A DNA stretch of 64,000 nucleotides from an uncultured bacterium (lineage in GTDB: Bacteria > Patescibacteriota > Patescibacteriia > Patescibacteriales > UBA12465), in NCBI GenBank assembly GCA_942492765.1, contig OW818634.1, positions 89,159 to 153,158 on the forward strand, read 5' to 3'. Of this stretch, positions 1 to 64,000 are shown one piece after another. A program made the position numbers and the translations under genes. How positions within the stretch are numbered: the stretch's first letter is position 1; the number at the start of each line of letters is the position of its first letter. A model generated the notes under the pieces. That model made no database searches, had not been told where the DNA came from, and saw nothing but the letters and a program-made list of their open reading frames with translations.

Positions 1-1486
1 GGTTAAAAGCGTGGTCGACAATGCCGGCGAAATTCATCTTAGCTAGCTTATTATGAGTGATTGCGGTGGTTGTGCCAGAAGAAGCAACGGTAGTAAATAA
101 GCCGCCGACGTAAAGATCGGAATCAATGATGGCTAAGCTATAAATTTCATCGTTAAATGTGGGGTTGAAGTCTTCATCTAAAGTTCCGTCCGGCTTGATC
201 TTGATTATATTTGTCCTAGATGCTCCAGGGACATAGGAAGTAAATTTTCCTCCGGTGTAAAGCCTTTGTCCCGAAAATACCATGAAATCAGGTTCTTCAT
301 TAAGATACCTATTAAAAGATGAATCTAAGTTCCCGCTATTATCGAATTTAACTAGGCGATTGGAAGGCGAAGAATTTATAGTCGTGAAATCGCCGCCAAC
401 GTAGAGGCCGTCGACAGTCTGCACGATAGTCCAAGCCGTGCCGTTGAGGTTGGGAGCGAAAGAAGTATCTAGCGCGCCGCTGGTATTCAGCTTGGCAAAA
501 TAATTTCTGACGGCTGCTGTCGTCGTGCCCACTCCGGTGACGCTAGTGAAATCGCCGCCAGCGTAAAGGTTTGCGCCGTAGATAGCGACTTCCCAGACAG
601 TATTATTCAAACTTGGATTGAACGTATGATCAACCACGCCCGCGGTGTTAAGCTTGGCTAAACGGTTGTGAGTGGTTATGCCCGTGCTTGAACCGGTCGA
701 ATCCGCTTTAGTGAAGCCGCCGCCGATATAAAGAGTCGAGCTGGCCAGTACCATCATATTGATAGCCGCATTGACGCTGGGAGAGAAGGAGGAATCCAAA
801 CTGCCGTCGAGATTTAGTTTGGCTAAATAATTACGGGTGTAACCGTCGACGGTGGTAAATGCGCCATTCACATAAAAGCTTGATCCGGAAAGTATCAGGG
901 TATAAACCGCTCCGTTAAAACTGGGGGCGAAATCAGGATCGACATTTCCCGCCATATCCATCTTGACCATATAATTTCTGGTCAGACCGTTGACGGATGT
1001 GAAATTTCCGACGACGTAAAGATTGCCGTCGTATATGGTTATATCCCTAACGCTTCCCTGTCCGCCGGTGATAACGGGCGTAAAATCAGGATCCAGTGTG
1101 CCGTCGGCTAAGAGATGGGCGATGCAATTCCTCTTCTGTCCGGATATGAAGGTGAACATGCCGCCGATATATACGCCGCCATCCTCATCTTCGGCGGCGG
1201 CGAAGACATCGCTATTGCTCTTGAAGTCTGATAATATCGGAGCGCCAGAATCTTTGTCGATGACGATGAAGTTGCCCGTCTTGTCAGCGCCATCTATAGC
1301 CTCTGTAAAGTTTCCTCCAGCGTAGACATTGCCCTCGCTATCTTTGACCATGCTCCTGATCAGCCTGTTCACGCCCCAAATATTGTCATCTGGCTTATTA
1401 TTCAATACGACTGCTTGCGTCTTGGCGGCGAAGCAGAAAGATAGTAAGAGGAAAAATGATATTCCGGTAATTTTAGCTCTTCTCAT
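1..1486 (-). CDS. Secreted delta-60 / beta-propeller-type repeat protein; start codon in window, C-terminus cut off by the window edge (absent from the supplied ORF track)
   Basis: Minus-strand frame is open from ATG (1484-1486) to position 1 with no stop (495 codons). The N-terminus MRRAKITGISFFLLLSFCFAAKTQA looks like a signal peptide. There are at least 9 copies of a ~52-58 aa unit with core LYxGGxFT...RNxLAKLNxxGxLDxxFxP. Confidence 0.75.
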   Translation of the reverse strand, partial: MRRAKITGISFFLLLSFCFAAKTQAVVLNNKPDDNIWGVNRLIRSMVKDSEGNVYAGGNFTEAIDGADKTGNFIVIDKDSGAPILSDFKSNSDVFAAAEDEDGGVYIGGMFTFISGQKRNCIAHLLADGTLDPDFTPVITGGQGSVRDITIYDGNLYVVGNFTSVNGLTRNYMVKMDMAGNVDPDFAPSFNGAVYTLILSGSSFYVNGAFTTVDGYTRNYLAKLNLDGSLDSSFSPSVNAAINMMVLASSTLYIGGGFTKADSTGSSTGITTHNRLAKLNTAGVVDHTFNPSLNNTVWEVAIYGANLYAGGDFTSVTGVGTTTAAVRNYFAKLNTSGALDTSFAPNLNGTAWTIVQTVDGLYVGGDFTTINSSPSNRLVKFDNSGNLDSSFNRYLNEEPDFMVFSGQRLYTGGKFTSYVPGASRTNIIKIKPDGTLDEDFNPTFNDEIYSLAIIDSDLYVGGLFTTVASSGTTTAITHNKLAKMNFAGIVDHAFN

Positions 1487-1505
1487 AGTTATTTGTCGTT
1501 TATTA

Positions 1506-2975
1506 TTATTTAATGATATTTATTCTATTCAAGCTTTCTTCCCTGCCCAGAGCAGCAGCGATTTCGAAAGGGCTGGGGCTGTTCTTTAGTCCGGTCAGCG
1601 CGACGCGCAGCGGCCAGAGGTAGTCGCCGTTCTTCCCGTTCGTTTCTTTTATCCAGTCCAGGATAGTCTTCTCCAGATAGTCCTTATCCCAAGAATTAGC
1701 TGCAATTTTCTCCAATTCTTTCTTCAATGTTGCCAGATTGGCTTTGGCGTCTGCTAATGTCAAAGTTTTCCAGCATAGTAATTCCGGCGCGTATTCCGGG
1801 AGTTCGAATAAGAAAGCGGTAGCGGCCGCAATTTCGCTTAAAGTTTTCAGGCGGTCTTGAGCCAGGGCCACGAATTTCTTGATTTTTTCAGCATCACTGA
1901 TATCTCTGCCAGCTTCTTTAAGATAAGGCAGGCAAAGCTCAGTCAGATCCGGAACGGATTTTTGACGCAGATAATAGCTATTATAATAATCTAGCTTTTC
2001 CGTATCAAAGACCGCCGGGCTTGCGCCCATGCCAGCGATCGAGAAAGCCCGCTTCAATTCTTCCAGACTCCATATTTCTTGGTCGCTCTTCGGATGCCAG
2101 CCCAGAAGCACGCAGAAATTTATCAGCGCTTCTGGCAGGTAGCCTTTAGCTAGGTAATCTTCCACAAAGACATCGCCCTTGCGCTTGCTCAACTTTCCGC
2201 CGCCGACTTTATTTAGGATGAGCGGCAAGTGGATGAATTTTGGCGGAGTCCAGCCGAAAGCTTGATATAATAGGATATTCTTCGGGAATGAGCCGAGCCA
2301 TTCGTCGCCGCGGGTCACTTGCGTGATTTTCATCAGATGGTCGTCGACGATATTGGCGAATTGATAAGTCGGCACGCCGTCAGATTTTATCAGGACATGA
2401 TCATCGAGATCGGCTGCCTTGAAAGTTATTTCGCCGCGCAATTCGTCATAAACCTTTACTTCTCCGTCAAGCGGCATCTTCTGGCGGATAACGAATTTTT
2501 CGCCAGCCTTGGCCTTAGCTTCGGCTGCGGCAGCGCTTAAGCCGCGGCAGCGCCGATCATAGCGTGGCGCTTCTTTCTTGGCTTCTTGCTCGGTGCGCAT
2601 TTCGGCCAATCTCTCCTCACTGCAAAAACAGCGGTAAGCCTTCCCTTCTTTTAAGAGCTGATCGGAATATTTTTTGTAGATATCTAAGCGTTGTGTCTGG
2701 ACATACGGCCCGTATTTTCCGCCGATATGCGGCCCCTCGTCAAACTCCATATTCATGGTCTTAAAAAGCCTGAATAGGCTGTCGACTGCGCCGGCCACTT
2801 CTCTTTTCTGGTCAGTGTCTTCGATGCGCAATATGAAATCGCCGCCTTGGCTCTTGGCTAATAGGTAGCCGAATAAAGCGCTGCGAAAATTACCGATATG
2901 CAGGAAGCCGGTCGGAGAAGGAGCGAAGCGTAGGCGCGGTTTATGGTTTTGACGACCAAATAAGGATGTAAACAT
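1506..2975 (-). CDS. gltX: Glutamate--tRNA ligase
   Basis: 489 aa. N-terminal class-I signature region FAPSPTGFLHIGNFRSAL and a KMSKS-type loop KLSKRKG. Length and order are typical of bacterial GluRS. Confidence 0.95.
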   Translation of the reverse strand: MFTSLFGRQNHKPRLRFAPSPTGFLHIGNFRSALFGYLLAKSQGGDFILRIEDTDQKREVAGAVDSLFRLFKTMNMEFDEGPHIGGKYGPYVQTQRLDIYKKYSDQLLKEGKAYRCFCSEERLAEMRTEQEAKKEAPRYDRRCRGLSAAAAEAKAKAGEKFVIRQKMPLDGEVKVYDELRGEITFKAADLDDHVLIKSDGVPTYQFANIVDDHLMKITQVTRGDEWLGSFPKNILLYQAFGWTPPKFIHLPLILNKVGGGKLSKRKGDVFVEDYLAKGYLPEALINFCVLLGWHPKSDQEIWSLEELKRAFSIAGMGASPAVFDTEKLDYYNSYYLRQKSVPDLTELCLPYLKEAGRDISDAEKIKKFVALAQDRLKTLSEIAAATAFLFELPEYAPELLCWKTLTLADAKANLATLKKELEKIAANSWDKDYLEKTILDWIKETNGKNGDYLWPLRVALTGLKNSPSPFEIAAALGREESLNRINIIK

Positions 2976-2996
2976 ATTTTAATGTTATTTTTATGG

Positions 2997-4190
2997 CTAC
3001 TTTAAGGAATAAAATTTCGCTAAGAATATCTGCGCGGCCTCGCGGCGACGCGGATGAACGCTCGTGACCAGGTCATGCATGTCTACCCAGCGCCAAGCGG
3101 AATGATCCCAGAAATTTACTTTAATATCCTCGTCTTGGCCGGTGAACTCGGCGATGAATAAGCCCTGCCGCTGCCCTTTATAATCGAAGATATAGCGGCG
3201 CTGCAGAGATAAGGGACTTTGCTGGCTGACTGGCGGGAAAAGATAGCTATAAGTCTTCTTGAAGACTGCCTTCATGACGAATTTGTCGGTATTAAGCTCT
3301 TCTCCGAGTTCTCGGGCGCCGGCTTTTTCTAACGGTTCGCCATCGGTTCCGCCTTGAGGTAATTGCCAATGTCCAGGGTCATCCTCTCTTTCTACTATCA
3401 GGATTTTCTTGCCTTCCGCAGTCTGCTTATAAAGGAAACAGGCGACGTTGGAACGATAGAACAGATGATTCAACCTCGAACGCAACAAGACCGCAGTGAA
3501 GACGAAAGTCGCTCTGTATATTCGCCTGATGCGCTTCGGCTGCTGGGCTAAACGCCAGAGCCATTCCAGGCCGATATGCCTCATGGGCTTAGGCGCGCGC
3601 TTAATCCTGCCGGTGATGAAATCAAAAGCGCCGCCGACACCGATAGCGACCTTGACGCTCGGCAGCTTCTTCAGGTTATGAAAGATGAATTTTTCTTGAG
3701 CGGGTGCGCCGAAAGTAGAAAAGAAAATCACGGGCGCGAAATCGTTTATTTTTTTCGATAGTTCATGATCGACCGGCTGAGTGCGATGCCGGTCAATGAC
3801 TAAGGCTTCTAGACCGGGATATTTTTCAGTTAAGGCGTCCTTGATGGCCGTCTGTTGGGAGAGGCCGCCTTCGCGATTTATAACCAATATCTTTAATTTC
3901 CTTTCACGGGCAAGCGCCAATAAGTCTAAAGTCAGGTCAGCTCCGGTTAGGCGTGGAATCTTCTTGCCAGCCACGATTCCGGCCAATTTGATGCCGAAGC
4001 CGTCGGCTAAGGACATGTCTGCCTTATTTAAGATATAAAAAAATTCCTCATCCTTATGAGATTCGAGGATGATTTCAGGATTCGGGGTAACGATATAATG
4101 CTGGCGGCCGTCATTCAAGAATCCTCCGATCATTTTTAAGGCTTGTGTGTGGTCGAGGGCGCTTAAATTTATTCCCAAAATATTGACCAT
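2997..4190 (-). CDS. WecG/TagA/CpsF-family glycosyltransferase fused to a divergent C-terminal Nudix-like domain
   Basis: Single 397-aa ORF. The N-terminal ~245 aa read as WecG/TagA family (ILGINLSALD, ADGFGI, STFGAPAQEKFI, GVGGAFDFITGRIKRAP, LEWLWRL). The C-terminal ~150 aa carry HWQLPQGGTDGEPLEKAGARELGEELN, with the E-x7-REUxEE core intact, the G-x5-E spacing shortened, and the terminal G replaced by N. Confidence 0.8.
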   Translation of the reverse strand: MVNILGINLSALDHTQALKMIGGFLNDGRQHYIVTPNPEIILESHKDEEFFYILNKADMSLADGFGIKLAGIVAGKKIPRLTGADLTLDLLALARERKLKILVINREGGLSQQTAIKDALTEKYPGLEALVIDRHRTQPVDHELSKKINDFAPVIFFSTFGAPAQEKFIFHNLKKLPSVKVAIGVGGAFDFITGRIKRAPKPMRHIGLEWLWRLAQQPKRIRRIYRATFVFTAVLLRSRLNHLFYRSNVACFLYKQTAEGKKILIVEREDDPGHWQLPQGGTDGEPLEKAGARELGEELNTDKFVMKAVFKKTYSYLFPPVSQQSPLSLQRRYIFDYKGQRQGLFIAEFTGQDEDIKVNFWDHSAWRWVDMHDLVTSVHPRRREAAQIFLAKFYSLK

Positions 4191-4282
4191 ATGTTATAAT
4201 AGTGACATTAGAAATCTTTTCTGAAGATATCTTAATTTTATTATAAAAATCATCTTAAGTCAAAGTTTTATTTTATTCATTT

Positions 4283-5245
4283 ATGGCTTATTATAAAAGA
4301 ATTACCGACCGGATCGAGGAGATTAAGATCGATAATCCGCGAACCGCTCCTTCAGTCAGATGGGTCAATATAATCAACGCTAGTAAGAACGAGATTGACT
4401 ACCTGCGTAAGAATTATAATTTTAACTTGGTGCACTTGAAAGCGGCCGCCGCTTCCGTCTCTTTTCAGCGTCCGATGATCTTCAAGGGCGATGATTATCT
4501 TTGCTTAGTCCTTCATTTTCCGACCTTTAAAGGAGAAAATATCGTCGCGGGTGAGGTTGATTTTTTCGTCGGCCATGGCTACTTGATAACTGTTCATAAC
4601 AATAACCTGAAAGCCTTGACCCATTTTTTCTCGATTGGCAAAAAGAGCCCTGATTCCCTGCTGTCTTATTCCTTGGAATCATCGGCGATACTCCTGTATG
4701 AGGTTTTAGGCCATTTGATGGATGATTGTTTCCAGCTACTCGACGACAATAGCGTAAAATTGAACGAGATCGAGGACTTGATATTCGAGCGGCAGCAGAA
4801 GAAGGCGGTCGAGAAGATTATGACCTTCCGCCGCAATATCATCAATATCCGCAAGATCATGCAGAATCATAAGAATATCCTGCAGAATCTGATGGATATG
4901 GAAAGCAGTCTGGTCGAAAGAGCTATGGTTAAGAAATATTATTCTGTCCTGGTCGAGCATTCTAAGCGCATCTGGGAGATGTTAGATAATCAGAAAGAGA
5001 TGATCGAGGTGCTAAACAGCACGAACGAATCGATTCTCAATGATCGGATGACTGATATTATGAAGACTTTGACCATATTTTCTGTCATCGTTTTTCCGCT
5101 GACCTTATTAGCCGCTATCTTTGGCATGAATGCTAAGTATATGCCCTTTGTTGATCATCCTTTAGGCTTCTGGGTAATTTTAGGACTGATGGGAATATGC
5201 TCAATCGCCATGCTCTTATTCTTTAAGGGCAAGAAATGGATTTAG
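4283..5245 (+). CDS. corA: CorA-family Mg2+/Co2+ transporter
   Basis: 320 aa. Cytoplasmic N-domain followed by two C-terminal TM helices joined by the GMN loop (AAIFGMNAKYMPF). Confidence 0.9.
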   Translation: MAYYKRITDRIEEIKIDNPRTAPSVRWVNIINASKNEIDYLRKNYNFNLVHLKAAAASVSFQRPMIFKGDDYLCLVLHFPTFKGENIVAGEVDFFVGHGYLITVHNNNLKALTHFFSIGKKSPDSLLSYSLESSAILLYEVLGHLMDDCFQLLDDNSVKLNEIEDLIFERQQKKAVEKIMTFRRNIINIRKIMQNHKNILQNLMDMESSLVERAMVKKYYSVLVEHSKRIWEMLDNQKEMIEVLNSTNESILNDRMTDIMKTLTIFSVIVFPLTLLAAIFGMNAKYMPFVDHPLGFWVILGLMGICSIAMLLFFKGKKWI

Positions 5246-5271
5246 AGCTTGAATTTCGGTTTTACCAAATG

Positions 5272-5306
5272 AAAAAGCCCTGGCGTAAAGTCAGGGCTTT
5301 TGTTTT
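5272..5306. terminator. Bidirectional intrinsic terminator between convergent corA and the 5322-6482 gene
   Basis: agccctg (5276-5282) pairs with cagggct (5292-5298). An A-run precedes the hairpin and a T-rich run follows it. Confidence 0.65.
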
Positions 5307-5321
5307 CATTTTTCTAAAGTT

Positions 5322-6482
5322 CTACATTCCAGCATGCATCTGCAGGGCGAAAGATAGTAGCGTCGGCGAATACAGGGATGAAGCTGTATAGTCGATAGTC
5401 GAAGCCGCGTCTCCTTTCCAGGCAATCAGGCTGGTGTAATCGATAGTGATTGCCGGTGACGTCCAATAGTCAATACCTGCAATCAAGGGCGTGGTAGTGA
5501 AAGTGGCGGCCGTATCTACTTTGTATAACAATTGCGGAGTGCCAGGATTAGTAATAGCTGAATTATTGATATATAACGTGACGTTATATTTATCAGCTAC
5601 CGTGTCATTAACTATCCCTATTCTGGTAATCCAGCTGCTAGTCACATCGCCGACATCTCCGGGCAGCACTAAGGCTGGCACGGAGGGATAGATATGGCCA
5701 TTTTGGCAATAAATGTAGTAAGTACCGCCGCCAGTAGCTGCTGGCCTAAAATATATCGACGAGGTGTCGCTGGCCCAATTAGAAACGCCGGAGGCTGTCA
5801 TGTTCTCACCCCAGATGAGCTGTTCCCAGTCATCTGCATTTTTCGTGAAGGTATACGACAGGTATCTTATTCCGCCATTCATAACAGTCGTGCTCAAAGC
5901 ATAAGCGTTTAGAGGACTGAGTGGCCAACCCGCGGTCGTACCTTCAACCCAGCACCAGCCGCCAGTTAAACTATAGCCATATATATAGGTCGTAGGCAGA
6001 CCGATAGTATATGTCCACTTACCGCCGGATAAGCTTGAAGCAATCAGATAGATGTCTCCATTAGGCGAAACCGTAACGGTAGTGATGTCGATAGTGCCCG
6101 ATAAGACAGTAGCGTCAGGCAAAGTGGCTGTGATAGTGAAGCTGCCAACGGTCGAAAAGGTATGAGCGATCATTCTCCCGATGACAGAAGTGCCATCGCT
6201 GAAAACAAAGTTCACGCCATCTACGCCTTGGCCATCAGGACCGGCAACCATGAAGAGCTGCGGAATATTAACTATCCCAGTAGCAGGCGCTCCAGGTGCT
6301 GGAGCTTTCAGGCTATTAGCCGCTGTCCCCATCTTGAGCGTGTAGCCGTTGTCGCTCCAATTGTTATCGGGAGTGAGTTCTGGCATCTTCTCACAAGCCG
6401 TAAAGATCGCTATCAAGGCGAACATGACGGCGATTAGCCCATTCTGTTGCAGAACGGCTAAAAGATTAACTGATTTTTTCAT
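5322..6482 (-). CDS. Hypothetical lipoprotein/secreted protein with a PKD/Ig-like segment
   Basis: 386 aa. The N-terminal hydrophobic segment ends in a lipobox-like IFTAC. The stretch VNFVFSDGTSVIGRMIAHTFSTVGSFTITATLPDATVLSGTIDI resembles a PKD-type beta-sandwich. The remainder is T/S/G/Y-rich. Confidence 0.5.
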   Translation of the reverse strand: MKKSVNLLAVLQQNGLIAVMFALIAIFTACEKMPELTPDNNWSDNGYTLKMGTAANSLKAPAPGAPATGIVNIPQLFMVAGPDGQGVDGVNFVFSDGTSVIGRMIAHTFSTVGSFTITATLPDATVLSGTIDITTVTVSPNGDIYLIASSLSGGKWTYTIGLPTTYIYGYSLTGGWCWVEGTTAGWPLSPLNAYALSTTVMNGGIRYLSYTFTKNADDWEQLIWGENMTASGVSNWASDTSSIYFRPAATGGGTYYIYCQNGHIYPSVPALVLPGDVGDVTSSWITRIGIVNDTVADKYNVTLYINNSAITNPGTPQLLYKVDTAATFTTTPLIAGIDYWTSPAITIDYTSLIAWKGDAASTIDYTASSLYSPTLLSFALQMHAGM

Positions 6483-6593
6483 GATTCATCTATTTGTGTT
6501 GGTTGATATTCTGTGAAATTTATTAAGTTTTGAAAGGACTATTCCTTCTCGCTGAGCGATCTGGATAAGATCGCCTGGCGGCAAGGCGGAAGA

Positions 6594-7709
6594 TTATTTC
6601 TTCCGACTAGCGATGGTTTCACGGTAGACAGCGTCTAATTGGGACGCGACTCCGGGCCAATTATATTCGGTTCTTATTCTCTCTTTGGCGGCACGGCCTA
6701 AGCGTTCTGCTTCAGCCGGATTATCCAGGAGATATTCTAGCTTATTTTTCAGATCATTGACATCTCCTTCCTTGAAGCTGATGCCGGTGTCGGCGATGCC
6801 TTCAAGATTCTGCGGAATATCGCTGACTAGGCAAGTCAGACCCCAGCCCATAGCCTCAAGCAAGGCGACGGACAGACCCTCGTATTCAGACGGTTGGACA
6901 AAGACATAGCTATTGGCGAATAATTCGTTCAGGATATGTCCGGATTGATTATCGGTAAAGATGATCCTTTCGTCGTCCTTAGCCATTTCCATCAGCTCGG
7001 AAACATAATCATCGGTATAAGAAGAAGCGCCGACGATGACTAATTTCTTGTCAGTCTTTATCTGCTTGAAAGCCTCGATCAATAGATGGACGTTCTTATG
7101 GCGGACCAGGCGGCCAATATAGGAAATGTAATTCTTTTCATCGAGCCCCCAGCGTCTGATATCTCTGACCGGCACGATTTCCTGGTCATAAGCGCCATAA
7201 GGGATATAGATGGGAGTGAAGCCGTAAGTCGCCTGCACATAATCTTGCAGGACGCGCGAGGTGACGACGACTTTGTCGGCGTAGCGGCAGCCGATTCTTT
7301 CTCCGAATTTAAGATAAGTGCGCGCGAACAGTCCCCATTTCTTGTGATAATAATCCTGGCAATGGAAAGTGAAGATGATCGGCGTTTTCGGTTTTAAGAT
7401 TTTGGCTAGCCAAATCAGAGAAGCCGGACCGATAGCCTGGAAATTGATCGCATCAACTTTACGAAAAGCGACGTCTAGGCAAGCGAAGAAGGTATTAGTG
7501 ATTGCCTCTAAACTTTTGCTTTTGATGCTCGGCAGAGATATGACCTTAATGCCTTTATATTCCTTGATGCCCCGGCTGTAATAACGGCGGGAATACACAA
7601 AAACCTCCACGCCTCTTTTTACTAGGCTCAGAGCTAAGTTTTCCGTGTATCTTTCGACGCCGCCATTCTGAGTTGGTACGCCTTTTTGTCCGATAAATGC
7701 AATTTTCAT
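6594..7709 (-). CDS. Glycosyltransferase, GT4 (GT-B) family
   Basis: 371 aa. N-terminus MKIAFIGQKGVPTQNGGVERYTENLA and the C-terminal EX7E-type motif PSEYEGLSVALLEAMGWG. Confidence 0.85.
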   Translation of the reverse strand: MKIAFIGQKGVPTQNGGVERYTENLALSLVKRGVEVFVYSRRYYSRGIKEYKGIKVISLPSIKSKSLEAITNTFFACLDVAFRKVDAINFQAIGPASLIWLAKILKPKTPIIFTFHCQDYYHKKWGLFARTYLKFGERIGCRYADKVVVTSRVLQDYVQATYGFTPIYIPYGAYDQEIVPVRDIRRWGLDEKNYISYIGRLVRHKNVHLLIEAFKQIKTDKKLVIVGASSYTDDYVSELMEMAKDDERIIFTDNQSGHILNELFANSYVFVQPSEYEGLSVALLEAMGWGLTCLVSDIPQNLEGIADTGISFKEGDVNDLKNKLEYLLDNPAEAERLGRAAKERIRTEYNWPGVASQLDAVYRETIASRKK

Positions 7710-7750
7710 AACTGTTTATTCTATAACATTTCTTTATATTTGTAAATACC

Positions 7751-7779
7751 ATTATATAATATTTGTATAATTTTGTCAA
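7751..7779 (-). promoter_or_regulatory. Sigma70-type promoter for the GT4 gene at 6594-7709
   Basis: The minus strand reads TTGACA (7779-7774), a 17-nt spacer, then TATAAT (7756-7751). The start codon lies ~40 nt downstream. Confidence 0.55.
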
Positions 7780-7854
7780 TAGATATGAAAAAGGGTCTGT
7801 TCTGAATAAGAATTCAGACAGACCCTTGGGGTTTTACTATTTTTTTGGCTAATA

Positions 7855-8958
7855 CTACTGAGCTTGATACAATACTGGGGTGCAAAAATGCCACCCTTCG
7901 TAAGTTAAGCCGTCATAGTCTCCAATAGCAGTGAGCTTATTGGGCTTAATCATTCCTTTATTCACCTCGGGAACTAGGTAGGCGATCTTGATAAGATCTT
8001 CGGGGCTGATAGTTCCAGCCAAGTCTCCTCTAGCCTTGATTATTTCTGGCTTGATCACCTCGTGAGGCAGATAAGCAGAATATCCGCTTTTCTTGCCGAT
8101 GAAGACGGTCCAGGCATAAGTACGGCTCACAGTAGCGGCGTTGGCGGGAATCAATACATCGGTGTAGACATATTCGGTTCCGTCAGCGCTGAGTTCAAAG
8201 AACTTGCCGCTGCCTTCAGAATTAAACTCTGGTATTCCAGTGCCGCCGGCTTCCTTATAAAGCTTAGCCGAGAAGACATACTGGATATAGCCGTCGAAGA
8301 CAGAAATATAGAAATCGCCGTCTTTGAGGCCGATGAACTTAGCGCCGCTCAAGGAAGTGCTGTAGACCGAAGAGCTGTTTGCGTCTTCGCTGATAAGATT
8401 CCTTGATGAGTTGCTAGTGCTCTCTACAATAATCTCCTTCTTTTCGTTCCCCTCGGATTTATTCGTCTGAGGTTTGAATTGATTTTTAGAAACCAATTCA
8501 TTGCTAGAGTTTGAGTTAGTAACGACTTTCCTTTTTTTGTAATTATTCGTATAGGTTTTTGTCGTTTCCTTCTTTTCCTCTAGGCAAGGGCGCTGTTTTC
8601 CAATAACTATCTCCTTATACACGCCGATTTTTCTCTTAAGAGCGTCTTCCTTGCTTTGCAAGCTTTTAACATTCTTCTGCAAAGCGGCTAACTGATTGGC
8701 GTCGATAGTAACTTTTTTAGGCTCCTTTTCTTTAGCAATTTCTTCATAGATCCTGGACACTTGTTCCAATGAATCTACCCTCTTTTGTGTTGCTAATTTA
8801 TTTTTTTGTAAATTAGCTAAGGCGGTAGAATCGATGGTTACTTGCTTCACAGGCTCGGAAGTTTGCAATGATCTGACGGTTGAAACAGCGACCATGATTG
8901 CTGCTATAAGTATGACGATAATAGTGATACCTACTACTATTTTTAATGTTTTTGACAT
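7855..8958 (-). CDS. Hypothetical membrane-anchored protein with tandem coiled-coil repeats, an S/N/K-rich linker and a globular C-terminal domain
   Basis: 367 aa. N-terminal TM helix (IVVGITIIVILIAAIMVAV), two ~42-aa repeats and a low-complexity linker. No family recognised. Confidence 0.5.
   Translation of the reverse strand: MSKTLKIVVGITIIVILIAAIMVAVSTVRSLQTSEPVKQVTIDSTALANLQKNKLATQKRVDSLEQVSRIYEEIAKEKEPKKVTIDANQLAALQKNVKSLQSKEDALKRKIGVYKEIVIGKQRPCLEEKKETTKTYTNNYKKRKVVTNSNSSNELVSKNQFKPQTNKSEGNEKKEIIVESTSNSSRNLISEDANSSSVYSTSLSGAKFIGLKDGDFYISVFDGYIQYVFSAKLYKEAGGTGIPEFNSEGSGKFFELSADGTEYVYTDVLIPANAATVSRTYAWTVFIGKKSGYSAYLPHEVIKPEIIKARGDLAGTISPEDLIKIAYLVPEVNKGMIKPNKLTAIGDYDGLTYEGWHFCTPVLYQAQ
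8596..8847 (-). repeat. In-frame tandem duplication (2 x ~42 codons) inside the 7855-8958 CDS
   Basis: Residues ~38-80 (KQVTIDSTALANLQKNKLATQKRVDSLEQVSRIYEEIAKEKEP) and ~81-121 (KKVTIDANQLAALQKNVKSLQSKEDALKRKIGVYKEIVIGK) are clearly related. Confidence 0.6.
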
Positions 8959-8982
8959 GACTTGTTTCTCCTCTTCTTTAAG

Positions 8983-9828
8983 TTAATTTTTTTTGAAATT
9001 CAATAAATTAATCACCAACTCGATGGTTAGCGAAGGCGGTTTAGAATTGCCATTAAGACTTTGGCGTCTGAACGCTTGAATCTTGAATAGTTCCCTGTCC
9101 CAGCTATCGCTTCTCAAATATCCGACGGAAATTCCGCCGCCATATTCTCCGAAGATCTGCCCGGAAGGGTTCTCCCAGCCGCCGCCTATATGAGCCGTCG
9201 GTTCAATGAAGAAATCAGTGAATCTTATCGAGAAAGGAATCTTCTTGATCCCATTCTCGTAAATCAGACGGAAACTGCCTTTTTTCTCGGGAGTCTTCGC
9301 TCTGACAACGCCAGGGGTCGTGCTGTAACGCGCTTCGCCTGTCTTTATCGGCATTTGCCATTCGGCGATAGCTAAGCTATTGCCGAACCAATCATCGAAC
9401 AGTCGGGTCGATCTCAAGCCTCCTTGAAAGAGGAAGAGCTGATCTTTCTGCCAAGAGTGGTAGGTGCGGCTAGCGCCGCGATCATAATTCCAGCGCAGGC
9501 CGGAATTGATCCAGAAATAACTGTTGGCGTTAGTTGAATTCCACCATCTATCGACTGATAAGCCGATAGCGCAGAAGTCCCCTTGGTAATGAAAGGGGTC
9601 GGTTTGATCTTGGATCAGGTGCACCCAGGTGTAGTTGGCCATCAGGCCGAACCTTGTCTGGTTTCCGAACATCAAGCGGCTTTCTACGAACTCGTAGTCG
9701 CCGTTGATCTTTTCGGTTCCTGTTCCGCTTTGGAATATCCCGGCACCAGCGATGCCAATAAGTTTCTGCGACTTCCCTCCTAGCGCCAGCGCCAAAAGAA
9801 GAAGAAAAAACATCATCTTTTTCATCAT
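8983..9828 (-). CDS. Hypothetical secreted beta-rich protein (porin/beta-barrel-like pattern)
   Basis: 281 aa. Signal peptide MMKKMMFFLLLLALALGG. Many short alternating hydrophobic/aromatic strands (FGLMANYTWVHLI, YFWINSGLRWNY, GGISVGYLR, LTIELVINLLNF). No family recognised. Confidence 0.45.
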   Translation of the reverse strand: MMKKMMFFLLLLALALGGKSQKLIGIAGAGIFQSGTGTEKINGDYEFVESRLMFGNQTRFGLMANYTWVHLIQDQTDPFHYQGDFCAIGLSVDRWWNSTNANSYFWINSGLRWNYDRGASRTYHSWQKDQLFLFQGGLRSTRLFDDWFGNSLAIAEWQMPIKTGEARYSTTPGVVRAKTPEKKGSFRLIYENGIKKIPFSIRFTDFFIEPTAHIGGGWENPSGQIFGEYGGGISVGYLRSDSWDRELFKIQAFRRQSLNGNSKPPSLTIELVINLLNFKKN

Positions 9829-9942
9829 GACATATTTAAGTTTTTAATTATTAAAGTACGTTTTTGGATTTGAGAGTCCGAATGATTCTGGCTCTCAACA
9901 CCAAGGGGAATCAAATCGATTCCCCGTTCGGGTATATTCTAG

Positions 9943-10590
9943 TTATCGTAAATCTCTCAGAGCGGTCAGGCGTCTTTCTTTGCGGCTCGTCGGAAAATAA
10001 TAGACATAGGCGAGTCCGAAGGCGAAGCCGAAGATGAGTCCGGCTGTGGCATTCAAAGGCAGATTCGGTTTGACCGGGTAAGATGATACTGTCGGTTCAT
10101 CTATCACCTTGACTCTCAAGACATTGGCTGAGCCCTGATAGACGTTATTTTGAGTAATCAGGGCGTTGTTAACCGCATAAGCGATCTGCTTGGCCTGGTA
10201 AGGATCTGGATGATAGACTTCTATTTCCATGACGCCAGTGTCGTTGACATTGCGCGCTAAGACGCTTTTTTTCCATAGCTTGGTCTGTTCCTTGTAATCG
10301 CCGCTGAAATAATTCCAGTCGATATCATAATTAGAGGCAGTCAGTAACTGGAAGAAGGAACCGGAATAAACCGCTTCGGATAATAAGGATGTCAGATACT
10401 GGTTGGATCTGGCGATAGTATAAGGATCAGAAATGGAACCGTCGGCCATGATTAATAAGCGGGAGCTGACCCGGTACTTCAAAGGCTGAACAAAAGTTAT
10501 CGCCAGAGCGATAGCCGTAAAGATAATTACGGAAGCGATGACTGCTCCTTGGCGTTTCTTGATCAATTTAAAAAAATTTGTGATTTCCAT
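9943..10590 (-). CDS. Wzz/chain-length-determinant-like (PCP-type) membrane protein, short form
   Basis: 215 aa. The N-terminal TM is followed by the PLKYRVSSRLLI motif typical of the Wzz N-terminal domain. There is a second TM at the C-terminus (GLIFGFAFGLAYVYYF). No kinase domain is present. Confidence 0.65.
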   Translation of the reverse strand: MEITNFFKLIKKRQGAVIASVIIFTAIALAITFVQPLKYRVSSRLLIMADGSISDPYTIARSNQYLTSLLSEAVYSGSFFQLLTASNYDIDWNYFSGDYKEQTKLWKKSVLARNVNDTGVMEIEVYHPDPYQAKQIAYAVNNALITQNNVYQGSANVLRVKVIDEPTVSSYPVKPNLPLNATAGLIFGFAFGLAYVYYFPTSRKERRLTALRDLR

Positions 10591-10644
10591 AAGTTTATTT
10601 GTTGACCCATAATAGTAACATAATATATTTTTTTAGTCAATAGT

Positions 10645-10676
10645 AAAACAAAAATCGGGTTTATCCCGATTTTTTG
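10645..10676. terminator. Intrinsic terminator overlapping the stop codon of the GT4 gene at 10661-11887
   Basis: atcggg (10654-10659) pairs with cccgat (10665-10670). It is flanked by an A-run and a T-run. Confidence 0.55.
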
Positions 10677-11887
10677 GCTAACTTTGAGTATATTTTTAGT
10701 ATCTTTTGCAAGTGGAGGTCCGGATCAAGTTCTTGGGCGCTTTTTTGCGCCTTTGTCTTTATTTGTTTACTCTCTTCTGGATTAAGATGGAAAATCGTCT
10801 CGATTGACGCTTTTAGATCTTTAATGTCGCCAGCTGCGAACAAGAATCCGTTCTCTTTATCCTTGATTATTTCTGGCAGGCCGCCGACGCGGCTAGCGAT
10901 TACAAGTTTTCCTTGCGCTAAAGATTCCAGCAGAGCGAGCGGCATATTTTCCGGCCAGACTGAAGGAAAGACGACAGCGCGTGCGCGATCTATCTCCTCA
11001 CTTAAAGATTGGCCGGAGAGCTGCCCTAATAATCTTATCTGTCCGCTCTTTATTTCTGAAGCGAATTCTTTTTCGATCTTTTCTTTTTCAGGCCCAGCGC
11101 CAGCGATATGCAGATTTCGGCCGCTTTCTTTCGCCGCTTTGATCAAGTCGCCTATTCCCTTTTCCGGAGCGAGGCGGCCGAAGTATAGGAGATAATCTTC
11201 TTCTGCCGCTCGGTTCTCGGATATTTTTGGCGCTGGATTATGAACGGTGATTATCTTGTCTTCCGGCCAGCCGCTCTCAATGACGAGACGGCGCATGAAT
11301 TCGCTGGGAGCGATCAAGAGGTCGATATTCTTTTCGTAGATATGCAGCCATTTATGATGGATAGTCATTTCTAAGGAAGCTAGAAAACTGGCGCCATAAG
11401 ATCCATAGCAGTTATTTAATAAGCAGGACCAATAGCTTTTCTTGTCCAGGCATTTCCGGCAGAAATGATTCTTCGTGAATAAGCGGTAGTTCGGGCAGAT
11501 CAGCTTATAATCATGAAGATGCATCACGACTAGAATATTCCTTTCTTTGGCCGCCTCTAAGATCGAAGGGGATATCTGATGGTAGATATTGTGGACGTGG
11601 ACTATGTCCGGTTTGAAATCATCAAGCTCGCGCGCGAAGCGGCGTTTCGCTTCTCGGCTATAGATCATTCGGCCAGGAATCTTCAGCTTGTCTTTTAATC
11701 CGCCGCCATTGAATTCGACCGGAGAGACGAAATATTTAGAATAAGGAGATTCTAGATTGCGCGGATCGGCCATAGCGAAAACAGCGACCTCGCGCCCAGA
11801 GGCTTGCAAAGCTGCGGTTAAGCTGATGAAATATTTATCAGCTCCGCCCTTGGGGTAGAAGAATTTATTAGCTTGCAGGATACGCAT
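10661..11887 (-). CDS. Glycosyltransferase, GT4 (GT-B) family
   Basis: The track ORF runs to 12019, but its first 44 codons overlap the divergent gene starting at 11949. An internal ATG at 11885-11887 gives the typical GT4 N-terminus MRILQANKFFYPKGGADKY. C-terminal motif PSVWPENMPLALLESLAQG. Confidence 0.85.
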   Translation of the reverse strand: MRILQANKFFYPKGGADKYFISLTAALQASGREVAVFAMADPRNLESPYSKYFVSPVEFNGGGLKDKLKIPGRMIYSREAKRRFARELDDFKPDIVHVHNIYHQISPSILEAAKERNILVVMHLHDYKLICPNYRLFTKNHFCRKCLDKKSYWSCLLNNCYGSYGASFLASLEMTIHHKWLHIYEKNIDLLIAPSEFMRRLVIESGWPEDKIITVHNPAPKISENRAAEEDYLLYFGRLAPEKGIGDLIKAAKESGRNLHIAGAGPEKEKIEKEFASEIKSGQIRLLGQLSGQSLSEEIDRARAVVFPSVWPENMPLALLESLAQGKLVIASRVGGLPEIIKDKENGFLFAAGDIKDLKASIETIFHLNPEESKQIKTKAQKSAQELDPDLHLQKILKIYSKLAKKSG

Positions 11888-11948
11888 ATATTTTGACTTT
11901 CCAGCTTTTATTGATAAAATTGAAATATGTATAATTATAACATCCTTT

Positions 11949-13298
11949 ATGGAAAATACTAAGCGTTTGTTCGCTCTAGCCGCCGCTATTTTTTTAGCTG
12001 CCTCTTTCGTGCTCACCATCTTTTGGACTCAGGGTTTAGGCTTATTATTACTGACTATCTTGGCTCTCGGCGCTTTTACGGCCTCCTTTTTCTATCCTCG
12101 AGCCGCTTTCGCGGTTCTTATCATCATGAGGACGGCCGCCGATTTCTTGACTGGCCAAGCGCTTTTTTCGATCGGCGGCTTATCAGTCAATTTTACCTCG
12201 CTCATGGGAGCTATCGTCATCATGTTCGCGATCATAGTATTTATAAGCAATCAGGGCTGGCAGGTCAAGACGCCATTACTGATAACCTGGCTATTATTCC
12301 TGGGATTGGCAGCCGCTTTGTCTTTTAATTCTATCAGCCTCGGCGCCAGCTTAGTGGAGTTCTTGCGCTGGCTGAGCTTCTTCGCTCTCTTCGTTCTCGG
12401 TTTTTACCTCTTTAGAGGCAGTAAGATTTTAACTAACTTGATCCGTATCCTTATCGTCTCTTCGCTGATTCCCACTATTGTCGCTATTTGGCAGGCCCTT
12501 AATAAGCAAGGCGTCTTCGATGGCGAGCGCTGGCGCTTGAACGGAACCTTTGTTCACCCGAATATGCTCGCCTTCTACCTAGTTTTCGTCATTACGCTCG
12601 CTTGCTTCATCTTCTTATCGCTGAAGAAGCAGGCGGTTGAAAAATATATCTATCTCATTTTAGCCGCTCCTTTCTTAGGCGTTCTGATCCTGACTTATAC
12701 TCGCGGCGCTTGGCTCTGCTTATTCGTAATTTTCTTTCTTATCGGCCTGACCCGTTTCCGCGCTTTCTTGCTGGCTGGCCTAGGTTTCATCATTATCTTT
12801 TATATCGCCTTCATCCCCTTTCAAGACCGGGTCAATAGCTTATTTTCTTTTTCCGCTACGGACTCGACTGTCTGGCGCCTAGATTTATGGCGCGATGCGA
12901 TCGGCTATGCTCAGAGCCGCCCCTTGTTAGGCTATGGTCCAGGAACGGCCGATATAGTAATCAGTAATAATCGTTCCGCTATCTTGGGTTCAAGCGAGCC
13001 GCATAATGATTATATCAAGATATTATTAGAAACCGGGGTGATCGGCCTAGTTGCTTATCTGGCCCTGATCGCCAATCTTTTATGGCATCTGATTCAGGGC
13101 TGGCAGAACGAAAAATGGCCGCGCCGGAAATTATTATTTTTATTCATGCTTATCTTCTCTGGCTCTCTTTATCTTTTCAGCGCCGGCGATAATATCCTGA
13201 AAGATTCTTCCTTGCAATGGAGCTTCTGGGCGCTTAGCGGCGCCATGATGTTCGCCTATCTCGAGAGTAAAAGCGACAAAGCGGACATGACCGTGTAA
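11949..13298 (+). CDS. O-antigen ligase / Wzy_C-family polytopic membrane protein
   Basis: 449 aa with ~10-12 TM helices. Characteristic loop YTRGAWLCLFVIFFL and later EPHNDYIKILLETGVIGLVAYL. Confidence 0.8.
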   Translation: MENTKRLFALAAAIFLAASFVLTIFWTQGLGLLLLTILALGAFTASFFYPRAAFAVLIIMRTAADFLTGQALFSIGGLSVNFTSLMGAIVIMFAIIVFISNQGWQVKTPLLITWLLFLGLAAALSFNSISLGASLVEFLRWLSFFALFVLGFYLFRGSKILTNLIRILIVSSLIPTIVAIWQALNKQGVFDGERWRLNGTFVHPNMLAFYLVFVITLACFIFLSLKKQAVEKYIYLILAAPFLGVLILTYTRGAWLCLFVIFFLIGLTRFRAFLLAGLGFIIIFYIAFIPFQDRVNSLFSFSATDSTVWRLDLWRDAIGYAQSRPLLGYGPGTADIVISNNRSAILGSSEPHNDYIKILLETGVIGLVAYLALIANLLWHLIQGWQNEKWPRRKLLFLFMLIFSGSLYLFSAGDNILKDSSLQWSFWALSGAMMFAYLESKSDKADMTV

Positions 13299-13325
13299 AT
13301 AATGCCCAAGATAATGCGCAAGGCA

Positions 13326-13365
13326 AAAAGAAAACCGCTTATTTTGTAAGCGGTTTTTTTGTTTT
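13326..13365. terminator. Bidirectional intrinsic terminator between convergent genes
   Basis: accgctta (13334-13341) pairs with taagcggt (13347-13354). An A-run lies before the hairpin and T7 after it. Confidence 0.7.
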
Positions 13366-13378
13366 AGCTGTTAGGCAG

Positions 13379-14470
13379 CTATTCCCTTCTTGTGGTTCCG
13401 TCGTTGTAGAAGATCCAAGCTTTTTTAGCTAAAGGATCGACAAAGACTAGGCCGTTCTGATATGCGCGGCTATGAGAACCGTCGCTATTAGCTCGAGTCT
13501 CGGCGATCGGAGCTCCTAATGCTAGTTGGTATTTATTCTCATATTTTGTGTTTTGCAAATATGAGAAATAGACATTATCCAATAACATGGAGGAGCAGAT
13601 TGTAAAGAAATAATTGTCAGTCCGAGCATTGAAGATATCAGGACCGTCAGGAAAGCTTGAAGCGTTGCTGATATTCTCATACCAAGCCTCGAAGGTTGAA
13701 TCAGCTTCATTTAGATAGATTTCAGGAAAATTCTCGAACATCTTGCCAGAACATTGTTTCTGATAATCCAAATGTCCGGGGTTTCCGATAATCTTCAGGC
13801 TTTCTCCGCCGAATTTTTTCAGCGTATCCAGACAATCTATCAAGCCTTTGCGCCAGTAGACGTCCACTAGATGGACATCGGCGTCTTTGACAGGAGCCCA
13901 GGCAAAGCCGTTCTTGTTGCTGCCATAGTTTCCGAGCCAATAGACCTTGTTCCAGAGATTATCCATCAGGACGCCGTCGAAGCGGTATTCTTTAAGAATA
14001 TCCTCGATGAAGCGGTCAGTGATGAATTCTACATAGTTGACCGGCTTCTTGTCTTCCGTGTATACTCGCAGCTTTGGGCAATCGGCAAGACAATTCATGG
14101 TCTGCATGCCAGGCCAGAAGCTCAGGCGTTTCCCATCTTGGCCATGCAAGAACCATTCCTCGTTCTTTTCTAAGAACGCGAGGATATTCTTGGACCAAGG
14201 CTTGTCGCTGAACATCGGATTGAACCATTCTACTATATTGAAATAACAGTAGATTTGGATATTCGGATTGTCAGCGCGTAAAGCGTCTAAAGAAGCTCGA
14301 TCATTAAAGATTATTTCCGGATCGACTATGACTAGGTCATAACCCTTGAGCTGTCCCGCTTCTTTCAAGGACATCTTCGGCAAGTACCAATGGACTGCCG
14401 TTCTTTGAGCTTGAGCATCATGGGCATAAAACATGCCGAGAAAACTCAGAAAAAGAATCAGTTTTTTCAT
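13379..14470 (-). CDS. Hypothetical secreted protein, possibly a TIM-barrel glycoside-hydrolase-like (GHL-type) enzyme
   Basis: 363 aa. Signal peptide MKKLILFLSFLGMFYAHDAQA. The GYDLVIVDPE and FDGVLMDNLW segments resemble putative glycosidase families. The assignment is weak. Confidence 0.35.
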   Translation of the reverse strand: MKKLILFLSFLGMFYAHDAQAQRTAVHWYLPKMSLKEAGQLKGYDLVIVDPEIIFNDRASLDALRADNPNIQIYCYFNIVEWFNPMFSDKPWSKNILAFLEKNEEWFLHGQDGKRLSFWPGMQTMNCLADCPKLRVYTEDKKPVNYVEFITDRFIEDILKEYRFDGVLMDNLWNKVYWLGNYGSNKNGFAWAPVKDADVHLVDVYWRKGLIDCLDTLKKFGGESLKIIGNPGHLDYQKQCSGKMFENFPEIYLNEADSTFEAWYENISNASSFPDGPDIFNARTDNYFFTICSSMLLDNVYFSYLQNTKYENKYQLALGAPIAETRANSDGSHSRAYQNGLVFVDPLAKKAWIFYNDGTTRRE

Positions 14471-14558
14471 CTTCTAGTGGGTTTATTTAGTTTTAGTTTT
14501 TAATGTTCTACTTTTGTCTCAATTATTAAAGAGTTTCCTCTATAATATAAGACCCTTC

Positions 14559-14587
14559 ATAATATCATTTATTCTTGTATATGTCAA
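14559..14587 (-). promoter_or_regulatory. Sigma70-type promoter for the 13379-14470 gene
   Basis: The minus strand reads TTGACA (14587-14582), a 17-nt spacer, then TATTAT (14564-14559). Confidence 0.5.
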
Positions 14588-14734
14588 TATAATTATTAAC
14601 TATCCACCCTTGACTTTTTATATGAAAAGTGATAAGGTTTCTTGAACGCTTAAAAAATAATTAAAAAATAAGTCAGAATGCCGGTTTTAACAGAAAACCA
14701 GTATTTAAAATTTTGTTTAAATTTTAGCAAAAAT

Positions 14735-16039
14735 ATGATTAAGAAAAAATTATTCAAACGTATTGCCCTTATCGCTTTAATGGCAATCATCCTTACTCCC
14801 CTAGTTTTCATCAACTCCGGGACCACTAAAGTTCAGCCCTATTACTCCGGCGATGCGATCAATTATCGCGGCCAGGTTATCTTCGGCACCGCTAATTCCG
14901 GCTATCTGGAGATTTTCAAGCTGAACGGCAATGACGTGGAGGTTCTAGTCAAGACTAAAGACCATAACCCGACTTTTAACTCTTATAACGATTATTCTGA
15001 CGTGAAGTTCGTTACTGAGAATGGCGGTCTGTATGTCTACGCCACTTCCCAGTACACCGTCTTCAAGTATGACTTCTCTGAGCTCAATTCCCTTAAGCTG
15101 GTCAGCAAAGTCAAGAATACCTATTGGGAATGGTATAACCAGATCGAGAAACTGGGCGACAGCCTGGTTCTCGTCAGCGATAAAGGTATCAAGGTCATTA
15201 ATAAGGATTTGGACGTGATTGATTCCTATAACTTCTCCGGCGTCGAGTCTTATAGCGTCGTCAGCAATGGTGATAACAATAAGATATTAGGCATCGGCGA
15301 TTCTAAGATCAAGATCTTTGATCGTTCCAATCGTCAGGTTTCTAAGGAAATCGCTCTGAACTTCACTTCCGAGGGCAATAACCATAAAGCTTATCTCGAT
15401 GTTTTGGACAATAACATCTATGCTATTGATGATTACTATGCCAAGAAGTTCGACGCGACTACTGGGGAGCTATTAGCTTCTTATCGCCATCTCGATACTG
15501 CTGGCTATGATATGGAAAGCTCTGCCGGCAATGATTACGTCTATTTCTCTAACGGTCTCGGCGTCGTCAAGATGAATAAGGCTGATTTCACCGTTGCCGA
15601 TTCTGTCGAGACTTCCATGATCGCCGGTCCGCAAGGCTGGGCCATGGGTCTTAAGCTCGTGAATACTGATGAAGGCGATGTGATAGTCGTCTTCAATAAT
15701 TCCAATATCCTCTTACTCAACAGCCAGCTAGCCAAGATCGCTTCCGTCAAGTCTGTCGAGTCTACCGACGAACAGCCTTTAGAAAGATTAGCTTTGAATA
15801 TCGATCATACTTCCGCGACTGTCGGCGGCACCGTCAATCTTATAGGCGCTGGCTTCTGGGCTAATGATAAGCTGCAGATCTTAGTCGGCGAAACCGAGAT
15901 CAAGACTATCACTGCTGATAAGAACGGCCGTTTTGACGCTTCCCTGGTTATTCCGGAAGTTAAGAAACAGAAACAGGACATTAAGGTCAACGGCCTTAAT
16001 TCCGGCCTGACTTATAGCATCAGCTTCGAAGTTAAATAA
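14735..16039 (+). CDS. Hypothetical secreted protein (beta-propeller-like body, C-terminal IPT/Ig-like domain)
   Basis: The track start is 14678. The internal ATG at 14735 gives a signal/anchor N-terminus MIKKKLFKRIALIALMAIILTPLVF. The C-terminal ~85 aa (TVGGTVNLIGAGFWANDKLQILVGETEIKTITADKNGRFDASLVIPE) look Ig/IPT-like. Confidence 0.45.
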   Translation: MIKKKLFKRIALIALMAIILTPLVFINSGTTKVQPYYSGDAINYRGQVIFGTANSGYLEIFKLNGNDVEVLVKTKDHNPTFNSYNDYSDVKFVTENGGLYVYATSQYTVFKYDFSELNSLKLVSKVKNTYWEWYNQIEKLGDSLVLVSDKGIKVINKDLDVIDSYNFSGVESYSVVSNGDNNKILGIGDSKIKIFDRSNRQVSKEIALNFTSEGNNHKAYLDVLDNNIYAIDDYYAKKFDATTGELLASYRHLDTAGYDMESSAGNDYVYFSNGLGVVKMNKADFTVADSVETSMIAGPQGWAMGLKLVNTDEGDVIVVFNNSNILLLNSQLAKIASVKSVESTDEQPLERLALNIDHTSATVGGTVNLIGAGFWANDKLQILVGETEIKTITADKNGRFDASLVIPEVKKQKQDIKVNGLNSGLTYSISFEVK

Positions 16040-16062
16040 TAGATAATAGAAAGACTGAATAT

Positions 16063-16094
16063 AAAAAGAACCGCTTAGCGCGGTTCTTTTTTTG
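16063..16094. terminator. Bidirectional intrinsic terminator
   Basis: gaaccgc (16068-16074) pairs with gcggttc (16080-16086). A5 lies before the hairpin and T7 after it. Confidence 0.7.
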
Positions 16095-16100
16095 GTTAGT

Positions 16101-17996
16101 TTAAAATTTAAAGCTCTTGTCGGTATTGAGATTATCACTCCATTCCTTGGTCTTCCCTGTCAGGGGTTTGTAGATAGTTTTTAGGGAGTTTATACGAGAG
16201 CCGGCCTGGCGTTGGACTAAGAGCTCGTAAGTTCCGGCCCTCATCTGGACATTGATCTTATCCGGCAGATTATAGCTCAGAATGGCGCCGGCGCTCGTGC
16301 CTGGTTCTATCGTCCAAAAGAAGCCAAAGACGGTCTTATTGAGCTTAGGATCATCGGTAACGCTGATATCGGCCGTAGCTTCATTTACACCCTTAAGGCT
16401 TATCAGGCGGCTTCCTAGGGGCGCATAGACGCGGGTATAGCTGCGATAGCGGGTAGTACGCCAGTCAAATCCGCCTTCATGATGATAATCGAGCCGGATG
16501 GCCGCGCTTAAGCCGCCGGCATTCTGATTGACGGTATATGAAAGGTCCTTCTTAATGACGGCATCGCTCTTGAAAGCGCCAAGATTCGCATCGACGACCA
16601 TGAGGTAATCGCTGGCTGGATTCTTCATCTCTCCGCTTAATTCCATTTCTCTGGCTAAGCCTTGCCAGCTGGAGTTTAAGAAATATGTCTGGATATTCTT
16701 TTCAGCGATATTATTGTCGGCAATCTTAATGAGTTCGCCTAACTTATCCGCGCTCAGCTTGAAAAGTCGGCCTTTAAGCTCGTTCATTAGTTCGTCGACG
16801 ATATTCTTGCGGTCCCATGAGGATATGTCCTGGTCTTTATAGGCGACTTCGACGTTATATTGCAGGAGCGGTTGGAAATTAGTGGCATCATAAGTCTGAT
16901 CCCGCACCACTATCGGTCCGACGAGATTGAGCAAATCGCCAATCAGGTCTGGAGTTATGGCCACTATGCCGGTGAAAGGCAAAGTGCTGGTGCCGATGGC
17001 GGCGCTTTCGCCTAAGAATACGTCATTAATATTCTGAGCGGCTGTCGGCCAATCAGGAGACCAGTTAGAGTCGCGGAAATACCATTTCTCGACTTTAAGA
17101 TATTTCTTAAGAGGAGCTGGCGCCTCGGTTTTCCATTTATCTGACAATGAAGCCGGCATATCGATATGGTAGCTATCGTCGGTATCGATAGAGAGGATTG
17201 CGCCGTTCCGGCTTTCTAGGATTCCGTAAACGCCGATGAAGCCGCCGGTCGGACGCAGCTCGTCATTATTCTGCAGGATGATCAAGAAGCGGCTAGCGTT
17301 AGGATAGCCGGCTAAAGCTGGTAAAAGCTTGATGAGGGGCGTTGTTTTGCCTAATAATTCAGAAGCTTGGAATAGTTCTTGCTTAATATCGCTGATCTGG
17401 CTGTATATCGGCCAAAGTATGCCGATCTTATGGGTCTTATCGAGATTCAAGATAGCTAGATCTAAATTAGCCTTCAGGCCGTTGAGTTCCGGTTCTGATT
17501 CATATATCATCTTTAGAAAAAGGCCCTTATCCGCTTCCGGCAGGTCTATGAAATTACGATTACCAGCATTAGCGCTGATCTGGCTCAGCTTGTCAGCTAT
17601 AGGAACACCTCTTTCTAAGGAGCGGCTGAGTATTTCAGCGGTCTTGAGAAGATATTCCAAATCATCTATCTGCATGCGGGCAGGACCGAAATTCTTGATG
17701 GCCGGATTAGTCCTGGTCTTGTCGAGACTAGTCAAAGCTTCATTGAATTCGGAACGAGCCTTGGCTGCCAAAGTTCCAGCTGTTTGCCAGTCCTGGCCTT
17801 TAACAGCATTGATAGCTGCCGTGATATCATTTTTTCCAGCTAAACCCTGTTCTCCAGCGGCTCGTAGCTCTTTGTAAGAACTGCCTAAGGCGACCAGAAG
17901 AAGAATGAGGCCGATAACGGCGATGATCAGGGCGTATTTCAGGACAAACCAGAGAGCGTTTAATGAATAAGCTAGATATCTCTTCGTATTCTTCAT
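16101..17996 (-). CDS. DUF4012 domain-containing membrane-anchored protein
   Basis: 631 aa. N-terminal TM helix. Central motif NNDELRPTGGFIGVYGILE is characteristic of DUF4012. Confidence 0.75.
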   Translation of the reverse strand: MKNTKRYLAYSLNALWFVLKYALIIAVIGLILLLVALGSSYKELRAAGEQGLAGKNDITAAINAVKGQDWQTAGTLAAKARSEFNEALTSLDKTRTNPAIKNFGPARMQIDDLEYLLKTAEILSRSLERGVPIADKLSQISANAGNRNFIDLPEADKGLFLKMIYESEPELNGLKANLDLAILNLDKTHKIGILWPIYSQISDIKQELFQASELLGKTTPLIKLLPALAGYPNASRFLIILQNNDELRPTGGFIGVYGILESRNGAILSIDTDDSYHIDMPASLSDKWKTEAPAPLKKYLKVEKWYFRDSNWSPDWPTAAQNINDVFLGESAAIGTSTLPFTGIVAITPDLIGDLLNLVGPIVVRDQTYDATNFQPLLQYNVEVAYKDQDISSWDRKNIVDELMNELKGRLFKLSADKLGELIKIADNNIAEKNIQTYFLNSSWQGLAREMELSGEMKNPASDYLMVVDANLGAFKSDAVIKKDLSYTVNQNAGGLSAAIRLDYHHEGGFDWRTTRYRSYTRVYAPLGSRLISLKGVNEATADISVTDDPKLNKTVFGFFWTIEPGTSAGAILSYNLPDKINVQMRAGTYELLVQRQAGSRINSLKTIYKPLTGKTKEWSDNLNTDKSFKF

Positions 17997-18000
17997 ATTT

Positions 18001-18579
18001 TTAGTTTGGCTTGTTATTTATAGCATCTATTAGAATCAGCTTTTTCCCTTCTAGGATGTTATAGAGGAATATATCCATGACATCTCGGCGATAGCGGTAT
18101 TCTCGCTCAGTCATGACGGTAAAGTTTATTTCTCTGCCCAGTTCTCTCTCTAATCCTTTGACAAGCTTTAAGAAAGCTTCGCGGCGGATAGTGCCGACTA
18201 GCAGTAAGTCGGTCTTAGCTTCCGGATAATTAACAAAAAAACCGGAGAGTATCAATAGTTTCGGCTGGCATATCTTCTGGAGATTGATGATGAAATTTTG
18301 GCTGAAGAGTATCTGTGTCTTAGCAAACAAAGCGCTTATTTCCGGATAGAGGATGAATTCCGGATTGACGCTGAATGATTTCTTTTTCTCGCCCTCTTCC
18401 GGCTCGACTTCTCTGATTACTCCGGCCTTAAGCAGATTATCTATTTCTCGCCGCAAAGAATTAAGCGGCAGGCCGGAGGCATGAGCTATCTGCTGCAGCG
18501 AGTATCTTTTATCTGGGTATAGAAAAAAAAGATTGATAATCTTGACCCTGGACTCGGAGCCAAAAAGCGCATTGAGCAT
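18001..18579 (-). CDS. Winged-helix (ArsR-like) regulator fused to a minimal nucleotidyltransferase-like domain
   Basis: 192 aa. N-terminus SESRVKIINLFFLYPDKRYSLQQIAHASGLPLNSLRREIDNLLKAGVI reads as a wHTH. The C-terminal half LLILSGFFVNYPEAKTDLLLVG resembles a pol-beta-type NTase core. A 4-nt gap separates it from the DUF4012 gene. Confidence 0.55.
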   Translation of the reverse strand: MLNALFGSESRVKIINLFFLYPDKRYSLQQIAHASGLPLNSLRREIDNLLKAGVIREVEPEEGEKKKSFSVNPEFILYPEISALFAKTQILFSQNFIINLQKICQPKLLILSGFFVNYPEAKTDLLLVGTIRREAFLKLVKGLERELGREINFTVMTEREYRYRRDVMDIFLYNILEGKKLILIDAINNKPN

Positions 18580-18662
18580 ATTTCTTTATTTATGAGTTTA
18601 TAGTATAATATTCATAAGAAACAGTCAAACCAAAAAATGGGTCTGATTCCCTCTTTTTTCTT

Positions 18663-20909
18663 ATGTATAATAAGATTTCTTCAATTATCTTGAACTCAGC
18701 TAAGGCCGTAGGCTTGAGCGATGTTTTTGTCACTCAGCCCGACGCCCTGAAGGAGAGTCAGGCTGGAAAGATATTCATCTTGGCGGAAATAGGCGGCAAA
18801 AAGACCGAGGGGCAGAAGGTCTTTGACTTCCTAGTAATGGCTTTGAGCGATAATTATTATAATGACGAGAAGATACTTTTCAAAGATAAGATTCCTGGTC
18901 TGAAGATCGAGAATATTTTTGAAGCGGCCGTAACCAAGACTAATCGCGATTTGGCGGATTTTCTGGTAAGCGAGAGAATCAGGCTTAATCCGACGGCCAC
19001 TAATCTGACTATCGGAGTGGTTTATGAGAATAAGATTCATTTTGCCAATTTTGGCCATAACCGCGCCCTCTTAGTTTTTCGTCGCGGCGACGAATACGAG
19101 ATAATCAATGTCGAAGCTAATGCCGCCGAAGCGCTGGCTGATGCTAGTGACGCTGATGCTGCTCCGTCGCGCGCGCCCAAGCTTTTCTCCTCAGTTATCA
19201 GCGGCGAGATTCCCTCCTCCTCTTATTTCGTGCTTAGCAATGAAGCCTTGCCAGAGTATCTTTCCAATAAGGAGATGACTAGCATCGTCACCAAGCTTCC
19301 TCCCCTAGCTGCAGCGGAGCAGATCAAGAATGTCTTATCCAAAGTCAATACTTATATTCCTTTCCTGGGAATAATCATTAAGAATACTGTCGGTTTAGCA
19401 GCGCCGGACGCTAAGGATGATCTCGAAGAATCCTCGGCCCATAGCTCTATATCTTCGCTTAATTATACCGAACAGAAGACCGAACGCATGCTAGCTCCAG
19501 CCGGGCTGATCAATCTTTCTGGCATGATTAAGGGGGCGAAGAGCGCTGTTAAGGGCTGGCAGTCTAAATCAGCTCGGCCGCAGAAGAAATATATCCATCA
19601 GGAGGAAGACAGAGCCGTCCAGCCGCCCTTGGATTTAGGCTCTATTAAGAGCATGAATATGGCCGGGGCTAATTCTTTCTCGCGGCCCGATAAGATATTC
19701 TTCAAGAAACGGACCGGAGCGATCGGCTCGGGATTCAAGAATATCGGATCAGCTTTTGCCGGGATATTCAGCGGCCGCATCTGGTCAGCCATAGGCGCTT
19801 ATCTCAAGTCTAGATTAATGTCGCTTAATAAGAAGAATCGCCTGCTCTTTGTCGGTCTAGGATTGGCAGTCGTAGTTTTAGCAGTCAGCATCTTGATTAC
19901 TAATTTTAATCATAAGAAGGCCGCCGTCGAAGCTAATTTTAACGGCTTGATTACGGCTATCAATGATAAGGAAAATGAGATTGCCGCTCACTTATTGTAT
20001 GACGATGAGGCAGGTGCGGCTGTAATCTTGACCGAGGCGCAGGGGCTATTAGCTTCGTTACCCCAGGATTCTGATATCCATAAAGCCGCTTATCAGGAGC
20101 TGACCGCTAAATTAGCGACTGACGCCGAAAGGCTCCAGAAGATAGTCAGAATAGCTTCTGCCGACAAGGTTAATGACCTCATCGGGCTAGGCATCAATAA
20201 TTTAGCTTTTGCCGCTGGGAAGATTTACGCCGCCGGCGGAGCGACGGTTTATGCTTTGACTCCAGCTAGCGCTTCTTCTAGCAGAATAGATATCAAGAAC
20301 GCCACTAGTTTAGCTAACCCGCATAAGGATTTTCATAAGGACATTATCCATTATTGGGATACTGGCAATATCGCCGACCTCGCCTTTAAGACCAAGGCCA
20401 GCAGCTTGATCAGCACGACTAAATTAGACGCGGCTTCCAGCCTGATTAGCTTTAAGATCTATAATGCCAAGCTATATTCGATTGCCAAGGATAAGAATCA
20501 GATATATTCATACGTCGATAATAAAGGCTTCAGCGCTAAGACAGATTGGCTCAAGGATAGCGCTGATTTGAGCCAGGCGGTTGATTTAGGGATAGATGGC
20601 GATATTTATGTCCTAAAAGTTGACGGCTCTATCCTGAAATTCACTAAGGGCAAGACTGTCGAATATGGCGCTACGGCTATATCTCCAATCATGACTAGCG
20701 CTAATAAGCTTATCGTGGGCACGAATTATCTCTATGTTTTCGAGGCCGCCTCTAAGCGTTTAGCCGTGCTATCCAAGAAAACCGGATCTTTGGTCAATCA
20801 GTATATTATCGATTCTCTCGGGTCGGCTAAAGACGTGACAGTAGATGAGTCCGGCAAGGCCGCCTATTTCTTGGATGGCGATGCGGTTTATAAGGTGGGG
20901 TTGAAATAA
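18663..20909 (+). CDS. Hypothetical membrane protein: degenerate PP2C-like N-domain, central TM helix, beta-propeller-like C-domain
   Basis: 748 aa. LTIGVVYENKIHFANFGHNRALLVFRRGDEYEI resembles the PP2C core, but GDSR is replaced by GHNR. TM helix LLFVGLGLAVVVLAVSILI. The C-terminal half is repeat/beta-rich. Confidence 0.4.
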   Translation: MYNKISSIILNSAKAVGLSDVFVTQPDALKESQAGKIFILAEIGGKKTEGQKVFDFLVMALSDNYYNDEKILFKDKIPGLKIENIFEAAVTKTNRDLADFLVSERIRLNPTATNLTIGVVYENKIHFANFGHNRALLVFRRGDEYEIINVEANAAEALADASDADAAPSRAPKLFSSVISGEIPSSSYFVLSNEALPEYLSNKEMTSIVTKLPPLAAAEQIKNVLSKVNTYIPFLGIIIKNTVGLAAPDAKDDLEESSAHSSISSLNYTEQKTERMLAPAGLINLSGMIKGAKSAVKGWQSKSARPQKKYIHQEEDRAVQPPLDLGSIKSMNMAGANSFSRPDKIFFKKRTGAIGSGFKNIGSAFAGIFSGRIWSAIGAYLKSRLMSLNKKNRLLFVGLGLAVVVLAVSILITNFNHKKAAVEANFNGLITAINDKENEIAAHLLYDDEAGAAVILTEAQGLLASLPQDSDIHKAAYQELTAKLATDAERLQKIVRIASADKVNDLIGLGINNLAFAAGKIYAAGGATVYALTPASASSSRIDIKNATSLANPHKDFHKDIIHYWDTGNIADLAFKTKASSLISTTKLDAASSLISFKIYNAKLYSIAKDKNQIYSYVDNKGFSAKTDWLKDSADLSQAVDLGIDGDIYVLKVDGSILKFTKGKTVEYGATAISPIMTSANKLIVGTNYLYVFEAASKRLAVLSKKTGSLVNQYIIDSLGSAKDVTVDESGKAAYFLDGDAVYKVGLK

Positions 20910-20936
20910 TAATTTCTCTAAAATTATAAAATAAAT

Positions 20937-20964
20937 AAAAACAGCTCATCTAGGCTGTTTTTTA
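20937..20964 (+). terminator. Intrinsic terminator of the 18663-20909 gene
   Basis: acagc (20941-20945) pairs with gctgt (20954-20958), extended by A-U pairs, and is followed by a T-run. Confidence 0.6.
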
Positions 20965-20978
20965 ATAATATTTACCTA

Positions 20979-21007
20979 TTGACAAATATATTATTATATG
21001 CTAATAT
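20979..21007 (+). promoter_or_regulatory. Near-consensus sigma70-type promoter driving candidate ncRNA A
   Basis: TTGACA (20979-20984), a 17-nt spacer, then TAATAT (21002-21007). The block 20976-21010 is 32/35 identical to 25978-26012. Confidence 0.6.
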
Positions 21008-21013
21008 ATATTC

Positions 21014-21272
21014 ATAGTTGTTTTAAAAATAAACTAAAACAAAAAACATGGTTTATCGTTTTGCACTATTCGTGTGCCCGTAGGTAGCACACGGCTCCAC
21101 TACATATGAAACACCGGCCCCGATCATCTCAAATAAAATAAATATCGGGTAAGTTTTGTTCCCGTTTTACACTAAAATGGCGAGACTAAAGTTGGCGGTA
21201 ACTTACTGCTACCGGGCAGAATAAACCGGCTAAGATATACTAAGGGATTCCTATTACAGGAATCCTTTTTTA
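21014..21272 (+). ncRNA. Candidate structured ncRNA A (~260 nt), family not identified
   Basis: Bounded by the promoter above and by the hairpin ggattcc (21245-21251) / ggaatcc (21259-21265) plus T6. All frames contain stops. Local helices: 21071-21077/21087-21093, 21119-21124/21144-21149 and 21162-21169/21173-21180. It is convergent with rplL. Confidence 0.5.
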
Positions 21273-21283
21273 TTTTTCCGTAC

Positions 21284-21312
21284 AAAAAAACCAACCGGTT
21301 AGGTTGGTTTTT
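21284..21312 (-). terminator. Intrinsic terminator of rplJ-rplL
   Basis: ccaacc (21291-21296) pairs with ggttgg (21302-21307). It is flanked by A7 and T5, so a U-run follows the hairpin on the minus strand. Confidence 0.7.
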
Positions 21313-21346
21313 TCACAGGAAAAATCCTGAGTGAGAAAGTAGTAGA

Positions 21347-21739
21347 TTACTTTAATGTGACCTTAGCGCCGGCTTCTTCTAATTTCTTCTTCATAGCTTC
21401 GGCTTCAGCCTTCTTAACGCCTTCCTTCAAGACTTTCGGGGCGCCATCGACTAAGTCTTTAGCTTCCTTCAATCCCATTTCGGTCAATTCACGGACGGCC
21501 TTGATGACATTGATCTTGCTGGCACCGCCATCAGTGATCTCGACATCGAAAGCATCCTTCTCTTCAACCGCAGCCGCGGCAGCAGCCGGAGCCATCATCA
21601 TGGCTGGGGCAGAAGCGCTAACGCCGAACTTCTCTTCTAAGATCTTAACGAGTTCCGCTAAGTCTAGAACGCTCATCTTCTCGATTTCGCCGACTAATTT
21701 TTCGAATTTCGCCGGAACGATTACATTTTTCTCTTCCAT
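21347..21739 (-). CDS. rplL: 50S ribosomal protein L7/L12
   Basis: 130 aa. Ala-rich hinge ([18 protein letters not shown]) and C-terminal domain [34 protein letters not shown]. Confidence 0.95.
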
Positions 21740-21769
21740 ACGTTTAAAATTAAATATTATTTAAATTAA

Positions 21770-22297
21770 TTATTTTTTTTCTTCGATCGCTTTCAAGACA
21801 TTGACCAGGTTGCGCAGATTGCCGCCGAGAGCATTGACGAAGCCGGAAATCGGCGCGTTAATGGATCCGACTAATCTGGCATACAGCTCGTTCTTGCTCG
21901 GCAATTCAGACAGGGCTTCGACTTCTTTCTTGGAAAGAAGCTTGCCATCTAAGATGCCTCCTAAGAAGAAGATGCGGCCTTCCTTATCCTTATCCTTGCG
22001 GAAAGTGCCTAGGACTTTGGCTGGAGCGACCTCATCCTCGTAAGAGAAGATAGCCGCAACCTTGCCGTCGAAATCCCTGACATTGATATCCATCTTGTTC
22101 TCTTTCAAGGCCATGTTCATCAAGGTCTTCTTGGCGACGTAATATTCGCTGCCAGCTTCCCTTAATTTATCGCGTAAGTTTTCGTTATCCTTAACGCCGA
22201 AAGCGTTAAAGCCCGCGAACACCATAGACTTGGACTTCTTGATCTTTTCGTTCAGATTGCGAAAGATCTCTCCTTTTTGAATTTTGTTCTTTGGCAT
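21770..22297 (-). CDS. rplJ: 50S ribosomal protein L10
   Basis: 175 aa, immediately upstream of rplL. Typical L10 N-domain (SMVFAGFNAFGVKDNENLRDKLREAGSEYYVAKKTL). Confidence 0.93.
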   Translation of the reverse strand: MPKNKIQKGEIFRNLNEKIKKSKSMVFAGFNAFGVKDNENLRDKLREAGSEYYVAKKTLMNMALKENKMDINVRDFDGKVAAIFSYEDEVAPAKVLGTFRKDKDKEGRIFFLGGILDGKLLSKKEVEALSELPSKNELYARLVGSINAPISGFVNALGGNLRNLVNVLKAIEEKK

Positions 22298-22482
22298 ATA
22301 TATCTATAATAATAAAAAATCCGTGGCTAGCCATGGACATTCAAGAAAATACCTAAGATTAGAGTATTTGTACCTCGGCGAGACTTATAATCGATTCGGC
22401 TTATAGGCTTCTTCGAAAAGCTGGCTGTCTATGGCGTTATTTAATTACTTTGATATATTAGCAGATTCTGTTTATTTGTCAA
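22298..22482 (-). promoter_or_regulatory. rplJ promoter plus ~150-nt leader with a terminator-like attenuator (candidate L10-leader-type autoregulatory element)
   Basis: The minus strand reads TTGACA (22482-22477), a 16-nt spacer, then TAATAT (22460-22455). The leader contains a hairpin at 22321-22336 followed on the minus strand by U6 (22320-22314), 16 nt before the ATG. No Shine-Dalgarno sequence is visible. Confidence 0.5.
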
Positions 22483-22500
22483 GAGATTTTAGAGCTAAGA

Positions 22501-22531
22501 AAAAAGACCCGAATTGATTCCGGGCCTTTTT
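22501..22531 (-). terminator. Intrinsic terminator of the 22544-23164 gene
   Basis: Minus strand: ggcccgga..ttcgggtc hairpin with one bulge, followed by T5. Confidence 0.6.
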
Positions 22532-22543
22532 AAAGGGCAAGGG

Positions 22544-23164
22544 TTAATGGCTTAATCTATAGAGCCAATTGCTTTCGGATTCCTGATACTCCATCCTGAT
22601 AGTTAAGCCGCCATCAAGCCTGATGGTTTCTGTTTGCAGGCTGCATAATTGCGGCAGGCCATGTTTCTTGCGCAGGTAGTCTCCATAAGGAATAAATCCA
22701 TCCCGTCTAGTTTTTACCAGAGTTTCCCGGATCGGCGAGAAATTACAGAGATTATACTGCTTTTTATCTTCGACGCCGAAGGTTTTAAATATCAGTTCTG
22801 CTTTATTGATGGCGGAATCGCAGAATGATTCCCCGTTTTTTAAATAATAGCTGATCTCAAAGGGTTTTGTGAACTCGTTGTCTATTACCTTGATGACACT
22901 TTCGTCCAGATTTTCTAAGCGGGCAATTATTTCTTGACGCTTAGTAGTCGGACCAATACTGACTCGGAAAAGGCTGATTTTTATAAGCGCTTGGCGATTA
23001 TCCTGCCTTTCGTTGAAACAGGAGATGATTCTCAGATCTTCAATGGTATGGAAATGCTTATCCTTTTTGTCATGCCAGTCGTCTACTGGGATGTTTGTTT
23101 TTAAGCTGCTGACATGGCTGATACCCCAGACCATGGTCGCCTTGTCGTAAATCTGTGTTTTCAT
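22544..23164 (-). CDS. Hypothetical soluble protein (orphan; no recognisable domain)
   Basis: 206-aa ORF with an RBS-like aaagaaagggtaaaaac upstream of the ATG and its own flanking terminators. No TM helix or signal peptide. Confidence 0.5.
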   Translation of the reverse strand: MKTQIYDKATMVWGISHVSSLKTNIPVDDWHDKKDKHFHTIEDLRIISCFNERQDNRQALIKISLFRVSIGPTTKRQEIIARLENLDESVIKVIDNEFTKPFEISYYLKNGESFCDSAINKAELIFKTFGVEDKKQYNLCNFSPIRETLVKTRRDGFIPYGDYLRKKHGLPQLCSLQTETIRLDGGLTIRMEYQESESNWLYRLSH

Positions 23165-23298
23165 GTTTTTACCCTTTCTTTAGGTTATTAGACTTATGTT
23201 ATTTTAAGCGTCCGGTATAGGAGACCGGATCTTGTTGTAAATGAACTGATAATAAAGTTCTATTTAAATTACCAAATAATGGAGTTTTTGTCCAGATA

Positions 23299-23330
23299 CA
23301 AAAAACCGCCCTAGATAGAGCGGTTTTTTA
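23299..23330 (-). terminator. Intrinsic terminator of the SIMPL-domain gene
   Basis: Minus strand: CCGCUCU-AUCU-AGGGCGG (7 bp) followed by U6. Confidence 0.7.
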
Positions 23331-23351
23331 TTTGGTTGATTTTTTAGATTG

Positions 23352-24092
23352 TTATCTTACTTCATAAACCAGGGTAGCCTCTACCTTGATTTCGTTTTGG
23401 CCGGATTGGATAGAAGGAGAAGATATTCTCTCGTCCGCCGCTCCGGTTGCGAACTCCATCTTAGCATTGCTATAGCTGATCGGGCTGATAACAGGGACTG
23501 AGCTCTCATAGACGCTCTTCACTTCGCCCAATTTCATGCCAGATTGTTCGGCAATCATCATCGCCTTCTCTTTGGCTTTTTCAATCGCTAATTCTCTAGC
23601 CTGATTCTTCAGCTCGTATTCATCATCGATGGTGAAGCTGATATTGCCGATCTGGTTAGCGCCTTTCTCGGTCGTCTTGGCGATAACGTCTCCAATCTTG
23701 CTCAAATCGCGGATCTTCAGGGAGACATTCTGGCTGACTTCATAGCCGATCAATTCTTGTCCCCTAGCTTCAGTCCAGTTATAGACTGGGTTCAAGGAAT
23801 AACCGCTAGTCTTGATATCTTTTTCCTCAATATTTAGAGCCTTGACCGCTTCGATGATCCCGTTCATCTTAGTCGTGCTCTCGGTGGTCGCTTCAGCCGC
23901 CGTCTTCTTAACGCCGGTCTTTAAACCGATCTCTAGATTAGCGATGTCAGCCTTGGCATAGACGGTGCCCGTGCCGGTGACTGAGAAGCGATCCTGGTTA
24001 TTAGCCTTAAGAGCCATAACCAGGGCGACGACGACCATAGCGGTAACCGCTAAGATACCGAGGGTCGTCAGGAAAACGTAGGTTTTTTTCAT
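23352..24092 (-). CDS. SIMPL (DUF541) domain-containing secreted/anchored protein
   Basis: 246 aa. N-terminal TM/signal. Pattern typical of SIMPL family members (TGTGTVYAKADIANLEIGL ... YEVSQNVSLKIRDLSKIGDVI ... EIKVEATLVYEV). Confidence 0.8.
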   Translation of the reverse strand: MKKTYVFLTTLGILAVTAMVVVALVMALKANNQDRFSVTGTGTVYAKADIANLEIGLKTGVKKTAAEATTESTTKMNGIIEAVKALNIEEKDIKTSGYSLNPVYNWTEARGQELIGYEVSQNVSLKIRDLSKIGDVIAKTTEKGANQIGNISFTIDDEYELKNQARELAIEKAKEKAMMIAEQSGMKLGEVKSVYESSVPVISPISYSNAKMEFATGAADERISSPSIQSGQNEIKVEATLVYEVR

Positions 24093-24132
24093 ACGATTTT
24101 ATTAATTATTATATTATTTAAATCTATCTTTA

Positions 24133-25365
24133 TTATAGCTCATTGCTGATTTTTGGGCTAGATATCGTTTTTGGAGATATTTTTTTGAGCTTTCGGCCGC
24201 GGTTGGCGAAACGATGCGCCTCTTCCCTGAGTTTCAATAAGGTCGGCTTGATGTTTTCTGCCAAACCGCGCAGAGGTTTCTTGGCTTCGGCCGTAAAGAC
24301 GAGCTTATCGCCACCAAGCTTGGAGATACCGACGAGCGGGATATTCAGATTATTAGCCCTGAAGACCCGAGAGAGGAAGCTTATCTGCGGCGTTCCGCCA
24401 TCGATCATGATGAGATCAGGCGCGCGCCATTCGCCGTGCTTGAAACGGCGCAAGAGCATCTCGCTAAGCGCGCGTTCGTCGTCTCCGGCCGGAGCTTCTT
24501 TTATCTTGAATAGGCGGTATTCGTCTTTAGCCGCTTCTCCATTTTCAAAAACGACCATGGATCCATAAGTTTCCTTGCCGGCATGATGCGAGATGTCATA
24601 GCCTTCGAGACGGTCGATCTTATGTTCCCCTAAATCATCTTCGCGAACCAGTAAGGCGACATCTTGCATATGTTTCAGAGCCCTTATCTTGTCGGGATTT
24701 TCTTTTTTCAGTTTCGCGATCAGGCGCTTTTTTTCGCCGGAAAGCAAGAGGATGATATTATTGATATTTTTCTGATAGTCTTTTTTAGAAATAACGCCGA
24801 CGCAGGCGCCCGGGCATAGCCCGATCTGGTAGTCGAAGCAAGCTTTGCCGTCAGGATTTCCGGCTGTACCCATTGGAGCGCAGGTGCCATAAGGAAAGAC
24901 GCGGCGTATCAGGCGCAGCGCACTCTGAATCAGATAGAAAGATTGGTAGGGGCCGAAAATCTTAGCTTGGGACTTCTTATTCAAAGACGAGGCGGAAAAT
25001 TTTTTCAAATCAGTGCCGCGGACGATGAGCGGCTTAGGAAAATCGGCCTTGGGGATGACAACATAAATGAAAGAACGGTCATCCTTGTCTTTTACATTAT
25101 ATTTCGGCCAATGTTTTTTGATTTCCTTGGCCTCCAAGATTATCGCCTCTAAGAGGGTTTCGGTCTCTTCGTATTTAATATTCGCCGCCAGCGCGACCAT
25201 CTCGGCGATACGCTGGTCAATATTCTTCTGGAAATATTGGCTGAGACGATTGCGCAAGCTAGTCGCCCGGCCGATATATAAGATTTTTCCAGCCTTATCA
25301 AGCCAGAAATAGATTCCGGGTTTTTTAGGGATATTTTTCAGTTTGTCTTTAAGATTTGAACTCAT
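24133..25365 (-). CDS. uvrC: Excinuclease ABC subunit C, short form (GIY-YIG plus RNase-H-like endonuclease domains only)
   Basis: 410 aa. GIY-YIG N-terminus (PGIYFWLDKAGKILYIGRATSLRNRLSQYF). Cys-rich segment CFDYQIGLCPGACVG. C-terminal endonuclease region LEGYDISHHAGKETYGSMVVFENGEAAKDEYRLFKI. It ends without an HhH region. Confidence 0.85.
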   Translation of the reverse strand: MSSNLKDKLKNIPKKPGIYFWLDKAGKILYIGRATSLRNRLSQYFQKNIDQRIAEMVALAANIKYEETETLLEAIILEAKEIKKHWPKYNVKDKDDRSFIYVVIPKADFPKPLIVRGTDLKKFSASSLNKKSQAKIFGPYQSFYLIQSALRLIRRVFPYGTCAPMGTAGNPDGKACFDYQIGLCPGACVGVISKKDYQKNINNIILLLSGEKKRLIAKLKKENPDKIRALKHMQDVALLVREDDLGEHKIDRLEGYDISHHAGKETYGSMVVFENGEAAKDEYRLFKIKEAPAGDDERALSEMLLRRFKHGEWRAPDLIMIDGGTPQISFLSRVFRANNLNIPLVGISKLGGDKLVFTAEAKKPLRGLAENIKPTLLKLREEAHRFANRGRKLKKISPKTISSPKISNEL

Positions 25366-25654
25366 AAAGATATCCAGTTAGGCCAATCCGCCCCTTCTTT
25401 ATAATTATACCCTCTTTTTTGAGCATAGCTATCTTTTTGGCAGTTCCGCTGGCGAAGCCGCCGACTGATCCGTCAGAACGGACGACGCGATGACAAGGCA
25501 CTTGCGGCGCGTAGGGGTTCTTGTTCAAGGCATTACCGACAGCGCGGCTCGCGCGCGGATGGCGCAAAGCGCCAGCGATAGCTCTATAAGTAGAAACCTT
25601 GCCGCGAGGTATCAGGGAGGTTTTTTGATAAACTTTTTCTTTGAAACTAGTCAT
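25349..25654 (-). CDS. ogt: Methylated-DNA--protein-cysteine methyltransferase, catalytic (C-terminal) domain only
   Basis: 101 aa. Active-site PCHRVV motif and preceding IPRGKVSTYRAIA helix-turn-helix region. The 3' end overlaps the uvrC start by 17 nt. Confidence 0.85.
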   Translation of the reverse strand: MTSFKEKVYQKTSLIPRGKVSTYRAIAGALRHPRASRAVGNALNKNPYAPQVPCHRVVRSDGSVGGFASGTAKKIAMLKKEGIIIKKGRIGLTGYLYEFKS

Positions 25655-25658
25655 AGTC

Positions 25659-25687
25659 TTGACGGATTTAATTTTTTAGCCTAGTGT
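25659..25687 (+). promoter_or_regulatory. Possible promoter for candidate ncRNA C (weaker match)
   Basis: TTGACG (25659-25664), a 17-nt spacer, then TAGTGT (25682-25687). It is divergent from ogt, whose ATG lies 5 nt away. Confidence 0.35.
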
Positions 25688-25693
25688 TTAGGT

Positions 25694-25950
25694 ATCGATA
25701 AGTTGTTGGGTTCTTTTAATCAATTCCGAGACCGGGTAAAACCGGAAAAGACCGAAGAAGATTATTTACGGATATTTAAGCCGAGGAAAACTGTTTAATT
25801 GAGGTGCGCCTTAATTAGCACTCCGCTGACATATCAACCCATGATAGGGATAAAAATCCGATACGGTCACTAGACCGAGAATTTTCTAAGTGAACTCCTG
25901 CGCCTTGAGCCCAGGACTGATAAACTTAGAATCTTCTCGGTTCTTTTTTT
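25694..25950 (+). ncRNA. Candidate structured ncRNA C (~255 nt), family not identified
   Basis: No ORF. It ends in an extended hairpin 25875-25890/25925-40 (14 of 16 positions paired) that encloses an inner stem (uccug...cagga), followed by T-rich 25941-25950. Internal helices: 25797-25804/25809-25816 (8 bp, UGCG loop), 25732-25735/25742-25745, and long-range 25707-25712/25836-25841. Confidence 0.45.
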
Positions 25951-25980
25951 ATTTAATTTTAGTATAAGTTTACTTATCTA

Positions 25981-26009
25981 TTGACAAATATTTTATTATG
26001 TGATAATAT
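25981..26009 (+). promoter_or_regulatory. Near-consensus sigma70-type promoter driving candidate ncRNA B
   Basis: TTGACA (25981-25986), a 17-nt spacer, then TAATAT (26004-26009). The spacer is almost identical to the promoter at 20979-21007. Confidence 0.6.
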
Positions 26010-26015
26010 ATAACC

Positions 26016-26330
26016 ATAAACATAAAATATATTTTTATGTATAAAATGTTTTGCTGGCGGCGCCCTCGGGGTATCGCAGTAATCTAAGTTCTTCTCAGTT
26101 CATAAATCCTCTCATTCAAAACAGCTAGAAAATCTAGCTATGGTAAAAATCAAGGGACGTAAATTCCTACAGCAAACTATTGTGTAATTAAGAACTATAA
26201 TATTAGTTGTAAATTCAATAGCACGCTAGCATCGGAACAAGTCCAGAAAAATTACAAAATTTAGAGAGGTATCAATCACATCGGGCGGGGCCCAAATTTG
26301 GACCGGTAGTCACAAGCTACCGGTTTTTTT
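26016..26330 (+). ncRNA. Candidate structured ncRNA B (~315 nt), family not identified
   Basis: Bounded by the promoter above and by the hairpin accggtag (26302-26309) / ctaccggt (26317-26324) plus T7. Stops occur in all frames. Helices: 26020-26027/26033-26040, 26123-26129/26133-26139, 26177-26182/26216-26221 enclosing 26193-26197/26204-26208, and long-range cctctc (26108-26113) / gagagg (26264-26269). Confidence 0.5.
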
Positions 26331-27189
26331 ATTTGCTTATCAACCCGATCATCAGGCTGCAGGCGATGGCTAGTCCGGCGCCGAAGTATTGGATCTTATT
26401 GACCTTCTCTTTGTTAAAGACTACGCCGAGGATTAGAGCGATGACCACGAAGCTCTCGGTGATGGCGACAGTGATGGATAGTTCCTTTTCGGCGACCGCC
26501 AAGACATAGAAGACCCAAGCTGCCGTATCTACGATAACCATGGCCAGAATGAGTTTCCAATTGATCCGGCAAACCTTAAAGAACGGAGATAGTGTTTGAC
26601 GGCTGATGATATACCCGAAACTGAAGAGGCCGCAGGTCAGCCACGGCAACCATAAGGCCATAATCGGACTAATTTCTTTAGCTTGAGTAGCGGTCAAGAA
26701 GTTTACTAGAGCGACCAAAGCCGATGACAATAGGGCTAATAAAGACCCCTTCTCTAAGAAATCTTTCTTGTTAATCTTCGTAAAATCGACGGATACCAAG
26801 ATAATGCCGATGAATAAGATAATGATCAGAATCACCTGCGTTAGATTCAGTCTTTCCGCGAAGAAGATTATACCCAGCAGGATGGTCAAAGGCAACTCTA
26901 CTGATAGGATTATTTCTACCACCGAGAGCTTGCCGACATGCAGAGCTTTCATATGGACGAAACCGCTGGCAAAGCCAGCTATTCCTAAAATAACCAAATT
27001 GATTATCTGTCTCGGAGCGAGTGATGATATGTCATTAAAGACAAAGGGCAGCAAGGCAAAAGAGCTGAAAAGCGTTATCCAGAACAAGGTTCCGACTGTG
27101 CCAATTTTTCTGACGGTCCTTTGAATCAGAAAATCTCCGATTCCCCAGCCGAGCATAGCCCCGAAAGCGAATAAGATTGGTAGAGTCAT
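26329..27189 (-). CDS. EamA/DMT-superfamily transporter
   Basis: 286 aa with ~10 TM helices in two EamA-like halves. Confidence 0.8.
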   Translation of the reverse strand: MTLPILFAFGAMLGWGIGDFLIQRTVRKIGTVGTLFWITLFSSFALLPFVFNDISSLAPRQIINLVILGIAGFASGFVHMKALHVGKLSVVEIILSVELPLTILLGIIFFAERLNLTQVILIIILFIGIILVSVDFTKINKKDFLEKGSLLALLSSALVALVNFLTATQAKEISPIMALWLPWLTCGLFSFGYIISRQTLSPFFKVCRINWKLILAMVIVDTAAWVFYVLAVAEKELSITVAITESFVVIALILGVVFNKEKVNKIQYFGAGLAIACSLMIGLISK

Positions 27190-27192
27190 AGA

Positions 27193-29715
27193 TTATTTTA
27201 AATATTCTTTCAGATATTTCCCGGTAATGCTGGCTGGCTCGCGCGCGATGTCCTCGGGCGCGCCGCTAGCGACTAAGCGTCCGCCCTCTTCTCCGCCTTC
27301 CGGCCCGAGGTCGATGATATAATCCATGGCTTTGAGCATGTGCATATTATGCTCAATCACTAGGACTGAGTTCCCTTTCTCTACTAGCTTGTTCAAGACC
27401 GAGAGCAGCATATCAATATCATGGTAATGCAGCCCGGTCGTCGGTTCATCTAATAAATAAAGAGTGCGTTTTCCTAAAGTATGCGTCAGCTCTTTGGCGA
27501 TCTTGATGCGCTGGGCTTCGCCGCCCGATAAGGTTGTCGCGCTCTGGCCGATCTTCAGATAGCCGAGGCCGACAGATTGCAGAACTTTTAACTTATCGGT
27601 GATAAAATAATTGCCCTCGAAATGTTCAATCGCTTCATCAATGGTTGAATCCAGAACTTCGGCGATATTCTTGCCTTTATATTTAACTTGCAGAGTTTCA
27701 CGGTTGAAACGCTTGCCGCGACAGACTTCGCATTCAACCAGCACTGGCGGCAGGAAATGCATCTCAATCAGGTTAGCTCCGGCGCCTTCGCAGGCCTCAC
27801 AGCGGCCGCCTGGACGATTAAAGGAGAAGCGGCCGATAGAATAACCGCGTTCGCGGGATTCAGGAAGTGAGGCAAAGAAATCGCGAATCGGGGTGAAGAT
27901 ACCGGTATAGGTCGCGGGGTTAGAGCGCGGCGTGCGGCCGATCGGCGATTGGTCGATGACGACTACTTTATTGATATATTCCGCTCCTTTGATTTCTTTG
28001 ACGCGTTCTAGCTTGGCATTGCCTGGGCGATTCTTGATATGGGTGATATTCCTATAGATGACTTCATATAATAGCGAAGACTTTCCGCCTCCGGAAACGC
28101 CGCTGATGCCGACGAGACGGCCGAGCGGAATATCGACATTCAGATTCTTCAGATTATTCGCATAAGCGCCGCGGATGCGCAGGGTGCCGTGATTCTGCTC
28201 TCGACGCTTATTCGGAATCGCTATTTCTTTTTGGCCGTAAAGGTATTGCAACGTCAGGGATTTTTTTACAGCCTCTTTATTCTTCTCTTCTTTCAATAGA
28301 TCTTTAGTATTGCCGATAGCCACGACTTCTCCGCCATGAACGCCAGCGAGCGGACCGAGGTCGACTAGATAATCAGATTCCAGAATAGTCCTTTCGTCGT
28401 GTTCGACGATGATGACAGTATTATGCTTGTCGCGCAGAGCCTTGAGCGTTTCTATCAAGCGGTCAGTATCGCGTTCATGCAACCCGATAGTCGGTTCATC
28501 AAGGACATATAGAGTCCGGGACAGATGCGAACCGATTTGCGAAGACAGGCGGATGCGCTGAGCCTCGCCGCCTGATAAGGTATGCGCTTCGCGCTCCAGG
28601 GACAGATAATTCAATCCGACTTTCAATAAGAACTCTAAACGGCTGATGATCTGGATAACGACGTTCTCGGCGATAATGCGCTGGCGTTTCGTCATCTTTT
28701 CGTAATAAGAATTGAAGAAGGCTAGGGTCTTTTTTAAAGGAAGCTCGCAAACGGCGGCGATGTTCTTGTTATTAATCCTGACTGACAAGGCTTCTGGGCG
28801 CAGGCGCTGGCCATGGCATTCCGGGCATGGCTCCTCGCTGAAGAAATCCACGCGGCCTAAGCCGGTGCATTCCGGGCAAGCGCCATGAGGAGAATTGAAG
28901 GAGAATAAGCGCGGCTCAACTTCCGGGAAAGAGAAATTATCATTCGGGCAGGTCCAATTTGCGGATAATAAGAATTCTTGATCCTTGAATTTGGCAATCA
29001 AAAGCCCTTTGCTATATTCGAGAGAATTCTCGACGGCTTCGAAGAGGCGTGTCTGGTCATTTAACATCACCTTGTCGATGACGATGTCGATATCATGCTT
29101 TTGTTTAGGAGCCAGCTTAACCTGTTCGCGCAGCGAATGGAATTTTCCATCAATGCGGGATTCGCCATAGCCGAGCGACAGATAATTATATAGGAGCTGA
29201 TAATATTCGCCTTTGCGATCGCGGACAACCGGAGATAGGATAGTCACGTATTCCTCCTTTAAGTCAGTGCCGCGATTAATGATAATATCTACCATTTCTT
29301 CAACGGTCAGCTTCTCAATTTTCGTGCCGCAGACCGGACAGAAGACTTCACCGACTCGGGCGTAAAGCACGCGCAAGTAATCATAGATATCAGTCAACGT
29401 CCCGACGGTGGAACGCGGATTATGAGAGAGAGCTTTCTGGTCGATAGATATGGAAGGCGCTAGACCGATCATCTCGTCAACGTCAGCCGGCTTCTTCTGA
29501 CCTAGGAATTGACGCATATAGGGCGATAAAGACTCGACGTACTGTCTCTGCCCTTCCGCAAAGATCGTATCAAAAGCCAGCGACGATTTGCCACTGCCAG
29601 AGACGCCGGTAATGACCGTCAGCTTATTGTGCGGTATTTCCAGGTTGATATTCTTAAGATTATGCGTCCGTGCGCCGCGGATAATCAGTTTTTCAGTTTT
29701 ATCTTTTTCAGGCAT
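27193..29715 (-). CDS. uvrA: Excinuclease ABC subunit A, lacking the insertion domain
   Basis: 840 aa. Two ABC modules ([50 protein letters not shown]) and zinc modules. The CPECTGLG and [10 protein letters not shown] halves are only 13 residues apart (codons at 28816-28878). Confidence 0.95.
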
Positions 29716-29760
29716 ATTTGGCTTATTTTAGTGGTTTTATGTGATATTTATTCGTATATC

Positions 29761-29789
29761 TTGACATTTTATGATATTTGTAGTATAAT
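29761..29789 (+). promoter_or_regulatory. Consensus sigma70-type promoter upstream of the small ORF at 29837
   Basis: TTGACA (29761-29766), a 17-nt spacer, then TATAAT (29784-29789). Confidence 0.55.
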
Positions 29790-29836
29790 AATGGCAGTAA
29801 ATTGACATTTGAATATTAACTTAAATCCTTACGAAC

Positions 29837-30136
29837 ATGATAGAAGTAGTAACTAAAAAGATGTCTAAATCTGTTAGGCTTTATCGATCCTCTTTTGTAT
29901 ACGCAGTAATTGCTGCTGTATCATTTGGTGTAAATATCTCGTTAATTTGTTTTTCTAAGGTTGTTACGGACATCCGTACGTATTCCATAATTTGTTTTTT
30001 TTCGGTTTTGTTTATGTATTCTTTACTATTATTTATACTAACAATAGTTGAATTCTATCTTCAAAAGAAGCAAGAAATGAAAGAGGGAGATAAGAAAGAG
30101 CTATTAGAAAAGTTAATAAAAATATTAGAATCATAA
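29837..30136 (+). CDS. Hypothetical small 2-TM membrane protein with a charged C-terminal helix, in an AT-rich islet
   Basis: A 99-codon open frame in very AT-rich DNA, where stops should be frequent. Two hydrophobic helices (FVYAVIAAVSFGVNISLICF; IICFFSVLFMYSLLLFILTIV) and the tail QKKQEMKEGDKKELLEKLIKILES. No clear Shine-Dalgarno sequence. Confidence 0.4.
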   Translation: MIEVVTKKMSKSVRLYRSSFVYAVIAAVSFGVNISLICFSKVVTDIRTYSIICFFSVLFMYSLLLFILTIVEFYLQKKQEMKEGDKKELLEKLIKILES

Positions 30137-30188
30137 CGAGATTAACGTTCTTTAAAGCTATTATCTTAACCGATAGTAGCTTTTTTAT

Positions 30189-30764
30189 TTACGCAAACGG
30201 ATTCGGATCAGAAAAAGTTATACGATTAGTCCGATGATTTATGATATCAAAAGGCACGCCATATTTCTTATTATATAAAGTATCAACTGAGCAGAATAAG
30301 GCTTGCGCATAATTAAACCCTAATTTTCCACTGACAGATCTCACTTCCTTCTCCGACTTCCCCTCTACCTCAACATAAGGCTCAAGATAGGGCCACTCAT
30401 CAATAGTTACTTCTACATTATCTAAAATCCAGAGTTCGCGCCGGCTTTCCTGATAGGCTTTTGACTTGGCGCCGATCGCTTCTAGGAATTTAACGCCTTC
30501 AGCAAAATTATCAATCTTCAAACAGATTTCTTTTTGATCTTCTATCTTATCGCCATTAACGATTTTTAAGCTCATGGTCGTCTTGTCGCCTTCATCGCGT
30601 ACTCTGAGCCAGCCGCCAGGTATTTCGTGTCCGATTGGCAATTCAAAGACAATCCGTTTCATCAGGAAATCCGGCTTGATCAGAGTCGCTCCGACCTTAT
30701 TGAGGCGAGCTCTAATATCCTCTCTATTAATATCAATGAATGTGGCTTCGTATTCAGTGTTCAT
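30189..30764 (-). CDS. CYTH-domain protein (CyaB/class-IV adenylate cyclase / triphosphate-tunnel-like)
   Basis: 191 aa. N-terminal strand EYEATF (ExExK-type position, with T in place of K). Also WLRVRDEGD and RRELWILDNVEVTIDEWPYLEPYVEVEG. Confidence 0.7.
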   Translation of the reverse strand: MNTEYEATFIDINREDIRARLNKVGATLIKPDFLMKRIVFELPIGHEIPGGWLRVRDEGDKTTMSLKIVNGDKIEDQKEICLKIDNFAEGVKFLEAIGAKSKAYQESRRELWILDNVEVTIDEWPYLEPYVEVEGKSEKEVRSVSGKLGFNYAQALFCSVDTLYNKKYGVPFDIINHRTNRITFSDPNPFA

Positions 30765-30770
30765 ATTTTA

Positions 30771-31205
30771 TTATTTATATATTTGGCCGATCTTATATCT
30801 TTCAATCATTAAGGCCGTGCCCTCAAATAGCGGCTCGGGCAATTTATCTAGGTCAAACCATTCCCAGCGCACCCATTTTTCTGGTTCTGCTATTTTAAGA
30901 TCCCCTTCAACGCTATTAGCGATGAAGCCGACGTTGATATAATGCTTGCCTTTGTCCATTGCGCCCATCTCGTCAGCTAAAGATACAAGTTCTAAATTAG
31001 AAACATTTAGACCAGTCTCTTCTTTAGCCTCCCTTATGGCTGCCTCAGTCATAGTTTCCCCGAATTCTAGATGTCCGCCAGGAAAACTCCATGTTCCTTG
31101 TCCGTGCAGAGAGAGGCGCAGACCCAAGAGAACTCTTCCATTTTTATCTTTTATCATTACGCCGACACCCACTTTCGGTCGCAGACTATCTTTATCCGTA
31201 TTCAT
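30771..31205 (-). CDS. Nudix hydrolase (MutT-like)
   Basis: 144 aa with a canonical Nudix box GGHLEFGETMTEAAIREAKEETGL. Confidence 0.85.
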   Translation of the reverse strand: MNTDKDSLRPKVGVGVMIKDKNGRVLLGLRLSLHGQGTWSFPGGHLEFGETMTEAAIREAKEETGLNVSNLELVSLADEMGAMDKGKHYINVGFIANSVEGDLKIAEPEKWVRWEWFDLDKLPEPLFEGTALMIERYKIGQIYK

Positions 31206-31209
31206 ATCT

Positions 31210-31680
31210 TTATAATTTATGTTCGTAGAAATTAGTTATTCTCCCTTCGGTATATAAGCCGCTCTCAATGAATTTCCAGCCAGCCTTTTCGTAATAGCCC
31301 TTCAAATCGGTCATGAGATAGACTTTCTTGAAGCCAGCTTTCTTCGCTGTCGCCAGCAAAGCTGCTTGTAGGGCTTGGCCGACACCTCGACCGCGATATT
31401 TTTCTAAGACTAATAAGCAGCTCAGCCAAGGGCCTAAGTCCTGGCGATAGGGGTGATCGGCATTCCATAGGGATACAGTTCCAGCCGGCTGACCGTCGCA
31501 GAAAGCAATCAGGGTCTGCGGACATTTCTTTGTTATAGAATGTTCGGTCCGATAAATTATTTCTTTCAAGGTCCGGCCGTGGCGCTTAGCCCATTGCTTC
31601 CACATCCATTTAGAAACTAGCGGGATATATGCTGGGCAAAGTTTAAGATTTTTTACTGTAATTTTAGCTATTTTTTTCAT
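31210..31680 (-). CDS. GNAT-family N-acetyltransferase
   Basis: 156 aa. Acetyl-CoA-binding motif A region LLVLEKYRGRGVGQALQAALL. Confidence 0.8.
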   Translation of the reverse strand: MKKIAKITVKNLKLCPAYIPLVSKWMWKQWAKRHGRTLKEIIYRTEHSITKKCPQTLIAFCDGQPAGTVSLWNADHPYRQDLGPWLSCLLVLEKYRGRGVGQALQAALLATAKKAGFKKVYLMTDLKGYYEKAGWKFIESGLYTEGRITNFYEHKL

Positions 31681-31694
31681 AATGCTAGATTTTT

Positions 31695-33530
31695 TTATTT
31701 CTCAGCAGCATCAAGGAAGTCCTCAATTTTCTTATCGATATTTATCGGCGTGATCCCATGCTTCTTATTATATTCCAATTGCTTGACACGGCGACGTTCG
31801 GCTTCATTAATCGCTTTCTTCATAGAAACAGTCTTCTTGTCGGCATAGAGGATGATCTTGCCTTTGACGTTGCGCGCCGCGCGCCCCATGATCTGCATGA
31901 GCGAGGTTTCGCTGCGCAAGAAACCTTCTCGATCAGCATCTAGAATCGCTACGAGAGTTACTTCGGGCAGATCCAAACCTTCGCGCAACAGATTGACGCC
32001 GATAAGAACATCAAACTTCCCTTCTCGAAAACTCTTCAATATTTCAGTGCGTTCAAAAGTCTTGATATCGGAATGAAGATAATTTGATCTGAAGCCTTGG
32101 CCGTTCAAATAAGTATTAAGATCCTCAGCTTGTTTTTTAGTCAGAGTGTTGATAATAGCGCGTTCGCCCAGAGCCGCGATCTTTTTAACTTCGGCCATAA
32201 CGTCATTGATCTGGCTGTAATTCTCTTTCTTATTGAAAACCGGCCGGACCTCGATTTCCGGATCGACTAATCCGGTCGGACGGATGACTTGTTCAGCGAT
32301 TTGTTCGGAATGCTTCAATTCGAATTCGCCCGGAGTCGCGGTCGTAAATATCATCTGCCCGACGCGCGCTTCGAATTCGTTGAATTTCAAGGGGCGGTTA
32401 TCAAGAGCTGAGGGCAGGCGCCAACCGTATTGGATCAGGGTTTTCTTGCGGGCCTGATCGCCGTTATACATGCCTCTGATCTGAGGCACGGCAATATGCG
32501 ATTCATCTATGATTGTTAGAAAATCCGGCTTCCCGTCTTTCCAGGGGAAATAGGCTAATAGGGCGTCCGGCGCTTCGCCAGCCAGCTTGCCGGTCAGATG
32601 ACGCGAATAATTTTCAATGCCATGGCAATAACCTAAGGTTCGAAGCATTTCCATGTCATATTTAGTCCGCCTTTCTAAGCGTTCGGCTTCTAGGAGAAAA
32701 CCTTCTTTTTTAAAATAAGCTAAGCGGTCTTTCAGCTCTTCTTGGATATTTTTTATTGCGGCTTCAATCTGCGGTGTCGTGGAAACGAAGTGCTTAGGCG
32801 GAAAAACGACAATCTCTTCTAGATCGCCAATGATATTCTTCGTCGTATTGTCGATGATGGCTAAATCGCTGATAGCTTGGCCGTTAAGTTCTAGGCGATA
32901 AATGACATTCTCTGATTTCGGTCGGATCTCAAAGATATCACCGCGAACCCGGAACTGGCCGCGATCGATTTCCCCGCTCGTCCTTTCAAACTGGATTTTT
33001 ATTAATTGCTTGATGAGGTCGGCTCTGACCATCGGCTTCCCCTTTTCTAAGACTAACTTCGCTTCCAGATAGCTGGACGGCACGCCAAGATTATAAATGC
33101 AAGAGACTGAGGCGACGATGATGACGTCGCGGCGGGAAACGAGCGATGACGTCGCGGCATGGCGCAGACGGTCTATTTCCTGATTGATCATCGCCTCCTT
33201 ATCAATATAGGTATCAGTTATCGGCAGATAGGCTTCAGGTTGATAATAATCATAATAAGAAACGAAGTAATGGACGGCGTTTTCCGGGAAAAAATTCTTA
33301 TATTCGCGATAAAGCTGGGCAGCCAACGCTTTATTCGGAGCAATAACTAGCACGGGCTTATTGAATTCCTTGATAACGTTAGCGACGGTGAAGGTTTTGC
33401 CCGATCCGGTAACACCTAAAAGCGTTTGATAATTAAAACCCTTCTTCAGGCCCGCCTGGAGTTTTTTGATAGCCTCCGGCTGGTCGCCGGCGGGCTGAAA
33501 ATTAGATTTTAATTTGAATATCTTTTCCAT
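31695..33530 (-). CDS. uvrB: Excinuclease ABC subunit B, lacking the C-terminal UVR domain
   Basis: 611 aa. Helicase motifs (GVTGSGKTFT, DESH, MGRAARN). It ends 14 residues after the conserved HGITPINI segment. Confidence 0.95.
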   Translation of the reverse strand: MEKIFKLKSNFQPAGDQPEAIKKLQAGLKKGFNYQTLLGVTGSGKTFTVANVIKEFNKPVLVIAPNKALAAQLYREYKNFFPENAVHYFVSYYDYYQPEAYLPITDTYIDKEAMINQEIDRLRHAATSSLVSRRDVIIVASVSCIYNLGVPSSYLEAKLVLEKGKPMVRADLIKQLIKIQFERTSGEIDRGQFRVRGDIFEIRPKSENVIYRLELNGQAISDLAIIDNTTKNIIGDLEEIVVFPPKHFVSTTPQIEAAIKNIQEELKDRLAYFKKEGFLLEAERLERRTKYDMEMLRTLGYCHGIENYSRHLTGKLAGEAPDALLAYFPWKDGKPDFLTIIDESHIAVPQIRGMYNGDQARKKTLIQYGWRLPSALDNRPLKFNEFEARVGQMIFTTATPGEFELKHSEQIAEQVIRPTGLVDPEIEVRPVFNKKENYSQINDVMAEVKKIAALGERAIINTLTKKQAEDLNTYLNGQGFRSNYLHSDIKTFERTEILKSFREGKFDVLIGVNLLREGLDLPEVTLVAILDADREGFLRSETSLMQIMGRAARNVKGKIILYADKKTVSMKKAINEAERRRVKQLEYNKKHGITPINIDKKIEDFLDAAEK

Positions 33531-33649
33531 TTAATTTAAGGGGAATTGAGCTTGTTCTTATTAAATAAGGGGTTTTATCTTATAACAAATTTAAGTAATT
33601 GTAAATACATAATACCATATAATAAGAGGGATTTGAAGCGCTTAAACAT

Positions 33650-33678
33650 AAAAAAACCTCACTTTCGCGAGGTTTTTA
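33650..33678. terminator. Bidirectional intrinsic terminator downstream of the DHOD-like gene
   Basis: cctcac..gcgagg hairpin (33657-33672) flanked by A6 and T5. Confidence 0.55.
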
Positions 33679-33708
33679 CTGATAGTTTGGGGATGGTTTG
33701 GCTTACTG

Positions 33709-34695
33709 CTAATGGTTGTAAAATACTTTTTTCGCCTCTTTGACCATCTTGGCGACGCGCCATGGCCGCAAACTGATGACTGTTGCGAATTCAATAGCGT
33801 CAGCGCCGCAAGCTTTGATAGTCTGTACATCTTTGACGGAAAATATACCGCCACTAGCTTTTATAGGAATGCTGATGCCAGCTTTTCTTATCTGCATGAT
33901 TTTACAGCAGACGCCTTCAAATAGAGGTTTGCCGGATAATCCGCCGCCGCCCAATCTTGCTAAGGGAGAGTTTTTTCGCCACCAGAATAGCCTATTCCAA
34001 GGAATGCCCAACCCGATTGTTCCATATTTGATGGTATTAGATATGGTAATCAGATCGCATAATTTTTTTCTCCATAATTCTTCAATAACTTCGTCTGGCA
34101 TTAGGAGATTAATTTTCAAATCTATAACCATATTAAGCTCAATTCTGAAAATTTGGAGTAATTCCAAGATTTCGACGACATGAGAATCAAGAATTTGATG
34201 ATCCTGCTTAGTGTTAGGGCAAGAAATATTTATTTGAATCCAAATCGAAGAGTGAAAACATCTTTGAACCATCGCTCTAATAAGTTCTTCTCGGAATTTT
34301 TTTGTTTCCTCAATCATCTCCGCCGGAGTGTTTCCGACCGGCATGAAGGATATTCCGAACGCCATGCGCTCCAGTGCTTGCCATTTACCAGTTGCTAATA
34401 GCTCTTTGAAGCCCGGACCGCTTAGATTAACCGCATTAAGCATATAGCCCCTGAGCGGGTAAGCCTTGATGCATCTCGGCAATAGTTCTTTCGGAGTGTA
34501 ATCGTCTTTTAACGGGAGATTCCCTGTTCGCGCTTCCCAGGTTGTTGTTTTAGCTACAAATTTCAGACTTTTAAGAGTCTTCTTGAAAGACGGAAAGATA
34601 AAACCATAGATTCTATGATACCAGTATCCTTCTCCAAAAAAACCCAGAGCCCCTGAAGCGGCATTAACATTAAACATTATTCTTTTTATTATCAT
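33709..34695 (-). CDS. Dihydroorotate-dehydrogenase-like (class-1 DHOD/DHPD-type) flavin TIM-barrel protein
   Basis: 328 aa. KTTTWEARTGN, NLSGPG, INISCPNT (Cys-loop of class-1 DHOD type), ISNTI, GGGLSGKPL, SGGIFSVKDVQTIKACGADAIEFATV. Confidence 0.7.
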   Translation of the reverse strand: MIIKRIMFNVNAASGALGFFGEGYWYHRIYGFIFPSFKKTLKSLKFVAKTTTWEARTGNLPLKDDYTPKELLPRCIKAYPLRGYMLNAVNLSGPGFKELLATGKWQALERMAFGISFMPVGNTPAEMIEETKKFREELIRAMVQRCFHSSIWIQINISCPNTKQDHQILDSHVVEILELLQIFRIELNMVIDLKINLLMPDEVIEELWRKKLCDLITISNTIKYGTIGLGIPWNRLFWWRKNSPLARLGGGGLSGKPLFEGVCCKIMQIRKAGISIPIKASGGIFSVKDVQTIKACGADAIEFATVISLRPWRVAKMVKEAKKVFYNH

Positions 34696-34850
34696 GGTTC
34701 TTTTCTCCTTTTTATTTAGTTTATACTATTGTTCTGTTTTTAAGTTACAAATATTCTTTTCAAATTACCATTTTTTATAGATATTTGTCAAATAAAAAGA
34801 CCGGCAATTTAAACCGGGCTTTTATATTTATATTTTTATTTTATTCTTTC

Positions 34851-35567
34851 TTATTTCAACCCGAAAGTGGTTTTAACAGTAATCATAACTTCCTTTTCGA
34901 TATTGGAAGTATCATAAGATCCATAGTCTGAAATATCGATAGAGCCGACGGACATGACTTGCACTACGCCCATAGAAACCGATTTGATAGTATCGACTTG
35001 TTTGCCGCTGCTATCAGCAATTGAGGCGGCGCGGCTTCTAGCATCCTTGATAGCTTCCGGCAATAAGGAAATGCGCAGTTCTGGCAATTTAGAATAATAA
35101 TATTCGACCGGATAAGCGGAAAAGATAACGCCTTTGTCGGCCAGCTGGCCGCTATTCTTGGCTAGTTCTTTCATTTTATTGACGTCATCAGATTTTACTT
35201 CGATATTTTGAGTCAGATTATATTCTTTCGGGGCATTGGCATCATTCTTATAGATTTCGTTCATAAAGACCGGGGAAATTTCAAAATTTTCAAAGCCCTG
35301 GGATTTGAAAAAAGCAGAAACTATCTTTTCATCGCTCTTCATCATAACATAGCCGTCTTTGATCTGGTCTTTTAATATGCTTCTGGAAAAACTGCCGGTC
35401 CAGCGAGCGGAATCAGAAACGACTTTTTGTTTGGCTGAGCCGGAAACAGAGATAAGGTTGTCTAGCTTCTTAACATCCAAAAAAGTCTTGGCGATGATTG
35501 CGCCGGTAATCATCAGACTGATGCCTAGGATCAGTCCGAAAGGCAGAAGTTTGACATTTTTTTCCAT
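34851..35567 (-). CDS. SIMPL (DUF541) domain-containing protein, second paralogue
   Basis: 238 aa. N-terminal TM helix. Pattern similar to the gene at 23352-24092 (LTQNIEVKSDDVNKMKELAKNSGQLADKGV ... EVMITVKTTFGL). Confidence 0.75.
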   Translation of the reverse strand: MEKNVKLLPFGLILGISLMITGAIIAKTFLDVKKLDNLISVSGSAKQKVVSDSARWTGSFSRSILKDQIKDGYVMMKSDEKIVSAFFKSQGFENFEISPVFMNEIYKNDANAPKEYNLTQNIEVKSDDVNKMKELAKNSGQLADKGVIFSAYPVEYYYSKLPELRISLLPEAIKDARSRAASIADSSGKQVDTIKSVSMGVVQVMSVGSIDISDYGSYDTSNIEKEVMITVKTTFGLK

Positions 35568-35630
35568 ATATTTTTATATTAATTTTTATATTTTTGAGCT
35601 AGCCCTTTTTTTCCATTATAGCATTTTTTC

Positions 35631-36914
35631 CTATTTTAGGATATCCTGCCATTTTTTTATCTCGCCGACGAATCTGTCCTTATTTTCCGGCTTGATAGCT
35701 TTTCCGGGCGGTGTTATCTCTTTAAGCGGGTTTATTTTGACCCCATTTTTAACCATTTCGAAATGCAGATGCGGGCCGGTAGAAAAGCCGGTAGAACCGA
35801 CATAACCTATCGTCTGCCCCTGCTTGACTTTAGCGCCCCTCTTAACCGCAAATTTGGACATATGGCCGTAATTAGTCGTATAGGTGCCATTATGCTGGAC
35901 TTTGACCATATTACCATAAGCTCCGTTATAAGAAGCGAAAATGACTGTGCCATCTCCGACTGTGCGGATCGGTGTGCCGGCGGTCGCGGCATAATCGACT
36001 GCCCGATGGCCCGTAGAGACATTGAAAGCTTCTACGTATCTCATTCCCGTGGTAAAGCTGGAGGATATGTATTTAAAGGAGACCGGAGCTTTTAGGAACA
36101 TCTTTTGAGCAGAATTGCCGTTCTCGTCAAAATAGCCGGTATTAGCCTCATCTTCAGAAAAATAATAGACATTATATGGCTGGTCGCCATTGATGTAAGA
36201 GCCCGCGAAGACGCGTCCCGGCATCGCGTACTTGCCATCTAAATATCTTTCTTCATAGACAAATTTGAATTTATCGCCCACGCGCGGATCAAGCGCGAAA
36301 TCGATAGTCCATTGGAAGGCGTCGGCGAGCGCGATGATCGCCCTCTCATCAATATTGTTTTCCAGGGCGGCCGCATACATGGAAGTCTTTACTTCCCCGC
36401 TCTTAACTACGGTTTTAACCTCGTATTCTATCGGCTTGATTTCCGCCTGCCAAGTACTGGAAGCGTTCTTGGCTACGACAAGCTCATCTTCAGAATCGAT
36501 TTTGTAGACAAGCTTATCCAGGCTGGTCCAATTAGCGTCATATATTAATTCTAAAGCATGTCCAGCTCGAATTTTTTCTAGGCCATAGACCGGCGCCGCT
36601 GCCTTAAAGATCTCATTCGCCGTAGTTATCTCTATACCGGCGCCAGCCAGTAGTTGGCCATAGGTATCGCCGCTGTTTATTTCTAAGGCCTTCTTATTTT
36701 CTATAGGCTTGGCCGGCTCATTTTCTTTATTTGTTCGTAATCCCAGATCTGTTTTCAGGATAGATGTTCGCCAAGATACCCAAATTCCTAAGATCAGCAA
36801 TATGGCGATGCCGCTGATAATCAAGAATGGTTTGCTTTTTAAAACGCCTTGGATCTTATCAAAGATGGTTTTTTTGTGAAAAATATTGAGCATATTAATT
36901 TTTTTTATGGGCAA
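35631..36914 (-). CDS. M23-family metallopeptidase (Csd3/OapA-type N-terminal region)
   Basis: 427 aa (or start at 36893, MLNIFHKK). TM anchor. M23 motifs HRAVDYAA and GSTGFSTGPHLHFEM. Confidence 0.85.
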   Translation of the reverse strand: MPIKKINMLNIFHKKTIFDKIQGVLKSKPFLIISGIAILLILGIWVSWRTSILKTDLGLRTNKENEPAKPIENKKALEINSGDTYGQLLAGAGIEITTANEIFKAAAPVYGLEKIRAGHALELIYDANWTSLDKLVYKIDSEDELVVAKNASSTWQAEIKPIEYEVKTVVKSGEVKTSMYAAALENNIDERAIIALADAFQWTIDFALDPRVGDKFKFVYEERYLDGKYAMPGRVFAGSYINGDQPYNVYYFSEDEANTGYFDENGNSAQKMFLKAPVSFKYISSSFTTGMRYVEAFNVSTGHRAVDYAATAGTPIRTVGDGTVIFASYNGAYGNMVKVQHNGTYTTNYGHMSKFAVKRGAKVKQGQTIGYVGSTGFSTGPHLHFEMVKNGVKINPLKEITPPGKAIKPENKDRFVGEIKKWQDILK

Positions 36915-39597
36915 ACCAGGCTTTCACAATCTCTAGCATCAAGATGTTCGCGGCTGACACAGCCGCGACTATTATCCAAGCGCTAGACGCCAGCGGCTCA
37001 GTCTTTAATAATCCATTTAAGACCGGAGTATAGACCGCGGTGGCTAATAGGATAGCGCTAAGGCCGATCGCTATGTATAAATACGGGTTAGTGAGCTGTT
37101 TTATCTTATAGATAGGCAGAGTGAAGCTGCGCAGGCTGAAGATAGCAGTAATGGATTTAGTTACCAATATCGCAATCAATAAGGTCCTAAGATAGGCAAG
37201 GCTCCAGCCTAAATCCGCGAGATGCGTCGCGCAATAATAATAGCCGGCAAACAGCAAGGCCTCTCTAACAAAGCCGACGCCGAACAAGAGCGCTTTCATC
37301 TCTCGATTGAAGATCGATTCATCTCTTTTGATGGGCGGACGCTTCATGACGCCGTCGTCGTTAGTCTCAAACGCCATGGATAAGCTCGGAAAACCGTCAT
37401 TCAATATATTTATCCAAAGGATCTGGGTTGGGAGCAGCGCTAAAGGCAGATTAAAAATGATTGATCCGACGATTAGGATTATCTCAGAAAAACAATCGGC
37501 GATCAGATAAGTCAGAGATTTCCTGATATTATCAAAGATAATGCGGCCTTGCCTGATAGCGCTGACGATGACGCTGAAATTATCATCAAGTAGGACGATA
37601 TCCGCCGTTTCTTTCGCGACTTCCGTGCCCGAGCCGAGACAGATACCGATATCCGCCGTCTTTAGGGCTGGAGAATCGTTCAGGCCGTCGCCGGTCATAG
37701 CTACAACCTCTCCATTCTTTTTCAAGGCATTTACGATGCGCAGTTTGTGATTCGGGCTGACGCGAGCGTAAACCGCGGCAGTCTTGACCAGTTCTCTTAA
37801 CTCGCTATCATTGATCTTTTCCAGAAATTCGCCGCTGATGACACCAGCCGCACCCAAATCCATTCTTAATTCAGTGGCGATGGCTTGGGCAGTGTTCGGA
37901 TGGTCGCCAGTGATGATTATCGGCCTGATTCCGGCTTTCTTGCATAAGGCGATAGTCTTCTTGGCTTCGTGACGGAGAGGGTCCTTAAAGGCCGCAAAGC
38001 CGATGAAGATTAGCTCTTTATCGATCAAGCTCCAGTTCTTCTCTTCGGCCGCTGGATCAAAAGGCAATGATTTCAGATCGCGATAAGCTAGGGCAATGAC
38101 ACGCAGGCCATTAAGGGTTAATTCTTCATAAAGGGCTGAGATCTTTTTTCTATCTGATTGTTCTAATCTTCTGATTTTACCCGCGTCTTCAAGGAAAGCG
38201 CATTTTTCTAAGACGATCTCGCCAGCTCCTTTTTCGTAGAAGCTGAAGGCATTTCCTTTCTTGTGCAGACTGATCATGAATTTCCGGTCGCTATTGAAGG
38301 GCAATTCGCTCAAGCGCGGTTCGTCTTTCATGAGTTCCGGCTGGCTCACGCCCAGATCAAGAGCGACTTTTAAGAAGGAGACTTCGAGAGCTAAGCCAGA
38401 GACCGCCAGTGTTTCCGGATCAATGCTGGCATTATTGCATAAGACGCCGGTCTTGAGAGCCACCATGAAATCTTTCAGTCTAGAAAGGTCTTGGCGGCCC
38501 TCCAGTTTGGCCGGCGCTAGCCGACCCGAGTAGGAAACTATTTCTTCCAGGCGCATCTTCCCTTCCGTTAACGTTCCGGTCTTATCAGAGCAGATGGCGG
38601 TTATTGATCCTAAAGTTTCAGCGGCTAGTAATTTTCTGACCAGAGCTCTTTTCTTGACTATATGTTTCATGCCGATAGCGAGGATGACGGTGATGGCAAC
38701 GGATAATCCTTCCGGAATAGCCGCCGCTGATATGGCGATAGCCGCCAAAAGTATGGTCAGGAGACTCACGCCTTTTAAGACGCCGATTAAGATTATGATT
38801 AAGCAGATAGTAATGACGCTGAGACCGAGCCAGCGAGAAATTCCGTTCAAGCGGGTCTGCAAAGGCGTCGGGCCGCTTTCAGCTTTTTCAACCATTTCCG
38901 CTATCTTACCGACCTCGGTCATGAATCCGGTTGCCGTTACGACAGCATGCCCGTGTCCGCTGATGACGTTCGTGCCGGCATAAACCATGCTTTTGCGGTC
39001 AGCCAGGCCCGTTTGCGGCGCGGAAGGCAGTATGCTTTTAGAAACAGCTAAAGATTCGCCGGTTAAGCTAGCTTCGTTAACCTCCAAGTCAGAATCTTCA
39101 AAGACGCGGGCATCAGCCGAGATAATTTTACCAGCCTTGAGGATAAGCGCGTCGCCAACGACGATATTAGCGGCTGGAATTTCTATTTCCCGGCCGTTGC
39201 GCCTGACGTAAGCCCGGTGCTCGACTATCTGCTTCAGCTTATTCAAAGCGCTATTAGCTTTATCTTCCTGGATGAAGCTGATGATAACGTTGATCATGAC
39301 GGTAGCCGCTATCACTTGAGCGTCGATATGCTCTCCGACGATAAGCGAGATGCCGCCGCCGCCAAGCAGGATATAGATTAGCGGATTCTTAAATTGAGAG
39401 AAGAATATTTTCCAACGGCTATAAGGCTTGGCTTGCGTTAGGATATTGGGACCGTTCTTGATCAGGCGTCTCTTAGCTTCTTCGGAACTCAGGCCGGCCG
39501 GAGAAGAATTGACAAGCTTAAAAACTGCTTCCGGCTTAAGGCCATAGAAGCTTGTTTCTGTTCGATCATCTTTTATCTTGTTTGTTGCCTGCTTCAT
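36895..39597 (-). CDS. Cation-transporting P-type ATPase (P2/Ca2+-type architecture)
   Basis: 900 aa. N-terminus GLSSEEAKRRLIKNGPN, TGES, phosphorylation site ICSDKTGTLTEG, MTGDGLNDSPALK, and 10 predicted TM helices. Confidence 0.9.
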   Translation of the reverse strand: MKQATNKIKDDRTETSFYGLKPEAVFKLVNSSPAGLSSEEAKRRLIKNGPNILTQAKPYSRWKIFFSQFKNPLIYILLGGGGISLIVGEHIDAQVIAATVMINVIISFIQEDKANSALNKLKQIVEHRAYVRRNGREIEIPAANIVVGDALILKAGKIISADARVFEDSDLEVNEASLTGESLAVSKSILPSAPQTGLADRKSMVYAGTNVISGHGHAVVTATGFMTEVGKIAEMVEKAESGPTPLQTRLNGISRWLGLSVITICLIIILIGVLKGVSLLTILLAAIAISAAAIPEGLSVAITVILAIGMKHIVKKRALVRKLLAAETLGSITAICSDKTGTLTEGKMRLEEIVSYSGRLAPAKLEGRQDLSRLKDFMVALKTGVLCNNASIDPETLAVSGLALEVSFLKVALDLGVSQPELMKDEPRLSELPFNSDRKFMISLHKKGNAFSFYEKGAGEIVLEKCAFLEDAGKIRRLEQSDRKKISALYEELTLNGLRVIALAYRDLKSLPFDPAAEEKNWSLIDKELIFIGFAAFKDPLRHEAKKTIALCKKAGIRPIIITGDHPNTAQAIATELRMDLGAAGVISGEFLEKINDSELRELVKTAAVYARVSPNHKLRIVNALKKNGEVVAMTGDGLNDSPALKTADIGICLGSGTEVAKETADIVLLDDNFSVIVSAIRQGRIIFDNIRKSLTYLIADCFSEIILIVGSIIFNLPLALLPTQILWINILNDGFPSLSMAFETNDDGVMKRPPIKRDESIFNREMKALLFGVGFVREALLFAGYYYCATHLADLGWSLAYLRTLLIAILVTKSITAIFSLRSFTLPIYKIKQLTNPYLYIAIGLSAILLATAVYTPVLNGLLKTEPLASSAWIIVAAVSAANILMLEIVKAWFAHKKN

Positions 39598-39598
39598 A

Positions 39599-40858
39599 TT
39601 ATTCTTTTCGTAAAGCGTCTATCGGATTCATCTTAGCAGCCTTCTTGGCCGGATAGACGCCGAAGAAGACGCCGAAGAAGAAGGCAAAACTGATAGAGAC
39701 TAGGAAAGCTCTCAAGGGTACGCGGAACTCCCAAGCTAAACCGGCGAAGCTGGCGCCAAGAGCGATTAGTTTAGCAATAATTACGCCGATAATGACGCCG
39801 ACGAATGCCCCGAAAAGGGTGATTAGTATCGCCTCGACGAGAAACTGGGTCATGATATGGCTATAATTAGCCCCGACTGCCTTTCTTAAGCCGATCTCTA
39901 AAGTTCTTTCGCTGACAATAACATACATGATATTTAATATTCCGACGCCGCCGACGATGAGTGAGATGATGACGATCGCTAGCAAGAGCCAGGTCAGGGC
40001 GTTCGTGACAGTATCAAGTATAGCCATCATCTCTTCCATGGTTGAGACGCGAAAATCGTCTTTAGCCGGATCAGTGATATCGTGATTCTCTCGGACAACG
40101 CGCTTGATTTCCTCGGCGGTGTCAGCTACGCGCTTAGGATCCTGAAAGCGATGAATCATGTACATAAAATAATCTATGCCGACCACTTTTTTCTGCAAGG
40201 TATGGACGGGTACATAGACATAGTCGTCTAAGTCTAGCCCGAGGGTTGCTCCGCGCGAAGCCATGATGCCAATAACGCGGAATTTTGATTTTCTGATAGT
40301 GATATATTGGCCGATGGGATCGCTTTCGCCAAAGAGCTTAGTCTTCATCTTGCTGCCGAGCACGGCGACCTGGCTCAAGGAGTCGTCATCCGCCTGGCTA
40401 TAGAAGAAGCCTCTGTCTATCTTGCTCTTATCAATATCCAAATAACTGGCGCTGACTCCGAAAATATTAGCTTTCCAGGTTTCAGCGCCGACGGTAACCT
40501 TCTCTTGAGCCATGATGACGGCATAGCCGTCCGTGATATTAGGCAGTTTCTTGATATCTTCGAAATCTTCATCTGATAAAGTGGTTATCTGGACTCCGGA
40601 GGCTAATGCCATCGCGCTTTCCGTATCTCCAGAATTCCCTTTCTTGGCTGTCGGCACCTTTATTTCCGTCTCGATGATGTTCGTACCGAAAGCCTCTAAT
40701 TGCGCGACTAACAAGCTCCTAATCCCTTCTCCGGCCGAATAGACGACGATGATGCTGGCAATACCAATCATGACTCCGAGAACGGTTAAGAATGTCCGCA
40801 TCTTGTTAGCGGCCATCGATTTTAAGGCTATCGTTATCGCCGGGATGATCTTATTCAT
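39599..40858 (-). CDS. ABC transporter permease, MacB/FtsX type (paralogue 2)
   Basis: 419 aa. One TM helix, a ~220-aa extracytoplasmic domain, then three TM helices. ERTLEIGLRKAVGA motif. Confidence 0.85.
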   Translation of the reverse strand: MNKIIPAITIALKSMAANKMRTFLTVLGVMIGIASIIVVYSAGEGIRSLLVAQLEAFGTNIIETEIKVPTAKKGNSGDTESAMALASGVQITTLSDEDFEDIKKLPNITDGYAVIMAQEKVTVGAETWKANIFGVSASYLDIDKSKIDRGFFYSQADDDSLSQVAVLGSKMKTKLFGESDPIGQYITIRKSKFRVIGIMASRGATLGLDLDDYVYVPVHTLQKKVVGIDYFMYMIHRFQDPKRVADTAEEIKRVVRENHDITDPAKDDFRVSTMEEMMAILDTVTNALTWLLLAIVIISLIVGGVGILNIMYVIVSERTLEIGLRKAVGANYSHIMTQFLVEAILITLFGAFVGVIIGVIIAKLIALGASFAGLAWEFRVPLRAFLVSISFAFFFGVFFGVYPAKKAAKMNPIDALRKE

Positions 40859-40860
40859 AG

Positions 40861-42108
40861 CTATTCGTAGCTTAAGGCCTCTACTGGCTCTAATCGGCTA
40901 GCTTGGCGGGCTGGGTATAGGCCGAAGATCAAACCGATGAGGGTAGAGACTGACAAGGCGAGCAGCACCGAGGAGACAGAGACGATGAATTGATAATTAT
41001 AACCAAGATTATTGACGACTAGCGAGATGATCCAGGAACCGATAGTCCCTAGCATCGTGCCGGCAGCGCCGCCGATCAAAGTAAGCGTCATCGATTCGAT
41101 TAAGAATTGCCAGATGATGTGGCGGTTATTAGCGCCGACAGCCTTGCGCAAGCCGATTTCTTTAGTCCTTTCGTTAACGCTGATCAGCATGATATTCATG
41201 ATACCGATGCCGCCGACGATGAGCGAGATAGCGGCCATAGCAATCAAGAAGTATTTGAGCGCGTTGGTAATCGTGATGATCATATCGAGCGCTTGCGCCA
41301 TGCTGCGGATGGAAAAATCATCATCTTGGCCGCTAGCATCCTTGATATCATGGCGGTCGCGCAGAACCATGGCCGCATCCGACATGACCTGATCGACATC
41401 CTCTTCACTAACTGCTTTCATGCGGATAAAGCTCAAGTAGTTTACGCCATTAATGAGCTTTTGCGCCGTCTTCAGGGGTACATGGATCTGGTCATCATAA
41501 TCGACGAAGGCGACCTTGCCGCGTGGCGCCATGACGCCGATGACCTCGAAAGATTGCTTCTTGATCTTGATGACTCGGCCGACAGCGTCGGAATCGCCGA
41601 ACAATTCCTGCTTTACGGTCGCGCCGAGCACGGCGACCTTAGCCATATCGCGGTCCTCTTCGGCCGTAAAGAAGCGGCCGACAGCCACGTCTCCACCCTC
41701 GACTTTCAGGTAATCTATAGAACAGCCGTCGATATTAGTTTCATAATTATTCTGTCCCCAGCTGGCAGTGGTCAAGCCGCGCGAATAACCGACGGCCCCA
41801 GAGATATTCGACACTTGCCGGCGTATCGCCGCTAAATCTTCCTCCACTAGTGTAGTGGTCTGGATTCCCATAGCTGAAGCTGGGGCGCTATTGGATTCTG
41901 ATTTTCCCGGCAAGATGCCGATAAGATTTCCGCCCAAGCCTTTTATCTGATCAATAATCAGGCTCTGCGCGCCTGCGCCTAGTGACATGATCATAACGAC
42001 CGCGCCCACGCCGATGATTATTCCCAGCATAGTCAAAAAGCTTCTAGCCTTATTAGTTAGAAGCGCGGCCGTCGATATCTTGATGGATTGGTTCAGAGGG
42101 AAACGCAT
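40861..42108 (-). CDS. ABC transporter permease, MacB/FtsX type (paralogue 1)
   Basis: 415 aa with the same topology. ERTKEIGLRKAVGA motif. Confidence 0.85.
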   Translation of the reverse strand: MRFPLNQSIKISTAALLTNKARSFLTMLGIIIGVGAVVMIMSLGAGAQSLIIDQIKGLGGNLIGILPGKSESNSAPASAMGIQTTTLVEEDLAAIRRQVSNISGAVGYSRGLTTASWGQNNYETNIDGCSIDYLKVEGGDVAVGRFFTAEEDRDMAKVAVLGATVKQELFGDSDAVGRVIKIKKQSFEVIGVMAPRGKVAFVDYDDQIHVPLKTAQKLINGVNYLSFIRMKAVSEEDVDQVMSDAAMVLRDRHDIKDASGQDDDFSIRSMAQALDMIITITNALKYFLIAMAAISLIVGGIGIMNIMLISVNERTKEIGLRKAVGANNRHIIWQFLIESMTLTLIGGAAGTMLGTIGSWIISLVVNNLGYNYQFIVSVSSVLLALSVSTLIGLIFGLYPARQASRLEPVEALSYE

Positions 42109-42821
42109 TATTTTAATAATTCGCCGTCATGAGCGCGGCGGCGATGCGTGATTTTCTCATCGCTAATGATTTCGCCGTCTCTTATCTTGATAATCCTTTT
42201 GGCGTGTTCTGCGGTATAGGTTTCATGCGTAACCAAGATGATGGTGTTGCCCTCGTCATTGAGCTTCTGGAGTATCTCCATGATCTGCGTGCCTGATTTA
42301 GAATCGAGGTTGCCGGTCGGCTCGTCCGCGAAGATTACGCTCGGATTGTTGACGAGAGCGCGGGCGATAGCGACGCGCTGCTTTTCGCCGCCGGAAATCT
42401 GATTAGTGTAATAATCCAGGCGATGGCCGAGACCGACGCTTTCCAAGACCTCTCTGGCGCGCTTGTCAGCGTCTATCTTGTCATCGGAATATATGAGAGG
42501 CAGCTTGACGTTTTCAAGTACGGTCGTGCGCGGCAAGAGATTGAAAGATTGGAAGACGAAGCCGATTTCCTGATTGCGCAACTTCGCTAGGTTGTCATCA
42601 TCTAGATGCGTGACATTCTTCCCTTCTAAAAAATATTGACCCGTAGTCGGGCTGTCTAATAATCCGAGAATATGCATCAAAGTCGATTTGCCAGACCCGG
42701 ATGGTCCCATGATAGAGACAAATTCCCCCTTTGCTATCTCAAAATTTAGGCCGTGCAGAACCGATGTCAGCTCTTCGCCGCTGCCATAATCCTTATGCAG
42801 ATTCTTGATGCGGATGAGCAT
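42108..42821 (-). CDS. ABC transporter ATP-binding protein (MacB/LolD-type)
   Basis: 237 aa. Walker [10 protein letters not shown], signature [15 protein letters not shown], Walker [12 protein letters not shown]. Confidence 0.92.
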
Positions 42822-42822
42822 A

Positions 42823-44730
42823 TTAATTGACGGTTTTAACGAAGGTGACTATCTTCTGTCCTTCGGCCAAGCCATCGCCGCTTATTTCCATTAAGCCGTC
42901 GTTCCCAGATATCCCCATTGTTACCGGAATCTCCATGATCGTATTATCGTTATTCAAGACGCGGATGATCTTGCCGGATCCATTCTTATCGATGACTGCC
43001 CGAGACGGCGCCAAGAAGACATTCTCCTTGCGATCGGTGGTGATAGTGATATTAGCGGTCATGCCGGCTTTGATATCTTTGAGAATATCCGCTGCGTCAG
43101 TCAGGCTGATCTTGACCTTATAATAAGTTATATCCTGGATTACGGTCGCGGCCGGCTCGATGAAATAGACTGAACCGTTGAATTTTTTAGCCTCGCCAAA
43201 AGCGTCGAAATCAATTACGGCCTGATCATTTATCTTGACCTTGGAGATATCGGCCTCTGAAATATCCACCTCGATTTCGAAATTATTTTCCGTAATCATG
43301 GCTAGAGCCGCCTTGGAAGAGACCTGTTCGCCGATTTCATAATTTATCTTAGAAACCTGGCCGTCCATCGGAGCGATAATCTGGCTTTCTGATTCTTGTT
43401 TTTTAATCAGATCAAGATTAGCTTGAGCTTGCGCCAATTGCGCTTTAGCTAGGTTGATATCTTCGGTTCGCGCCGGCGTCTTAATGCTGACCAGCTGTTT
43501 CTGGGCGACATCCCAGGCCTGCCTAGCCGCGTTTAATTTCGCTTGGGCAGCCGCTACCTGGCTCTCGCCGCTTAATTTTACGGAGTTATAAGCATTGCGA
43601 GCGGATTTTAAGGCATCATCAAGATTCACCTGGGCGGAATTCAAGGCGTCAGTCGCTGAAGCGATACTGGTATCATAGGAGAGTAAAGAATTACGGAAAG
43701 CATAGTCAGCGGTTTGGATAGAGCTGATTCCGGCGCTGACTGCGCTCAAATTAGCGCTGACGTTAGTCTTATAAGCGTCTAAAGTCGCTTGCGGCAAGAC
43801 CGAAGAGACTACGGTGTTTTCTAAGCTCTTGAAACAATCGTTAGCTGTTTGATTAGTTATTTTAAGATAATCTAAGCTTAGGCTGACCAGATTCTTCAGA
43901 TTAGGCTCAGTCGGGAAAGCTTTAGCCGTTATCAAGGCGGTGACAGCCGGAACCTTTGCGTCCATTGCTAAGACATAATCATTCTTAGTGTTAAGCAGAG
44001 AGGTTGAATCCTTGACGCTGAAAGTATTCTTCAGGTCATCGTCGTCTAAAAGACGGTTGATGTAATCTAGGGCGCTATTAGCGATGCTTATCTTAGCGTC
44101 AGCCGTGTTTATCAAACTATCGCGGCTATTGTCTATGGTCTGCTGGGCATTCGTCTTAGTATTAGCCAAGTTGGTCTTGGCTGTGGCCACCGCTTGTTCT
44201 TGAGGCGTAACATCGCTGGCTGCGGACGATTCAAGGTCGGCTAATTTTTTAATAGCCTGACTTAAGTTCTCCGCACTCAGTTCTTTCGTCTTGGAAAGAT
44301 CAGTCTCTGCCGACATATAGGCGCTCTTGGCTTGAGCTTCTTGAGCGGCGCTAATAGCGATGTCCTGGGCAGTCGCTCCTTTTATCAGCTTATCAAGATT
44401 AGCTTGCGCGACATCCAAGCTTGAAGCCGCCTCCTTTTCTTTAAGAAGAAGCGAATTCAAGTCTAGTTCCATCAAGACCGCGTCTTTCTTAACCAGATCT
44501 CCGATTTTAGTTGCTATTCTATTGACTTTGCCGCTAAGGGCGAAATTTAACTCTAGTTCCTTGCTCGCCTTGACTGTACCGACTTCCGTGACAGTCTGGA
44601 CAAGGACTCCTTTATTTAAATCGACGGTGGTATATTCGCTTTGCGGCTTTTTCTTAAAGATAAAGAATAAGGCGGCAATAATCAGGATGATCGCCGCTAT
44701 GATAAGCCATTTCTTCTTTTTGCTAGACAT
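42823..44730 (-). CDS. HlyD/MacA-type membrane-fusion (periplasmic adaptor) protein with an exceptionally long helical insert
   Basis: 635 aa. N-terminal TM helix. Lipoyl half-motifs near residues ~60-90 and from ~451 (IIAPMDGQV). The ~360 residues between them are A/Q/L/K/S/T/N-rich helical sequence. C-terminal beta-barrel and membrane-proximal domains. Confidence 0.8.
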   Translation of the reverse strand: MSSKKKKWLIIAAIILIIAALFFIFKKKPQSEYTTVDLNKGVLVQTVTEVGTVKASKELELNFALSGKVNRIATKIGDLVKKDAVLMELDLNSLLLKEKEAASSLDVAQANLDKLIKGATAQDIAISAAQEAQAKSAYMSAETDLSKTKELSAENLSQAIKKLADLESSAASDVTPQEQAVATAKTNLANTKTNAQQTIDNSRDSLINTADAKISIANSALDYINRLLDDDDLKNTFSVKDSTSLLNTKNDYVLAMDAKVPAVTALITAKAFPTEPNLKNLVSLSLDYLKITNQTANDCFKSLENTVVSSVLPQATLDAYKTNVSANLSAVSAGISSIQTADYAFRNSLLSYDTSIASATDALNSAQVNLDDALKSARNAYNSVKLSGESQVAAAQAKLNAARQAWDVAQKQLVSIKTPARTEDINLAKAQLAQAQANLDLIKKQESESQIIAPMDGQVSKINYEIGEQVSSKAALAMITENNFEIEVDISEADISKVKINDQAVIDFDAFGEAKKFNGSVYFIEPAATVIQDITYYKVKISLTDAADILKDIKAGMTANITITTDRKENVFLAPSRAVIDKNGSGKIIRVLNNDNTIMEIPVTMGISGNDGLMEISGDGLAEGQKIVTFVKTVN

Positions 44731-44784
44731 AATAATGCAGTATAAATTGTTATAATTTTAACATATTAGCGAAAAATAGTAAAA

Positions 44785-44822
44785 CAAAAAAACGCTCTCC
44801 TTGAGAGTGTTTTTTTTGTTTT
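44785..44822. terminator. Bidirectional intrinsic terminator after the DEAD-box helicase gene
   Basis: cgctctc (44792-44798) pairs with gagagtg (44802-44808), flanked by A7 and T8. Confidence 0.65.
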
Positions 44823-44838
44823 CTAGCTGAATTGAAAT

Positions 44839-46341
44839 TTATCTAGCTATAGAGCGATTAGGTTGAGAAAATCGGTGCGGAGATGCTGGCCTGCGCCCCT
44901 CAAATTTACGAGGAGATGACTGTCCTTGTCTGCTAGAAGCATGCAATGGCGACAACCCTCGCCTGTTGCCCATATAGGGAGAGGATTTAACAGGCGTCTC
45001 AGTGATGAAAAATGGCGTAAAACGCGTCGTTTTTTTGGCTTGAGGCGGCGTTTGCTTATAGCTACTCTCCGATCTAGGAGATCGATGTTCCGGGCGTCGC
45101 GGAGCTCCTTCTATGCGCCGCGAATCTCCTCTAAAAGATCTACGCTTCTGCTTATTGGTCGTCGGGGCCGAAAATTCTTTATTGAATTTAACGAATTCAG
45201 TTCGCTTAATATCCTTGTTGATTAATTTCTCGATATCCCGGATTTCTCTCTGTTCGTGGGCGGTCGCGAAAGTGATCGCTTTGCCGGTCTGACCGGCGCG
45301 GCCGGTGCGGCCGATACGATGGACATAATCCTCGGAATTGTCCGGAAGATTATAATTAACTACCAGTTCGATACCGTTGATATCCAGACCGCGGGCAGCG
45401 ACATCGGTCGCCACTAAGATGCGCTCTTTCTTGGATTTAAAATCCTGCAAAGCGGCGCGGCGGCGGTTCAAAGATAAATTCGAGTGTATTTCTACGGCTT
45501 TATGACCTAAAGACTGCAATTTAGAAGTAAGGGCTTTGACGCTATGCTTAGTCCGCAGAAAAACCAGGACTGAACCAGAATATTGCGCTAAGATTTTCAA
45601 TAGATGTTCGAGGCGTTCTTCGCCATTGATGATGAATATCTCTTGATCTACCTGAGAAGCGGTCGTGCCCGGAGGAGCAACCTCGATGCTGACCGGCAAT
45701 TTCATGTAATTAGCTGCGATCTTCACGATAGTCGCGGGCATGGTTGCGGAAAAGATCATGGTCTGGCGCTCTTTGGGCGCCTGTTTCAATATTTCTTGGA
45801 TTTGCGGCGCAAAGCCGAGATCCAGCATCATGTCAGCCTCATCAAGGACTAAAGTCTTTATCTGATCAAGCTTAAAAGTGTGGCGCTTAAGATGATCAAT
45901 CAATCTTCCCGGAGTTGCGACCACGACATGCGGCTTCTTGCGCAATTGAAAAAGCTGGCGGTCCAGCGCTTCGCCGCCGATCAAGATAGCGGTTCTTAAT
46001 CCCAGAGCCTGTCCTAATTTCTTTAAGCTCTCCTCGATCTGAAGAGCTAATTCGCGCGTCGGCGCGATAATCAGCCCTTGGCCTTTATTTAGGCCTAGAC
46101 GCTGGAGCATCGGAATGCCGAAAGCAAAAGTCTTGCCGGTGCCAGTTTGCGCGATACCGATTAAATCCTGGCCGGTAATAGCGATCGGGATAGTCTTGCG
46201 CTGAATAGGCGTCGGGACGTCTAGATTCAGCTTTTTAAGGATTTCCAAGATAGAATCACTGATACCTAAATCAGCGAATCTAGGAGTCGGTTCAAGAACT
46301 AACTCCTCAAGGACTTCATCCATCTTTTTGATGTTTGTCAT
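44839..46341 (-). CDS. DEAD-box ATP-dependent RNA helicase with an R/S/P-rich C-terminal tail
   Basis: The track ORF starts at a GTG (46377) inside a 5'-UTR hairpin, so the ATG at 46339-46341 (MTNIKKMDEV) is preferred. Motifs AQTGTGKT, PTRELA, DEAD, SAT, HRIGRTGRAG. Confidence 0.9.
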   Translation of the reverse strand: MTNIKKMDEVLEELVLEPTPRFADLGISDSILEILKKLNLDVPTPIQRKTIPIAITGQDLIGIAQTGTGKTFAFGIPMLQRLGLNKGQGLIIAPTRELALQIEESLKKLGQALGLRTAILIGGEALDRQLFQLRKKPHVVVATPGRLIDHLKRHTFKLDQIKTLVLDEADMMLDLGFAPQIQEILKQAPKERQTMIFSATMPATIVKIAANYMKLPVSIEVAPPGTTASQVDQEIFIINGEERLEHLLKILAQYSGSVLVFLRTKHSVKALTSKLQSLGHKAVEIHSNLSLNRRRAALQDFKSKKERILVATDVAARGLDINGIELVVNYNLPDNSEDYVHRIGRTGRAGQTGKAITFATAHEQREIRDIEKLINKDIKRTEFVKFNKEFSAPTTNKQKRRSFRGDSRRIEGAPRRPEHRSPRSESSYKQTPPQAKKTTRFTPFFITETPVKSSPYMGNRRGLSPLHASSRQGQSSPRKFEGRRPASPHRFSQPNRSIAR

Positions 46342-46342
46342 A

Positions 46343-46446
46343 ATAAAAAAATAAGCGACCCGATTTCTCAAGGCCACTTATTTATATGACGGAGATTCGA
46401 ATCTAATTAATATGGTAATAATAGCACGTAATTTAATTATAGTCAA
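46343..46446 (-). promoter_or_regulatory. Promoter and 5' UTR of the DEAD-box helicase gene, with a terminator-like hairpin just before the start codon
   Basis: The minus strand reads TTGACT (46446-46441), a 17-nt spacer, then TATTAT (46423-46418). The hairpin 46372-46382/46350-46361 (~11 bp including G-U pairs) is followed by a U-run (46344-46350) abutting the ATG. Confidence 0.5.
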
Positions 46447-46491
46447 GGATAAGGTCAAAACTATTACTAAGCTCGCTAACTATAAGTAAAT

Positions 46492-46917
46492 TTACTCTAA
46501 AGCTCGCAAAATTTTATCTAATTTGGCATTCAATATGTCAAATTGCTCGCTAGAAATATTGCTGCCGTGGCTGCTTACAGAAGCCTCGTTACGGCCAGAA
46601 GATCTAAATGATCCCCTGTCGCCAGAACGCTTCGGGCCAGCTTCCTCCTTACCCTTAAAGCAATTGCTGCAGAAAACCGGCTTGCCAGACAAAGGCTTGA
46701 AAGGAACCTCACAGCTCGCCCCGCATTCAGCGCAAGTCGCCCTATGCATTTCTGGACGATCAGAGTTCCGATCATCTCGGCTAAAACTCCGTCCGCTTCC
46801 GCCTTTGCTCCCGAAGCCGCCAAAACTCTTTGAACCGAAGCCGCCGGCGCGCTTGCCATCTTTCATCCCCCCGCCCTTCTTATAGTTGAATCCGCTCTCC
46901 TTATTAAAGTTTTTCAT
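46492..46917 (-). CDS. CxxC-x17-CxxC zinc-ribbon protein with a G/S/F/R-rich N-terminal region
   Basis: CAECGASCEVPFKPLSGKPVFCSNC gives exactly 17 residues between the two CxxC pairs. Start chosen at ATG 46915-46917 (MKNFNKE); the track start at 46950 is also possible. Confidence 0.7.
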   Translation of the reverse strand: MKNFNKESGFNYKKGGGMKDGKRAGGFGSKSFGGFGSKGGSGRSFSRDDRNSDRPEMHRATCAECGASCEVPFKPLSGKPVFCSNCFKGKEEAGPKRSGDRGSFRSSGRNEASVSSHGSNISSEQFDILNAKLDKILRALE

Positions 46918-46949
46918 AATTTGTTTATAAATATTTAAAGCCCCTGCCA

Positions 46950-46985
46950 ATCAAAATCCCGCCACAACATAATTGGGCGGGACTT
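46950..46985 (-). terminator. Intrinsic terminator after the cold-shock protein gene (modest U-run)
   Basis: cccgcc (46958-46963) pairs with ggcggg (46976-46981). On the minus strand the hairpin is followed by AUUUUGAUU. Confidence 0.45.
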
Positions 46986-47002
46986 TGATTTCAAGAGAGA
47001 TA

Positions 47003-47200
47003 TTAAGCGCGTTTAACATTAACCGCGTTCATTCCTTTCGGAGAGTTCTCTGTTTCGAAAGAAACAGCATCACCCTCGCGCAATTCATTGTATTGGACGC
47101 CAACCAATGAGTTGCTGTGAAAGAATAAATCTTTTTCTTGACCTTCTACCTTGATGAAACCGAAACCTTTGTCGGTTAAAGTTTTGATAGTACCAGTCAT
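47003..47200 (-). CDS. Cold-shock domain protein (CspA family)
   Basis: 65 aa from the internal ATG at 47198-47200 (MTGTIKTLTDKGFGFI). RNP1 is KGFGFI and RNP2-like is LFFHS. The track N-terminal extension is not supported. Confidence 0.9.
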   Translation of the reverse strand: MTGTIKTLTDKGFGFIKVEGQEKDLFFHSNSLVGVQYNELREGDAVSFETENSPKGMNAVNVKRA

Positions 47201-47291
47201 AAAAATTTTTAGACTTAGTTTGTAAGATTGCAATTTAATAAAGAGTTTAAAAATCGACTACTTTTTTGAGACGCGATATTGTTGCTTAAAC

Positions 47292-47320
47292 ACTGTACCA
47301 CGTAAAAATAAATAAGTCAA
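47292..47320 (-). promoter_or_regulatory. Promoter of the csp gene, followed by an ~85-nt 5' UTR
   Basis: The minus strand reads TTGACT (47320-47315), a 17-nt spacer, then TACAGT (47297-47292). Confidence 0.5.
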
Positions 47321-47321
47321 G

Positions 47322-49247
47322 CTAAATATTAATGATCTCAATATCTACTTTATTATCCGATCCTAGGCCGTAATAGCTATATATCGGCTTAACGTAACGC
47401 AGCATAGCATCATACATGACGATGCGGGCGCGACGCCAGATATTGCGCGGCCTAGAGATGAAGCGATCCATGGCAAACAAGACTAGCCATTTTTGAGGAT
47501 CGCTCGGGATCTTGATCTTCTTCCTTTCTTTAAGATCTGCCAAAACGCGCCGGATATCAGGATTCTGCATATATCCGTAAGAAGCTTGGACAGAAACGAT
47601 GCTGCCGATTTCGGTATCAGACTGGAAATTGATGATCTGGTAGCGATTCTCCCTATCGACGCGAGGGATATTCAGGAAAACTACATTCATGAAAATGATA
47701 TGTTTCGGGATGCATAATCCCCATTTAGACAAGAAAGAGTCCATGGCGACCGGAATGCTGTCGGAAAGGCTCGTTATCGGCCGCGAAGACATGACGACAA
47801 CAGAACGATTCAATAAGGAATCCTTGTATTCTATCTGCATCTCCGCGAATTTCTTGACTGGAAGCCCGGGCAGGTTGAGGTGCGCCGCCCGAGAAAGAGC
47901 TCTTCCCCAATCCCAAGTAGACATGACCAGAAATAAGATAGCTGCGATTATGACCGGCACGAAGCCGCCCTGCCAGAATTTTAGAAGAGTGCCAAAGAAG
48001 AAGGCTAAATCGATGATCAACAAGAAGGAAATCAGCGGCATAACTACCCATAGAGGCCATTTCCAAAGATGGCGTATCAAGGAATAGAATACTAGCGTCG
48101 TAATTATCATGGTACCAGTAACGGCTATGCCGTAAGCCGCGGCTAATCCGCCGGAAGAATGGAAGGCTAAGACTAGAGCGATGCAGCTGACCGCCAGCGC
48201 GCTATTGATAAAAGGAACATATATCTGCCCTTCGATGGCCGGATTAGTATGGACTACTCTTATTTTCGGGAATAGGCCAAGAGCGATAGCTTGGCTTGTC
48301 AAAGAATAAACGCCGGCGATAAGCGCTTGGCTAGCGATTATCGTAGCCGCGGTCGCCAAGATGACTATGCCCAAGAAAGCCCATTGCGGCGCTAACGCGT
48401 AGAAAGTATTATTGCCGGCAATTTCGCGGCCCGATAACAATAGAGCTCCTTGGCCGAAATAATTGATGATGAGCGCCGGATAGACCAGGCTTACCCAAGA
48501 CCAGGTGATGACTCGGCGATTAAAATGCCCCATATCGGCATAAAGCGCCTCGCAGCCAGTGATACAGAGGGCGACTGAACTAAGGACGAAGAATGTGGAC
48601 CAGGCATGAGCGCAAACGAAGCGATAAGCCGATAACGGATTAATAGCTGCCAAGACCTGGGGATACCTGATAATAGCCGGCAGTCCCAGGATGATAAGAA
48701 CCAGAAACCAGATAATCATTATTGGCCCGAAAAAGCGTCCGACCTGTCCCGTTCCCCTTTTTTGGATATAGAATAAGCCGATTAAGATTGCAATCGTTAA
48801 AGGAACTACGAATAATGCCAGTTTAGGAGATATGATAGCTAGTCCCTCGACAGCCGACAAGACAGAAATAGCCGGAGTGATAACGCCATCGCCGTAAAGA
48901 AGAGTCGCGCCCATCAAGACCACGGCAGTCACACTGAGGCCGAATATCCGCTTCACTTTCCCTTGTCGCAGCAAAGCGAGCAGAGCGAAGATTCCGCCCT
49001 CACCCTTATTATCGGCGCGCATTATCAGCAATATATATTTTATAGTGACGACGATCATCAGCGTCCAGAAGACTAGCGACAAGACGCCAAGGACATTTTC
49101 CGGGCTGCGCTCGAGCGGATGGAGTCCGAAAAAAGTCTCTTTCAGGGCATAAAGAGGCGATGTGCCGATATCGCCGAAAACGACGCCGAGAGCGCCAATA
49201 AGAAGAGGCAAGCTAATTGCTTTCTTGAATATGATCTTGTTGTTCAT
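47322..49247 (-). CDS. kup: KUP/HAK/KT-family potassium transporter
   Basis: 641 aa. N-terminal GVVFGDIGTSPLYALKETF signature, 12 TM helices and a cytoplasmic C-domain. Confidence 0.92.
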   Translation of the reverse strand: MNNKIIFKKAISLPLLIGALGVVFGDIGTSPLYALKETFFGLHPLERSPENVLGVLSLVFWTLMIVVTIKYILLIMRADNKGEGGIFALLALLRQGKVKRIFGLSVTAVVLMGATLLYGDGVITPAISVLSAVEGLAIISPKLALFVVPLTIAILIGLFYIQKRGTGQVGRFFGPIMIIWFLVLIILGLPAIIRYPQVLAAINPLSAYRFVCAHAWSTFFVLSSVALCITGCEALYADMGHFNRRVITWSWVSLVYPALIINYFGQGALLLSGREIAGNNTFYALAPQWAFLGIVILATAATIIASQALIAGVYSLTSQAIALGLFPKIRVVHTNPAIEGQIYVPFINSALAVSCIALVLAFHSSGGLAAAYGIAVTGTMIITTLVFYSLIRHLWKWPLWVVMPLISFLLIIDLAFFFGTLLKFWQGGFVPVIIAAILFLVMSTWDWGRALSRAAHLNLPGLPVKKFAEMQIEYKDSLLNRSVVVMSSRPITSLSDSIPVAMDSFLSKWGLCIPKHIIFMNVVFLNIPRVDRENRYQIINFQSDTEIGSIVSVQASYGYMQNPDIRRVLADLKERKKIKIPSDPQKWLVLFAMDRFISRPRNIWRRARIVMYDAMLRYVKPIYSYYGLGSDNKVDIEIINI

Positions 49248-50479
49248 ACCGTAACAGTCTTATGTGAAAAAAATATAAATACCAAAGCGGCTATGATAGC
49301 CATGACGCCGCCGAAGATGAAGGGAGCGCCGGGACTTATCAAGCTCCAGAGCCAGCCGGCGATAAATGACGCTAAGAAAGCGCATAAGCCGACGAGCGTC
49401 TGATAAGCGCCGAAAGCCGTGCCAGCCTTAGCAGAAGGGATTAATCCTGATATATAAGATCGCGATACCCCGTCGGTCATAGCCATAAAAATTCCATACA
49501 GCGGGAATAATATCCAGACGAATAAAGATCGATCAATCAGGCCGAAAGCGAAATACACCGCAGCGAACAAGCCGAAACCTAAAGCTAAAACTTTCTTAGA
49601 GCCGATCTTATCAGCCAAGATTCCAGCCGGATAAGAAAATATGGAATAGCAGAAATTGAACAGGACATAGATTAGGATAGTCAGAGTCACTGACAAGCCT
49701 AGGTTGCGCGCCCTTAAGATCAGAAAGACATCGGAGCTGTTGCCAATGGCAAAGATTGCGCTGACGAGCAGGAATAATTTAAAATTCTTATCCAGGCTTT
49801 TCCAAATATGTCCTATCGACATAACCGCTGGTCGCTCCAATGGCGCTTGAGCGCCGGCTGTCGCCTCCTTAACGCGTCTTTTTTCTCGCACGAACAAGAC
49901 TAGCACTAACACGCCGATGACCGAAGGAATGAAAGCGATCAAGAATATCCTCGAATAGTTCTCATGATACAGGTTAATCAGCAGGAGCGCCAATAAAGGA
50001 CCGATGACCGCGCCTAGGCTATCCATAGCCCTATGGAAGCCGAAAGCGCGCCCGCGCCTTGTCTCTCCGGAGTTTTCCATTATCAAAGCGTCGCGCGCTG
50101 AAACGCGAGCGCCTTTGCCGAAACGATCCATAAAACGCGCGCCCAGCACTAAATGCCAGCTATAGGCTAGACCAAGGGCTATCTTAGATAAGCTTGATAA
50201 GGCATAGCCGAAAATTACAAAGATCTTGCGACGCTGGAACTTATCCGAGAACCAGCCGGAAAAGACTTTCAATAAACTGGCGGTAGAATCAGCAACGCCT
50301 TCGATCAGGCCGATAATCTGAGTAGGCACGCCTAAAATCGTAGTCAAGAAAATCGGTACGATCGGATAAACCATCTCGGAAGCGATGTCGTTGAAGAAAC
50401 TGACAAACCCCATGGCGAGAACATTGCGAGAAATGCCGCGTTTTGGCTTATTATCTTGGTTATCAAATCTTTCAGTCAT
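49244..50479 (-). CDS. MFS transporter
   Basis: 411 aa with 12 TM helices. Loop motif DKFQRRKIFV between TM2 and TM3. There is a 4-nt overlap with the kup start. Confidence 0.85.
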   Translation of the reverse strand: MTERFDNQDNKPKRGISRNVLAMGFVSFFNDIASEMVYPIVPIFLTTILGVPTQIIGLIEGVADSTASLLKVFSGWFSDKFQRRKIFVIFGYALSSLSKIALGLAYSWHLVLGARFMDRFGKGARVSARDALIMENSGETRRGRAFGFHRAMDSLGAVIGPLLALLLINLYHENYSRIFLIAFIPSVIGVLVLVLFVREKRRVKEATAGAQAPLERPAVMSIGHIWKSLDKNFKLFLLVSAIFAIGNSSDVFLILRARNLGLSVTLTILIYVLFNFCYSIFSYPAGILADKIGSKKVLALGFGLFAAVYFAFGLIDRSLFVWILFPLYGIFMAMTDGVSRSYISGLIPSAKAGTAFGAYQTLVGLCAFLASFIAGWLWSLISPGAPFIFGGVMAIIAALVFIFFSHKTVTV

Positions 50480-50482
50480 AAA

Positions 50483-51724
50483 TTAATCAGTAAAAATCTT
50501 ATAAATCACTCCGGCTTTATCATCGCTGACATATAAAGATCCGCTAGCATCGAAAACCAGATCAACCGGCCGGCCGATCGCGCCCGACTCAGTCAGCCAG
50601 CCAGAAATAAAATCTTCCTGACTGGATAATTTCCCGGAGGCATCCAGAATCAAGCGTACGACTTTGTATCCGGTCGGCACGCTGCGATTCCAGGAACCAT
50701 GGAAAGCAACCAGAAGATTGCCTTTGTATGCCTCTGGCCAAGAGGAGCTCACCGGCACGAAAGCTAAGCCGAGGGGCGCGGAATGAGCCTGCAGGTCGAT
50801 CCTGCTCGGCGATTCAAAAGGAGCCTGGCAAGGATTACGGAAATAAGTATTCTTATCAAAATTAGTATCATGGATATTTTGCCCATAGCAGATCGGCCAG
50901 CCGAAATTTAATGTTGAAGTCCCCCTGGTGTCGATAACATTGATTTCATCCGGAGGAATATTATCGCCCAAGAGGTCGCGCCCCATCTCGGTGACCCACA
51001 TCATCTTGTCTTTATCATTCCAGACGAAAAAGACGCTGTTGCGCAATCCTTTCGCCACTTGGCGTAAATCGCTGCCGTCCTTATTCAGAGAATATATCGA
51101 AGCATGGAGAGGATCATTCTCTTGGCAGACATTGCAAGTCGAGCCGATAGACACATACAGACGCCCATCCGCGCCAAACCCCAGAGTCCTGGTAAAATGG
51201 CGGCCGCCAGCAGGCAGGTCGATGACCTTTTGCAAACTACTGGGAGTTCCTGATTTTATCGCGGTTCTAGATATCTTAGTCTCTTCAGCAATATATAAGA
51301 CATTCGGATCTTGCGGATCAAAAGCTAGACCATGTGGATTATTTAATCCGCTAAAAATAATCTCCTGCGCCGCCAAGCGTCCTTGCTTGATCGTCAATCG
51401 GCTGATTATTCCCTTCCCGGTCTGACTAAGCCACATATTACCATCGGCATCAAAAGCTATGACTCTCGCGCCCGGGACGTCCTTAGCAAAAATTCCGATA
51501 GAGAAACCGGGGGGCATCTTCAGGGGCGAAACAGCCGAGCTGGTCGCGGTTATCGCAGTCGCTGCCAAAGAATCCGCGGCCGGGACAATGTTAACGACAT
51601 CTGCCGGCGCCTTGCTTAGAGCTGGCCCGAGACCGCGCAGATTGAGATAATAAAAGCGCCCAGCAAATGCTGAAGCAGCCAAGACCATGATCCCGATCAC
51701 GATAAAGATTATCTTTTTATTCAT
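50483..51724 (-). CDS. Secreted PQQ-dependent sugar (glucose/sorbosone) dehydrogenase-like beta-propeller
   Basis: 413 aa. Signal anchor. GGRHFTRTLGFGADGRLYVSIGSTCNVCQE and GRPVDLVFDASGSLYVSDDKAGVIYKI are typical of the family. Confidence 0.75.
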   Translation of the reverse strand: MNKKIIFIVIGIMVLAASAFAGRFYYLNLRGLGPALSKAPADVVNIVPAADSLAATAITATSSAVSPLKMPPGFSIGIFAKDVPGARVIAFDADGNMWLSQTGKGIISRLTIKQGRLAAQEIIFSGLNNPHGLAFDPQDPNVLYIAEETKISRTAIKSGTPSSLQKVIDLPAGGRHFTRTLGFGADGRLYVSIGSTCNVCQENDPLHASIYSLNKDGSDLRQVAKGLRNSVFFVWNDKDKMMWVTEMGRDLLGDNIPPDEINVIDTRGTSTLNFGWPICYGQNIHDTNFDKNTYFRNPCQAPFESPSRIDLQAHSAPLGLAFVPVSSSWPEAYKGNLLVAFHGSWNRSVPTGYKVVRLILDASGKLSSQEDFISGWLTESGAIGRPVDLVFDASGSLYVSDDKAGVIYKIFTD

Positions 51725-51806
51725 AATATTTTATTAAAATTTGTACGTAATTACTATGATTTTAGCATCAAAATGAAAAATAATAAAACATGATAAATAT
51801 AAAGTA

Positions 51807-51835
51807 TTGACATTTATAAACTTATATGTTAATAT
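51807..51835 (+). promoter_or_regulatory. Near-consensus promoter of the small secreted protein gene
   Basis: TTGACA (51807-51812), a 17-nt spacer, then TAATAT (51830-51835). Confidence 0.55.
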
Positions 51836-51864
51836 AGTTCCAAGAACCCAAAAAAATCGATATC

Positions 51865-52221
51865 ATGAAGAAAACAGTAGTATCGCTAGTATTATTGCTA
51901 GCGCTCTTTAGTACATTACTAATGATGCCTAGCGTTGCTAAGGCTCAAGCTAGATCAAAAAAAGCTTCTTGCCTAACTCTCATCTATCCTTGCAGCCCGA
52001 CTATCAGTCTCAAGCATGCTGATAATTACAAGGGGCCGATGAATGATTTGGTTAAAAAAAACTTGAAGAAGTTAGTCGGTGTAAAAGGCAAGACTAAGAA
52101 CCATTATCATGCCAAAAGAAATTTTGGCAAATTGAACGGGAAACAAACCGACATGACCAGCCGCGACTATCAACGATCAGAAACCTTCGCCAAGTATGAT
52201 CGAATGAAAAAAAGAAGGTAA
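51865..52221 (+). CDS. Hypothetical small secreted, strongly basic (Lys-rich) protein
   Basis: 118 aa. Signal peptide MKKTVVSLVLLLALFSTLLMMPSVAKA. The mature part is K/R-rich with two Cys residues. Flanked by a strong promoter and a terminator. Confidence 0.5.
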   Translation: MKKTVVSLVLLLALFSTLLMMPSVAKAQARSKKASCLTLIYPCSPTISLKHADNYKGPMNDLVKKNLKKLVGVKGKTKNHYHAKRNFGKLNGKQTDMTSRDYQRSETFAKYDRMKKRR

Positions 52222-52243
52222 CGAAGAAAACCCTCCTCAAATA

Positions 52244-52280
52244 CAAAACCCAGTAATTTCTTACTGGGTTTTTTAAAAAA
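52244..52280. terminator. Bidirectional intrinsic terminator
   Basis: aacccagtaa (52248-52257) pairs with ttactgggtt (52261-52270), followed by T-runs and A-runs. Confidence 0.75.
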
Positions 52281-52285
52281 TTTAA

Positions 52286-53218
52286 TTATAGCTTATTTCG
52301 GAAATATTCAATCGTCTTCTTCAATCCCTCCTCTAGCTTGATTTTTGGCTCCCAATTCAATTCTTTCTTAGCCAAGGAAATTTCTGGTTTCCTTTGTCGC
52401 GGGTCATCCGCCGGCAGATCCTTATAGACTAGCTGGCTCTTGCTTTCCGGAATCAATCTTAGGACTGTTTCCGCTAATTCCTTAATCGTAAATTCCTCAG
52501 GATTGCCGAGATTGACCGGACCGACAAAACCATTTTTGTTATTCATCATGCTTATCAAAGCAGTTATCAGGTCATCGACATATTGGAAGCTGCGAGTCTG
52601 AGAGCCAGCGCCGTAAATCGTGATATCTTCGTTTTTCAGAGCTTGAACGATAAAATTAGAAACGACCCGGCCGTCATTCGGGTGCATGTTTGGCCCGTAA
52701 GTATTGAATATTCGCACTACTCGGATATCGACTTGATACTGGCGATGATAATCGAAAAATAAGGTTTCGGCACAGCGCTTCCCTTCATCGTAACAGGATC
52801 TGATTCCGATTGGATTGACCGAACCCCAATAGCTTTCCGGCTGAGGATGGACTTGAGGATCACCGTAAACTTCGGAAGTTGAAGCCTGTAAGACGATAGC
52901 CTTAGTCTTCCTAGCTAGATCAAGCACATTGATAGCGCCTAAGATAGAAGTCCTGATGGTCTTGACCGGATCAAGCTGATAATGGATAGGCGAAGCCGGA
53001 CAAGCTAAGTTATAAATCTGATCAACCGCTATATCCAGAGGAAGGGCAACGTCTTGGCGCAACAAAACGAACTTAGGATTTTCTAACAGAGGCTTGATAT
53101 TATCTTCACTACCGGTAAAAAAATTATCCAAGGCGATAACCTCGCTTCCTTCTTCCAAAAGCCTCTTGCATAGATGCGAACCGATGAATCCGGCGCCGCC
53201 GGTGACAAGAATCTTCAT
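52286..53218 (-). CDS. UDP-glucuronate decarboxylase (UDP-xylose synthase), SDR family
   Basis: 310 aa. [25 protein letters not shown] (YxxxK catalytic region) and VRIFNTYGP are typical of the UXS subfamily. Confidence 0.88.
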
Positions 53219-53229
53219 AATCTTGAGCG

Positions 53230-54093
53230 TTATATCTTATAAACCCCTCTTAATAAATCTAGGTCTTTCTTAGTGTCTAGAAGCAGCTGATTATTAAGCT
53301 TGACGGCTTGATGCAAGAAATCTAGGGCGATCCGGTCTTCCTTGCTTTTCAGCTTCGCTTCCTTGAACATCTCGACGAAGGCCGACATATCTTTGATGAA
53401 GCAATGTCCGCCCGCGCCCCGGCCCTTCTTAGTGTGCGGGCCGCTCTGATGGGCGATCGCTAGATGGCTATGCCCGATACGAGCGTCATAGCCGACAATA
53501 TCGGCGACGACGTCATAATCGACTTTCTGGCGCTTGGCCAGATTATAAACGATATTGGAAAAAATGACTTTCAGGAAAAGAAAATTATTACCCATGTATT
53601 TGACCAATTCCGCTTCCCGGCTGCCAACTAAAAAATTATGGGGCGCCTTAGGCAATAGCTTTAAAGCCTCGGCGGCTTTTTTTTTAGATTTAGCCGTATA
53701 GCCGATGATATTACGCGGCGGGAATTTAGTGTCCTGGACAGCATTCTTCTCTGTCAAGAATTCTGGAGAATGCAGGATATATTTTTTTGGATATTTTTTC
53801 TGCAAGCTTTCGGTCGTGCCGATCTTGATCGTTGATTTTATAATCGCGGTCTGGCCGTCGCCGACCAGCTTTATGACCTCGCGCAAGATGCTATCGTCGA
53901 AACCATGCGGCGTGCTCGGCGTCGGTACAGCAATGAATACGAAATCGCAAGTTTTGATCAAGTCTTTGTTGGCGGCGTAATTCTCATTATCATAGCGGAC
54001 TATCTTGTGTCCGCGGGCGGCAAAATCATCAGCCATATTCTTACCAATAAAACCCTGGCCGATGAAACCGACTAATGCTTTTTTCTGGCTCAT
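53230..54093 (-). CDS. UDP-glucose/GDP-mannose-dehydrogenase-like protein, short form without the C-terminal UDP-binding domain
   Basis: 287 aa. N-terminal Rossmann [13 protein letters not shown]. Catalytic-Cys-type motif [10 protein letters not shown] lies ~60 residues from the C-terminus. Confidence 0.6.
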
Positions 54094-54147
54094 CTTTGTA
54101 TTAAAAATAATTTATAAACTAACCTCATTAAACCATAATTCTTATAT

Positions 54148-55752
54148 TTATTCAATATATTTCTCGATGATCGCTTCGGCGACCGCCAGGCCGTCGATAG
54201 CCGAAGAGACTATGCCCCCAGCATGCCCGGCGCCTTCTCCGGCCGGATAGATTCCGGAAATATTAGCTTCGCTCTTTTCATCGCGCTCTATGCGGACGGG
54301 CGCTGAGCTCCTAGTCTCGACTCCAGTCAGGACGGCGTCAGGATGAGCAAACCCCCTAATCTTCCTATCTAGAAGCGGAATAGCTTCTCTCAGGCTATTT
54401 ATGACATAATCAGGCAAGCAATTATCAAGGGATGCGAATCTGGTTCCAGGCCGATAACTCGGCCCGACGCTCCCTATCTCGCTAGAAACACGACCTCTTA
54501 AGAAATCACCGACCAGCTGGACGGGCGCGCAATAATTACTGCCACCAGCTGAATAAGCTGCTCTTTCCCAGCGCCGCTGGAATTCTATGCCGGCTAATGG
54601 ATGGTCGGAACCGAAATCTGCAGGCGTCACCGGAACCAATAAGGCGCTATTAGAATTAAGACCGTCTTGAGCATACTCGCTCATGCCGTTAGTCACGACG
54701 CCGCCTTCTTCAGAAGCTGCCCCCATGACATACCCGCCCGGACACATGCAAAAGCTATAAACCGGCCGCTTATCGGGCAAATGCTGAACCAACTTATACC
54801 TAGCCGCGCCTAGTTTCGGATGCTTATAAGACGCGCCATATTGAGCCTTGTTTATCATCTCGGCCTGATGCTCGATTCGCAGTCCGACAGAGAAAGCTTT
54901 AGCGCTCATTTTCAATCCTTGATCATAGAGCATCTTATAAGTGTCGCGCGCGGAATGCCCAGTGGCCAGAATCAGAGCATCAACTAGTATTTTTTCCTTA
55001 TCATCAAGAATGGCGGCTTCAATCTGATTATTTCTAATCTCTAGCCCGGTCAAGCAAGTCTCGAATCTTACTTGCCCGCCCAGCCTGATTATCTCGGCGC
55101 GGATATTCTTGATCACGCCGCGCAGCTTATCAGTGCCGATATGCGGCGTCGCGCTAGTCGCGATCTCTTGGGGCGCTCCAGCCTTGATCAACTCCATAAA
55201 GACATATTTGGAACGAGGGTCGTTTATGAGCGTATATAGTTTCCCGTCCGAAAAAGTTCCTGCTCCGCCTTCGCCGAACTGAATATTTGATTTGGGATTA
55301 AAATTATTATTCTTGAAGAAATCTTCGACATCCTTGACTCGAGAATCAACATCTTTACCCCTCTCTATGACCAAGGGCTTCAAGCCGGCCTTAGCCAATA
55401 ATAAAGCGGCAAACAGGCCGCAGGGCCCGCTGCCGACGATCATGATCTTCTGATCCGCTCCTTTATTGGCGAGCTTCTCTTGGTAGATGAAGGGTTCGTG
55501 AATCCTAGTGCGATGACGGATATCCCATTTCTTGATCGCGCCTATATCCCGGACTGTGATATCTAGAGAATAGACGAAAAGGATATTCTTCTGGCGAGAA
55601 TCGATATTCTTCTTAACGATCGCATAATTGATTATATCTTTTTCAGGGATATCTAGAATCTGAGAGATCCTTGATTTCAGGATGCCCTCATCTTCATCTA
55701 TCCCTAAGGCCACTTCTTCTATTCGGATGAGCTTATTTTTGTCGGAGTTCAT
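54148..55752 (-). CDS. FAD-dependent oxidoreductase (COG2509-type uncharacterised dehydrogenase)
   Basis: 534 aa. The dinucleotide fold IMIVGSGPCGLFAALLLAKAG follows an N-terminal ~90-aa domain. C-terminal IYPAGEGAGHAGGIVSSAIDG. Confidence 0.8.
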   Translation of the reverse strand: MNSDKNKLIRIEEVALGIDEDEGILKSRISQILDIPEKDIINYAIVKKNIDSRQKNILFVYSLDITVRDIGAIKKWDIRHRTRIHEPFIYQEKLANKGADQKIMIVGSGPCGLFAALLLAKAGLKPLVIERGKDVDSRVKDVEDFFKNNNFNPKSNIQFGEGGAGTFSDGKLYTLINDPRSKYVFMELIKAGAPQEIATSATPHIGTDKLRGVIKNIRAEIIRLGGQVRFETCLTGLEIRNNQIEAAILDDKEKILVDALILATGHSARDTYKMLYDQGLKMSAKAFSVGLRIEHQAEMINKAQYGASYKHPKLGAARYKLVQHLPDKRPVYSFCMCPGGYVMGAASEEGGVVTNGMSEYAQDGLNSNSALLVPVTPADFGSDHPLAGIEFQRRWERAAYSAGGSNYCAPVQLVGDFLRGRVSSEIGSVGPSYRPGTRFASLDNCLPDYVINSLREAIPLLDRKIRGFAHPDAVLTGVETRSSAPVRIERDEKSEANISGIYPAGEGAGHAGGIVSSAIDGLAVAEAIIEKYIE

Positions 55753-56506
55753 AAAGCAAGATAGCGGCAGCCGTCGCTACATTTAAAGATTCTATTTTCT
55801 CGGATATCTCGATCCTAAGCTTGGCTTTGGCTGATTTCATTATTTCCGGAGCGATGCCATGGCTTTCGCTGCCTAGAACCAGACAGAAAGCCGCGGCTGG
55901 CTTGAATCCGTCTAAGCCAACGCCTTCATGAGAACTAGTGGCATAAACAGGCAATTTATTGCTCCTGAGCCAATCCCCGGACTTATCCTCGACAATATTC
56001 AATTTAAAAATCGCGTCCTTGGCGGCCGAGATGGCTTTGGCATTATAGATATCAACGCAAGTCTCATCCAGAACTAAATTAATGAAGCCGAAAGCTAGAG
56101 CGCTGCGCATGATCGTTCCTAAATTTCCCGGATCACTGACGCCATTCAGGTAGATGACAGATGATTCATCCAATTCCCTCTCCTTGATCTTATAAATAGC
56201 GGTGATGCCGGACGGAGTATCCAGGCTGGAGTATTGCTTATTAAGCTTCGGACTGATCATGAAAAAGTCTGTCGACTGGGAATCGCTCCGGAGATATTCT
56301 AGCTGATCTTGGTGCTTAGCAGCGAATTCTTCAGTCACGAATAAAACCTCGAAGTCATAGCCGGCCTTCAAGGCATCGCTGATGATCGCCAGATTCTCAA
56401 CCGCGAAGCATCCGAATTCCTGGCGATATTTTTTTATATTCAGCTTTTCCAATAATTTTATCTGATTATTTTCAGAGCTGCTAATCGGCTGATAATTTTC
56501 CATCAT
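55733..56506 (-). CDS. TrmH/SpoU-family RNA 2'-O-methyltransferase
   Basis: 257 aa. SPOUT motifs VSDPGNLGTIMRSALAFG, LVLGSESHGI and ESLNVATAAAILLYE. Confidence 0.85.
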   Translation of the reverse strand: MMENYQPISSSENNQIKLLEKLNIKKYRQEFGCFAVENLAIISDALKAGYDFEVLFVTEEFAAKHQDQLEYLRSDSQSTDFFMISPKLNKQYSSLDTPSGITAIYKIKERELDESSVIYLNGVSDPGNLGTIMRSALAFGFINLVLDETCVDIYNAKAISAAKDAIFKLNIVEDKSGDWLRSNKLPVYATSSHEGVGLDGFKPAAAFCLVLGSESHGIAPEIMKSAKAKLRIEISEKIESLNVATAAAILLYELRQK

Positions 56507-56763
56507 ATCTTTTTACTTAATCTTATTATGGCTAATTTCTCAAGGCGGGACAATTTCTTAAGCCGCGCCTCTTCTTTAGAAGCCGCTGGACGGCCATTGA
56601 ATTCTTTAGAATATACTAGCTTAACCGGCCGGCGGCCGCAAGTATACTTCGCCCCTCGGCTAGTTGAATTATGCTCGTTCACTCGGCGGTTGAGATCGGT
56701 AGTTATTCCGGTATAAAGAGTTTGGTCGGCGCATCTGAGGATATAGAGAAAATATTTGCTCAT
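56503..56763 (-). CDS. GIY-YIG nuclease-family protein (UPF0213/YhbQ-like)
   Basis: 86 aa. FLYILRCADQTLYTGITTDLNRRVNEHN. Confidence 0.85.
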   Translation of the reverse strand: MSKYFLYILRCADQTLYTGITTDLNRRVNEHNSTSRGAKYTCGRRPVKLVYSKEFNGRPAASKEEARLKKLSRLEKLAIIRLSKKI

Positions 56764-56769
56764 AGGCTT

Positions 56770-56778
56770 ATTATACCA
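56770..56778 (-). promoter_or_regulatory. Extended -10 element (TGGTATAAT) positioned for a leaderless transcript of the GIY-YIG operon
   Basis: The minus strand reads TGGTATAAT (56778-56770). Six nt separate it from the A of the ATG at 56763. Confidence 0.35.
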
Positions 56779-56800
56779 TCTTTATTGAGATAAAGCCTAA

Positions 56801-56831
56801 GAAAAAAGACAGGGGTTTATTCCTGTCTTTA
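56801..56831. terminator. Intrinsic terminator after the 56851-57228 gene
   Basis: agacagg (56807-56813) pairs with cctgtct (56822-56828), flanked by A6 and T3. Confidence 0.6.
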
Positions 56832-56850
56832 GATAACGAGAGTTATCCTT

Positions 56851-57228
56851 TTAATTTTTTCCGTAGAAGTCACGGATGAGCCCGCGCGTCATCCTCTTCA
56901 GCTTGTTGCGAGGCATGGTTTTTAGATTATCGTGAGAATAATCATTACGAGGACTTCCGGCCGGCTGAACAGATTTGCCTGGACGGCGACTCTTCTTGAT
57001 TTCTTTATCCAGATACTTAGCGGCTTCATACTCTGAGCTGACATGAGATAATTCATCTTCGTCAAAGAACCAGCCTTCATCAAAAAAATCGCTGAAAGGT
57101 TTCTCTCTCTTGGCCGCTCCGGGAACATATTCGCGGTTAAGAATTATCTTATTATTGCTAGGAACGACTGATGCCGATCCTATCCGTCCGGAAGTATTTC
57201 CGGTTTTTACGATTTGAAATTCAACCAT
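56851..57228 (-). CDS. Hypothetical soluble, charged protein
   Basis: 125-aa ORF with its own promoter (57287-57315) and terminator. No family recognised. Confidence 0.4.
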   Translation of the reverse strand: MVEFQIVKTGNTSGRIGSASVVPSNNKIILNREYVPGAAKREKPFSDFFDEGWFFDEDELSHVSSEYEAAKYLDKEIKKSRRPGKSVQPAGSPRNDYSHDNLKTMPRNKLKRMTRGLIRDFYGKN

Positions 57229-57286
57229 AATCTGAGTATTAGGGATGTTTTTATGTTGTTTTAAAGGTTCGATTTACTGAAACAAT

Positions 57287-57315
57287 ACTATATCATTATT
57301 TTAATATTTTGTCAA
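57287..57315 (-). promoter_or_regulatory. Sigma70-type promoter for the 56851-57228 gene
   Basis: The minus strand reads TTGACA (57315-57310), a 17-nt spacer, then TATAGT (57292-57287). Confidence 0.5.
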
Positions 57316-57325
57316 TATTAACTTT

Positions 57326-57907
57326 CTATACCAAAACTCTTGATATTTTTTTCCTTATAATAGCTAAAATTAAAGACGAATTAACAAAAATCAGATAAAT
57401 CGGAAAAGCTAGCTCTGTAAACCCCCATATTTTGATCGCTCCGAAGCTAGTGAAAGCGCTAAATAAGCCGGTTGAATAGGCGACTGGACTTTCTGTTTCC
57501 GGATATTTCCAAGATTTTATAAAAGTCGGGATAGCCGCGAATAGGTCGCTCAGGATCGCGAAGATTATCGCTACCCAGGGCTGGTTAGTTATTCCCCACA
57601 GGACCAGAGCTAACAGTGAAAACACCCCGCACAGATAGTCAAACGATTCTAATTTCCAATACGATTTCTTAACGAATAAGGAAAGGATAAATATTATTAG
57701 CGGGCCGAAGCCGGACATGAAGACCGGAATGACGGATAGGCTGGCGCCGCTCGCTAAGCCGGCGGCCGTAGCAATGATAGGGGCGACAGACCACATCAGC
57801 CAAGAAACCTTATTAGGCTTCACTTTTCCCCTGACTATCTCTCGGCCATAATAAAAGATCCCGATGAACTGCGCCAGCATTCCGATAAAGACGAGATATT
57901 TTAGCAT
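57326..57907 (-). CDS. Hypothetical polytopic membrane protein (~6 TM)
   Basis: 193 aa, hydrophobic throughout. No family recognised. Confidence 0.45.
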   Translation of the reverse strand: MLKYLVFIGMLAQFIGIFYYGREIVRGKVKPNKVSWLMWSVAPIIATAAGLASGASLSVIPVFMSGFGPLIIFILSLFVKKSYWKLESFDYLCGVFSLLALVLWGITNQPWVAIIFAILSDLFAAIPTFIKSWKYPETESPVAYSTGLFSAFTSFGAIKIWGFTELAFPIYLIFVNSSLILAIIRKKISRVLV

Positions 57908-57985
57908 AATATTTTTATTATACCCTAAAATTGCTTTCTGCCAAGTATTTCCCTATAATTTATACAGTAATTTAAAAATTTGACC

Positions 57986-58807
57986 ATGAAAAAGTTCATT
58001 GATTTCTGGCTCTACTGCTTCGCCTACCTGATCCTATTGATTCTTTCCCCGGTTATCGCCACTATCGTCTTCTTGATATTCATGACTCCGAGACGCTTAG
58101 ACAGCCTGGCAATCTATCTTTTAAGGATCATCATCTATTTTATCGCTTATATGATCTTTAGGGTCGGCAATAAGATAGAGATTATCGGACGCGAGAATGT
58201 GCCGCGAGGAGGAAGGATATTGTTTCTCTCTAATCATCAGACGCTGATCGATTCTTTCTTGATCGCCCTAGGGACTATGCGAATCAGAGATGCCTTTTTT
58301 CATCAAGAACGCCTCGCTTATAACGTGCCTGAAACTAATAATTTCTATTTTAACGGCTTCTTGCGGATACTTTTCAAGGCCCTCAAGACCGTTCCGGTCT
58401 CTCGAGGCAGCAGTAATCGCAAAAAGATAGAGAATCAAGTCAGCCAATTCAGCCGCTTATTGCGGAATGACAATCTCGTCATGTTCTTCGAAGGCACGAG
58501 AACGAGAGATGGAAGCATCGGCGAATGCCGCGTCGGTCCGGCTCTGACTATCATCAAGGCTAAGCCTGATTACGTCATCCCTATCCTTCTAGAAGGGATT
58601 CAACCGATCATGCCGATCAAGTATGGATCAAGGATAAACTTGCATATCAGCTTGGGCGGATATCGCGGTCGAATAATCATCGGTAAGCCTATAGATGTCA
58701 GCGAATTCTCAATATTGGAATATGAATGGGAAGACGCGATTAACCAGAGCTTTAAGCTCCGAAGAATAATCAAGCAGGCAGTAGAAAACTTAAAACCCTC
58801 TGAATAG
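57986..58807 (+). CDS. plsC: 1-acyl-sn-glycerol-3-phosphate acyltransferase family protein
   Basis: The track start at 57980 is a TTG, so the ATG at 57986 is preferred. Acyltransferase motifs NHQTLIDS (NHxxxxD) and FFEGTRTRDG. Confidence 0.85.
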   Translation: MKKFIDFWLYCFAYLILLILSPVIATIVFLIFMTPRRLDSLAIYLLRIIIYFIAYMIFRVGNKIEIIGRENVPRGGRILFLSNHQTLIDSFLIALGTMRIRDAFFHQERLAYNVPETNNFYFNGFLRILFKALKTVPVSRGSSNRKKIENQVSQFSRLLRNDNLVMFFEGTRTRDGSIGECRVGPALTIIKAKPDYVIPILLEGIQPIMPIKYGSRINLHISLGGYRGRIIIGKPIDVSEFSILEYEWEDAINQSFKLRRIIKQAVENLKPSE

Positions 58808-58820
58808 ACAGAGGGTTTTT
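58796..58820 (+). terminator. Intrinsic terminator of plsC, overlapping its stop codon
   Basis: ccctctg (58796-58802) pairs with cagaggg (58809-58815), followed by T5. Confidence 0.6.
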
Positions 58821-58849
58821 AATTTAGCTGTGATTTTATTGAGTCCTGA

Positions 58850-59737
58850 TTATAGCGCCGCCGGGCATTTGCCGTTATAGAAATCGATAGTCGGACATTT
58901 CGTACCATCCTTAAAAGTGCAGATCGAGTCCGGCACAGCATAAGTATTGCCGCCGCGCCAAGCGCAATATTTCTGATCAATAGTATCGAACCCAGCCGTC
59001 TTCCTGCCGCCTAGAGGGCAATCGCCGCGCATCAGGGCCCATTCCTCGCAAGCTCTATTATCTTCAAAATAGCATAAGCCGTATTGACTGCCATCGCCGC
59101 GGGTCTGAATCTCAATCTTGCCTCCCTGCTTCAAGCAATTAGTCGAGGCTGGATTAGCCATCTGTACTGGCGCTGGCGCTGCGATTTCGGCCAGCTGACT
59201 ATTCAAAACTTGGAAATATTTGGAAACGCCGATGGACGGAGAGGCTGTCATCGGTTCATCAGCTCTCCTGTCAGCGTAATTGACGATGACCTTACCGTCT
59301 TTTATCTCAGTCGTCTGCGGAGCGATCCTGTCGCCCAGGAGCAAAGCGTTCAGGCCCTGATAACCGCTATCACCCGCTAAAGCGACAGCGATATAATAGA
59401 AAGTGCCGCTGCCGCCAGTCTCGTGAGTGAGCAAGAAAGCCTTATCATCCTTGCCGTCTCCATTTAAGTCCCCCATCGCGTCGTTGCCGAAATAACGAGT
59501 AACTAATTTTGAAGCCGAATCAGGAGTTATTTCTGTTTCAGCAAGGCCGTTCTTCAAGGTAATCGGCTGGCCGTCGATCATATAAGTAGCATCCTTGGAA
59601 TCTAAGCGGCCGCCACTCTGCATGTAGATATCCTTATTCGAGAAGTTGAATTTATACATCCCTGCCAGCGCTACCAGAATAATAATAGCGAGCGCAGCCA
59701 GAATCAGGCCAATGACAATTTTTGAGACTTTTTTCAT
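58850..59737 (-). CDS. Membrane-anchored protein with a C-terminal DUF333 (putative hemolysin-like, Cys-rich) domain
   Basis: 295 aa. N-terminal TM helix. FG-GAP/VCBS-like GDLNGDGKDDKAFLL. C-terminal NPASTNCLKQGGKIEIQTRGDGSQYGLCYFEDNRACEEWALMRGDC. Confidence 0.6.
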   Translation of the reverse strand: MKKVSKIVIGLILAALAIIILVALAGMYKFNFSNKDIYMQSGGRLDSKDATYMIDGQPITLKNGLAETEITPDSASKLVTRYFGNDAMGDLNGDGKDDKAFLLTHETGGSGTFYYIAVALAGDSGYQGLNALLLGDRIAPQTTEIKDGKVIVNYADRRADEPMTASPSIGVSKYFQVLNSQLAEIAAPAPVQMANPASTNCLKQGGKIEIQTRGDGSQYGLCYFEDNRACEEWALMRGDCPLGGRKTAGFDTIDQKYCAWRGGNTYAVPDSICTFKDGTKCPTIDFYNGKCPAAL

Positions 59738-59748
59738 ATGTTTGCTAA

Positions 59749-59940
59749 TTAAAAGCCAATATTATTACCCTTGAGAGTCAGATCGAATACCGTCAAGAAA
59801 AAGATGACGGCCACTATGATCCCAGCGATGAATCCGGACAAGGATGAAGCCAATATCTTGCCTAATTTCCATTCGAAAGACTTTCTATCATGCGAGACGA
59901 AATCATCAAGCGGTTTTTCCATAGATAGTTGAATATCCAT
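59749..59940 (-). CDS. Hypothetical small single-TM protein
   Basis: 63-aa ORF located 11 nt upstream of the 58850-59737 gene. TM helix LSGFIAGIIVAVIFFLTVF. Confidence 0.35.
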   Translation of the reverse strand: MDIQLSMEKPLDDFVSHDRKSFEWKLGKILASSLSGFIAGIIVAVIFFLTVFDLTLKGNNIGF

Positions 59941-60056
59941 GCTTCATTAAATATGAAAAATGGAGATTATTTTAGTGAATTAGCTCTTTTTATATTTTAC
60001 CATACCCTGGCGATACGCCCAAATTTTCCTTTCTTCAGCCGGCAGGTCTAGAAGCT

Positions 60057-60980
60057 TTACGGCTGAAGTATATCCGCACTGCGTCCATCAATGGAAATCT
60101 CCACTTTTTCTATGCTAGAGAATTGCTTTAAGGTTTCAGTAATCTGAGCCCTGATAGCGGCCACGCGGCAAGAGCCGCCGACTTGCGCTTGCAGCTGTTC
60201 ATTAAAATCGACTAAAGCGACTCCATTCTCTATCGTTAGGCTATTAATCTTAACTCCGGGGTTGATGCTGGTGCTAAAACCAGTTGCTTTTTCGACTGGA
60301 GTAAGCCCGCCTAATAATTCTTCTAAGGCGGCCCGAGCTATGGCCGGTGTTCTGGCCACCTCCCTGTCTACCGGGAAAACCTGATTGCAAGTAACTTCCG
60401 GATCCAGCTTATCGTTATTAAAAAAGATTTTAATATTTGTCTTTTCTGAAGTGGTAAAAAAAGTTATCGGCAAGCTTAGCTGATCAGAATACTCAGACAG
60501 TCCAGAGGGATTATCTTTCTCGAAAACTAGGACGCCGGCCGCATTCGTCGCTGCTTCGAATTTCAATTCAGCCTTAAAAGGCACGAAATCTGTCGTCATC
60601 CAATCCTTCTGCGCTTGAGCGACGGCTATGCCTATCAGCCGGCCGTTTCCGTCATAAAGCTTAATCGGAAAACTGGCTTCAAAGAACCAATTGCCTCGCG
60701 CTTCTCCTTCAATAACTAAGGGGCTCTGGATAGCTTGGCCGGAAACAAGGTTATTTATTCTTATCAGATTAGATTTATCGCCGCTATCATTACCAAGTTT
60801 CACTTCGGAGGAGTCGCCAATATTCGCCTCTTCCGGGATCGTTAGAAATTTTTTTTCAGGCTCAGACAAATATCTGTCCAGAAATAGTCCCGCCACTAGA
60901 GCCAAGACGACTAAAGCGGCAAGAGATAAATATACTCGCTTCTTTTTACGATCCATATTAAAAATATTAAAAGGTTTCAT
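60057..60980 (-). CDS. Gmad2 Ig-like plus GerMN domain-containing anchored protein
   Basis: 307 aa. TM anchor. SPLVIEGEARGNWFFEASFPIKLYDGNGRLIG (Gmad2-like) and ARAALEELLGG ... VALVDFNEQ (GerMN-like). Confidence 0.7.
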   Translation of the reverse strand: MKPFNIFNMDRKKKRVYLSLAALVVLALVAGLFLDRYLSEPEKKFLTIPEEANIGDSSEVKLGNDSGDKSNLIRINNLVSGQAIQSPLVIEGEARGNWFFEASFPIKLYDGNGRLIGIAVAQAQKDWMTTDFVPFKAELKFEAATNAAGVLVFEKDNPSGLSEYSDQLSLPITFFTTSEKTNIKIFFNNDKLDPEVTCNQVFPVDREVARTPAIARAALEELLGGLTPVEKATGFSTSINPGVKINSLTIENGVALVDFNEQLQAQVGGSCRVAAIRAQITETLKQFSSIEKVEISIDGRSADILQP

Positions 60981-61041
60981 TATTTCAAATTATATCCCAT
61001 ATCAATAATAATTAAAACAGCTCAAAACAGTTTCAAGCAAA

Positions 61042-61073
61042 TAAAAAAGAGCGATTTTTAAGTCGCTCTTTTA
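61042..61073. terminator. Intrinsic terminator after purA
   Basis: agagcga (61048-61054) pairs with tcgctct (61063-61069), flanked by A6 and T4. Confidence 0.65.
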
Positions 61074-61094
61074 CAGATTGTTCTATAGATTATT

Positions 61095-62645
61095 CTAAAG
61101 AAATATAGTTTCTTCGCGATCCGGGCCGATCGAGATTATTCTCGGCCTGATTCCAGTGTGACTCATGACGAACTCGAGGATCGTCTTAAGTTCAGACGGC
61201 AAGCTTTCGTAATCAGCACAGCCGCTAAGATTCTTTTGCCAGCCAGGGAAGCTCCGATAGACAGGCCGGCAATGCTGCAGCACTTCTGCCGCCGGAATCG
61301 CCGTTTCAAGCCTATCGCCCGCTTCTATCTGTTTGCCGGCGTGAAGATAAGTCGGCCCGCAATACTCATATTGATCGCAGATATCGATTATCTCGCAATC
61401 ATTGAGAACATCAAGCTTGGTCAAGATCATGTCCGGGCTATTGAAAGTGAGGGTATACCGCAATAACGGCAAATCAAGCCGACCGGTTCGCCTCGGGCGA
61501 CCAGTAGTCGCTCCATATTCACTGCCAGCTCGGCGCATTGCTATGCCTCGGATGAAGTAATCTTTATCATTGACTGAGACATGTCCATAAAGCTCTGACT
61601 CCTTGCCGCGGCTGCCTTCTCCGCCATTGCACCATCTCTCTGACTTCTCCGCCCCGAATTCGGTCGGAAACGGGCCGCCGCCGACTCTCGTCATATAGAA
61701 GCCCTTGATAATCCCCAAAGACAGGTCGATGTCAGTTTCTTTCAGACCGACTCCTTCGGCTAGGCCGGCGGTAGCACAATCTGAAGAGGTCACGAAAGGA
61801 TAGGTGCCGCGCTTGATGCTCAGCATGTCTCCCTGGGCGCCTTCCAATAAGATATTGGACTTGCCGAGGCTAGATCTCATCAAAGCGTCAGTATCTTCGA
61901 TCAACGGCTGGAATTCCCGGCCATACTCTAGATATTTTTCATAGATAGCATCCGTATTGAAGATATTTTCCGCCTCATAATAGAGGCCTGATTCCAGATG
62001 TTCGCTATGCATGATCGCCTTGATGGTTTCCGAATCATAATTCCTGAGTATCTTCCTCTTATATTCCAGATGCCTTTCTAATTTAGCTCTGAAAAATTCA
62101 GGATTAAGCAGATCATTGATGAGCAGGCCTTGACGATCAAAAACATCGCTGTAAGCCGGACCTATGCCCTTGCCAGTACTGCCGATCTTCCCTTTGCCGC
62201 CGGAAGATTCTCTGATTCGATCCAGAAGAATCTCCGCTGGCGTGATCAGCTTAGCGTTATAAGCTAAGCACAGATTATTACAAGTCATCCCGAGCTCTCT
62301 TATCTGAGCCAGCTCAACGCTTAGAGATTTAGGATAGACGACTACTCCGCTGCCGATAATATTGATTTTTCCGGCAACATCATGGCGAATTCCCGATGGA
62401 ATAAGGTGGGTGATTATTTCCAAATCACGATAACGGGTAGTATGCCCGCAATTATCTCCGCCGGTACCGCGAGCGATGATATCCGCCCACTCGGCAAAAA
62501 GATCGGCAAATTTTCCTTTGCCATTATCGCCGAATTGGCGATCCGTAATCGCTACGGTCTTTACAGCTTTCGATTTGTTAGCATCAGCCCATCGGCTCAG
62601 AAGACCTGTCAGGACTTCAACTCCTTTTTTACTAGCATGTTCCAT
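61095..62645 (-). CDS. purA: Adenylosuccinate synthetase (long form)
   Basis: The ATG at 62643-62645 is preceded by aaaggag. The track start at 62708 would overlap guaB. Motifs QFGDNGKGKFADL (P-loop), GSTGKGIGPAY and TTGRPRRTGRLDLPLL. 516 aa. Confidence 0.9.
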   Translation of the reverse strand: MEHASKKGVEVLTGLLSRWADANKSKAVKTVAITDRQFGDNGKGKFADLFAEWADIIARGTGGDNCGHTTRYRDLEIITHLIPSGIRHDVAGKINIIGSGVVVYPKSLSVELAQIRELGMTCNNLCLAYNAKLITPAEILLDRIRESSGGKGKIGSTGKGIGPAYSDVFDRQGLLINDLLNPEFFRAKLERHLEYKRKILRNYDSETIKAIMHSEHLESGLYYEAENIFNTDAIYEKYLEYGREFQPLIEDTDALMRSSLGKSNILLEGAQGDMLSIKRGTYPFVTSSDCATAGLAEGVGLKETDIDLSLGIIKGFYMTRVGGGPFPTEFGAEKSERWCNGGEGSRGKESELYGHVSVNDKDYFIRGIAMRRAGSEYGATTGRPRRTGRLDLPLLRYTLTFNSPDMILTKLDVLNDCEIIDICDQYEYCGPTYLHAGKQIEAGDRLETAIPAAEVLQHCRPVYRSFPGWQKNLSGCADYESLPSELKTILEFVMSHTGIRPRIISIGPDREETIFL

Positions 62646-62664
62646 TTCTATTTTCTCCTTTCTT

Positions 62665-64000
62665 TTAGCGCGGCGTAATAGTTTCTTCTTCGATATAATC
62701 CAGCCCATGCGGCTGAGACTCTCTTAGTCCATTATTAGTGATGCGGAAAAGGTTTCCCTCTTTTTGCATCGCAGATATAGTCTTGGCGCCGAGATAACCC
62801 ATTCCGGCCCTGAGTCCGCCCGTCAATTGATGGACGATAGGAGCGACGTCGCCCTTGAAATTAAGCCAGCTTTTTACGCCTTCAGCGACGAGCTTATCGT
62901 TTGAAACATCAGCCTGTCCATAGCGTTCCCGTGAATTTATGCTAGCCATCATGGCATCTATCGATCCCATGCCTCTATACATCTTCACCGGCTTGCCGTT
63001 CTTGAACATTATCTCTCCTGGAGATTCCGTCGTCCCGGCGAGAAGCTTGCCGATCATAACATTATCGGCGCCAGCGACCAAGGCGATTGTGATATCACCC
63101 GATTCTTCAATGCCGCCGTCAGCGCAGATCGGAACTCCCGATCCTCGGATAGCTTTCTCGCAATCATAAATCGCGGTCACTTGCGGGCGCCCAATACCGG
63201 CTACTATTCTCGTTTTGCAGATCGATCCCGGTCCTTGCCCGACTTTTAAGCCGTCAACGCCAGCATCAACCAAGCGCTTGGCCGCTTCTCCTTCGGAAAT
63301 GTTGCCAGCCACTACGTCGATATTCGGGTAATGTTTCTTGCAATACTTGACCGTATCGATGACTTTCTTAGTATTGCCATGCGCGGTGTCGATTACTACG
63401 ACATCGACTTTATGGCGGCTAAGTAAATCCATCCGTTCCTCCATATCTATGCCGACGCCGATAGCGGCGCCAACCAGCAAGCTGCCTCTCGAATCAAGAT
63501 TGTATCCTTGAGAGTTGCCGTTTAGGATCCGAGAAACATCCGATAAAGTATAGATACCCCCGAATTCTCCCTTGCGATTGAAGATCGGCAGGATCTTCTT
63601 GCGATTCTGGATCATCATCTTATGCGCTCCAGCAATAGAAATATCGCTATTAGCGCTGATGATATTAGTCGACATGATGTCGGAAATCTTGCTGTGCGGT
63701 CCGGGACAATAATCAAAATCATCATGAGTGACGATGCCGACCTTCTGGCCGTTTTCATCATTAACCATGAAGCTGAAAAATTTATACCCTTTATCCGCGC
63801 GCAACTTCAGGACTTGCTCGACAGTGTCGTTGATAGAAATACAAATCGGATTAGGAATCAATCCATTCAATTCATATTTGACCCTGCTGACAGCTATAGC
63901 TTGATCTTTAGGCGATAGAGCCTTGTGCACTATGCCCAAGCCGCCTAGCTTAGCCATGGCGATAGCCATAGACGCTTCTGTCACCGTGTCCATAGCCGCG
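62665..64000 (-). CDS. guaB: IMP dehydrogenase, N-terminus beyond the window edge
   Basis: The frame stays open past the listed Met (63993) to position 64000. AAMDTVTEASMAIAMAKLGGLGIVH, a CBS pair region, the catalytic loop GPGSICKTRIVAGIGRPQ, and GGLRAGMGYLGA. Confidence 0.92.
   Translation of the reverse strand, partial: AAMDTVTEASMAIAMAKLGGLGIVHKALSPKDQAIAVSRVKYELNGLIPNPICISINDTVEQVLKLRADKGYKFFSFMVNDENGQKVGIVTHDDFDYCPGPHSKISDIMSTNIISANSDISIAGAHKMMIQNRKKILPIFNRKGEFGGIYTLSDVSRILNGNSQGYNLDSRGSLLVGAAIGVGIDMEERMDLLSRHKVDVVVIDTAHGNTKKVIDTVKYCKKHYPNIDVVAGNISEGEAAKRLVDAGVDGLKVGQGPGSICKTRIVAGIGRPQVTAIYDCEKAIRGSGVPICADGGIEESGDITIALVAGADNVMIGKLLAGTTESPGEIMFKNGKPVKMYRGMGSIDAMMASINSRERYGQADVSNDKLVAEGVKSWLNFKGDVAPIVHQLTGGLRAGMGYLGAKTISAMQKEGNLFRITNNGLRESQPHGLDYIEEETITPR

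Follow-up and report, generated by a model that had tools for sequence, protein, structure and literature searches.

A candidate small-RNA gene at a strain-variable site downstream of rplL in Patescibacteria

Stand-alone trans-acting small RNA (sRNA) genes of bacteria possess their own promoter and a Rho-independent terminator. Some sRNA genes are horizontally acquired and strain-variable and are found in genomic islands, as exemplified by the island-encoded sRNAs of Salmonella, and some sRNAs have a dual function and also encode a short peptide (SgrS/SgrT, RNAIII/delta-haemolysin, SR1/SR1P). To our knowledge almost nothing is known about regulatory RNAs in the Patescibacteria (CPR), and a search of the literature on small RNAs in CPR or Falkowbacteria returned nothing relevant. 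CPR genomes, of approximately 0.9 Mb, offer small space for non-essential DNA.

The window analysed here, the whole stretch of 64,000 nucleotides, contains downstream of the 3' end of rplL a segment named unit A (20,976–21,271, + strand). It is a candidate small-RNA gene not described before, though its type is familiar, and it is present in three close lineages. In common with the stand-alone trans-acting sRNAs, unit A has a promoter of its own, predicted to be strong, lacks a long ORF and finishes in a hairpin followed by a U-run; it measures about 200–260 nt, is intergenic and convergent with its neighbour, and shows a conserved segment between variable ones. Unlike them, it belongs to no Rfam family and is confined to three close lineages of an uncultured CPR host. 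With the Salmonella island sRNAs it has in common the presence or absence among close relatives, the location at a variable site and the trace of a recent exchange, but it is surrounded by no island, integrase or prophage: the cassette consists of a terminator, a promoter, an RNA and a terminator between two core genes. As in SgrS/SgrT, RNAIII and SR1, a short 5' ORF, in which differences are mostly synonymous, precedes a longer conserved and structured part. This ORF, with 11 codons, is shorter than that of each of these dual-function RNAs, shows no sequence similarity to them, and its translation is putative.

The closest relatives of the RplL protein of the window (70–96% identity) were in MAGs labelled Candidatus Falkowbacteria or Patescibacteria. 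The genes around unit A were ordinary chromosomal or housekeeping genes, the other neighbours in the window encoding a DUF4012 protein, a 192-aa protein, a SIMPL protein, UvrC, an EamA transporter, UvrA, UvrB and a P-type ATPase. The features are given below, with the number of differences between the window and its homolog L001 (Logan SRR32314418) for the four parts of unit A.

18,663–20,909, + strand: gene of a 748-aa protein with no Pfam family
20,937–20,964: terminator of the 748-aa protein gene, a hairpin flanked by A- and T-runs, left neighbour of unit A
20,976–21,010, + strand: promoter box of unit A, with −35 TTGACA (20,979–20,984), extended −10 TG (20,999–21,000) and −10 TAATAT (21,002–21,007); 0/35 differences
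21,011–21,083: leader and mini-ORF; 13/73 differences
21,014–21,047, + strand: A-rich 5' leader of unit A, fast-evolving
21,048–21,083, + strand: possible ORF of 11 codons (MVYRFALFVCP*), starting at the first AUG of unit A
21,084–21,208, + strand: core; 3/125 differences, none of them in 21,161–21,208
21,209–21,258: 3' hairpin with the 5' arm and loop of the terminator; 15/50 differences
21,211–21,230, + strand: optional 3' hairpin, (A)CCGG-N10-CCGG(C) in the window
21,242–21,271, + strand: intrinsic terminator of unit A, an 11-pair stem (21,242–21,268 in the scan) and a T-run
21,281–21,312: bidirectional terminator of rplL, right neighbour of unit A
21,347–22,297, − strand: rplL and rplJ, convergent with unit A
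25,978–26,333, + strand: unit B, with a promoter box near-identical to that of unit A, a body of approximately 300 nt and an intrinsic terminator at approximately 26,305–26,333

A first-pass annotation made from the sequence had proposed a promoter TTGACA-17-TAATAT at 20,979–21,007. It was found there with, in addition, a TG extension: the 17-nt spacer ends in TGC, giving an extended −10, and the site scored 10/12 matches plus TG in the scan. With a loose scan, sigma-70-like sites were not enriched in this AT-rich window (15 vs 11 ± 3 expected). The strict motif TTGACA-N12-15-TGnTAWWAT was present five times in 64 kb, vs 0.02 expected. Three of the five sites were correctly oriented upstream of protein genes (14,559–14,587, − strand; the rplJ promoter, 22,455–22,482, − strand; 51,807–51,835, + strand), and the remaining two headed unit A and the unannotated unit B (25,981–26,009). 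The rplJ and unit A promoters had the extended motif TTGACAAATA...TGCTAATATAT in common. Given the rarity expected for the strict motif and the extended motif common with rplJ, the promoter of unit A is very probably real and strong. The box was the same in the window and in the two homologs (L001 and L082, described below), though the homology ends just upstream of it. Judging from the position of the −10, transcription would start near 21,014. The promoter scan found no minus-strand promoter in the gap.

At the 3' end, the stem GGATTCC (21,245–21,251), N7, GGAATCC (21,259–21,265) followed by T6 (21,266–21,271), described earlier as GGAUUCC-N7-GGAAUCC and U6 at 21,245–21,271, was confirmed, and the stem could be extended to 11 pairs. 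Stem and T-run were retained in the three lineages (3/3), with a different loop in each. Terminator-like sites were enriched in the window (14 vs 5.7 expected). The hairpin and T-run attributed to the 748-aa protein gene were also recovered at 20,937–20,964; in L001 another terminator occupies this position. On the other side, the rplL terminator (21,281–21,312) would halt read-through out of unit A too. The own promoter and the 3' intrinsic terminator of a stand-alone sRNA gene were both found here, as sequence signals. The description of the gap as ORF-free, with stops in every frame, agreed with the ORF scan, in which the longest ORF between the 748-aa protein gene and rplL was 40 aa and the body of unit A had stops in all frames.

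Homologs were searched with nhmmer and a covariance model (R1) in the window and in 88–97 loci, each consisting of a few kilobases flanking rplL. Unit A was recovered only in the window, in L001 and in L082 (Ga0172379/ERZ27249449), of which L083, L084 and L090 are identical copies. A metagenome scan returned the L082 lineage again and nothing further, and three scans of viral contigs and a blastn search against phages gave no match to unit A. The convergent arrangement of the 748-aa protein gene and rplL is a synteny conserved across the Falkowbacteria. The gaps of the GTDB representatives L002–L011, which were read individually, measured approximately 100 bp with one shared terminator, except that of L008, and in about 80 other Falkowbacteria no homolog of unit A was detectable at the locus. 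Conservation of unit A, with constraint distributed as in an RNA, was seen among relatives, but in three close lineages only, and unit A is not a general feature of this gap.

The clade was defined by tracking the fast-evolving 748-aa protein and its cluster members. Five lineages at 86–92% identity of this protein formed one clade, with the outgroup at 75%, and in the identity matrix of the protein the carriers and non-carriers of unit A were interleaved. In the non-carriers the site of unit A held either nothing, as in the relatives at 75% identity (L085–L087), or, in two sister lineages (L091 and L092), a gene of no known family:

L091 5394–5852 and L092 5364–5822, − strand: gene of a 152-aa protein at the unit A site

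The 152-aa protein showed, by eye, a nucleotidyltransferase-like GS...DLD pattern, and matched no family in Pfam, NCBIfam, PADLOC or PDB. Beside this gene, L091 and L092 both have the segment of the rplL terminator in an inverted copy.

The window and L082 were 100% identical over 20,559–21,205 (647 bp) within surrounding DNA which was approximately 84% identical. This segment, containing the 3' end of the 748-aa protein gene and most of unit A, is a recent homologous-recombination tract. The identity between the window and L082 could not be used as evidence of selection, as it continues for 350 bp inside the 748-aa protein gene: being due to recombination, it is uninformative in this respect. 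The patchy distribution of the carriers, the alternative 152-aa gene and the exchange tract indicate that unit A is an accessory cassette at a polymorphic site, a strain-variable insertion which the first-pass annotation had missed.

Since the window and L082 share the recombination tract, effectively two independent variants existed and the informative comparison was that of the window with L001. The divergence at four-fold-degenerate sites between these two was 0.45 in the 748-aa protein gene, 0.40 in the SIMPL gene, 0.29 in the 192-aa gene, 0.18 in rplL and 0.045 in rplJ. In the gap, homology extended from approximately 3 nt upstream of the −35 hexamer to the T-run of the terminator. Beyond this block, the sequence of L001 is unrelated over 350 bp on the upstream side and ancestral over 35 bp on the downstream side. 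The differences were very unevenly distributed inside the block. The A-rich leader, with eight differences between 21,011 and 21,046, the 3' hairpin and the terminator loop were 18–30% divergent, whereas the core differed at 3/125 positions; for the parts of unit A on either side of it the count was 28/123 (Fisher p = 5e-7, one independent comparison). The core was also below the 11% neutral rate (binomial p = 3e-4); constraint beyond the neutral rate was found for this segment, again in one independent comparison. A recombination tract is an unlikely cause of the conservation of the core, because fast-evolving segments lie on both sides within 300 nt. The rplJ gene and the 3' flank of rplL were also near-alike in the window and L001, and the low divergence of the core could partly reflect a young recombination tract. 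On this comparison the 125-nt core is probably under purifying selection, and the data agree with unit A being a genuine accessory RNA gene with strong transcription.

The plus-strand fold of unit A had a z-score of −4.35, with 0/200 shuffled sequences folding as well, and the minus strand a z-score of −2.97. All four complementarities listed in the first-pass annotation exist in the sequence; the multi-helix structure drawn from them showed no covariation, and one of its helices is broken in L001. The hairpins 21,119–21,124/21,144–21,149 and 21,162–21,169/21,173–21,180 were present in the separate folds of the three homologs (3/3) and never varied. The core would contain a first hairpin at 21,119–21,149 and a second at 21,152–21,187, made of the inner stem 21,162–21,169/21,173–21,180, which contains a G-U pair, and of an extension 21,152–21,158/21,181–21,187. 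This G-U pair, the two z-scores and the lack of a minus-strand promoter in the gap favour the plus strand. In L001 the substitution G21074C breaks both the helix 21,071–21,077/21,087–21,093 and its alternative 21,069–21,076/21,103–21,110. The long-range pairing 21,149–21,155/21,200–21,206 competes with a closing helix, 21,050–21,064/21,191–21,203, which was favoured by RNAalifold and in which a U-G pair becomes C-G in L001. The outer helices differed among the folds of the three homologs. No covariation was seen in the core, where the effective variants are two and a shuffle control is powerless at three sequences.

The optional 3' hairpin behaved differently from the core. In L001 it reads (G)UCAG-N10-CUGA(U), which corresponds to two double compensatory changes and to the replacement of a mismatch by a G-U pair. 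All four pairs were kept through two double substitutions, an outcome matched by random substitutions in 0.4–2.4% of simulations. In L082 this hairpin was deleted, and the core, promoter and terminator were retained. These compensatory changes in L001 and the deletion in L082 suggest that the 3' hairpin is selected as RNA, yet dispensable.

The Rfam 15 library (4227 models) gave no match in the whole window at the gathering threshold. At E ≤ 10, the region 20,850–21,400 gave only sub-threshold look-alikes of terminators, the best with 30.8 bits vs a cut-off of 51.4 bits, and the same outcome was obtained with the L001 copy. No tRNA, tmRNA or Rfam family was detected throughout the 64 kb with Rfam 15 and ARAGORN. 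The scan of the gap recommended in the first-pass annotation, in which unit A could not be fitted by eye to RNase P RNA, tmRNA, SRP RNA or 6S RNA, accordingly left it outside these families, with Rfam and ARAGORN negative for all four.

Several known classes were considered individually. A 6S RNA would be a rod-like fold of approximately 180 nt, its 5' and 3' ends pairing in a long stem that closes a large central bubble; the minimum free energy and consensus folds of unit A were branched, the outer helix varied between homologs, and RF00013 gave no match. A tmRNA or tRNA-like RNA, which would have an acceptor/T-arm domain and, for tmRNA, a tag reading frame, was rejected, as ARAGORN found none in the window and Rfam was negative, and so were RNase P RNA and SRP RNA, with no match even at E ≤ 10 and a unit too short for RNase P RNA. 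A cis-regulatory leader would need a gene downstream on the plus strand, where two terminators are followed by the convergent rplL and rplJ genes, in agreement with the earlier view that unit A is not a leader. A cis-antisense RNA to rplL was discarded: unit A ends at 21,271, rplL at 21,347, and the bidirectional terminator lies between them. Type I toxin-antitoxin systems combine a small hydrophobic toxin ORF of approximately 20–60 aa with an overlapping or adjacent antisense RNA having its own promoter; here the conserved ORF has just 11 codons, the gap has no minus-strand promoter, and an indel at 21,100 leaves its minus-strand ORFs without conservation. As regards a transposable or miniature mobile element, the ends of the cassette showed no terminal inverted or direct repeats beyond A/T runs, no target-site duplication was seen, and no second copy existed in the window or elsewhere in the 90-odd loci. 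Unit A is not a pseudogene of the 152-aa gene found at the same site, to which it has no similarity.

We propose that the segment 20,976–21,271 (+ strand) is, on balance, probably an autonomous small-RNA gene whose product would act in trans through the conserved core. In this model, a sigma-70-type promoter of housekeeping strength would start transcription and the intrinsic terminator would end it at approximately 21,271, giving an RNA of approximately 260 nt in the window and approximately 230 nt in the L082 lineage, which has one hairpin fewer; a product of about 200–260 nt is the most likely. The functional part would be the 125-nt core (21,084–21,208), GC-normal and with at least two stable hairpins; as a structured RNA, it would most likely function in trans through base-pairing or protein binding. 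The RNA would be neither a leader nor an antisense RNA. Unit A would be an accessory gene at a strain-variable landing site between the 748-aa protein gene and rplL, moved between lineages by homologous recombination. The fact that sister lineages manage without unit A counts against a small-RNA gene. Among the 51 translation-start regions of the window, RNAduplex found no better target for the core than expected (−41 vs a shuffled mean of −42.7). Unit A would be a concrete candidate for a lineage-specific riboregulator, with a promoter of rplJL strength and a constrained 125-nt core. The presence/absence polymorphism and the recombination tract would make small RNA genes part of the gene pool that these organisms exchange. 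The tiny family and the uncultured host limit the practical value of unit A.

The main rival, or an additional function, is the possible 11-codon ORF, which had been missed in the first-pass annotation. Unit A would then be a tiny mRNA or a dual-function RNA in which the ORF is translated and the 3' part acts as a stabilising 3' UTR or has a function at the RNA level. A Shine-Dalgarno-like tetramer was present in 3/45 genes of the window, and the regions upstream of genes were A/T-rich, which makes translation starts essentially SD-free. Short ORFs can therefore not be dismissed for a missing ribosome-binding site, and the ORF has a start context that is normal for this genome: real genes follow A/T-rich leaders similar to the TTAAAAATAAACTAAAACAAAAAAC-ATG of the ORF at 21,048, and the distance from promoter to AUG, approximately 34 nt, is similar to that of protein genes behind the same class of promoter. 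Unit B, with its near-identical promoter, likewise opens with a short ORF after approximately 22 nt. Between the window and L001, in which the ORF reads MVYRFALFVCS*, four of the five differences were synonymous, including a two-step change of a Leu codon from CTA to TTG, and one of the synonymous changes is the G21074C which breaks both proposed helices. However, the synonymous excess (p = 0.02–0.045) is uncorrected for the several frames and ORFs and comes from one pairwise comparison, no testable precedent is known for an 11-residue product, and the last residue varies between lineages (P vs S). Above all, the strongest constraint lies 3' of the ORF stop, where it affects every nucleotide position and where stops are present in all frames, and translation of the ORF cannot explain this frame-independent constraint. 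We regard a coding or dual-function unit A as possible but rather improbable.

A small-RNA gene acting alone can also be compared with an RNA forming one part of an accessory cassette, the partner of which would be located elsewhere. In a defence or mobile system, such an RNA could be antitoxin-like or guide-like, or could serve as a decoy. Such a cassette would explain unit A as the alternative allele of a small protein gene at a variable site. The site is polymorphic: the window, L001 and L082 have unit A there, L091 and L092 have the 152-aa gene instead, and the site is empty in L085–L087 and about 80 other Falkowbacteria. The 647-bp identical tract between lineages which are otherwise approximately 16% diverged marks a recent exchange, and unit B and the unit X of L001 are also present or absent between close relatives. 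This reading is nevertheless improbable: genes for a reverse transcriptase, a nuclease, Cas proteins, TnpB or a toxin are missing from the window, which has only housekeeping genes, and no partner gene was evident nearby. Unit A showed no repeats, terminal inverted repeats, target-site duplication or second copy in the window, and nothing similar to it was found among phage records and viral contigs. Nor does the 152-aa protein fall into a family of Pfam, NCBIfam, PADLOC or PDB.

Unit A might also be a non-functional relic, a decayed or imported DNA with a chance promoter and terminator, or a mere insulator of rplL. The very narrow distribution, with an absence from sister lineages, would agree with this, as would a core devoid of covariation, outer helices inconsistent between homologs, and the fact that conservation can be mimicked by recombination. 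However, conservation was significantly higher in the core than in the leader and 3' hairpin on its two sides, which is unlike the pattern of a recombination tract, the 3' hairpin showed compensatory changes, and the promoter box was fully conserved beside non-homologous DNA. Unit A had no similarity to the 152-aa gene or to the other sequences compared. A relic appears improbable on these grounds. Finally, a highly divergent 6S, SRP, RNase P or tmRNA missed by Rfam in a CPR lineage is very improbable: the promoter has housekeeping strength and all four RNAs were unfound in the 64-kb window, but searches at E ≤ 10 returned only terminator look-alikes, the size and branched fold fit none of the four, and a housekeeping RNA should not be absent in sister lineages and undetected in 90 loci, the latter being a weak point as the loci cover a few kilobases each.

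With unit A considered as a small-RNA gene of the accessory genome, its closest counterpart in the window is unit B. Both have a near-identical 35-nt promoter box, a short leader rich in A/U, a short ORF soon after it, a body of approximately 300 nt and an intrinsic terminator, and a degenerate pattern of the 35-nt box matched only these two units in the window, with 0.00 matches expected. Like unit A, unit B is strain-variable and matched nothing in Rfam; unlike the promoters, the bodies of the two units have no detectable sequence similarity. The first AUG of unit B, at 26,038, opens a 16-codon ORF, MYKMFCWRRPRGIAVI. Neither L001 nor the L082 lineage has unit B, and no homolog of it was found in any locus. 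Two further units were observed:

Window approximately 25,690–25,950 (+ strand), L001 50–320 (− strand) and L096/L097 3858–4085 (− strand): unit C, unannotated, RNA-like
L001 4807–5180, + strand in the locus, in the direction of rplL: unit X, an extra segment of 350 bp, in L001 only

It is possible to imagine, with little confidence at present, that units A, B (25,978–26,333) and X (L001 4807–5180) belong to an unrecognised class of accessory CPR "RNA gene cassettes". Such a cassette would be a compact module composed of a terminator, a consensus promoter, a structured RNA of 200–350 nt and a terminator. The cassettes would land behind existing terminators between core genes, where they would alternate with small protein genes as alleles, and they would spread between diverged populations via homologous recombination. 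On this hypothesis, RNA and not protein would make up part of the flexible genome in these minimal symbionts. The cassette-like strain variability common to unit A and the neighbouring units is in our opinion their most intriguing aspect.

Unit X lies back-to-back with the promoter of unit A; it contains a TATAAT of its own, and the bidirectional terminator of the 748-aa protein gene marks its end. Its ends are complementary (5' CGAAAGG, 3' CCUUUCG). It had no Rfam match and no homolog elsewhere, and a by-eye resemblance to RNase P RNA received no support from Rfam. The gap of L008, unusual with its 330 bp, shares a 12-nt match with unit X, probably by chance.

The gap between the EamA and uvrC genes (window 25,349–26,329; L001 1–388; L093 3861–3863) constituted a second strain-variable site. 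The two genes abut in the L082 lineage, L001 has unit C only, and in the window the gap contains an MGMT-like 101-aa gene, unit C and unit B. Unit C runs opposite to uvrC and EamA and ends in a long stem, ACCGAGAAUUUUCUAAGU...ACUUAGAAUCUUCUCGGUUC, followed by U7. Its conservation extends to L001 and, more distantly, to relatives with 77% EamA identity, and Rfam gave no match. With three sequences, RNAalifold found 11 pairs changed on both sides, and unit C is a better covariation prospect than unit A.

A last feature concerns the ribosomal protein genes themselves:

22,298–22,454, − strand: 5' UTR of rplJ, approximately 155 nt, from the consensus promoter at 22,455–22,482

No L10 leader match was given by Rfam for this 5' UTR. 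It ends, immediately before the AUG, in a hairpin and a U-run, CCAUGGCUAGCCACGG-U6, and shows few differences between the window and L001.

Follow-up and report, generated by a model that had tools for sequence, protein, structure and literature searches.

The DNA analysed here, referred to as the window, is a stretch of 64 kb from a relative of Candidatus Falkowbacteria. It encodes a UvrC-like protein that shares 90% identity with proteins of metagenome-assembled genomes labelled Patescibacteria group or Falkowbacteria. Genomes of the CPR/Patescibacteria are small and densely packed. All the genes around the region of interest lie on the minus strand:

27193-29715, minus strand: uvrA
26329-27189, minus strand: eamA, encoding an EamA transporter
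25349-25654, minus strand: ogt, encoding a 101-aa Ogt/MGMT domain protein, with its start codon at 25654
24133-25365, minus strand: uvrC, encoding a 410-aa UvrC-like protein
same neighbourhood, minus strand: genes for a SIMPL protein, a hypothetical protein and rplJ

Between eamA and ogt lies a gap of 674 bp (25655-26328), which is the largest internal ORF-free gap of the window, as stated in an earlier note on this DNA. The unit described here forms the left half of the gap; a second promoter-to-terminator unit is found downstream, at 25981-26326. The signals carried by the left unit outside its structured body are the following:

25659-25687, plus strand: sigma-70-type promoter TTGACG-17-TAGTGT, with the -35 hexamer at 25659-25664 and the -10 hexamer at 25682-25687
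25710-25716, plus strand: conserved 5' motif GUUCUUU, which no consensus structure pairs
25873-25950, plus strand: compound intrinsic terminator (T), with an outer stem (25873-25891/25924-25942) and an inner stem (25896-25900/25912-25916), followed by C and U7

The promoter diverging from ogt that the earlier note had described is thus present. Its -35 hexamer is 4 nt away from the ogt start codon and its -10 hexamer (TAGTGT) is weak. Transcription would start at about 25694, which gives a predicted RNA of about 257 nt (25694-25950).

The unit is non-coding. The longest ORFs in the gap encode 31 aa, start with TTG or GTG and never with ATG, and none is conserved. Frame-breaking indels separate the window sequence from those of two relatives (L001 and L114), L114 lacking an entire hairpin (H3, see below), so that any reading frame in the unit is broken between close relatives. 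On the plus strand no protein gene is found 3' of the unit: what follows is the convergent 3' end of eamA or uvrA or, as in the window and L115, a second RNA-like unit. Both absences, of an ORF and of a downstream plus-strand gene, had been claimed in the earlier note. In relatives, the homologous gap has been given spurious small ORFs by gene callers, e.g. a 55-aa call in L128-L133.

The compound 3' hairpin and its T-run, also described before, are there, with slightly wider limits: a 70-nt hairpin (25873-25942), then a C at 25943 and seven T (25944-25950). The hairpin has a folding energy of -30.9 kcal/mol vs -16.6 ± 2.9 in shuffled sequences (z = -4.9), and none of 200 shuffles folds as well; for the whole unit the folding z is -3.1. 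A simple terminator scan did not report this compound terminator since it allows loops of 8 nt at most.

A fold maintained by compensatory substitutions

The body of the unit, between the 5' motif and the terminator, contains the following elements, all on the plus strand:

25732-25745, plus strand: hairpin H1, CCGG-GUAAAA-CCGG, with the loop GUAAAA
25750-25754 with 25864-25868, plus strand: long-range helix P2, GACCG/CGGUC, which closes a two-branch domain
25771-25775 with 25831-25835, plus strand: helix P4, GAUAU/AUAUC, given by RNAalifold on the alignment A6
25780-25785 with 25821-25826, plus strand: helix P3, GCCGAG/CUCCGC, with a C·C mismatch at 25782/25824
25827-25830, plus strand: 3' side of a 4x4 internal loop between P4 and P3
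25786-25791, plus strand: A-rich bulge GAAAAC between P3 and H3
25792-25820, plus strand: hairpin H3, i.e. an 8-bp UGCG hairpin and a 3-bp extension
25838-25849, plus strand: hairpin H4, CCC-AUGAUA-GGG

The comparative alignment and covariation analysis that the earlier note had proposed was run, and the fold of the eight sequences compared covaries above controls. A covariance model (R1) was built from the window sequence and L001, with H1, P2, H3, H4 and the terminator as the supplied structure. Eight close sequences, representing about six lineages, were then aligned to R1 (alignment A6). On A6, where H1, P2, H3, H4 and T are thus fitted to R1, 95.2% of the cells of the full structure are paired, and in 29 of the 48 pairs both partners have changed. 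Sliding the partners by 1-3 columns lowers these values to 28-49% pairing and 2-6 both-side-changed pairs. None of 500 shuffles matches the observed values in four of the five measures; for the fifth, further pair types, one of 500 does. RNAalifold applied to A6 predicts 43 pairs, 27 of them compensatory, and recovers P3 and P4. These two helices are missing from the structure supplied to R1, so the model cannot have imposed either of them.

In P4 both sides change at all five pairs, with 97.5% of the cells paired; an alternative helix (25769-78/25851-60) was dropped, P4 covarying instead in all eight sequences. In P3 both sides change at four of five pairs. The P3 of L115 (GUCAGG/CCUCAC) has three double changes and that of L010 reads CUCGAG/CUCCAG; the C·C mismatch is kept in both. 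The adjacent bulge reads RAAAAY in eight of the nine sequences compared (window, L001, L114, L115, L116, L010, L016 and L021), the ninth, L004, having AAAAUU.

The CCGG/CCGG hairpin of the earlier note is H1, and it covaries: its closing pair is C:G, G:C or U:A depending on the locus, and A6 shows both-side changes for three of its five pairs. The other hairpin of that note, of 8 bp and with a UGCG loop, is found at 25797-25804/25809-25816 with one G·U pair, and it extends to 25792/25820. This hairpin (H3) differs between the window and L001 by compensatory changes. It is much longer in L010 and L116 and absent in L114, where P3 closes straight on a GAAAA loop; it is thus an optional extension of P3. 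H4 reads CCC/GGG, CUC/GAG (L115) or UCC/GGA (L010 and L016), with 100% of its cells paired.

The earlier note had also proposed a long-range pairing between 25707-25712 (TGGGTT) and 25836-25841 (AACCCA). The two segments are complementary, but as a conserved helix this pairing is unsupported since positions 25838-40 belong to the covarying H4; the conserved long-range helices are P2 and P4. In subgroup A, P2 is found as GACCAG/CUGGUC (L004) and GAACCAA/UUGGUUC (L010 and L016); in group B the variants read directly from the sequences are GCUGC/GCAGC, GCCGC/GCGGC and GGUCGC/GCGACC. In A6, where the alignment of P2 is partly out of register, 77.5% of its cells are paired. For the outer stem of the terminator, both-side changes occur in six of nine and three of eight pairs.

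The layout supported by this modelling is thus an unpaired 5' segment, H1, a domain closed by P2 with two branches (a rod made of P4, the internal loop, P3, the bulge and H3 for the first, H4 for the second), and the terminator. The compensatory substitutions indicate that the fold is maintained by selection.

A terminator/antiterminator switch, setting the CCGAGRA heptamers (25726, 25752, 25781 and 25875) against UUCUCGG (25934-40), was considered and rejected. The copies are of the same sense, and the similarity between the 5' strands of P3 and T, which could have allowed an alternative pairing, is not kept in L115: there the P3 copy is GUCAGGG, compensated inside P3, so that no alternative pairing with the terminator is conserved.

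Strand and distribution among relatives

Relatives were sampled as 80 loci from a UvrC-based scan of GTDB species representatives, to which L114, L115 and L116, found via Ogt homologues and their contigs, were added. The gene order uvrA-(eamA)-(ogt)-uvrC is kept in all 80 loci. A single-sequence nhmmer search found the candidate in L001 only, where the eamA-ogt gap is 293 bp long, exactly the RNA unit. At the equivalent position, non-coding gaps of 270-430 nt are found in many other loci. On the RNA strand of these gaps the same elements recur: a near-consensus TTGACA-17-TAnnAT promoter beside ogt or uvrC, a GUUCUU motif, a hairpin N-CGG-RUAAAA-CCG-N' and an intrinsic terminator beside uvrA or eamA. 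In every locus the RNA gene points away from ogt/uvrC and towards uvrA/eamA.

R1 was searched against 950 kb of these loci and the window. All matches at E < 0.01 are confined to the syntenic gap. They lie on the expected strand in L004, L016, L010, L025, L027, L028, L018, L069, L031, L078 and L044, and in a remnant in L003; the sole others are the terminator hairpins of the window and L001 read on the reverse strand, inside the gap. Full-length R1 finds no further copy, whether in the rest of the window or in the approximately 1 Mb of DNA from relatives: the gene is single-copy.

The RNA gene is missing from some close relatives. In L002, a relative as close as L001, eamA abuts uvrC and the RNA is absent. 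In L003, equally close, only the 3' terminator hairpin is left, next to uvrA. L006 and L014 have no gap, their flanking genes abutting each other, and the same holds for L124-L127. In relatives without the RNA, the repair genes form a single packed operon. The losses in L002 and L003 imply that the gene is dispensable, not essential.

This variable presence among close relatives, together with the truncated copy of L003, could mean that the unit is a degenerating remnant, derived from a mobile or duplicated element or from a gene for a small protein. The fourfold occurrence of a CCGAGRA-like heptamer within the unit and the three metagenome contigs that end inside it go in the same direction. 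But the unit is found as a single copy and never at another locus, its compensatory substitutions denote a fold under selection, and neither terminal inverted repeats nor a transposase were found at the unit, nor a conserved ORF. We therefore consider a remnant very improbable.

How far the family extends is uncertain. As far as sampled, it is restricted to Candidatus Falkowbacteria (Patescibacteria/CPR) and fixed at the uvrA-uvrC gap. The units of groups B and C match R1 with E-values of 1e-5 to 6e-3; their H1 is almost identical to that of subgroup A (CCGGAUAAAACCGGAAAA), P2 is common to both, and a helix with a C·C mismatch can be picked out by eye, e.g. CUCGAGUC/GACUCCAG in L027 and UCUCGAUUA/UAAUCCAGA in L071. 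These likenesses suggest that groups B and C may belong to one family with the window RNA. The breadth stays uncertain because a 90-position core model (R2), run with default filters, recovered its eight training sequences only. A descriptor combining the C·C helix and its flanking helix was too permissive, with 25 of 76 real sequences matched vs about 15 of 76 shuffles. The 33 loci returned by a metagenome scan for the pattern CCGAGRAAA-N-CTCCGC-N-CTTCTCGGT are chance hits, none matching the model.

The strand of the RNA deserves separate consideration, since Watson-Crick covariation alone is strand-blind. The reverse strand of the unit folds as well as the plus strand, and energy alone therefore cannot assign the strand. 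Three other observations can. First, within the structure G·U cells number 19 vs 4 for A·C cells, which favours the plus strand. Second, the promoter is oriented this way: TTGAC-N16-18-TAnnnT is found at the equivalent position in L001, L114, L115, L004, L010 and L016, and a promoter is present in seven of the eight subgroup-A sequences (that of L116 is unclear). Third, a U-tract follows the hairpin on the plus strand only. The last two features combine in the syntenic gaps, where a promoter with a run of five or more T located 100-420 nt behind it is found in 42 of 60 gaps on the RNA strand vs 1 of 60 on the opposite one. The G·U to A·C ratio, the promoter orientation and the U-tract asymmetry together assign the RNA to the plus strand.

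The structure could nevertheless belong to the minus strand, as a terminator of uvrA/eamA combined with a 5' leader or inter-cistronic spacer of ogt-uvrC, with no plus-strand gene at all; the earlier note had named such an ogt-uvrC promoter or UTR as what would refute its proposal. The element is always linked to uvrA and uvrC, the ogt ATG is so near the -35 hexamer that an ogt promoter or read-through must cross this DNA, and the remnant of L003 is a hairpin beside uvrA. The symmetry of covariation and the equal folding energies are also compatible with this reading, and several members carry on the minus strand, just past the hairpin, a TTGACC-like hexamer and a short GUUUUG tract. Against these points stand the three strand indicators above and the fact that no minus-strand promoter is positionally conserved. 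The evidence points the other way, and we regard a purely minus-strand origin as unlikely.

The 5' motif is a further recurrent feature: GTTC[TC]T occurs within the first 100 nt in 22 of 61 promoter-to-terminator units of syntenic gaps, vs about 3% expected. Two explanations for it were discarded. As a seed against rplJ, GUUCUUU would face the AAAGAAC of rplJ codons 3-5, but this string reflects codon choice for the peptide MPKNK, is present in 9 of 51 loci only and does not follow the presence of the RNA. As a LexA-type half-site, GTTC lacks, by inspection, a partner half-site at consistent spacing.

With its promoter, its U-tract terminator, its covarying fold, the G·U counts and the lack of an ORF, the window unit is very probably a genuine structured ncRNA gene of the plus strand, which supports the stand-alone RNA of about 255 nt proposed in the earlier note.

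Possible role and relation to known RNAs

The explanation that we favour, and that we hold to be probable as a whole, is an independently transcribed structured sRNA of about 257 nt, member of a Falkowbacteria family and regulatory in function. The RNA would be transcribed from the promoter at 25659-25687 and end at the compound terminator (25873-25950). The helix with the C·C mismatch and the A-rich bulge may form a binding site for a protein or a ligand, and/or the 5' GUUCUUU segment may base-pair with targets. The selected fold and the invariant C·C and A-rich bulge, as far as sequences can tell, suggest a specific partner. For the regulatory role itself, in trans or in cis, the balance of the evidence is in our opinion favourable.

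The geometry of the locus offers a second route of action. The RNA gene interrupts an operon that is tightly packed in relatives without it, so that its terminator and the convergent transcription probably insulate uvrA from ogt/uvrC, or modulate the read-through between them. Moreover, as the -35 hexamer is 4 nt from the ogt ATG, any upstream transcript reaching ogt would run antisense to the RNA. It is thus plausible that ogt/uvrC is insulated, or modulated by an antisense effect.

The RNA could even be a cis-encoded antisense RNA and nothing else, pairing or colliding with the uvrA-to-ogt/uvrC read-through and thereby uncoupling or repressing ogt/uvrC, the fold serving stability or kissing-loop recognition. 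At every locus the gene converges on uvrA/eamA and diverges from ogt/uvrC, the operon is uninterrupted in relatives without the RNA, and read-through is plausible since in the uvrA direction the hairpin has no good U-tract. But a multi-helix fold with an invariant C·C and an A-rich bulge exceeds the needs of a simple antisense RNA, and we find this exclusive role rather unlikely; it overlaps in part with the sRNA explanation that we favour and does not exclude it.

A bolder proposal is a CPR-specific class of structured RNA in which the C·C helix and the bulge form a pocket for a protein, a metabolite or a metal ion, the RNA acting as an antisense-embedded sensor or regulator of nucleotide-excision repair. 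We would not bet on it, the proposal being improbable as it stands. If true, it would mean a dedicated regulator of excision repair in organisms with minimal regulatory repertoires.

Whatever its mode of action, a selected multi-helix fold of about 250 nt, retained at one excision-repair locus in many Falkowbacteria species, is a testable candidate for lineage-specific RNA-based regulation, and the C·C mismatch with its adjacent A-rich bulge provides defined features for probing a ligand or a protein partner. The alignment and the models could also seed an Rfam family and improve the annotation of Falkowbacteria genomes.

The Rfam search suggested in the earlier note was run and matched no family. 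With the 4227 families of Rfam 15 there is no hit at gathering score in the 64-kb window, nor any hit in the homologous gaps of 14 relatives' loci. Permissive cmscan of the gap gives chance hits only (E of at least 3.1), the best at 19.2 and 16.5 bits for thresholds of 80 and 38; SdsR_RyeB (16.5 bits, E = 4.5) amounts to a mere terminator likeness. ARAGORN finds neither tRNA nor tmRNA in the window. Full-text literature searches gave no paper on non-coding RNAs of Falkowbacteria, nor any on small RNAs of Falkowbacteria or CPR at the uvrA-uvrC locus.

A known RNA (RNase P RNA, 6S, SRP, tmRNA or a riboswitch) could have diverged in CPR to the point of being missed by the Rfam models. A length of about 250 nt is within the size range of known housekeeping and cis-regulatory RNAs, and the string GAGGAAAAC loosely recalls the CR-I element of RNase P RNA. 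The string is indeed present, at 25783-25791, i.e. one position before the 25784-25792 given in the earlier note, which had rightly called the resemblance superficial. The likeness to RNase P RNA is limited to this GAGGAAA-like string, which spans half a P3 strand and half the bulge and is not a P4 strand, and which varies among relatives (GAGAAAAAC and GGGAAAAC). The window RNA has neither the P4 partner nor CR-II to CR-V, no Rfam RNase P score, and a gene whose absence from close relatives would be impossible for an essential RNA. 6S RNA is a rod in which the 5' and 3' ends are paired and the centre forms a large bubble, whereas the window RNA has an unpaired 5' end and a two-branch domain, and no Rfam 6S hit. 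The defining features of SRP RNA are not found in it. A riboswitch or another cis-regulatory leader needs a downstream gene on the same strand, which the window RNA does not have. A diverged version of one of these RNAs is thus extremely unlikely.

The window RNA can also be compared with cis-antisense units of the "excludon" type. Like them, it is inserted opposite to genes that form an uninterrupted operon in relatives without it, and it would be complementary over its full length to a read-through transcript. It differs from them by conserved, tertiary-looking features that exceed simple antisense needs, and its overlap with a minus-strand transcript is putative, deduced from the geometry.

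Bacterial small regulatory RNAs have their own sigma-70 promoter and a Rho-independent terminator, and often keep their synteny while keeping little of their sequence. The window RNA resembles this class as a stand-alone intergenic unit of a few hundred nt with a 3' hairpin and a U-tract, an unpaired 5' motif, a fast sequence evolution at a fixed locus and a gene dispensable in some relatives. It departs from it by a body far more elaborate, covarying and multi-helix than that of most base-pairing sRNAs, and by its restriction to a CPR lineage. With orphan structured ncRNA motifs, e.g. the raiA motif, it shares a junction fold defined by covariation, invariant non-canonical features and a lineage-restricted distribution; its place in the uvrA-uvrC gap, antisense to the operon, its compound terminator and the lack of an Rfam 15 match set it apart from them. 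The window RNA thus represents an undescribed RNA family, whose general kind is that of the stand-alone bacterial sRNAs and of the structured orphan ncRNA motifs.

Tandem promoter-to-terminator units and a shared motif

The candidate structured RNA gene (about 25694-25950, plus strand) is directly followed in the window by another promoter-to-terminator unit, i.e. a predicted transcription unit, which probably represents a separate ncRNA gene.

Second unit and shared motif (window positions)
25981-26326, plus strand, second promoter-to-terminator unit
25981-26009, plus strand, its promoter, TTGACA-17-TAATAT
26300-26326, plus strand, its terminator
25710-25716 and 26096-26102, GTTC[TC]T(T) motif

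This second unit is about 300 nt long and folds with a z of -4.7; it contains no ORF and has no match in Rfam. The same tandem arrangement of units is found in the related locus L115. Units resembling the second one are also present in two other relatives, L005 and L007, which have a CCAAGAGGAAGC-AGAGCCUCC stretch in common.

Of the 61 promoter-to-terminator units in the gaps between uvrA and uvrC, 22 carry the GTTC[TC]T(T) motif within their first 100 nt; about 3% would be expected to. The loci concerned include L010, L022, L037, L054, L060, L062, L073, L077 and L078, plus others, and among the carriers are units with seemingly unrelated bodies. The motif may act as a seed, as a protein site or as a site of processing.

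Remnant, DnaA boxes and other features of the homologous gaps

Between uvrA and uvrC of locus L003 (5882-6000), a deletion has left nothing of the RNA gene but its 3' terminator hairpin and a trace of the 3' strand of P2, the long-range helix. Since this remnant keeps the hairpin, we suggest that the terminator of the RNA gene doubles as the uvrA terminator.

In eight loci the same region upstream of uvrC contains, close to the promoter, a perfect DnaA-box 9-mer, TGTGGATAA.

DnaA boxes TGTGGATAA (locus positions, minus strand of the locus)
L025, 5947-5955, one box
L027, 5941-5949, one box
L028, 5941-5949, one box
L032, 5917-5925 and 5952-5960, two boxes
L069, 5946-5954, one box
L071, 4931-4939, one box
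L033, 882-890, one box
L046, 2417-2425, one box

In those that were read (L025, L027, L028, L032 and L069) the box lies immediately upstream of the -35 hexamer of the RNA promoter; it is absent from the gap of the window. This arrangement suggests that DnaA may act on the divergent promoter region in some lineages.

Three independent metagenome contigs (L119, L120 and L121) end about 105-115 nt upstream of ogt, a position within the 5' portion of the homologous RNA region. In another lineage (L128-L133) a gene of 55 aa, probably spurious, is called on the opposite strand of the homologous gap.

Neighbouring genes and a probable rplJ leader

Features on the minus strand of the window
24133-25365, minus strand, UvrC-like protein, 410 aa
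22298-22543, minus strand, region upstream of rplJ (21770-22297)

UvrC is typically about 600 aa long. The Pfam matches of the UvrC-like protein are limited to a GIY-YIG domain and an RNase H-like endonuclease domain, and its gene overlaps the ogt stop by 17 nt. Over the whole window 45 of the 54 long ORFs lie on the minus strand, and the cumulative GC skew has its maximum near 28-29 kb.

Upstream of rplJ, a hairpin with a T-run, ending about 15 nt before the ATG, is kept in nearly all loci. The region in the window falls below the threshold of the Rfam L10_leader model; because L032, L069 and L078 pass it, the window probably carries a divergent L10 leader.

Follow-up and report, generated by a model that had tools for sequence, protein, structure and literature searches.

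A candidate narrow family of structured non-coding RNAs in one clade of Patescibacteria

The locus

Does the promoter-to-terminator segment beside eamA, here called unit B, encode an RNA that matters as a molecule, or is it better read as a device acting on its neighbours, a mobile segment or a chance arrangement of signals? The question arises in the window (the whole 64-kb stretch of DNA analysed here), where unit B lies in the neighbourhood of uvrA, eamA, ogt (101 aa) and uvrC. The eamA gene (26329-27189, minus strand) encodes a DMT-family transporter (PF00892, E = 3e-29) and is convergent with unit B. The best EamA matches come from Patescibacteria metagenome-assembled genomes, part of them labelled Falkowbacteria. 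The 101-aa ogt product consists of the PF01035 domain alone, and the gene has a 17-nt overlap with uvrC (25349-25365). The original prediction described unit B as a self-contained non-coding unit of the plus strand, running from promoter to terminator. This description is borne out by homologues, which keep the promoter, the terminator, the conserved blocks and compensatory pairs.

Promoter, terminator and coding capacity

The candidate promoter is of the sigma-70 type (25981-26009, plus strand). It consists of TTGACA at 25981-25986, a 17-nt spacer and TAATAT at 26004-26009, and can be read directly in the sequence as predicted originally. The TG dinucleotide at 26001-26002 makes it an extended -10 promoter, with a score of 10/12 with TG in the promoter scan. 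The region 25971-26018 is 85% identical over 48 nt, spacer included, to the promoter region 20969-21016 of unit A, another candidate unit of the window. With the start placed from the position of the -10 box, the predicted transcript covers positions 26016-26330 of the plus strand, about 315 nt.

The candidate intrinsic terminator (26302-26330, plus strand) has a stem of 8-11 bp and a loop of 5-7 nt followed by U7. The stem arms ACCGGTAG (26302-26309) and CTACCGGT (26317-26324) enclose a 7-nt loop, and the T7 run occupies positions 26324-26330; in the terminator scan the stem grows to 11 pairs (26300-26326). This is the top-ranked terminator-like site within 20000-32000. The T-run overlaps the eamA stop codon (26329-26331), and in the minus orientation the hairpin is followed by CCAAAUUUGGG and not by a U-run; both points had been made in the original prediction and are directly visible in the sequence.

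Unit B had also been described as closed by stop codons in all frames, and its longest open reading frame encodes only 25 aa, with a TTG start. No open reading frame is conserved across the homologues of unit B. The only peptide common to them is encoded by the invariant block on the opposite strand, with a start inside the terminator loop, and was rejected as a candidate small protein. Since the homologues differ by indels of 20, 23 and 51 nt, non-triplet lengths among them, and share no conserved reading frame, a protein product is excluded.

Homologues and conserved sequence

Homologues were gathered by synteny, from the gaps adjoining eamA and ogt in relatives. Unit B was found in four lineages: the window, L007 (the same as L008), L031 and L033. 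The L033 copy comprises the 5' 130 nt of the unit, up to the contig end. Searching with Ogt added no other close relatives to the L007 lineage. Because promoter, RNA body and terminator are kept together in other genomes, unit B stands above chance.

The promoter is TTGACA-17-TAATAT in both L007 and L031, despite differing spacers, and TTGACA-17-TAGTAT in L033. The predicted RNA is about 315 nt long in the window and 385-435 nt in the relatives. Between the window and L007/L031 unit B is 53-58% identical, compared with 72% for eamA DNA. A base-by-base alignment (MAFFT) of the window with L007/L031 failed in the centre of the unit. Conservation is concentrated in blocks. The 24-nt block ACAUCGGGCGGGGCCCAAAUUUGG (26278-26301, plus strand) has the same sequence in the window, L007 and L031, and occurs once in the window, where no chance match is expected. 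Also invariant are AAGUUCUU and AUCGGAA, and AAAUCCUCUC, GAGRGG and GUCCA are mostly invariant. The region of the 24-nt block contains a 10-nt DNA palindrome, CCAAATTTGG, inside GGCCCAAATTTGGACC (26289-26304).

Gene order, presence and absence

The gene order differs between relatives, and wherever units B and C (the latter is a candidate RNA unit directly upstream of B) occur they point against the protein-coding genes. Read in the direction of the latter, the order is eamA-B-C-ogt-uvrC in the window and L033, eamA-C-ogt-uvrC in L001, L032 and L014-19, eamA-C-uvrC in L009-12, eamA-ogt-uvrC in L013, eamA-uvrC in L002 and L006, and eamA-ogt-B-uvrC in L007/L008 and L031. The ogt gene is absent from L002, L006 and L009-12 and follows eamA directly in L007, L031 and L013.

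Conservation in relatives, proposed originally as a check of the unit, is thus found in part: unit B is present in L007/L008, L031 and, as a partial copy, L033, and is missing from the nearest relatives L032, L001 and L002. In L001 and L032 the absence is a clean 380-bp junction, with position 25954 joined directly to 26335. The edges of this polymorphism are marked by two copies of an 11-nt direct repeat, TTTTTTTATTT. The left copy (25944-25954) is the tail of the unit C terminator, and the right copy is at 26324-26334. The window contains the repeat twice, and L001 and L032 contain it once.

Over unit C, ogt and uvrC, L032 is 88% and L001 82% identical to the window; at about 81%, L033 is the furthest removed of the four. 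As this most distant member carries unit B at the same site as the window, the unit is probably ancestral to the window clade. Its later loss may have come about in two ways: the segment between the two terminator tails was deleted, or an allele carrying B was exchanged for one lacking it. Such an exchange is plausible because a tract of about 1.2 kb in the window (20505-21736) is near-identical to L002 (at least 97% identity) and its flanks are diverged (65-86%). The tract suggests recent recombination between lineages. Judged by its distribution, unit B is accessory and dispensable, and any function that it has would be non-essential, since the nearest relatives do without RNA B.

In L007 and L031 unit B is instead found between ogt and uvrC and diverges from uvrC, whose start it adjoins. 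A comparison of the ogt 3' and uvrC 5' regions of the L007 lineage gave similarity too weak to say whether B or ogt has moved.

Predicted structure

The minimum free energy (MFE) of the plus strand of unit B is -77.7 kcal/mol (z = -4.6, 100 dinucleotide shuffles). The minus strand folds equally well (z = -4.5), and therefore the folding energy alone cannot choose the strand. The hairpins at 26020-26040, 26123-26139 and 26177-26221 and the long-range CCUCUC/GAGAGG pairing, all of them named in the original prediction, recur in the MFE fold.

Starting from the 5' end, the plus-strand fold begins with H1, an AU-rich 8-bp hairpin (26020-26040) 4 nt from the predicted start. The H1 stem is 1 bp longer in L033. 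In L007 and L031 its place is taken by a hairpin of about 90 nt, with three compensatory pairs between these two genomes. The second hairpin, H2 (26051-26082), is GC-rich with an apical CC-NCG-GG. It is identical in L033 and is still a hairpin in L007/L031 despite a different sequence.

The core of the fold is formed by nested long-range helices. The 5' strand of P1, CUAAGUU (26084-26090), lies within the conserved block AAGUUCUU and pairs with AAAUUUGG at 26295-26301. P1 is found in the unconstrained MFE fold of the window and of L031, and forcing it in L007 costs 1.4 kcal/mol. The 5' strand of P2, CCUCUC (26108-26113), lies within the conserved block AAAUCCUCUC and pairs with GAGAGG at 26264-26269; P2 too is found in the unconstrained optimal folds of the window and L031. 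Inside P2, the GGAC strand of P3 (26155-26158) pairs with GUCC (26241-26244), and the UUCC strand of P4 (26164-26167) with GGAA (26234-26237). The 3' strands of P4 and P3 are both contained in the conserved block CAUCGGAACAAGUCCA (26230-26245), and the distance from CAUCGGAACAAGUCCA to AAAUUUGG is a constant 64 nt in the window and L007. The invariant 24-nt block combines a small GGGC-GGG-GCCC hairpin (26283-26293) with the 3' strand of P1.

The elements common to the window and L007/L031 are H2, P1, P2, P3 (GGAY/GUCC), P4 (UUCY/GGAA), the GGGC-GGG-GCCC hairpin and the terminator. The 5' hairpin and the centre of the RNA vary by insertions of whole hairpins. The 7-bp hairpin at 26123-26139 belongs to such a variable region and is replaced by a larger sub-domain in L007/L031, and the long apical hairpin (26177-26221) is short in L007 and contains a 51-nt insertion in L031.

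The pattern of substitutions agrees with this fold. Among the 97 pairs of the L007/L031 consensus, six differ at both bases and 11 at one, every change leaving a standard pair, and one cell is unpaired. When the 3' partners are shifted by 1-3 columns, pairing in this consensus falls from 99.5% to 34-51%. P4 contains a compensatory change from G-C to A-U between L007 and L031, and the terminator stem is remade with other bases in L007/L031 (CCGGCAGU/ACUGCCGG vs. ACCGGUAG/CUACCGGU). In P2 the single change is one-sided (U-A to U.G in L007). P1, P2 and the small hairpin say little about pairing, as they are invariant. Covariation is suggestive rather than statistical, as it is based on three full sequences from two clades and the tested structure was derived from these same sequences.

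The strand can be assigned from the G.U pairs. In the structure, 16 pairs are G.U in one sequence or more, P1 contributing two, and they would become A.C on the other strand. Hence the structure, and the P1 helix in particular, belongs to the plus strand, as do the promoter and the U-run.

Comparison with known families

The original prediction called for a comparison of unit B with the known RNA families, and the comparison with Rfam and with tRNA and tmRNA models produced no match that would place it in one. At the gathering score no Rfam family was found in the whole 64-kb window. A permissive search of the region 25500-26500 (Rfam 15, 4227 families, E <= 10) returned three noise matches, outside unit B or at its edge, and the L007 and L031 loci had no match at E <= 5. 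ARAGORN found no tRNA or tmRNA genes in the 64-kb window.

These results were used to reject specific candidates. RNase P, tmRNA and SRP RNA were discarded since no Rfam covariance model matched and ARAGORN reported no genes, and 6S RNA since its covariance models matched neither the window nor L007 and L031. A riboswitch or T-box leader has no Rfam match here, and eamA, the gene that follows, is encoded on the other strand. RNAs derived from IS200/IS605 elements (omega RNA, HEARO) and group I and II introns likewise had no Rfam match. The genes beside unit B are eamA, ogt, uvrC and uvrA, with no TnpB, IscB or reverse-transcriptase gene among them. A repeat or MITE was rejected, as terminal inverted repeats are missing from unit B and neither the 64-kb window nor any fetched locus contains it twice.

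Searches for more distant copies gave little. Comparison with phages and plasmids by blastn produced 26-28-nt chance matches or nothing. An exact 20-mer of the invariant block had no matches in JGI metagenome contigs and IMG/VR. A two-anchor pattern had 11 metagenome matches, about the number expected by chance, all of them in coding or unrelated DNA, and a pattern made from the 5' block had 69 viral matches, none of them with the 3' block. A full-text literature search found nothing relevant to RNA B.

Among known systems, unit B resembles the stand-alone genes of bacterial structured and small RNAs that form the orphan "Gene; sRNA" entries of Rfam. Like them, it has its own promoter, a 5' hairpin and a Rho-independent terminator but no open reading frame; its conservation is island-like and includes compensatory pairs, and its taxonomic range is narrow. 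It differs in that RNA B (about 315-435 nt) is larger than typical base-pairing sRNAs and that its host clade consists of uncultured Patescibacteria.

The 6S and Ms1-type RNAs bind RNA polymerase, and 6S RNA has a long closing stem, a large central bubble and an apical stem. RNA B is similar in that its ends are joined by a closing helix, P1, and in looking like an abundant stand-alone RNA, and it has a large internal loop between P1 and P2 with a small hairpin on the 3' side. However, P1 is 7 bp, which is not a long closing stem, and the interior is multi-branched and not a rod. Cis-antisense RNAs of the excludon type and riboswitch-controlled antisense RNAs occur in Listeria and Clostridium. 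They share with unit B strong transcription (predicted in the case of B) against co-directional genes, with read-through giving sense/antisense pairs. Unlike them, B stops at a strong terminator at the stop codon of its neighbour and in its predicted extent overlaps no coding sequence; antisense action, moreover, needs no conserved fold such as that of B.

Possible function

The reading that we favour, by a little more than an even chance, is that unit B is a gene with its own transcription, whose product is a stable, structured non-coding RNA that acts in trans and belongs to a narrow, undescribed family in one Patescibacteria clade. From the near-consensus extended -10 promoter transcription would begin 4 nt ahead of the 5' hairpin, and it would stop at the strong intrinsic terminator. 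The core would be held by the nested long-range helices P1-P4, with variable hairpins tolerated as insertions, and the small GGGC-GGG-GCCC hairpin of the invariant 24-nt block would adjoin the terminator. A predicted 5' hairpin beside the start together with a strong 3' terminator is what is expected of a long-lived RNA, and RNAs that function as folded molecules typically keep a conserved core and tolerate inserted hairpins. From these features we infer that RNA B would act in trans as a folded RNA, most likely through a protein or other partner that binds its invariant loops. The conservation of the RNA structure argues that the RNA itself matters, and not merely transcription against the operon. 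Any effect of convergent transcription on the neighbouring repair cluster would then be a side-effect. As an RNA family, B is a candidate that would be new and narrow, but of a familiar general kind.

A purely cis-acting role, which we consider unlikely, would make unit B an operon breaker or antisense module, that is, a strong promoter directed against the co-directional genes uvrA-eamA-(ogt)-uvrC. Through convergent transcription and by pairing with transcripts that read through, it would uncouple or tune the expression of ogt and uvrC, in line with the sense/antisense regulation proposed originally. Such a role is consistent with the observation that every copy of B is inside the cluster and points against it, in two arrangements; the same observation speaks against a purely trans-acting RNA, which needs no such site. 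However, homologues were found by synteny only, so that the apparent linkage of unit B to the cluster is biased. The -35 box of unit B in L007 and L031 is 13-23 nt from the uvrC start codon, so that in these genomes the 5' leader of uvrC, or a transcript reading through from ogt, is necessarily antisense to B. In genomes without B or C the distance between eamA and uvrC is 4-87 nt, which fits co-transcription, and the lack of a U-run after the terminator hairpin on the minus strand agrees with transcripts continuing in that direction. Nevertheless, interference needs no conserved RNA body, whereas B keeps the 24-nt block, the helices and the compensatory pairs. In the window, moreover, unit C separates B from ogt, and B overlaps no annotated gene. 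A regulated, riboswitch-like leader, whose terminator read-through would yield an RNA antisense to eamA-uvrA, is very improbable. P1 does close a large conserved domain, and its 3' strand (26295-26301) touches the terminator stem and shares a GG with it, which resembles the expression platforms of riboswitches; transcripts that pass the terminator would be antisense to eamA in the window and to ogt-eamA in L007/L031. However, no convincing anti-terminator pairing was found, the best being a 4-bp GGCC/GGCC, the terminator is strong (8-11 bp and U7), and no riboswitch or T-box model matches.

The presence and absence of the unit could also reflect a promoter-RNA-terminator cassette that is selfish or mobile, or what is left of a mobile element; it would insert at the T-tracts of terminators and have no host function. 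The clean 380-bp polymorphism bounded by the 11-nt direct repeat, the location of B on different sides of ogt in two clades, and the inclusion in the repeat of the complement of the eamA stop codon, as in a target-site duplication, could all be explained in this way. Unit A would be another such cassette, with a nearly identical promoter and its own presence and absence among relatives. We nevertheless regard mobility as distinctly doubtful. The repeat may equally be two terminator tails, and its left copy in L033 is without the ATTT part. Unit B has no terminal inverted repeats, is single-copy in the 64-kb window and the fetched loci, and has neither a transposase, integrase or reverse transcriptase nearby, nor an Rfam match to intron, HEARO or IS605-type RNAs, nor viral, phage or plasmid matches. 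The same-site copy in L033 fits ancestral presence followed by T-tract deletion or allele exchange better than insertion. A more speculative scheme, to which we attach a low probability, treats A, B and C together as protein-free promoter-RNA-terminator cassettes of a flexible "RNA gene pool", moved at T-tracts by recombination or an unknown insertion mechanism. In this scheme B and C would be interchangeable in the slot opposite the nucleotide-excision-repair genes and would set how far uvrA-eamA transcription reaches into ogt-uvrC. Finally, unit B could be functionless AT-rich intergenic DNA with promoter-like and terminator-like sites that arose by chance, the terminator in fact serving eamA. 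Promoter-like sites show no overall enrichment in the region (26 found vs. 21 expected), the nearest relatives manage without the segment, and both strands fold equally well. It is, however, hard to believe that chance sites would be kept: promoter, terminator and blocks persist in lineages whose eamA DNA is only 72% identical, the invariant 24-nt block and compensatory changes are present, and the hairpin on the eamA strand has no U-run.

Little work seems to have been done on non-coding RNAs in Patescibacteria (the candidate phyla radiation). In very small genomes a 0.4-kb RNA gene with a strong predicted promoter is a notable investment. If RNA B is real, it adds a structured-RNA family with a well-defined core, and natural strains with and without unit B would permit repair-gene expression to be compared. 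Its restriction to four lineages and its dispensability limit the value of the unit.

Units C and A

Unit C (25659-25950, plus strand) is the candidate non-coding RNA directly upstream of unit B. Its promoter reads TTGACG-17-TAGTGT, and 5 nt separate the -35 box from the start codon of ogt. The body is about 290 nt long and ends in a long terminator hairpin (25874-25941) followed by T7. It contains no open reading frame and has no Rfam match. A profile built from eight homologues matches in L001, L009-12, L014-19 and L032-36, so that unit C is far more widespread than B. It is always back to back with (ogt-)uvrC. Units B and C are alike in strand, in the layout of promoter, body and terminator, and in where they lie with respect to the repair cluster; unit B of L007/L031 fills the place held elsewhere by unit C. 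However, they have no detectable homology: the unit C profile does not find B, and we rejected the possibility that the two are paralogues.

Unit A (20979-21270, plus strand) is a promoter-to-terminator unit between a gene of 748 aa and rplL. No open reading frame was found in it, nor an Rfam match, and permissive Rfam searches returned nothing but noise or matches resembling terminators. L002 has the unit; L013, L014 and L018 do not, and their gap measures only 68-83 nt. Another whole-gene indel among close relatives is the segment 22484-23280 with an open reading frame at 22544-23164 (206 aa, no Pfam match), which is missing from L002. The 99.6% identity of unit A to its L002 counterpart belongs to the near-identical 1.2-kb tract described above, and it was not taken as a sign of an ultra-conserved RNA. 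Within 20505-21736 only the 3' part of unit A (100-150 nt, 21165-21316) has diverged; it is 30-77% identical and contains indels.
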